DNA of 17,806 nucleotides from Candidatus Wukongarchaeum yapensis (lineage in GTDB: Archaea > Asgardarchaeota > Wukongarchaeia > Wukongarchaeales > Wukongarchaeaceae), in the NCBI GenBank assembly GCA_016840425.1, contig JAEOSI010000021.1, positions 1 to 17,806 on the forward strand. The letters are read 5' to 3'. Position numbers and translations under genes: made by a program. Of this stretch, positions 1 through 17,806 are shown piece after piece. Numbering within the stretch: position 1 is the first letter of the stretch; each line of letters starts with the position of its first letter. A model generated the notes under the pieces. That model did not search any database, had not been told where the DNA came from, and saw only the letters and a list, made by a program, of their open reading frames with translations.

Positions 1-185
1 TGAAGAGATTCTTCAACCATTCTTGCTACCTTAACAACATTTGGTCCGGTGACGATCGCTGCAGAATCTGAAAAACCAAGTTCCTTTGAGATCTCACCTG
101 TTAAAGAAATCACTCCTTCTCCCACAATTATCTGCCTTGGAAGCTCTATCCGATGTATGCGAAAAACCTGTTTTTTTTGAATCAT
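1..185 (-). CDS. egsA: NAD(P)-dependent sn-glycerol-1-phosphate dehydrogenase, 5' part (runs off window start; not in ORF track)
   Basis: Manual translation from ATG at 185: MIQKKQVFRIHRIELPRQIIVGEGVISLTGEISKELGFSDSAAIVTGPNVVKVARMVEESL. This matches the EgsA N-terminus (ELPR-x-IIVG-x-G, IVTGP). It is divergent from psmB. Confidence 0.85.
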   Translation of the reverse strand, partial: MIQKKQVFRIHRIELPRQIIVGEGVISLTGEISKELGFSDSAAIVTGPNVVKVARMVEESL

Positions 186-467
186 TTTATTAAACACCTT
201 TCAACCATTAAAAAAAATACGCCTTTGGAAAGGCAAAGCTTAAAAATGCATAAGTGAGTTTAGTAATCAGTTAGTATGTAAAACTTTTTATTAATTTACT
301 TTTCTTAAACCTTTCAAAAAATTGTTAACGGCAAATTGCCACTATAACTTATAAGAACGATAATAAATTTTAGGTAATAAGAAGAGGGTTTGATTATTTT
401 GACATACATTCTTGATAACGCTTTTATTAAAAGATTAATCAACGTTAAAAAAATAGGCCCCGAACCT

Positions 468-1145
468 ATGTCTAAAGAGTTTGAAAAAATGCATGAAGAA
501 GCGTTAAAAAAAGCCTTTCATGGCACAACAACTACCGGAATCGTTTGCAAGGATGGTGTTGTTTTAGCCACGGATAAACGCGCTACTTCAGGATCATTTA
601 TCGCCTCAAAAACTGTCAATAAGATATACAAAATTGGAAATCATTTGGCTTCAACGATGGCGGGAAGGGTAGCAGACGCTCAATCTATCATGGATGTAAT
701 AAGAGCAGAAGCGGCATTGTTCGAGATCGAGTATGAGAGGTCTATGCCTGTAAAAGCGGCATCAAACCTCATGGCCAACATTTTGTTTAGTTCAAGATTT
801 TTCCCTTATTATATCCAAACAATTGTAGCAGGAGTAGATGACGAAGGTTCTCATGCCTTCAATTTAGACTTTTTCGGGTCAATAATTAGAGAAGATTATA
901 TTTGCACAGGTTCAGGTTCAGCTATAGCTTATGCTATACTCGAAGAGAACTATCATGAAGACATAACAGTGGAAGAAGCATTACCTATACTCATAAGAGC
1001 TGTAAACGCCGCGATGAATAGAGATTCTGCTTCGGGCGATGGCTTTAACGCTGTAAAAATAACTAGAGAAGAAGGATATCAGGAATTAAGCAAGGAAGAT
1101 ATTGAAAAAATAATAAAGAAATTTATTAAAAAGAAATCGAAGTAA
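468..1145 (+). CDS. psmB: 20S proteasome beta subunit
   Basis: Propeptide ending FHG|TTTTGIV (catalytic Thr codon at 525), ATDKRA, GSGS and RDSASGDG motifs. ATG 468 (MSKEF) is preferred over the track start at 390. Confidence 0.97.
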   Translation: MSKEFEKMHEEALKKAFHGTTTTGIVCKDGVVLATDKRATSGSFIASKTVNKIYKIGNHLASTMAGRVADAQSIMDVIRAEAALFEIEYERSMPVKAASNLMANILFSSRFFPYYIQTIVAGVDDEGSHAFNLDFFGSIIREDYICTGSGSAIAYAILEENYHEDITVEEALPILIRAVNAAMNRDSASGDGFNAVKITREEGYQELSKEDIEKIIKKFIKKKSK

Positions 1146-1378
1146 AAAATTAAGGGAAACGTAAAACATTTTAAACCGCTTCGAATTAAGAATACATGTA
1201 TAATATCTCTAATTTCTAACTCACCTATTATTCTTTTAAAATCTCTAAAAGGGTTTATTATTTTTTTATTTTTTAAATGCCCTTATTGTGTTTTTACTTA
1301 AGCATGTCAAGGGAGTTTCAGCTAGTCTCTATTAGTATAGTCCTCATAGGCTAAGAGTCGTATAAAAGGGGAATTTAG

Positions 1379-3292
1379 ATGAATGCCCAGGAAGTTCTAA
1401 GGGAATTAAGTAAGGTTATTGCTCAGAAGTTAGCGCCCATAGAAATCACAAACATCGAGCTTGAAGGTCCTAACATCTGCGTTTATACGTCCGACGTCGA
1501 GCTTTTGGTAGATGATAAGGGGATCATTAAAAACCTTGTACGTACTTTACGGAAAAGAATAGTTACAAGGCCTGATCCCCGTATAAGGAAAGATGAAGAA
1601 GACACTACAGAACTAATAAAGAAAATAGTTCCAGAAGAAGGAGGCATCACCAACATAAACTTTGATCCAAATATGGGCGAAGTAATAATTGAGGCAGAAA
1701 AACCAGGTTTAGTCATAGGAAGGCACGGAAAAACTTTGAAACAGATAATCGAAGAGACTTATTGGCGCCCTCGCATAGTTAGAAGTCCGCCTATAACATC
1801 AAAAGTGGTGTTATCCACCAGACACTTCTTTCGGGCTGAAAGTGAAACAAGGAAAAACATTTTGGGCAGAATAGGTCGACGTATTCATAGGACGCCGATT
1901 TCAGAGAACGGATGGATAAGATTGATAGCTTTAGGCGGTTGCAGGGAAGTAGGTAGAAGCGCGTTACTACTTCAAACAAAAGAAAGTTCAGTACTCATCG
2001 ATTGCGGCGTAAATGTCGGCTCCTCCCTTCCATCTACCTGTTTTCCTCGCCTTGATGCGCCAGAGTTTAATATAGAAGAGCTTGATGCAGTGATAGTAAC
2101 CCACGCCCACTTAGATCATTGCGGGTTTGTACCTTTCCTTTATAAATACGGGTATGAAGGGCCAGTTTATTGTACTTATCCTACAATGCACTTAGCATAC
2201 TTACTGCAAACAGACTATGTCAGTGTGGCGCAAAGGGAAGGGAAACTGCTTCCTTATACCCCTAGAGAGATCAAAAAAAGTTTACTTCACACAGTACCCC
2301 TGGAATATGGTAAAGTAACCGATGTTGCGCCAGATATGCGCTTAACCTTTCATAACGCGGGTCACATTTTAGGTTCGGCGATAGCTCATCTTCACGTAGG
2401 GGATGGACTTTACAACTTAGCATTTCTCCATGACTACAAATACCTAAGAAGCAGGCTTTTAGATCCTGCAACAATAGAATTTCCAAGGTTAGAAGCCCTC
2501 ATAATAGAAAGCACTTATGGAGGACCAAAAGACAACCAACCCCCAAGAAGAGATTCAGAAAAACAGTTAGTAAACATCGTTAATCAAACAATAACGAGGG
2601 GAGGAAGGGTTTTAATGCCCGTGCTCGCTGTAGGGCGTGCTCAAGAGCTTATGGTAGTTATAGCAGACTATATGCGAAGAGGAGAAATGGTGGAATGCCC
2701 CGTTTATATTGATGGAATGATCGGGGAAGCTACTGCGATACACACAACACATCCAGAATATCTTTCAAGGGATTTAAGAGACCGTATCTTCAGATCTGAC
2801 ATAAACCCCTTCCTAGCAGAATATTTCGTTCAAGTTTCAGATGTCCACGCAAGACAAGATATAACCGAAGGAGAACCAGCAATAATCATGGCTACAAGCG
2901 GCATGCTTACAGGCGGTCCAAGTGTCGAATACTTTAAACTATTATGTGAAGATCCGCGAAACTCCATAGTATTCGTGTCATACCAAGCCGAAATGACGCT
3001 GGGAAGAAAGATCCAAAAAGGCATAAAAGAAATACCTTTAAGACGAGAAAACGCGAAAACCTACGCAGCTCGCGTAGAGATGGAAGTTCACACCATAGAA
3101 GGCTTCTCAGGTCACAGTGATAGAAAAACTACCCTAAGATACATACGCACAGTAAATCCAAGCCCTGAAAGAGTAATATGTGTCCACGGAGAACCAAGCA
3201 AATGTGTATCCTTGGCCAACGCTATCAAAAAAGTGTTACGGAGAAGCGAAGCTATGGCACCTGAAAACCTAGAAAGCATAAGATTAAAGTGA
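1379..3292 (+). CDS. fttA: aCPSF1/FttA, KH-domain beta-CASP ribonuclease (transcription termination factor)
   Basis: 637 aa; KH GxxG motif (GLVIGRHGK), MBL motif HAHLDH, AGHILGS, FSGHSD and HGE beta-CASP motifs. Confidence 0.97.
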   Translation: MNAQEVLRELSKVIAQKLAPIEITNIELEGPNICVYTSDVELLVDDKGIIKNLVRTLRKRIVTRPDPRIRKDEEDTTELIKKIVPEEGGITNINFDPNMGEVIIEAEKPGLVIGRHGKTLKQIIEETYWRPRIVRSPPITSKVVLSTRHFFRAESETRKNILGRIGRRIHRTPISENGWIRLIALGGCREVGRSALLLQTKESSVLIDCGVNVGSSLPSTCFPRLDAPEFNIEELDAVIVTHAHLDHCGFVPFLYKYGYEGPVYCTYPTMHLAYLLQTDYVSVAQREGKLLPYTPREIKKSLLHTVPLEYGKVTDVAPDMRLTFHNAGHILGSAIAHLHVGDGLYNLAFLHDYKYLRSRLLDPATIEFPRLEALIIESTYGGPKDNQPPRRDSEKQLVNIVNQTITRGGRVLMPVLAVGRAQELMVVIADYMRRGEMVECPVYIDGMIGEATAIHTTHPEYLSRDLRDRIFRSDINPFLAEYFVQVSDVHARQDITEGEPAIIMATSGMLTGGPSVEYFKLLCEDPRNSIVFVSYQAEMTLGRKIQKGIKEIPLRRENAKTYAARVEMEVHTIEGFSGHSDRKTTLRYIRTVNPSPERVICVHGEPSKCVSLANAIKKVLRRSEAMAPENLESIRLK

Positions 3293-3330
3293 AATACACC
3301 TTCGAAACGGTGAACTCGAGTAGAAAGCTT

Positions 3331-3858
3331 TTAACAAGTGGTTTTAAAAAACAAATCCCCCGTATGATGCAAAATAATCACAACCCTACCTTTATCCTTA
3401 TTTTTCACCATTTTCTCGATGATTTCCGCAGAAAACACACTAGTACCAACCGCTAAAGGCTGCCCATGATTCTCATCAACAACAACCACCAAACTACCTT
3501 CCATAAACTCTCCCTCTATCCTAACCACTCCCGGAGCCATTACATCCGCCCCATTTACAACATGCGGAACAGCCCCCATATCCACAACAACCCTTGGCAA
3601 CGACTTACCCCACCCGTCTAAAAGCGCATATATCGAAGGAAAAACATCGCCAGAAAAGTTAAAAAAACGAACTTTCTGCCTCACAACAAAAACTTCTTGG
3701 TCTCCCCTTCCTAAGTGAATTTTTTCAACTAAAACACCCTTAGGAATAAGACCTTCAACATCTTCTTTAGGGTAAAGTTCTTTTATTCTCTTACGTAAAA
3801 TTTTTAGCCCTTTTGAAGAAACAGCATGCCTCGCCTTTTTCAAATCTTTAACCGACAT
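3331..3858 (-). CDS. PUA-domain RNA-binding protein (MCTS1/Tma20-like)
   Basis: C-terminal PUA signature VVVDMGAVPHVVNGADVMAPGV...HHTGD. ATG 3858 lies 8 nt after a GAGGGG SD-like element; the track starts at GTG 3864. Confidence 0.9.
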   Translation of the reverse strand: MSVKDLKKARHAVSSKGLKILRKRIKELYPKEDVEGLIPKGVLVEKIHLGRGDQEVFVVRQKVRFFNFSGDVFPSIYALLDGWGKSLPRVVVDMGAVPHVVNGADVMAPGVVRIEGEFMEGSLVVVVDENHGQPLAVGTSVFSAEIIEKMVKNKDKGRVVIILHHTGDLFFKTTC

Positions 3859-4013
3859 TTGCACAAACCCCTCGATCTATTATAAATATGAAGGTTGGAA
3901 ATAAACTAACTCGCACTTTCACAAAGAGACTTCTGCAGATAAATCCCTATAGAAATGCTTGTCTATTGCATAATAAAATTTTTATCACTCCGATTATAAA
4001 AGTAAAAGCAATG

Positions 4014-4022
4014 TTTTTATAA
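4014..4022 (+). promoter_or_regulatory. Probable TATA box for the lsm-rpl37e unit
   Basis: TTTTTATAA preceded by purine-rich AAAGCAATG (BRE-like), about 65 nt upstream of the lsm start. Confidence 0.4.
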
Positions 4023-4086
4023 GGTTTTTAGCTATTAAGATGCAAAACAAAAATTATACCAACTTGAAACGTTGGAGCTTAAAAAA

Positions 4087-4335
4087 ATGAGCGAAATTAA
4101 CAAACCACTAAGTCTCTTAGAGAGAAGTGTCGGAGGGAAGATATTAGTTCGCCTAAAAGGCAACCGGAGTTTAAGAGGCACATTAGAAGCCTACGACTCT
4201 CACTTAAACCTCATAATAGAAAAAGCAGAGGAGCTTCTAGAAAACGGCTCCAAGGAGCTTGGTAGAACAATAGTTCGCGGGGACAACGTCATACTAGTAA
4301 GCCCTCCACCATTAAACAACAAACAAAAATTGTAA
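4087..4335 (+). CDS. lsm: Sm-like archaeal protein (SmAP1/Lsm)
   Basis: Sm1 motif (GTLEAYDSHLNL) and Sm2 motif (IVRGDNV). GGAG SD lies upstream of ATG 4087. Adjacency to rpl37e is a known conserved arrangement. Confidence 0.95.
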   Translation: MSEINKPLSLLERSVGGKILVRLKGNRSLRGTLEAYDSHLNLIIEKAEELLENGSKELGRTIVRGDNVILVSPPPLNNKQKL

Positions 4336-4417
4336 AAAAGATATTTCTCCCTTATCAAAACTAAACAAAATAAGAAAACAACAATAAACTAAGAAACAGG
4401 AACATTGAGGGACTAAA

Positions 4418-4591
4418 ATGGGAAAAGGCACGCCATCCTTCGGAAAAAGACAAGGAAAAAAAGTACATATCAAATGTCGCAGATGCGGCAAAAGAGCCTA
4501 CCATGTAAGAAAAAAGAGATGCGCAAGTTGTGGCTACGGCAAAAGCAGTAAGATCAGAAAGTATAACTTCATAAGACCAAATGCACACTAG
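4418..4591 (+). CDS. rpl37e: 50S ribosomal protein L37e (57 aa; below ORF-track cut-off)
   Basis: Manual translation [57 protein letters not shown], with a CxxC...CxxC zinc ribbon. Confidence 0.97.
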
Positions 4592-4826
4592 CCAATACAC
4601 CCCATAAAAAAATAAAACCCCTCATCAAAAAAATCACCCTATCCTCTCCCTATCAGCTCGCAGTTTCTCCAAAACAATAAACCCACAAAAATAAACTCAC
4701 TCTAAAATTAAACTTAAAACTAAAAAACATAAACATTAAAAATAATGAAAAACCTACTCTTTACCAATTAATTGGAAAACTAATGTACGGGCCCGTAGCT
4801 CAGACTGGAAGAGCGCCCGCTTGGCA

Positions 4827-4848
4827 AGTAATAAAAAACAACCCGAAA
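4827..4848 (+). other. tRNA-Ala intron 1, canonical 37/38, 22 nt
   Basis: BHB motif: central helix TTGG(4821-24)/CCGA(4843-46), bulges CA|A and AA|T, inner helix GT/AC. Confidence 0.9.
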
Positions 4849-4864
4849 TGCGGGAGGCCGCGGG

Positions 4865-4905
4865 TGGCTGGCTGAAAACGCCGTTACATCAGCCATGTCC
4901 GCGAA
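4865..4905 (+). other. tRNA-Ala intron 2, non-canonical 53/54 (T-arm), 41 nt
   Basis: Central helix CGCG(4859-62)/CGCG(4900-03), bulges GG|T and AA|T, long inner helix including GGCTGA/TCAGCC. There is no outer helix, so this is a relaxed HBh' motif. Confidence 0.9.
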
Positions 4906-5030
4906 TTCAAATCCCGCCGGGTCCACTATGATATCCAGCCTCAGGGGGGAATTATTCCCCTCGGGCCCTCCAATGCCATTTAATCATTTTAAAATAAAAT
5001 AGAAAGAGGAACCCTTAAAAAACAAAAAAA

Positions 5031-5037
5031 TTAATAA
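5031..5037 (+). promoter_or_regulatory. Probable TATA box of tRNA-Val
   Basis: TTAATAA after an A-rich BRE-like run, about 28 nt upstream of G5059, implying a short GGGC leader. Confidence 0.45.
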
Positions 5038-5077
5038 CTATTGATGCAAAAGCTTTTTGGGCGGGCGAGTGGTCTAG

Positions 5078-5112
5078 AGCCCGGACGGTTAATCTACTGC
5101 TTGGGCGGGCAG
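5078..5112 (+). other. tRNA-Val intron 1, D-loop 15/16, 35 nt
   Basis: BHB: central helix GTCT(5072-75)/GGGC(5107-10), bulges AG|A and AG|C, inner helix GCCCGG/TTGGGC. Confidence 0.85.
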
Positions 5113-5120
5113 CCCGGTTA

Positions 5121-5145
5121 ACGTTATCTTAAAGAAACGGTCGAA
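5121..5145 (+). other. tRNA-Val intron 2, 21/22, 25 nt
   Basis: BHB: central helix CGGT(5115-18)/GTCG(5140-43), bulges TA|A and AA|T, inner helix CGTT/AACG. Confidence 0.85.
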
Positions 5146-5167
5146 TGATACTGCCCTGACGTGGCAG

Positions 5168-5182
5168 TAGTGTCATGCCGCG
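5168..5182 (+). other. tRNA-Val intron 3, 43/44 (start of variable loop), 15 nt
   Basis: 15 extra nt between the anticodon stem and T-stem. Of the registers 42/43 to 47/48, only 43/44 gives a 4-bp central helix (TGGC 5162-65 / GCCG 5177-80). The flanking helices are weak. Confidence 0.7.
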
Positions 5183-5257
5183 TGGTCCCCGGTTCGAATC
5201 CGGGCTCGCCCACCACTTTCCTGATTTCCTATTTTAGGTTTTTTTCGGTGGTTTAGA

Positions 5258-5452
5258 ATGCCTAGAGAACTGTTTGATCCTGACGAATTTATGGAAATAA
5301 TGGAAAGGGCAACTGAATGCAGGGTAAAAAGAAAAGGCGATATAGTGAAATTAAAGTTAAGAACAAAGCGTATGCTTTATACGTTGAAAGTAACTCCAGA
5401 AGAGGCGGAAGTTATTCTTAGTAGGGTGAAGGTCCCAGTTATTGAAGTTTGA
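5258..5452 (+). CDS. rpl38e: 50S ribosomal protein L38e
   Basis: 64 aa with the L38e signature MPRE...VKLKLRTKRMLYTLKV; GGTGG SD upstream. Confidence 0.92.
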   Translation: MPRELFDPDEFMEIMERATECRVKRKGDIVKLKLRTKRMLYTLKVTPEEAEVILSRVKVPVIEV

Positions 5453-5462
5453 TATAGTGGAA

Positions 5463-6395
5463 TTAAAATACCATTGTTGTTAATAGAATTAAACCTAATC
5501 CACACAAAATCGGTAGAGGTAAACCGGGTAACAATCCCTTTTTTTCTAATATTTTTAGGGTGATTATTGAGCCTATTATTATTCCTATTATAGCGCTTAT
5601 GGTTGTATAGGGGAAGGGTTCTATGATAATCGATTCAGCGACTAGCATAGCATAAAAGGTGAGATCTCCGATCCCAAGATCGATTTCAGAGGTTGTAAAA
5701 ACAAGCATTGGTATATCGCCCTTTTCCTCTTTTTCCCCTTCTTCGGCCGTTAACTCTACAATTCGCTTTATAGGACCCCTAAACACTGAATAAATGTCGT
5801 AAAAGGAGAGCCCCAAAAGTATCAGTACTGCGGACCATAAAGGTATTGCTACACCAAGAAAAGCACCGAGCAGAATAGAAAAACCAAGTATTGCTGTGTT
5901 CCTGACTTTCTGTGATAGTTTTTGCGAAACAAAAGCAGTTATAACTACGCCTGTTATTATAAAAGCGATTAAAATCAAGATTAAGGCGATAAAATCGTTC
6001 CATAAATCAACATATTCAAAAACAGCTCCGATAAAATAAAGAAATGTTAAAAAGCAAGACATACCAACAACGATTCCTAAAAACACGCGAAAAATGCTTG
6101 CAACACCATACTTCAATAAAAAGTAAACAAAAGTAGCTCCTACTAAAGCTAAAGAGACATAAAATACCGCGTTTATCGTGGCAGATGTGATTTCCTCTCC
6201 TTCCTCCTCTTCGACTGGTACAGCACTTAGTTCCTTTCCATAAACTTCATCACTAATAAAGGATAAAATCGCTGCAATAATCACGACAAAAACTATTGGA
6301 ATACAAAAATAAAGAAAAGTTTTCAGGGATAGCTTGAAAGTTTTCTCTTTCTCCTCTAGAGGTCTATCTTCCGAAGAACCATCAGACAATTTCAT
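5463..6395 (-). CDS. Presenilin-like GxGD intramembrane aspartyl protease (A22)
   Basis: Multi-pass hydrophobic protein with both catalytic motifs (FYDIYSVF and LGIGDLTFY) and a PAL-motif variant LPGLP. ATG 6395 overlaps the amzA stop as TGATG. Confidence 0.92.
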   Translation of the reverse strand: MKLSDGSSEDRPLEEKEKTFKLSLKTFLYFCIPIVFVVIIAAILSFISDEVYGKELSAVPVEEEEGEEITSATINAVFYVSLALVGATFVYFLLKYGVASIFRVFLGIVVGMSCFLTFLYFIGAVFEYVDLWNDFIALILILIAFIITGVVITAFVSQKLSQKVRNTAILGFSILLGAFLGVAIPLWSAVLILLGLSFYDIYSVFRGPIKRIVELTAEEGEKEEKGDIPMLVFTTSEIDLGIGDLTFYAMLVAESIIIEPFPYTTISAIIGIIIGSIITLKILEKKGLLPGLPLPILCGLGLILLTTMVF

Positions 6396-6946
6396 CACTC
6401 CATAATTCTATCGAGTTTTTTCCTGCAATTATCACAAAAATCCGGTTGTTTGTAGTCCGTATCTTCTATCGAATTAGAAAAGGCCATAGCACATCTACGC
6501 AACTTACAGTGTCTTAACCCCATACAATGTCCTAGCTCATGGACTGCCTCTGTTAAAGTACGTCTCCTAAACAAATCTTCATCATAAGGCAAAAAATAGA
6601 ATGAAGGATAAAGACGGCATAAACTGATAACAGCACTGTTTCCAGGACATTGCGCTAAGCCGAAGATAAAATTAAGAGGATCCGTATAAAGATCAACCTT
6701 TGTCACGCCTAGAGTAATACGCTTTTTTTGCCTGCTATAGCCTCTAATGATTTTAAGAAATATTTCTCCCTCATACTGTTTCCTTTTAGGATTATAGGCA
6801 GAAACTGGTACTTCAACTACAGAATCAGCAATCTCGCAAGGAAGATGAAACCTCTTTTCCAAATTTTCCTTAACATAATTTAAAAGATCAATATCGGCTG
6901 GTTCACCCTTTTCTATTCTCAAAAGAGAAATACGACCTAATTTCAT
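6395..6946 (-). CDS. amzA: Archaemetzincin (M54 zinc metalloprotease)
   Basis: HELGHCMGLRHC-x4-C-x-M...CDNC fits the archaemetzincin HExxHxxGxxHC...CxxC pattern. ATG 6946 is preferred over the track TTG at 6955 on SD spacing. Confidence 0.95.
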   Translation of the reverse strand: MKLGRISLLRIEKGEPADIDLLNYVKENLEKRFHLPCEIADSVVEVPVSAYNPKRKQYEGEIFLKIIRGYSRQKKRITLGVTKVDLYTDPLNFIFGLAQCPGNSAVISLCRLYPSFYFLPYDEDLFRRRTLTEAVHELGHCMGLRHCKLRRCAMAFSNSIEDTDYKQPDFCDNCRKKLDRIME

Positions 6947-7091
6947 TGAAAACAACCTTAAAATTTTATTCCAATCTTTGATTATTTGATTTTACAAAAA
7001 CATTTATGCTAATATTCATATTATATTTTTATATTTTCTAATTTCAAACTTCCTAATTTCATTCTTGGTTTGAAGGAGGAGCGTTTTATTT

Positions 7092-8081
7092 TTGTGTGTC
7101 CGTGTTGATGATTTAGGTGAACGTAAACTGATCGAAATCCTTCAAAAGTTTGTTGCAGATAACGGGGTGTTGGGTTTTGGTGATGATGCTTCGGCCTTTA
7201 AAATAGCTGGCAAAATGGTGGTTATTAATACGGACATGCTAGTTAAAAAAACCGATGTCCCAAAAGAAATGAGTCCTTTCCAAATAGGTCAAAGACTTGT
7301 CGTTATGTGTTTAAGCGATATAGTGGCAAAAGGTGCCACCCCGAAACTCCTTTTAGCAGCCTTTGGAATACCTCCAGAATACGAGGTAGAGGAGTTTCTC
7401 GAAATAATTCGTGGAATAAGCCAAACATCTGAAAAATACGGGGTTAAGTACGTTGGAGGAGATCTTAATACTGCCTCTGACCTCATCATTTCAGGAACAG
7501 CCATCGGAATAGCGGAAAAAGCTCTCATAAAAAGAGATGGGGCAAAAGTAGGCGATATCCTCTGCGTTACAGGACCCTTCGGCCTAACCGGAGCAGGGTT
7601 CAAAATCATCCTAGAAAATGCAGAAACCCCAAAATCTCTCCAGGAAACATTTATCAACGCTGTTTTCTCCCCAAAAATCCGGCCAAAACTAGGATTAATG
7701 TTAGCAGAATCAGGAACAGTTTCTGCATGCATCGATAGTAGTGATGGACTAGCATGGTCTATCCACGAACTTTCCAAAGCAAGCCAAATAGGGTTTGAAA
7801 TCACAAACCTTGAGACCATAATTCCAAAAGAGGTTTTCATTTTCGCTAAAAAAAACCACATAGATCCCTACGAACTAGCATTATACGGGGGAGAGGAATT
7901 TGAACTCGTTTTAACAGTTCCAAAAGAACGATTAGAAAAAGCGATAAAAATCGCTGAAAAATCAGGAGAAATCCTAACTCCTATAGGAAAAGCAATACCT
8001 GAAAAAAATATCTTCCTTAAAAAAGGAGAAAAAAAGATCACGATAAAACCACAAGGATATGAACACCTAAAAACAAAATAA
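7092..8081 (+). CDS. thiL: Thiamine-monophosphate kinase
   Basis: LGERKLIE, GFGDDA, NTDMLV, LSDIVAKGA, GGDLN, DSSDGL and GGEEFEL motifs; GGAGG SD at 7075-7079. Confidence 0.96.
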   Translation: MCVRVDDLGERKLIEILQKFVADNGVLGFGDDASAFKIAGKMVVINTDMLVKKTDVPKEMSPFQIGQRLVVMCLSDIVAKGATPKLLLAAFGIPPEYEVEEFLEIIRGISQTSEKYGVKYVGGDLNTASDLIISGTAIGIAEKALIKRDGAKVGDILCVTGPFGLTGAGFKIILENAETPKSLQETFINAVFSPKIRPKLGLMLAESGTVSACIDSSDGLAWSIHELSKASQIGFEITNLETIIPKEVFIFAKKNHIDPYELALYGGEEFELVLTVPKERLEKAIKIAEKSGEILTPIGKAIPEKNIFLKKGEKKITIKPQGYEHLKTK

Positions 8082-8109
8082 ACACCATGTAAAAGCATAA
8101 AAGTAAAAA

Positions 8110-8242
8110 TGGCGGGCCCGACGGGATTTGAACCCGCGACCACCAGCTTTCATCACGAAAACTCAGAAATCAACTATGATCAAGATCGTTTTAAAACGAT
8201 GTTTAGAAGGCTGGTGCTCTTTCCAAACTGAGCTACGGGCCC
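8110..8242 (-). tRNA. tRNA-Arg(TCT) with a 55-nt canonical 37/38 intron; CCA encoded
   Basis: Minus strand reads GGGCCCG-TA-GCTC-AGTTTGGAAA-GAGC-A-CCAGC-CT-TCT-A-[intron]-A-GCTGG-TGGTC-GCGGG-TTCAAAT-CCCGT-CGGGCCC-G-CCA. A20 (Arg identity), G73 and a short variable loop are present. Confidence 0.95.
8149..8203 (-). ncRNA. tRNA-Arg intron; candidate intron-encoded box C/D (K-loop) guide RNA
   Basis: BHB central helix CTTC/GATG with one U.U mismatch. The intron contains CTGA (8166-8163), a 6-nt loop and GTGATGA (8156-8150), plus a degenerate box C TTGATCA (8183-8177). The intron is well supported; the guide function is inferred. Confidence 0.5.
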
Positions 8243-8282
8243 TTACTTTACACCAATATGCCAGTCACTATCCTATTATTAT

Positions 8283-8291
8283 TTTATATAA
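8283..8291 (-). promoter_or_regulatory. Probable TATA box of tRNA-Arg
   Basis: TTATATAAA on the minus strand, about 40 nt upstream of the mature 5' end. Confidence 0.45.
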
Positions 8292-8366
8292 CGACTAATT
8301 TTTAGTGATCATCTTGTTTATAACTGTTTTTCCAATTAAACTTCTCGAAATACATAAAAATATGGG

Positions 8367-9011
8367 TTAAGGCATCTTTTGTATTTTTGCTCCGATTTTT
8401 TTTGCTATGAATGCTGCGATATCGACAACTTTTTTTGCCTTTTTTATAACGGGGAAATCACTCGTAGCCACTATCTCACCTTTTAACACTTCAAAATCCG
8501 GTGATTTAACAGCTTTTGCTTCTCCCCTTAACCCATATTTTTCAAGCATTGTTCTAGTTTTTGCCGCTAATTCCCCGCTCTTAGACACCGGACTATCATA
8601 ATATATGTGAATCTTTTTTGGTGAACATGCCTTTATCGTTTTTAGAAACAATTCTAACGCTTCATCTGTTTTTTTGGTCTGTTTATATTTTCCGAAGACA
8701 CCGCTTATATCACGCACTACCCCATCATCGCAAAGAAAAATGGGTCTATTTGTCAAAGCACTTTCCACGGTAATCAAAACACAATAGCCGTCAACTGTTA
8801 AAAACATCCCATTAATCGCTTCTATCGGCACAAGTCTTTTCTTCGTAGTTTCGATCTCAGATTGGGAATAAACCGCTCTCCGAAGCAAGTTACGATCATT
8901 TACAGATAAAGAATACCGGTCTCCGACAAAATTAACAACCCTTTCCCTAGGGTATTCCCTATTAAGAAGATACCGTACATCCTCAACTATTTCCCTAAAC
9001 GGATCCACCAT
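8367..9011 (-). CDS. DUF434-family protein (C-terminal PIN/NYN-like domain), function unknown
   Basis: DVRYLLNREYP...FVGDRY, TVDGY-x-VLIT-x-ES, CDDGVVRD and VATSD motifs typical of DUF434. ATG 9011 (MVDPF) is preferred over 9047. Confidence 0.8.
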   Translation of the reverse strand: MVDPFREIVEDVRYLLNREYPRERVVNFVGDRYSLSVNDRNLLRRAVYSQSEIETTKKRLVPIEAINGMFLTVDGYCVLITVESALTNRPIFLCDDGVVRDISGVFGKYKQTKKTDEALELFLKTIKACSPKKIHIYYDSPVSKSGELAAKTRTMLEKYGLRGEAKAVKSPDFEVLKGEIVATSDFPVIKKAKKVVDIAAFIAKKIGAKIQKMP

Positions 9012-9130
9012 GGCAACACAGACCCAAAAAACATTAAAGGAAAACATATCCCTAAAAACCTTTAAAAATAACTGTTATCAACCATGTTCTCCCAAATTCC
9101 TCCCAAAATCTACTTTAAACTCCCTTTATT

Positions 9131-9180
9131 AAATAAAAAGAAAATAAAATAATAAGAAAATAAAGGTGTTTTTACACCCT
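9131..9180 (-). terminator. Hairpin plus U-rich tract downstream of rpl12
   Basis: GGTGT(9165-69)/ACACC(9174-78) stem followed on the minus strand by about 30 nt of T-rich sequence. Confidence 0.5.
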
Positions 9181-9210
9181 CTGTATAATGAAAGAAAAGC
9201 GTTTGTGACT

Positions 9211-9540
9211 TTAGCCAAACAAGCTCGCTAGACCTGCTTCTTCTTCTGCTGCTTCTTCCTCTTCTGGTTCTTCTTTCTTTTCCTCTTTCTTCTTCTCTTT
9301 TTTCTTTGGTTTTTCTTCCTCAACGGCTGGAGCAGCTGTAGCTGGCGCTACTGTTGGCGCTACCGTACCTGCTGACGCTATCACTTCTTCAATTTTTATG
9401 CTTTTCAGTGTTTCAACTATTGCTTTCAACTGTGCGGCATCCACGGTGCCACCAGCAGCCTCAATAAGCTTTGCAAGATTCTCTTCTGTAATCTCTTTTC
9501 CCAAACTGTGGAGCAATAATGAGGCATGAATCGACTCCAT
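9211..9540 (-). CDS. rpl12: Ribosomal stalk protein aP1 (archaeal L12)
   Basis: ASLLLHSLGKEITEENL N-terminal domain, Ala/Pro hinge, acidic tail ending AGLASLFG; GGAGGT SD. Confidence 0.97.
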   Translation of the reverse strand: MESIHASLLLHSLGKEITEENLAKLIEAAGGTVDAAQLKAIVETLKSIKIEEVIASAGTVAPTVAPATAAPAVEEEKPKKKEKKKEEKKEEPEEEEAAEEEAGLASLFG

Positions 9541-9855
9541 TTCAAACTTACCTCCAGTCTCTTTTTTTAAAACAGTATCACGAAACTAGGATAATACTCT
9601 ATATGCAAACAATCAAAAGTTAAAAATCTTTGTCTTTTCAAATCATTTTCTAATACTATAAAAACATTGCACTAATGTCGCTAAGAAAGCTTATGAATTT
9701 ATTCACAAGATAAACAGTCATCCGCCGGATTCTTCTCTGAAATCCGTCATACTTCTTTTTTATTGTCGTCTTAGAAGTTTACAATATAATATCAGCAATC
9801 TCCCGCACCTTTCGTTCTCTCAAAGCACTCCTGTAACAATCCGTCAGCTTGCCCT

Positions 9856-10920
9856 TTAAGGAAACTCTCCTACTTCTTTCTTTTCAACCTTTTTTTCTTT
9901 TTCTTTGATGGTTTTCTCTAAGCTTTCTGGAAGAATGTCAGGATTTATTTCGGTGATCTTTTTAAGCAATGCTCCTGCCTGATTTTTGGCTTTTAGAAGG
10001 ATTAGTTGCGCGTTAACTTCGGTAACCATGTTTGCTTCAGTCGCCAAAGCTAATGCTTGATTTTGCCCCTTTAATAGGAGCATTGGAGCGGTTATCTGTA
10101 TCAAGGCTTCCGGCTTTCTCGCTATTATCACTTGTTTCAGCGCTTCAATTTGGCTCTGAGCTTTCGCAAGAAGTGGGAGCAAAGTTGTGGGTGTAACTAC
10201 GTTTGTCACTATTGCTAAACTCTGTGATTGGGTACAAGCTTCACTTAAAAGGCCTAAAACGTCCATCATCAAATGTTTTTCAGTAAATATAACCCCATCA
10301 TCATAAGCCGCTTCTATTGTTAACCCTGTCTCAAAAGGCAAAATCCCTAACCTTGCAAGGACAACAACTTTGTGCCTTGCTATCTTCTCCCCCTTTTGTA
10401 TTATCACAGTATCTCTTAAAATAGCAATTTGGCCTTTCACTATTCTGGTAGGCAAAGCTACCGCTGAAAACTCCCCAATTATAGGGCCAGGTGGAAGTCC
10501 TGTGTTTTGTTCAGGAATAGTAACATCTTTCGGCGCTATTTGCCCAACTTTTGCAGGGGCAGGCATTTTATTCTCCTCCAAAAATTTCGCCAAATAAAAA
10601 ACATCCCCATCCGTCAAAATCAGCGCATAATTACCGACAGAATAATATTTCATAAGCTCAGTGATGTTAGGTTTTTCTTTAGAAAGCTTGCGAAGCGATA
10701 TCTCTAAAAGGTTCTTCTTAACCATTTTTATGGTAGCTTTTCCCCGCAAGCTCGCCCGCATTTTTTGCACTATGCGAGCAGGTATGCCGGTCATCCTGAC
10801 TAAACCCACAATTTTATGGTTTTTAATAAGCTGGCATATCTCCTCTACCGCTTTCAATTTAGCTTCAGAAACTTTTCTTCGCGGTCGCATTATAACCCTT
10901 TCAACCTCAGATATCGACAT
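9856..10920 (-). CDS. rplP0: Acidic ribosomal protein P0 (uL10)
   Basis: KMVKKNLL and TGLPPGP motifs, repeated C-terminal spine helices, GGTGA SD, position between rpl1 and rpl12. Confidence 0.96.
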   Translation of the reverse strand: MSISEVERVIMRPRRKVSEAKLKAVEEICQLIKNHKIVGLVRMTGIPARIVQKMRASLRGKATIKMVKKNLLEISLRKLSKEKPNITELMKYYSVGNYALILTDGDVFYLAKFLEENKMPAPAKVGQIAPKDVTIPEQNTGLPPGPIIGEFSAVALPTRIVKGQIAILRDTVIIQKGEKIARHKVVVLARLGILPFETGLTIEAAYDDGVIFTEKHLMMDVLGLLSEACTQSQSLAIVTNVVTPTTLLPLLAKAQSQIEALKQVIIARKPEALIQITAPMLLLKGQNQALALATEANMVTEVNAQLILLKAKNQAGALLKKITEINPDILPESLEKTIKEKEKKVEKKEVGEFP

Positions 10921-10994
10921 AATTGTTCACCACTAATCAGGGGTAAACTTGATAGAAAACTTTCTTATCCCTATCATTTGTTTGTTTTTGTAAT

Positions 10995-11648
10995 TTAGGT
11001 TTTTAAATCAATTTTTGTTGGGGAACCCATCGTAGTTTTAACAATGATTGCCTTAATATTATTCATTCCGTGTTCAAGTTTTCTTTCCAAGGCTTCTATA
11101 ACTATCATTATGTTCTCTGCAATTTTTGCGGGATCCATGTCAACTGTTCCAACCCTCGCATTTAAAACGAGAGTATCTCTCAGCCTCAACCTCACTGTTC
11201 GTTTATATTGGTCTAAAAGCGCTTCTACATCAGTGGTTGGAGGTACCGGTTTAGGCATTTTCCCTCTAGGACCCAAAAACTTGCCAAGAGAACGCCCAAT
11301 AAAAGGCATTAATGACGGACTTGCGATGAAAAAATCATTCTCACGAGCAATTTTTTTTGCCTGTTTCGGGTTAGAAACAAGTTTTTCAACATCATCTTTC
11401 GTAAGTACTGTATTAAATCCCGCCTTTTTAGTGGCAACTTCTAAACTAGGATCCGCTACGGCACCTATCTTAACCTCCTTCCCTGGCGGGTTAGGCAATA
11501 AAACCTCTATGTTAAAACGCTTACTTGTATCTTTCAAATCTACATCCTTTAAATTGATGGCGACATCAACCGATTCAAGAAAATCTCTCTTAGGAGCGGC
11601 TTCAACAGCCTTCTTAACCGTCTCAGTGAGTTCTTTAACATCCACCAT
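10995..11648 (-). CDS. rpl1: 50S ribosomal protein L1
   Basis: RDFLESVD-x-AINL, LGKFLGPRGKMPKP and KTTMG motifs. ATG 11648 is preferred over the track GTG at 11690. Confidence 0.97.
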   Translation of the reverse strand: MVDVKELTETVKKAVEAAPKRDFLESVDVAINLKDVDLKDTSKRFNIEVLLPNPPGKEVKIGAVADPSLEVATKKAGFNTVLTKDDVEKLVSNPKQAKKIARENDFFIASPSLMPFIGRSLGKFLGPRGKMPKPVPPTTDVEALLDQYKRTVRLRLRDTLVLNARVGTVDMDPAKIAENIMIVIEALERKLEHGMNNIKAIIVKTTMGSPTKIDLKT

Positions 11649-11777
11649 AAATAACCCTTCTTTTCCTATAAAACAGCTACCAAAAATCACATACTACTAA
11701 ATATTTAAACAGCTAAAACAAAAATTTCTCCCTTTTATAAACGATAAGGGAAGAATTATCGCTAATATCCTAAGATT

Positions 11778-12269
11778 TTAAGTTAACATCTCATCAATCA
11801 TTCCTTCATCAATCGTTTTCTGAACTTCTCGCGGATCTTTTCCTTCCACAGTTACACCAATACTAACACAAGTACCCAGAACTTCTTTAACCGCACCTTT
11901 TAAATTGATCGCTAACATATCCTTATTTTTCGATTTAGCGATTATAACAACTTGTCCAAAGCTAATATCACCAGCAATTTCTTTGCCTGCATTACCTGAA
12001 CCCTTAACATCTCCTCCCAAAGACAATTCGCTAAGAATCAAGGCAGAGGTAGGCGGAGTACCAACCTCAATTTTAAACGACTTATCATCCAAGTTAACTT
12101 CTACCTTGACCGGGACTTTTAATCCTGCAAAACCTTTCGTTTCCTTATTTATCGCATCAACAACCTGCGTCACATTTACTCCCGTAGGACCCAAAGCAGG
12201 ACCCAGAGGAGGCCCCCCACTAGCCTTACCAGCAGTAACCAACGCTTCAACTACTTCTGTTCTCGCCAT
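11778..12269 (-). CDS. rpl11: 50S ribosomal protein L11
   Basis: GKASGGPPLGPALGP, GLKVPV, PPTSAL and EVLGTCVSIG motifs. Confidence 0.97.
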   Translation of the reverse strand: MARTEVVEALVTAGKASGGPPLGPALGPTGVNVTQVVDAINKETKGFAGLKVPVKVEVNLDDKSFKIEVGTPPTSALILSELSLGGDVKGSGNAGKEIAGDISFGQVVIIAKSKNKDMLAINLKGAVKEVLGTCVSIGVTVEGKDPREVQKTIDEGMIDEMLT

Positions 12270-12721
12270 AATCCATCAACGCCCATCTAAATGAACAAAA
12301 AATATAAACAAAATGATTACTTTGAAAACTTTTAATGCTCTAAATTAAATAACCAATCCATTAATAGCATTTAACTTCAACTAATTGCTAATGAACTTTT
12401 CGTTTTTATTAGTTTTCAAAATACAAAAATCAAAAAAATAAATGGTTATTATTCTCATTTTTATCAAAAAAGGTGAATTAGCAGCCTAATATTATTTATT
12501 TCCTTTCTCTTGTTCTCTTAACTTTTAAAAAAAATTTACAACTTCCCTAACAGAAGATGGCGGATAAAGCTTTTACATGATTTTCACATGCCTCTCCCTT
12601 CCCACATATAAAATATAGCCTTTCAATTCTAACCAAGAGACAGTAGTCTCATTTTTCCCATACTTACTCTCAAAACCTCCATAAAAATCATCATGTCTAT
12701 CTAAAGGGAGATCGATTAAAA

Positions 12722-13306
12722 GTGGAAAAAAACAAAAAACCTCGCCTAAACAATGGCAAAAATGGTGAAAAACGTATCAGAGTTACAGTGACTCTCGCGG
12801 GGGAGATGGCGAGAAAATTCGAAGAACTAGCAAAAAAATGGCATGGTGAAACAAGATTCGCGAAAAGCAACGCCGCAAGAACTGCCCTCTATGCATTTAT
12901 TCAGTCCAATGGAGAAATCAGCTTTCTTGTACCCGGTCAAAAAAGCATGCATCATTTCATAAACCAAAGGAGAAAAAAAGTGATAACAATAGAAGAGGAA
13001 ACTAGCCTCAACTTTCTTCCATCCTCCCCTTCAACTCCAAACAATTTTGATCCCTCTCCCAACAGAGTGCTTAAAAACCTAGAAAGCGCTTATGGAATAT
13101 CAATAACAGCTGCTGGAATAGAAATAAAACGCGAATTAACCTCAGGAGAATCAGAAGGAAGTAAACTATTTTTACGAATGAAAGCCCTAGCAGAAGAGGC
13201 AGAAAAAGAAAATATAAACCTTAACCAAAGAAAAGAAGAAGAAAAGCATACCGACCAAAATCTACCGCTTCAAAAAGAATCTCCCATAGAAATACCCGTA
13301 GTATAA
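12722..13306 (+). CDS. Hypothetical protein with N-terminal ribbon-helix-helix (CopG/Arc-like) DNA-binding domain
   Basis: RIRVTVTL (alternating beta strand), AGEMARKFEELAKK (helix A) and KSNAARTALYAFI (helix B). The remainder is unrecognised and includes a Pro/Ser-rich linker. Confidence 0.6.
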   Translation: MEKNKKPRLNNGKNGEKRIRVTVTLAGEMARKFEELAKKWHGETRFAKSNAARTALYAFIQSNGEISFLVPGQKSMHHFINQRRKKVITIEEETSLNFLPSSPSTPNNFDPSPNRVLKNLESAYGISITAAGIEIKRELTSGESEGSKLFLRMKALAEEAEKENINLNQRKEEEKHTDQNLPLQKESPIEIPVV

Positions 13307-13455
13307 GCTTATTTCATACAAGTAACAAAGGTAAGTTATGTCTCCCTGTTTTCCTTTTTATTCTTTTAAGCAAGCTTTTTTTGTTTTTAAGGGAGAGTTA
13401 AACTTTAATAATAAACGCCAGTAATAATATTTAAGCCAAATTTCCCTTTGTTTTC

Positions 13456-15597
13456 ATGTTCATTTCTAAAGGATGGGATTTTTTATTGGAGGCAGAGTTT
13501 CAGCCACTTTTTGAACCCAATGGGATCGCGGTCATCGGGGCAAGTCGCACCCCAGGAAAAGTGGGTCATGAAGTCCTTAAAAACCTAATTGATTCGGGTT
13601 ATAATGGCTATTTATGCCCCGTTAATCCAAAAGCTGAAGATGTTTTAGGTTTAAAAGCCATTTCCTCCATCAAAGAATCGAATGATAATATCGATCTTAT
13701 GGTTGTTTGTATCCCCGCAAAGTTCGTGCCTACTGTAATGGAAGAAGCAGGTGAAGCAGGCGTTAGATGTGCAATAATCATCAGCGCTGGTTTCAAGGAA
13801 ATCGGCCCTGAAGGCGCAAAAGCGGAAAAATTACTTTTAGAAACCGCAAAAAAGGCGGATATACGAATAGTGGGTCCAAACTGTTTAGGGGTAATTTCAA
13901 CCGGTCCTATTAGTTTCAACGCTTCTTTTGCTGAAAGCATGCCAAAACCAGGTAATATAGCTTTTATCTCCCAATCAGGGGCTCTTCTAACCGGTATTAT
14001 TGACTGGAGCTATCAAGAAGACACAGGATTTTCAAAAATTATAAGTGTAGGCAATATGGCAGACTTGGAAGTAACCGACTTTATCGAAGCCTTAAGACAT
14101 GATGAAAATACGGACGTTATCTTGGTATACATGGAGAATGTAAGAGACGGGGAAAAGTTTCTTAATATAGCCCGAAAAGCTTGCAGCGAAAAGCCTATAT
14201 TGATAGTTAAATCTGGTAAAAGTTCTGAGGGAGCCAAGGCCGCTTCTTCCCATACTGGAGCCCTTGCTGGAAGCGACCGCGCCTATGATCTAGCCTTTCA
14301 GAAAGTTGGAGCCATTAGGGCAAGTTCTATGGAAGAACTCTTCGATCTCGCAAAATCTTTTTCAATGCAGTCTCCTCCCGAAGGAGAAAATACGGTTATA
14401 ATCACCAATGCAGGCGGTCCAGGAATCCTCGCTACAGATGCTGTAGCCAGCAACGGTTTAAAGCTTGCTTCCCTATCAGAAAGCACACAAGAACTTAGAA
14501 AATTCCTACCCCCCGCAGCAGGCTTTCATAACCCTGTCGATATGCTTGGAACCGCCACTAGTAAAGAATATAGTCAAACCTTAGAAGTTTGCTTGCGAAA
14601 TGAGAGCGTTCATGCCGCCCTCATAATATTAACACCCCAAGCGATGACAGACACTCCAAAAATAGCGGAAAAAATAGCAGAAATTAAGAAAAATTACCTA
14701 AAAAAACCAGTAATTGCCGCTTTCATAGGCGGTGAAAAAGTAGAAGAGGGCGTAGAAATATTACAAAAAGCAGGAATACCCTGTTTTCCTTTCCCTGAGC
14801 GCGGGGTTAAAGCCCTTGCCGGTCTAACAAAATACGCAGAATTTAAACACGTCTCTCCTGAAGAAGATTACCCGCGGTTTGCTGTGGATAAAAAGGCTGT
14901 TAAAAATCTTTTCTCCCAAGTTAAGGAAGAAGATCGCGTTAATCTCCTAGTTTCTGAAGGAATATACGCCCTTAGCGCCTACGGAATCGAAGCCCCCCCA
15001 ACTTCACTAGCGAGTGACCCCGAGGAAGCTGTTGACCTCAGCGCAGCAATGGGATACCCCGTAGTGTTAAAAGTAGCATCCCCAGAAGTTTTACATAAAA
15101 CAGATATTGGCGGAGTTGAAATCGGTTTAAAAAACGCTGAAGAAGTCAAAAAAGCTTTCAAAAGAATAATCTATAAAACAAGAAAACGCATGCCCAACGC
15201 ACGACTCTATGGCTGTGTTATTCAAAAACTTGTACCAACGGGTCGTGAAGTTATAATAGGGGCCACAAAAGACCCAACTTTTGGTCCAATGATAATGTTT
15301 GGGGCAGGAGGAATATTCACAGAAGTCATGAAGGACGTATCTTTTAGACTAGCCCCCATATCTCGAAATGAAGCAAACAAAATGATTTTTGAGACAAAAT
15401 ACTACTCAATTCTGCGGGGAGTAAGGGGCGAAGAACCCTCAGATATTCCCGCCCTTATTGACACAATTCTTAAAGTTTCTCAATTAATAACAGACTTTAA
15501 AGATGAAATATTAGAGTTTGATTGTAATCCCGCCTTTGTATACCCAAAAGGTAAAGGTTGCCAAGCTTTAGACGTAAAAATAACCATTAGAAAATGA
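13456..15597 (+). CDS. acd: ADP-forming acetate/acyl-CoA ligase, fused alpha+beta (AcdAB)
   Basis: CoA-binding domain (IAVIGAS, GPNCLG), phospho-His motif AASSHTGALAG, ligase domain (TNAGGPGI, NPVD), C-terminal ATP-grasp (GYPVVLKV, HKTDIGGV, FGPMIMFG). There is no GNAT domain, so it is not PatZ. The true start may be TTG 13486. Confidence 0.93.
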   Translation: MFISKGWDFLLEAEFQPLFEPNGIAVIGASRTPGKVGHEVLKNLIDSGYNGYLCPVNPKAEDVLGLKAISSIKESNDNIDLMVVCIPAKFVPTVMEEAGEAGVRCAIIISAGFKEIGPEGAKAEKLLLETAKKADIRIVGPNCLGVISTGPISFNASFAESMPKPGNIAFISQSGALLTGIIDWSYQEDTGFSKIISVGNMADLEVTDFIEALRHDENTDVILVYMENVRDGEKFLNIARKACSEKPILIVKSGKSSEGAKAASSHTGALAGSDRAYDLAFQKVGAIRASSMEELFDLAKSFSMQSPPEGENTVIITNAGGPGILATDAVASNGLKLASLSESTQELRKFLPPAAGFHNPVDMLGTATSKEYSQTLEVCLRNESVHAALIILTPQAMTDTPKIAEKIAEIKKNYLKKPVIAAFIGGEKVEEGVEILQKAGIPCFPFPERGVKALAGLTKYAEFKHVSPEEDYPRFAVDKKAVKNLFSQVKEEDRVNLLVSEGIYALSAYGIEAPPTSLASDPEEAVDLSAAMGYPVVLKVASPEVLHKTDIGGVEIGLKNAEEVKKAFKRIIYKTRKRMPNARLYGCVIQKLVPTGREVIIGATKDPTFGPMIMFGAGGIFTEVMKDVSFRLAPISRNEANKMIFETKYYSILRGVRGEEPSDIPALIDTILKVSQLITDFKDEILEFDCNPAFVYPKGKGCQALDVKITIRK

Positions 15598-15619
15598 TTT
15601 AATTAGGAGATGTTTCTAG

Positions 15620-16705
15620 TTGGCTAACGCATTATTAATCACAGGCCGGACAGAAGAAGTTGGAAAAACTCCAATAGCGCTTTCTTTAGCGTTAAAGTTT
15701 GAAGAAGAAGGATTAAATGTCGGTTATTTCAAACCCGTCGGGTGGAAAATGAAAACCAAAGACTTAATGGACAGGGATGTAAAAATAGCAAAATCTATCC
15801 TTAAAATGGATGAAGATGAAACCTTGATAAGCCCGATTCTAGCAGACCGGCTTTATTGGTCCGCTGACTTAGTGAAAGGAGACGTTAGCGAAGAAAAGAA
15901 AACTCTCATGAACAGAATTACAAAAGCTTATGAAAGACTTAGTAAAAACTATGATTTCCTAGTTATCGAAGGCTGCCGTAACATGGCGTTTTTCGAATTC
16001 ATAGGCTTAAGCGCTCCTCAATTGTCTGTAGTTCTAAACGCCCCCATATTACTTGTAAATAACGACCGATTAACAACGGTCGACGAGGTCATACAAGACG
16101 CAAAATACTGTACCGTAGTATACGGTAATAAAGTCTTAGGAGCTATCATAAACAACGTTATACGCGAAACTTTTGAACGGGCGAAAGATTTCATGATACC
16201 CATCCTTGAAGCCAATAACGTACACGTCTACGGCATACTCCCCGAAAAACCGGAATTAAAAGCACTAACAGTGAAAACGATCTTAGACGTTTTAGAAGGA
16301 GAAGTTTTAGCAGGAGAAGAAAACCTAAACAATATGATTGAAAACATATTGATAGGTGCCATGAGGCCAGAAGCAGCATTAAAACACTTTAGAAGAGCAA
16401 TAAGAAAAGCAGTAGTAACAGGAGGAGACCGAGCAGACATAGCGGTATCCGCCCTAGAAACAGACACTTCATGCTTGATTTTGAGTGGCAATCTCTTTCC
16501 GCCAGCCCGAGTATTAAGCTTAGCTGATGAGAAAAAGATACCCGTAATTCTTGTTTCGTACGACACATACACTACAGTCGAAAAGCTTAATGAATGCAAA
16601 ATGCACGCCCATCTTGAACCTGAAAAAATAGAAACGTGGAAAAAATTAATCGAAGATAATGTAAACTGGAAAGAAATCCTCGAAGTGGCAAAAAAACAGC
16701 CATAG
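15620..16705 (+). CDS. Phosphotransacetylase N-terminal-like protein (BioD-like P-loop + DRTGG domain; lacks the catalytic Pta domain)
   Basis: GKT P-loop, VGYFKPVG, LVIEG, LIGAM, VVTGGDRADI and LILSG motifs; GGAG SD; 22 nt downstream of acd. Confidence 0.9.
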   Translation: MANALLITGRTEEVGKTPIALSLALKFEEEGLNVGYFKPVGWKMKTKDLMDRDVKIAKSILKMDEDETLISPILADRLYWSADLVKGDVSEEKKTLMNRITKAYERLSKNYDFLVIEGCRNMAFFEFIGLSAPQLSVVLNAPILLVNNDRLTTVDEVIQDAKYCTVVYGNKVLGAIINNVIRETFERAKDFMIPILEANNVHVYGILPEKPELKALTVKTILDVLEGEVLAGEENLNNMIENILIGAMRPEAALKHFRRAIRKAVVTGGDRADIAVSALETDTSCLILSGNLFPPARVLSLADEKKIPVILVSYDTYTTVEKLNECKMHAHLEPEKIETWKKLIEDNVNWKEILEVAKKQP

Positions 16706-16709
16706 AAAA

Positions 16710-16740
16710 TATTTTTTTTAAAAATTTAGAACTTTTTTTT
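16710..16740 (+). terminator. Oligo-T terminator of the acd operon
   Basis: Two T runs directly after the stop codon at 16705. Confidence 0.45.
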
Positions 16741-16886
16741 ACCTAAAGGTATGCGGTAGAGTAGTCCTTCGTCTATTTTTTAGAGGATACCACTTTCCTT
16801 GTGGAGGATTAAAGAATTTGCACAAGTTTATTAAACATATCCGAAGGATGGAAAAACCTTGTTGAAAGAAGCTTTGTCGAGAAAAA

Positions 16887-17806
16887 GTGAGAGTTTTGTT
16901 CATAAAATTATGTTCGCTAGGACAAAGCCTCGGGACACGGGTAATTCTCAATAACGGCTTCTTTAGGGGTTTTTGGGACATTATCGGTATAGGGTACGCT
17001 TTTCCGGAAGCACCTAAAGGTTTTATGCAGTTAACGCCAATAGGACCTTTTATGGGGGACTACCATAGCAGAGAAGAGGTCATACGATATAGAAAGATGT
17101 TTTTGCAAGATAAATTTAGCTTAATGGGTTATGGTCTACATTTTCCTGTACACATTAGTAGCACTAGGGTTTCCATGATAAACCACATGATACCAAGAAT
17201 TATATTAAAAGTCCCAAGGGCAAAAGTAGATTCTATGACGATTGCGGCTATCATTGACGTAAGATCAATAAAAGCAATCATTCAGAGTTATTCAATAACT
17301 TCTGATGAACAAAAACCCTTTACTATCCCCATAAATATCGGAGGAAGATTCTATCTTAATAAACCAGCAATTTCTGAAATAACTGAAGCAGAGATTATAG
17401 CATATACTTCTCACAAAAACAGGATTTGCTATTAAAAAGACATGGATGCTATCATTTGTGAGAACCCAGAAATCGGGGCAAAGATGTTTATAAGACCCCA
17501 ACTTCCCTTTCCCTTGATAGAAGCTGAGAAGCCTATAACATCCACTCATATAGTAAATTTTTTCACGAGGTTTTTATTAAACATCTCTCCTAAAAAGACG
17601 GAAGAAATTCGCATAATTTATTCGCCTGACGAAGAAGCTTTGCAAACGTTGTCCAAACTTAGCACAGAAAGAATATTGGAAGAGACGGCAAACTATTGGG
17701 ATGAGCTTCTGGAAATAGACTCAGAAATTGTGAAAAATAATGCTCTTACAAAGCTTGATATTCAGATTGTAAAGAGAAATTTGGCATATACTGTTGGTTG
17801 TTGCTT
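16887..17806 (+). pseudogene. Stop-interrupted gene, possibly the N-terminal part of a large glycoside-hydrolase-like protein; runs off the window end
   Basis: The ORF 16887-17435 is followed after one TAA (17433-35) by 123 more open codons in the same frame (KDMDAIICENPEIGAKMF...RILEETANYWDELLEI...VKRNLAYTVGCC). There is no SD before ATG 17442. The product call rests only on a by-eye resemblance to the linker helices preceding (alpha/alpha)6 GH domains. Confidence 0.5.

Follow-up and report, generated by a model that had tools for sequence, protein, structure and literature searches.

A D-loop intron of an Asgard archaeal tRNA-Val(GAC) gene, probably templated from the leader, acceptor and D-loop of the same gene

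The Asgard archaea carry, to our knowledge, the most heavily interrupted tRNA genes known. Non-canonical introns located in the D arm, and associated with bulge-helix-bulge (BHB) motifs, have been described in this group (Valentin-Alvarado et al. 2024, PMC11291895; Goswami et al. 2026, bioRxiv 10.64898/2026.10.13.758758). The 2026 census of Asgard tRNAs revealed many recent intron gains and left their route of arrival as the central open problem; the routes tested there, namely copying between tRNAs, mobile elements and reverse transcription, were not supported and did not include local duplication (bioRxiv 10.64898/2026.10.13.758758). In Thermoproteales, transposed tRNA introns have been reported, where a similar intron sequence is found in different tRNA genes (Fujishima et al. 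2010, as described in PMC4090602). Reviews name transposition alone as a source of archaeal tRNA introns, and full-text literature searches returned no paper proposing local duplication for BHB introns. The locus described here shares with the Asgard D-arm introns a multi-intron gene, a D-loop intron missed by standard detectors, an apparently recent, lineage-specific gain and a relaxed BHB motif; it differs from the introns of the census in having a readable footprint of its source, together with intron-less alleles. The comparisons reported below indicate that this intron was probably templated from its own gene, namely from leader, acceptor and D-loop, and not from elsewhere.

The window analyzed is a whole contig of 17,806 nucleotides (17.8 kb), and belongs to a metagenome-assembled genome, indicated as G000, of 277 contigs, 2.16 Mb and 38% G+C. 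A tRNA-Val(GAC) gene, single-copy in G000, occupies positions 5063-5215 of the plus strand and contains three BHB introns of 35, 25 and 15 nt, the spliced product being 78 nt long. The exons reported in Table 1, once joined, were recognized by ARAGORN as tRNA-Val(gac), with a normal cloverleaf and an encoded CCA. The same three introns were recovered independently by using our own solver, which considers all site pairs conforming to BHB geometry with a central helix of 4 bp and scores the spliced product as a cloverleaf. Both procedures agree with the gene model of the initial annotation, where a 35-nt intron at 15/16 is followed by an 8-nt exon 2. The unspliced gene was missed by ARAGORN and by the Rfam tRNA model, in gathering as well as in E-value mode; the lone overlapping match, a weak alignment to the tmRNA model in which the intron sequence GGGCGGG is paired with the 3' acceptor strand, was discarded. 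A splicing endonuclease is encoded in G000 (one PF01974 match, 96.9 bits, G000:C113:1065-1319). The genes for a presenilin-family protein (PF01080; 5463-6398, minus strand) and for ribosomal protein L38e (5258-5452) flank the tRNA gene, and were used as anchors for fetching orthologous loci; L138, L139, L140 and P0006, reached through the same two proteins, did not extend to the tRNA gene or offered no DNA, and were left out of the comparison.

Table 1. Features of the tRNA-Val(GAC) gene, with positions numbered along the window.
Feature	Position	Strand	Description
5' leader	5052-5062	+	GCTT, T-run, GGGC; leader segment 'copy A', aligned with L142 and L095/L096
Exon 1	5063-5077	+	Acceptor 5' strand GGGCGAG, U8 G9, D-stem 5' strand GUCU, A14 G15
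Intron 1, 35 nt	5078-5112	+	Between tRNA positions 15/16; removal restores a canonical D-loop
h' helix, 5' strand GCCCGG	5079-5084	+	Equals the D-loop sequence at 5112-5117; pairing probability 0.94
Intron 1, distal stem-loop	5086-5099	+	CGGU / hexaloop / ACUG; CGGTTAA resembles the exon 2 / intron 2 junction
'Copy B' of leader and acceptor	5099-5110	+	GCTT GGGCGGG C; h' 3' strand 5101-5106, H' GGGC 5107-5110
Exon 2, 8-nt micro-exon CCCGGTTA	5113-5120	+	D-loop positions 16-21
Intron 2, 25 nt	5121-5145	+	Central helix CGGU (5115-5118) : GUCG (5140-5143)
Exon 3	5146-5167	+	D-stem 3' strand, position 26, anticodon arm; anticodon GAC 5158-5160
Intron 3, 15 nt	5168-5182	+	At 43/44, register ambiguous by 1-2 nt; UGGC (5162-5165) : GCCG (5177-5180)
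Exon 4	5183-5215	+	Variable loop, T arm, acceptor 3' strand, discriminator A, encoded CCA

The splice sites of intron 1 are located at 5077|5078 and 5112|5113. In its central helix GUCU (5072-5075), belonging to the D-stem strand, is paired with GGGC (5107-5110), the bulges being AG|A and AG|C; 4 bp of helix, 3 nt of bulge on each strand and a cut after the second bulge nucleotide define an intron of 35 nt. On the intron side the motif continues with the 6-bp helix h', GCCCGG (5079-5084) : UUGGGC (5101-5106), which has a probability of 0.94 in partition-function folding, followed by a 1x1 internal loop and by a CGGU:ACUG stem closed by a hexaloop. The exon-exon helix h is reduced to a single pair; the motif is thus of the relaxed HBh' form, which needs an endonuclease of broad specificity. 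The central helix includes two G-U pairs, its probability is about 0 in global thermodynamic folding, and no covariation is seen because its sequence is invariant across alleles. Thermodynamic support being limited, the helix is supported by the splice-site geometry and by intron-less alleles (L142 and L095/L096, see below), which carry exactly the predicted junction between exon 1 and exon 2. As read from these features, intron 1 would be a real BHB intron of relaxed type, a predicted substrate of the archaeal splicing endonuclease and ligase. The BHB motif of intron 3 is also relaxed, with outer helices almost absent. The first bases of intron 1 (GAGCCCGGA, 5077-5085) are in addition perfectly complementary to positions 5199-5207, where the T-stem 3' strand is followed by the first part of the acceptor 3' strand; in the precursor the two segments offer a long-range alternative pairing.

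Comparison of orthologous loci, a check proposed in the initial annotation, revealed five kinds of alleles. Intron 1 is present in G000, in L141 and in G001, a same-genus genome ('Candidatus Hodarchaeota archaeon DZ1B.339'); it is absent in L142, a Logan contig, and in L095/L096, which are JGI and SMTZ contigs. In L142 and L095/L096 exactly the 35 nt are missing, the upstream flanks are collinear with G000, and introns 2 and 3 are kept; intron 2 is found in all alleles, with a divergent sequence in L095/L096. The 5' end of the intron-less alleles reads GCTT|GGGCGGG|TGGTCTAG|CCCGGTTA, and these alleles equal a single copy of the duplicated unit proposed below. L141 is 97% identical to the G000 allele, with C in place of both T5089 and T5102, while the G001 intron differs at 10 of its 35 positions and has AUUCGG:UCGGAU as h'. 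Since this helix is maintained by two double compensatory and two one-sided changes in G001, and by a U-to-C change in L141, intron 1 appears to be under selection for structure, not for sequence. In the leader, TTT and GGGC are additions common to G000 and L141 only, GCTT directly preceding the acceptor in the intron-less relatives; the acceptor is GGGCGAG/CTCGCCC in G000 and L141, and GGGCGGG/CCCGCCC in G001, L142 and L096. Exon 1 and the T arm / 3' end of the G000 gene have the same sequence as in tRNA-Val(CAC), on contig C254, a coincidence suggestive of misaligned gene conversion between the two Val isoacceptors.

The 17 Val(GAC) genes examined in other Asgard families have no insertion at 15/16, and for this reason intron 1 is considered a derived gain of a small clade. 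In G002, which is the sole further species of the class, a pattern search did not find Val(GAC), and no intron-less form was seen in the contigs of four runs covering the locus. Within the clade, signals from the flanks disagree. Over the downstream 0.9-1.2 kb G001 is nearer to L142 (94.7%) than to G000 (88.6%), whereas the tRNA and its trailer link G001 with G000 by intron 1, by the variant of intron 3 and by 16 nt of trailer. Quartet site patterns of the four lineages conflict (15, 10, 5), and rooting of the three- and four-lineage tree by presenilin outgroups, at about 40% identity, gave too weak a signal, with 4, 1 and 1 candidate shared-derived sites. As the flank phylogeny is reticulate, absence in L142 and L096 could be a loss instead of a primary absence; judged from the alignments, intron 1 is probably homologous to local sequence in either case. 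The upstream flank of G001 is unrelated to that of the other lineages, homology with G000 starting at the first tRNA base (window 5063; L002, G001:C4, position 1501), which places a rearrangement breakpoint at the 5' end of the tRNA. The trailer segment of about 16 nt (5216-5231) is distributed like intron 1: G000, L141 and G001 have it, L142 and L095/L096 lack it.

Three pairs of repeats, all exact as first annotated, link intron 1 to the sequences around it: TTGGGCGGGC at 5057-5066 and 5101-5110, AGCCCGG at 5078-5084 and 5111-5117, and CGGTTAA at 5086-5092 and 5115-5121. None of them has a further copy in the window; the 10-mer TTGGGCGGGC occurs just 4 times in the 2.16-Mb genome, and its pair was also reported by an independent repeat search. 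A single collinear alignment, including gaps of 11 and 4 nt, joins segment 5101-5121 to 5057-5092, and the global alignment of copy A to copy B has a score reached by 17 of 5000 shuffles. The order of the blocks is the one predicted for a tandem duplication: the 5' part of the intron, where AGCCCGG is followed by CGGTTAA(T), resembles the downstream exon 2 / intron 2 junction, and the 3' part resembles the upstream leader and exon 1. The initial description of 5057-5092 and 5101-5121 as an imperfect tandem duplication agrees with the gapped, collinear similarity, which is significant, but not with an ungapped comparison: identity at offset 35 is 14/35, and Tandem Repeats Finder (score 30) reports nothing at intron 1 because the copies differ by large indels.

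The 10-mer is present in G000 as originally described, but is in part specific to the G000 lineage, as T5102, which completes it, is C in L141 and G001, and the leader GGGC is a later addition, confined to G000 and L141; T5102 may be derived in G000. The intron-less alleles, whose leader is the same, match the intron better: the 3' part of the G000 intron has in common with their leader and acceptor the 11-mer GCTTGGGCGGG, composed of 4 nt of leader and the whole acceptor strand, a similarity scored as high by 3 of 5000 null introns.

Significance was evaluated by a survey of 34 introns in 27 tRNA genes of G000, in which every intron was compared both with its own flanks and with those of the other introns. 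Intron 1, the top outlier of the survey, scores 34 against its own flanks, compared to 21.4 +/- 2.5 for the flanks of 31 other introns (z 5.1, rank 1/32), and its longest exact match is 10, against 7 or less in the comparisons. The BHB introns of G000 are not generally exon-like; a footprint of this kind was found in only 2 of the 34, intron 1 and an intron of tRNA-Pro(UGG) described below. The observed score was reached by none of 5000 dinucleotide shuffles, and by 22 of 20000 random introns built with the same BHB pairing, which answers the call of the initial annotation for a significance test under BHB constraints. The constraint-aware p is about 0.03 once corrected for the 34 introns examined.

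This last value leaves some room for a chance resemblance aided by constraint, in which tRNA 5' ends and D-loops, being G+C-rich and partly palindromic (GGGC, CCGG), give rise to short direct repeats. The intron copy of TTGGGCGGGC coincides exactly with the 3' strands of h' and H, a role that escaped the initial annotation; the two repeat blocks are not independent, because the D-loop GCCCGG and the leader/acceptor UUGGGC are mutually complementary, and neither G001 nor L141 conserves the 10-mer. Against such an origin stand the rarity of the score among random introns satisfying the BHB and the 32 other BHB introns of G000 devoid of such similarity. Moreover, the match runs into 4 nt of non-coding leader, which the splicing constraint does not explain, since pairing constrains complementarity and not direct similarity to the leader; it also includes GC at 5099-5100, tied to the leader by no pairing constraint. 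The order of the blocks fits a tandem copy, and CGGTTAA(T) is conserved in all intron-bearing alleles. Chance resemblance is consequently considered unlikely.

A comparably improbable alternative is that the intron arrived otherwise, by transposition or some unknown insertion, before the split between G000 and G001, and was later partly overwritten in the G000 lineage with local sequence, copied from leader/acceptor and exon 2 through a process like gene conversion or replication slippage. The G001 allele would agree with it, since its h' is different and its local resemblance is mostly lost, the similarity to the intron-less allele having a p of about 0.04; so would the seemingly derived T5102 and the other small local rearrangements of G000 and L141 (GGGC addition, growth of the T-run, exon 1 identical to that of Val(CAC)). 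Searches for a donor intron in G000 and G001 were nevertheless negative. BLAST comparison (blastn-short) of intron 1 against G000 returned only chance matches of 10-13 nt elsewhere, and the G001 intron, allowing up to 3 mismatches, was found only at its own locus across G001, G000 and G002. Identical introns at other tRNA loci, which according to the initial annotation would favour transposition, were looked for in G000 and G001 and not found; a transposed intron family of the Thermoproteales type was discarded as well, no similar intron being found in other tRNA genes of the two genomes. In addition, the G001 intron still matches, in its 5' part, the exon 2 / intron 2 junction of L142 at 13 of 16 positions and keeps the GGGC-AG end, and matching both strands of a 6-bp helix to two local sequences would require at least two coordinated conversion events.

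The proposal that intron 1 was born from local sequence, and is not a foreign intron inserted in the gene, was already advanced in the initial annotation and is sustained, with moderate confidence, by the intron-less alleles, with their 11-mer leader match, and by the lack of copies elsewhere in the genomes searched. As its likeliest course, a two-step model may be formulated. The first step would be a tandem duplication of about 39 nt, extending from leader position -4 (GCTT) through acceptor, D-stem and D-loop to about 10 nt into intron 2. Since this unit took in the leader together with the entire 5' part, an intact gene, which RNase P could mature, would have persisted as the downstream copy, and the duplication would have been harmless at birth. 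The second step would be a deletion of 5-6 nt, removing the D-stem strand (TGGTCT) of the downstream copy; this sequence is absent from the second copy in all three intron-bearing alleles. Through the deletion, GGGC-AG would have become a pairing partner of the upstream GUCU, while the upstream D-loop GCCCGG would pair with the downstream leader/acceptor UUGGGC to form h', the two helices together making up a BHB. From then on exon 1 would be provided by the upstream copy, and splicing would be obligatory. Later drift, limited by pairing alone, would have eroded the footprint, strongly in G001 and slightly in L141. For the order of events, we infer that duplication came before deletion.

A role in the control of processing was also considered, in which the leader-like and exon-like segments would be a functional mimicry, selected for competition by the leader or as a decoy site for intron 2. 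On paper, the two copies each of UUGGGC and GCCCGG permit alternative pairings, and CGGUUAA is kept in the intron of all three intron-bearing lineages. Folding does not support the suggestion, made in the initial annotation, that the leader competes for the inner helix: the probability of the leader:GCCCGG pairing is about 0.000, and that of the hairpin is 0.94 with or without the leader; furthermore, neither the leader motif nor GCCCGG/UUGGGC is conserved in G001, where the region upstream is unrelated. The suggested decoy 5' splice site for intron 2 fares no better, as its CGGU lies within the distal stem of intron 1 itself, folding being uninformative for both the true and the decoy helix. 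Selection for mimicry is thus regarded as very improbable. As for a repeat collapsed or made chimeric by the assembler, a doubt raised at the outset and justified by the 277-contig metagenomic assembly, its probability is negligible, since the locus is found without gaps or changes in independent assemblies, i.e. JGI contig L137 (99.9% identical to G000 over 4192 nt) and bridging Logan contigs from two further studies (X4 record 9, X6 record 18), and in diverged but collinear versions in L141 and G001.

The tRNA-Pro(UGG) gene of G000 (contig C156, minus strand, 2637-2771) contains a 23-nt D-loop intron in which the adjacent tRNA sequence is duplicated cleanly, in tandem. Intron and following 23 nt are identical at 18 of 23 positions at offset 23 (z 5.6), compared to 9 or less at other offsets, a duplication in the strict, ungapped sense, and the central helix is formed by the palindrome CTAG paired with its duplicate CTAG. 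This case shows how a BHB core with equivalent cut sites is obtained at once when the duplicated unit contains a palindrome of 4 nt. The two introns are alike in being located in the D-loop, in deriving, as it seems, from their own neighboring sequence and in belonging to the same genome. They differ in that the Pro(UGG) intron is a clean repeat, with a palindromic helix and no leader, whereas intron 1 of tRNA-Val includes three indels and the leader, and its helix is not palindromic. Judged by these repeats, the Val intron is the older or the more rearranged of the two.

Other insertions were noted in the course of the analysis. The neighboring tRNA-Ala(GGC) gene, at 4789-4925, contains a canonical intron, to which a 41-nt intron in the T arm (about 4865-4905) is added in G000 and L141. 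The latter is exactly absent in L142 and L095/L096, and its central helix pairs the palindrome CGCG with a second CGCG; comparison with its own flanks revealed no similarity beyond chance. An unrelated tRNA-Val(GAC) gene with the same anticodon arm, from an uncultured archaeon (L090, CAZYEE010000315.1), contains an insertion of about 28 nt in the D-loop, right after TCTAG, in which no evident likeness to Val intron 1 was seen; the contig scan with the 17-nt anticodon arm, from which this gene came, otherwise gave mostly chance matches in bacteria.

Taken together, the Val and Pro(UGG) cases suggest that tRNA introns can arise in place by small duplications. As a tentative generalization, small tandem duplications might be the arrival route of many Asgard D-arm tRNA introns, the central helix being provided either by a palindromic tetranucleotide (CUAG in GUCUAG, CCGG in the D-loop) or by complementary duplicated parts; those spanning the 5' leader would be neutral at birth and obligatory after decay of the downstream copy, in the manner of a constructive-neutral ratchet. 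Such a general route, if true, would answer the question left as central by the 2026 census. At the Val locus the source of a young intron can still be read, intron-bearing and intron-less alleles occur in collinear flanks, and the same genome offers a second, cleaner case; a concrete mechanism of intron arrival thereby becomes testable.

With the transposed introns of Thermoproteales, as far as they are described in PMC4090602, intron 1 has in common the late gain, at the DNA level, of a non-canonical BHB intron; the difference is that in those families the intron recurs across tRNA genes, while the source of intron 1 would be the same gene.

A parallel may be found outside the archaea. Eukaryotes are the sister lineage of Asgard archaea, and a duplication route for tRNA introns would parallel the tandem-duplication route proposed for eukaryotic spliceosomal introns. 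Gain of spliceosomal introns by tandem genomic duplication was reportedly proposed by Rogers in 1989, and an experimental example is said to have been provided by Hellsten and coworkers in 2011. In both routes, two equivalent splice sites result from a duplication within the gene, and the original product is regained once one unit is excised. The signals are different, since the spliceosomal route uses AG|GT, whereas the BHB route relies on a protein endonuclease and a ligase which recognize an RNA fold. Unlike in the spliceosomal route, in the Val case the fold would come from the complementarity of duplicated parts, and the unit would span the 5' end of the gene, so that the downstream copy could be functional even when unspliced.

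Follow-up and report, generated by a model that had tools for sequence, protein, structure and literature searches.

The ribosomal stalk anchor P0 (uL10) of Candidatus Wukongarchaeum yapensis has a fourth spine helix, and this helix is real, derived and confined to one species-level clade. It looks built like a docking site for a dimer of the stalk protein aP1, a predicted binding that rests on the pattern of its residues and on a complex prediction in the weak range, and the P0s that carry it have lost their own C-terminal tail. The chances seem to us about even that a nonameric archaeal stalk, P0(aP1)8, arose recently in one Asgard species through the insertion of a fourth site, and that this lineage also lost the tail of the anchor.

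How many translation factors can be kept near the GTPase centre of a ribosome depends on the copy number of its stalk proteins. Eukaryotes, whose closest relatives are the Asgard archaea, have a two-site stalk. The archaeal stalk number has been treated as fixed, with three dimers and the P0 tail making up seven sites (PMC7768734), and only bacteria are known to vary, between four and eight (PMC12179292).

The P0 gene and its neighborhood

The P0 gene occupies positions 9856 to 10920 on the reverse strand of the window (the whole stretch of 17,806 nucleotides that was analysed) and encodes 354 amino acids followed by a TAA stop, as defined by the open reading frame, the Pfam domains and the match to Pyrococcus P0. 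Both the Ribosomal_L10 domain (PF00466, 8e-18) and the archaeal/eukaryotic insertion domain (RL10P_insert, PF17777, 1.3e-18) were found, and the best solved match in the HMMER search was P0 of Pyrococcus horikoshii (3A1Y chain G, 7e-45). The gene lies within the L11-L1-P0-P1 cluster, whose order is kept in the relatives. On the same reverse strand, uL11, the stalk-base partner identified by Pfam, comes first in the cluster (11778 to 12269), uL1 lies upstream of P0 (10995 to 11690), and the gene of the stalk protein aP1 is found at 9211 to 9540, encoding 109 amino acids with an intact AGLASLFG tail. The approximately 100 bases upstream of aP1 are conserved with relatives in the DNA alignment, and aP1 itself is almost unchanged, its helix alpha-1 differing in one residue from that of G001, the three-helix genome of the same genus.

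Paralogues of P0 or P1 that might serve different sites were looked for, and none was found in the genome of the window (2.16 Mb in 277 contigs, 92% complete), which yielded one P0 gene and one Ribosomal_60s (aP1) gene. Directly after P1 lies a gene for a DUF434/DUF5616 protein (8367 to 9047, reverse strand), as it does in loci L034 and L039. The window also holds two tRNA genes, at 8113 to 8242 (reverse strand) and 4789 to 4925 (forward strand), and at lengths of 130 and 137 bases both contain introns.

Four spine helices, one of them inserted

An earlier note on this DNA had placed four copies of the helix motif at residues 224, 250, 281 and 307, with spacings of 26, 31 and 26 residues, and a recount on the translation agrees. 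AlphaFold2, run with a 25-row alignment, predicted four separate helices of 19 to 22 residues each (221-239, 247-267, 274-295 and 304-325), with low confidence along the spine (pLDDT about 48-63), which is what we expect of a spine modelled on its own. Based on this model and on the sister alignment, helix 1 was assigned to positions 10204 to 10260 of the reverse strand, with residues L225, A228, S232 and L235 of the 221-239 segment as predicted contacts. The extra helix 2 falls within a 31-residue insertion (10087 to 10179, reverse strand, residues 248-278; predicted contacts L251, A254, I258 and L261), which comprises the helix itself (predicted 247-267) and a longer linker, KPEALIQITA. Helix 3 (10036 to 10101, reverse strand, residues 274-295) has L282, G285, A289 and L292 at the predicted contact positions, and helix 4 (9946 to 10011, reverse strand, residues 304-325), with L308, A311, A315 and L318, is followed by the conserved cap EINPDILPE. 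In the HMMER alignment, the first two spine helices of Pyrococcus P0 are matched by helix 1 and the beginning of helix 2. None of the four corresponds to the connector helix of three-site P0s. The protein thus departs from the three binding helices of archaeal aP0, and the claim that it stands one helix above the archaeal norm is upheld by the three helices counted in G001 and in six sister P0s (P0004-7, P0005, P0021, P0023).

The comparison drew on P0s from 29 other Asgard genomes and a large protein collection, with G001 as the only genome of the window's genus. G001 and the sister P0s are 71-76% identical to the window P0, and each has an acidic hinge and a DLSSLFGQK-type tail; the sister records carry the label Hodarchaeota or Asgard group, and NCBI records near-identical to the window P0 that of Candidatus Wukongarchaeota. 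At 90% identity, the window P0 clusters with sequences from NCBI, JGI, ENA and Logan assemblies, 16 in all; the 31-residue insertion is shared by every full-length one, which makes 14 near-identical proteins from at least five studies.

Aligned at the DNA level, the insertion corresponds to one clean gap of 93 bases in G001. On its two sides, helix 1 matches sister helix 1 (26 of 32 residues identical in G001), helix 4 matches the terminal sister helix 3 (25/32), and helix 3, which evolves fast, matches sister helix 2 (15/32). Given this comparison, helices 1, 3 and 4 are the counterparts of sister helices 1, 2 and 3, and helix 2 is the newcomer. The proposal that a 57-residue unit of two repeats had been duplicated did not hold, since the relatives differ by the single 31-residue insertion, i.e., by helix 2 alone, and since all pairs of helices are about equally alike (6-11 identities in 32), with no pair standing out. 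The lower identity of helix 3, 15/32 against 25-26/32 for helices 1 and 4, means either that the surroundings of the insertion evolve much faster or that helices 2 and 3 arrived as a block.

As for the source of the insert, its DNA resembles neither other parts of the gene nor the gene of G001, the best local matches being 9-20 bases long, and a phmmer search with residues 236-290 against 1.84 billion representatives returned nothing at E <= 0.001. From the DNA matches and phmmer, a recent tandem duplication could not be demonstrated, and nor could a foreign donor. The best resemblance of the insert, a weak one, is to the terminal helix with its NPD-IL cap (KPEAL versus NPDIL).

The inserted helix as a candidate aP1 site

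In the archaeal crystal structure, as discussed in PMC3616719, positions -5, -2, +2 and +5 of each spine helix contact alpha-1 of both aP1 chains, and in silkworm P0, glutamine at -5 and +2 abolishes dimer binding (PMC3616719). At these positions, 24 canonical helices from eight Asgard genomes have L/I, A (rarely V), A and L, and 15 helices from sister species have L, A, A/S and L. All four helices of the window P0 present hydrophobic or small residues there, namely L/A/S/L, L/A/I/L, L/G/A/L and L/A/A/L. The bulky residue at +2 of the inserted helix (I258) is locally unusual; silkworm helices have V222 and L248 there, both bulky (PMC3616719).

Scored in register against the 15 sister helices, the inserted helix reaches z = 3.0, a score attained by 0.26% of 20,000 shuffles and by 0.05% of 24,176 windows from unrelated proteins. 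Its hydrophobic moment is 0.29, versus 0.15-0.32 in the other helices. At the same time, it is by far the most divergent of the four, with a PSSM score of 13 versus 35-40 for the other three. It has a lysine just after +5, where canonical internal helices have alanine or serine, and the linker that follows is atypical, being longer and having no YPT-like motif.

Within the clade, L251, A254, I258 and L261 are invariant among eight distinct DNA sequences. Seven codons of the insert vary, four of them with synonymous changes only and three with conservative replacements (A/S, Q/H, V/A). Pairwise pN/pS is 0-0.32 in the insert versus 0.30-0.38 in the rest of the spine, values based on at most three substitutions per class, such small counts following from P0 nucleotide identities of at least 97.2% in the clade. 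The clade is thus very young, and the conservation of the insert carries little weight.

Moreover, we ran a single complex prediction in which residues 243-281 were combined with two aP1 N-domains (26-row alignment). The score of 0.37, versus 0.03 for the best of three controls, lies in the weak range; agreement between runs is 81% of contacts or more, and the partner pLDDT is at least 58. In the calibration, 58 of 80 solved complexes passed, as did 2 of 110 mismatched pairs, and passing scores of 0.60 or under included 7 of the 80 solved complexes and both mismatches, so that passes in this weak range are wrong more often than right unless the guess was already likely. Since a homologous complex, 3A1Y, has been solved, the pass may also reflect likeness or memory instead of binding.

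Loss of the P0 tail

In archaea, P0 and aP1 normally share one type of C-terminal factor-binding tail, so that the stalk has seven sites (PMC7768734). The window P0 is without this GLxxLFG-type tail and terminates in KKEVGEFP. Of the hinge, a short remnant rich in lysine and glutamate is left (9859 to 9945, reverse strand, ending in VGEFP), and the acidic stretch and the DLSSLFG-type tail are missing. A hidden or frameshifted tail was searched for in every frame of the 315 bases before P1 and none was found, the segment having been replaced. The replacement covers about 235 bases (9645 to 9879, reverse strand) that are unrelated to the matching stretch of the relatives in the DNA alignment, and it displaces the acidic hinge, the P0 tail and a 34-residue zinc-ribbon ORF present in L031 and G001. 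A mobile element was considered for this segment, which occurs once in the genome and has no match among Rfam families. In the relatives, the displaced ORF lies between P0 and P1 (about 4930-5035 in L031, with an equivalent in L002 of G001), encodes two CxxC pairs resembling a zinc ribbon, and has a gene call in L039; it is absent from 9645-9879 of the window.

The tail was lost in two ways within the clade. In the members of 354 residues, the window included, it disappeared through the replacement of about 235 bases, and in those of 364 residues the leucine codon TTA of the tail has become TGA, with SALFGQK and a stop still in frame behind it. The same TGA stands in seven loci (L031:4886-4920 and the corresponding position in L034-L039) and could be a nonsense mutation that arose very recently or else a candidate stop for read-through at a low level. 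Overall, the tail is absent in 14/14 four-helix forms and kept in 7/7 three-helix forms of the sisters. As the four-helix forms are close kin, this association represents one or two evolutionary events and not 14. The account of P0 in the earlier note was accordingly right about the extra helix but overlooked the loss of the tail in all four-helix forms. An anchor without a tail is plausible, given that the activity of silkworm dimers in vitro does not depend on the P0 tail, which is dispensable there (PMC3616719).

Variety of P0 architecture

A 24-residue repeat HMM derived from other Asgard lineages proved unsuitable for counting helices, because those of the window's genus score near zero against it; we therefore used spine length, taken as the distance between the insertion domain and the onset of the low-complexity tail. 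Among about 160 P0s from Asgard, DPANN and other groups, a spine of about 125 residues was found only in the 14 cluster members, and true three-helix forms of archaea have spines of 108 residues or shorter. A scan of 400 Asgard species genomes gave a match in 369; the 20 longest open frames among the 150 matches listed of these were all three-helix forms with long tails or upstream read-through, and a tail-less four-helix form, at about 340-355 residues, may still sit among the unlisted matches. No other four-helix P0 was seen among the roughly 180 P0 sequences inspected, and in the full-text literature outside subscription journals we found no description of an archaeal stalk with four dimers.

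Several Asgard families have two spine helices, the eukaryotic number, and many Asgard P0s are tail-less while aP1 keeps its tail. Examples are the two-helix forms without a tail in L016, L022, L024 and L017, the two-helix forms with a tail in L003 and L008, and the three-helix forms without a tail in L007, L019, L025 and L028-L030. In L059 (G147:C128), P0 ends in two tandem tail motifs, GLGGLFG and NLGNMFG, about 20 residues apart. Five longer proteins (P0030, P0035, P0062, P0065 and P0084, with 468-588 amino acids) have three helices followed by 200-300 residues rich in lysine and glutamate, and in the first three of them a repeated KKGTLR motif takes the place of the LFG tail; these records are unlabelled, and other matches of the same search are labelled Woesearchaeota or Nanoarchaeota. 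Since the phylum also holds two-helix and tail-less P0s, Asgard stalk architecture looks unusually variable.

A proposed stalk with eight aP1 tails

We propose that the 31-residue insertion between canonical helices 1 and 2 gave rise to a fourth amphipathic helix, in which the contact residues for the aP1 homodimer retain their two-fold symmetry. Each of the four helices would then bind one aP1 dimer through the N-terminal domains, with a fourth dimer occupying the new helix at a stoichiometry of 1:8, and the recruitment of translation GTPases would fall to eight aP1 tails, where six from aP1 and one from P0 are usual. Because the four-helix forms have lost the P0 tail, the predicted count is eight, versus the usual seven, and not nine. 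If the new site is used, the stalk would be P0(aP1)8 with all eight tails coming from aP1, and this is the reading that we somewhat favour.

The strongest alternative takes the inserted helix as a spacer that binds nothing and makes the spine longer or more flexible between site 1 and sites 2-3, leaving P0(aP1)6 with six tails. It would account for the divergence of this helix from the other three, the atypical residue after +5, the spacing of 31 residues and the proline in the linker, and the tail-less P0s with two or three helices in other Asgard lineages indicate that fewer tails are tolerated in the phylum. However, a spacer does not need to mimic a site, and the segment is amphipathic (moment 0.29), with all four contact positions hydrophobic or small as in real sites and invariant in the clade; in addition, the complex prediction was a weak pass (0.37 versus 0.03) and not a failure. 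We therefore regard a spacer as possible, if rather unlikely.

Less probable still, and in our view improbable, is a helix that is partly or conditionally occupied, or that binds a partner other than aP1, which would give a heterogeneous stalk with six to eight aP1 copies. The weak pass of the complex prediction settles occupancy neither way, the isoleucine at +2 and the lysine after +5 depart from the local consensus, and the conserved region upstream of P1 means that its supply could be set apart from that of P0, all of which would suit such a stalk. Against it, we found no candidate for an alternative partner and no sign of regulation in the sequence, the zinc-ribbon ORF being also present in three-helix G001 and absent from the window. 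The last alternative, in which the insertion and the cut-off tail are artefacts of assembly or sequencing, or marks of a decaying gene, could appeal to a fragmented metagenome-assembled genome of 277 contigs and a disrupted tail region, but it is close to refuted by the recurrence of the insertion in 14 proteins from independent assemblies of at least five studies and by an intact frame, strongly conserved N-terminal domains and more synonymous than amino-acid changes in the only P0 gene of the genome, P0 being essential.

If the P0(aP1)8 stalk is true, it would represent a natural trade, one more stalk dimer against the anchor's own tail, and archaea would have their first counterpart to the range of four to eight stalk proteins in bacteria. 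The four-site P0 and its three-site sister, at 76% identity, would form a matched pair for studying the effect of an extra dimer, the redundancy of the anchor's tail with the tails of the dimers, and the birth of dimer sites. In scope, this is a variant of a known stalk system, confined to one young clade and with a predicted aP1 site.

Comparison with known stalk systems

The closest known system is the heptameric stalk of Pyrococcus horikoshii, aP0(aP1)2(aP1)2(aP1)2 (3A1Y), with which the window shares the protein family, the L11-L1-P0-P1 cluster and the -5/-2/+2/+5 pattern (PMC7768734; PMC3616719), the partner in both being an aP1 homodimer with a GLxxLFG tail. The window P0 differs in having four helices instead of three, in one spacing of 31 instead of about 26 residues, and in lacking the C-terminal tail that gives Pyrococcus its seventh factor site. 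Nearest in sequence are the three-helix P0s of the same genus and its sisters (G001, P0005 and P0021), which are 76% identical overall, with the same gene order and 78-81% identity in helices 1 and 4, but do not have the 31-residue insertion and have retained both the acidic hinge and a DL(S/N)SLFGQK tail.

The eukaryotic pentameric stalk, P0(P1-P2)2, has a homologous anchor and spine-helix binding mode, and its +2 position is bulky and hydrophobic, like that of the inserted helix (PMC3616719). Eukaryotes, however, have two sites for heterodimers and a tail on P0, whereas the window has four putative sites, a single P1 gene and no P0 tail. In bacteria, stalk copy numbers vary naturally from four to eight (PMC12179292), and in the bL10(bL12)8 stalk, found mostly in cyanobacteria, the number is raised, as proposed here, by a spine that is one dimer site longer (PMC12179292). 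However, bL12 is not homologous to aP1, and the bacterial anchor carries no tail itself; the likeness of the proposed Asgard stalk to this system is one of principle and not of membership.
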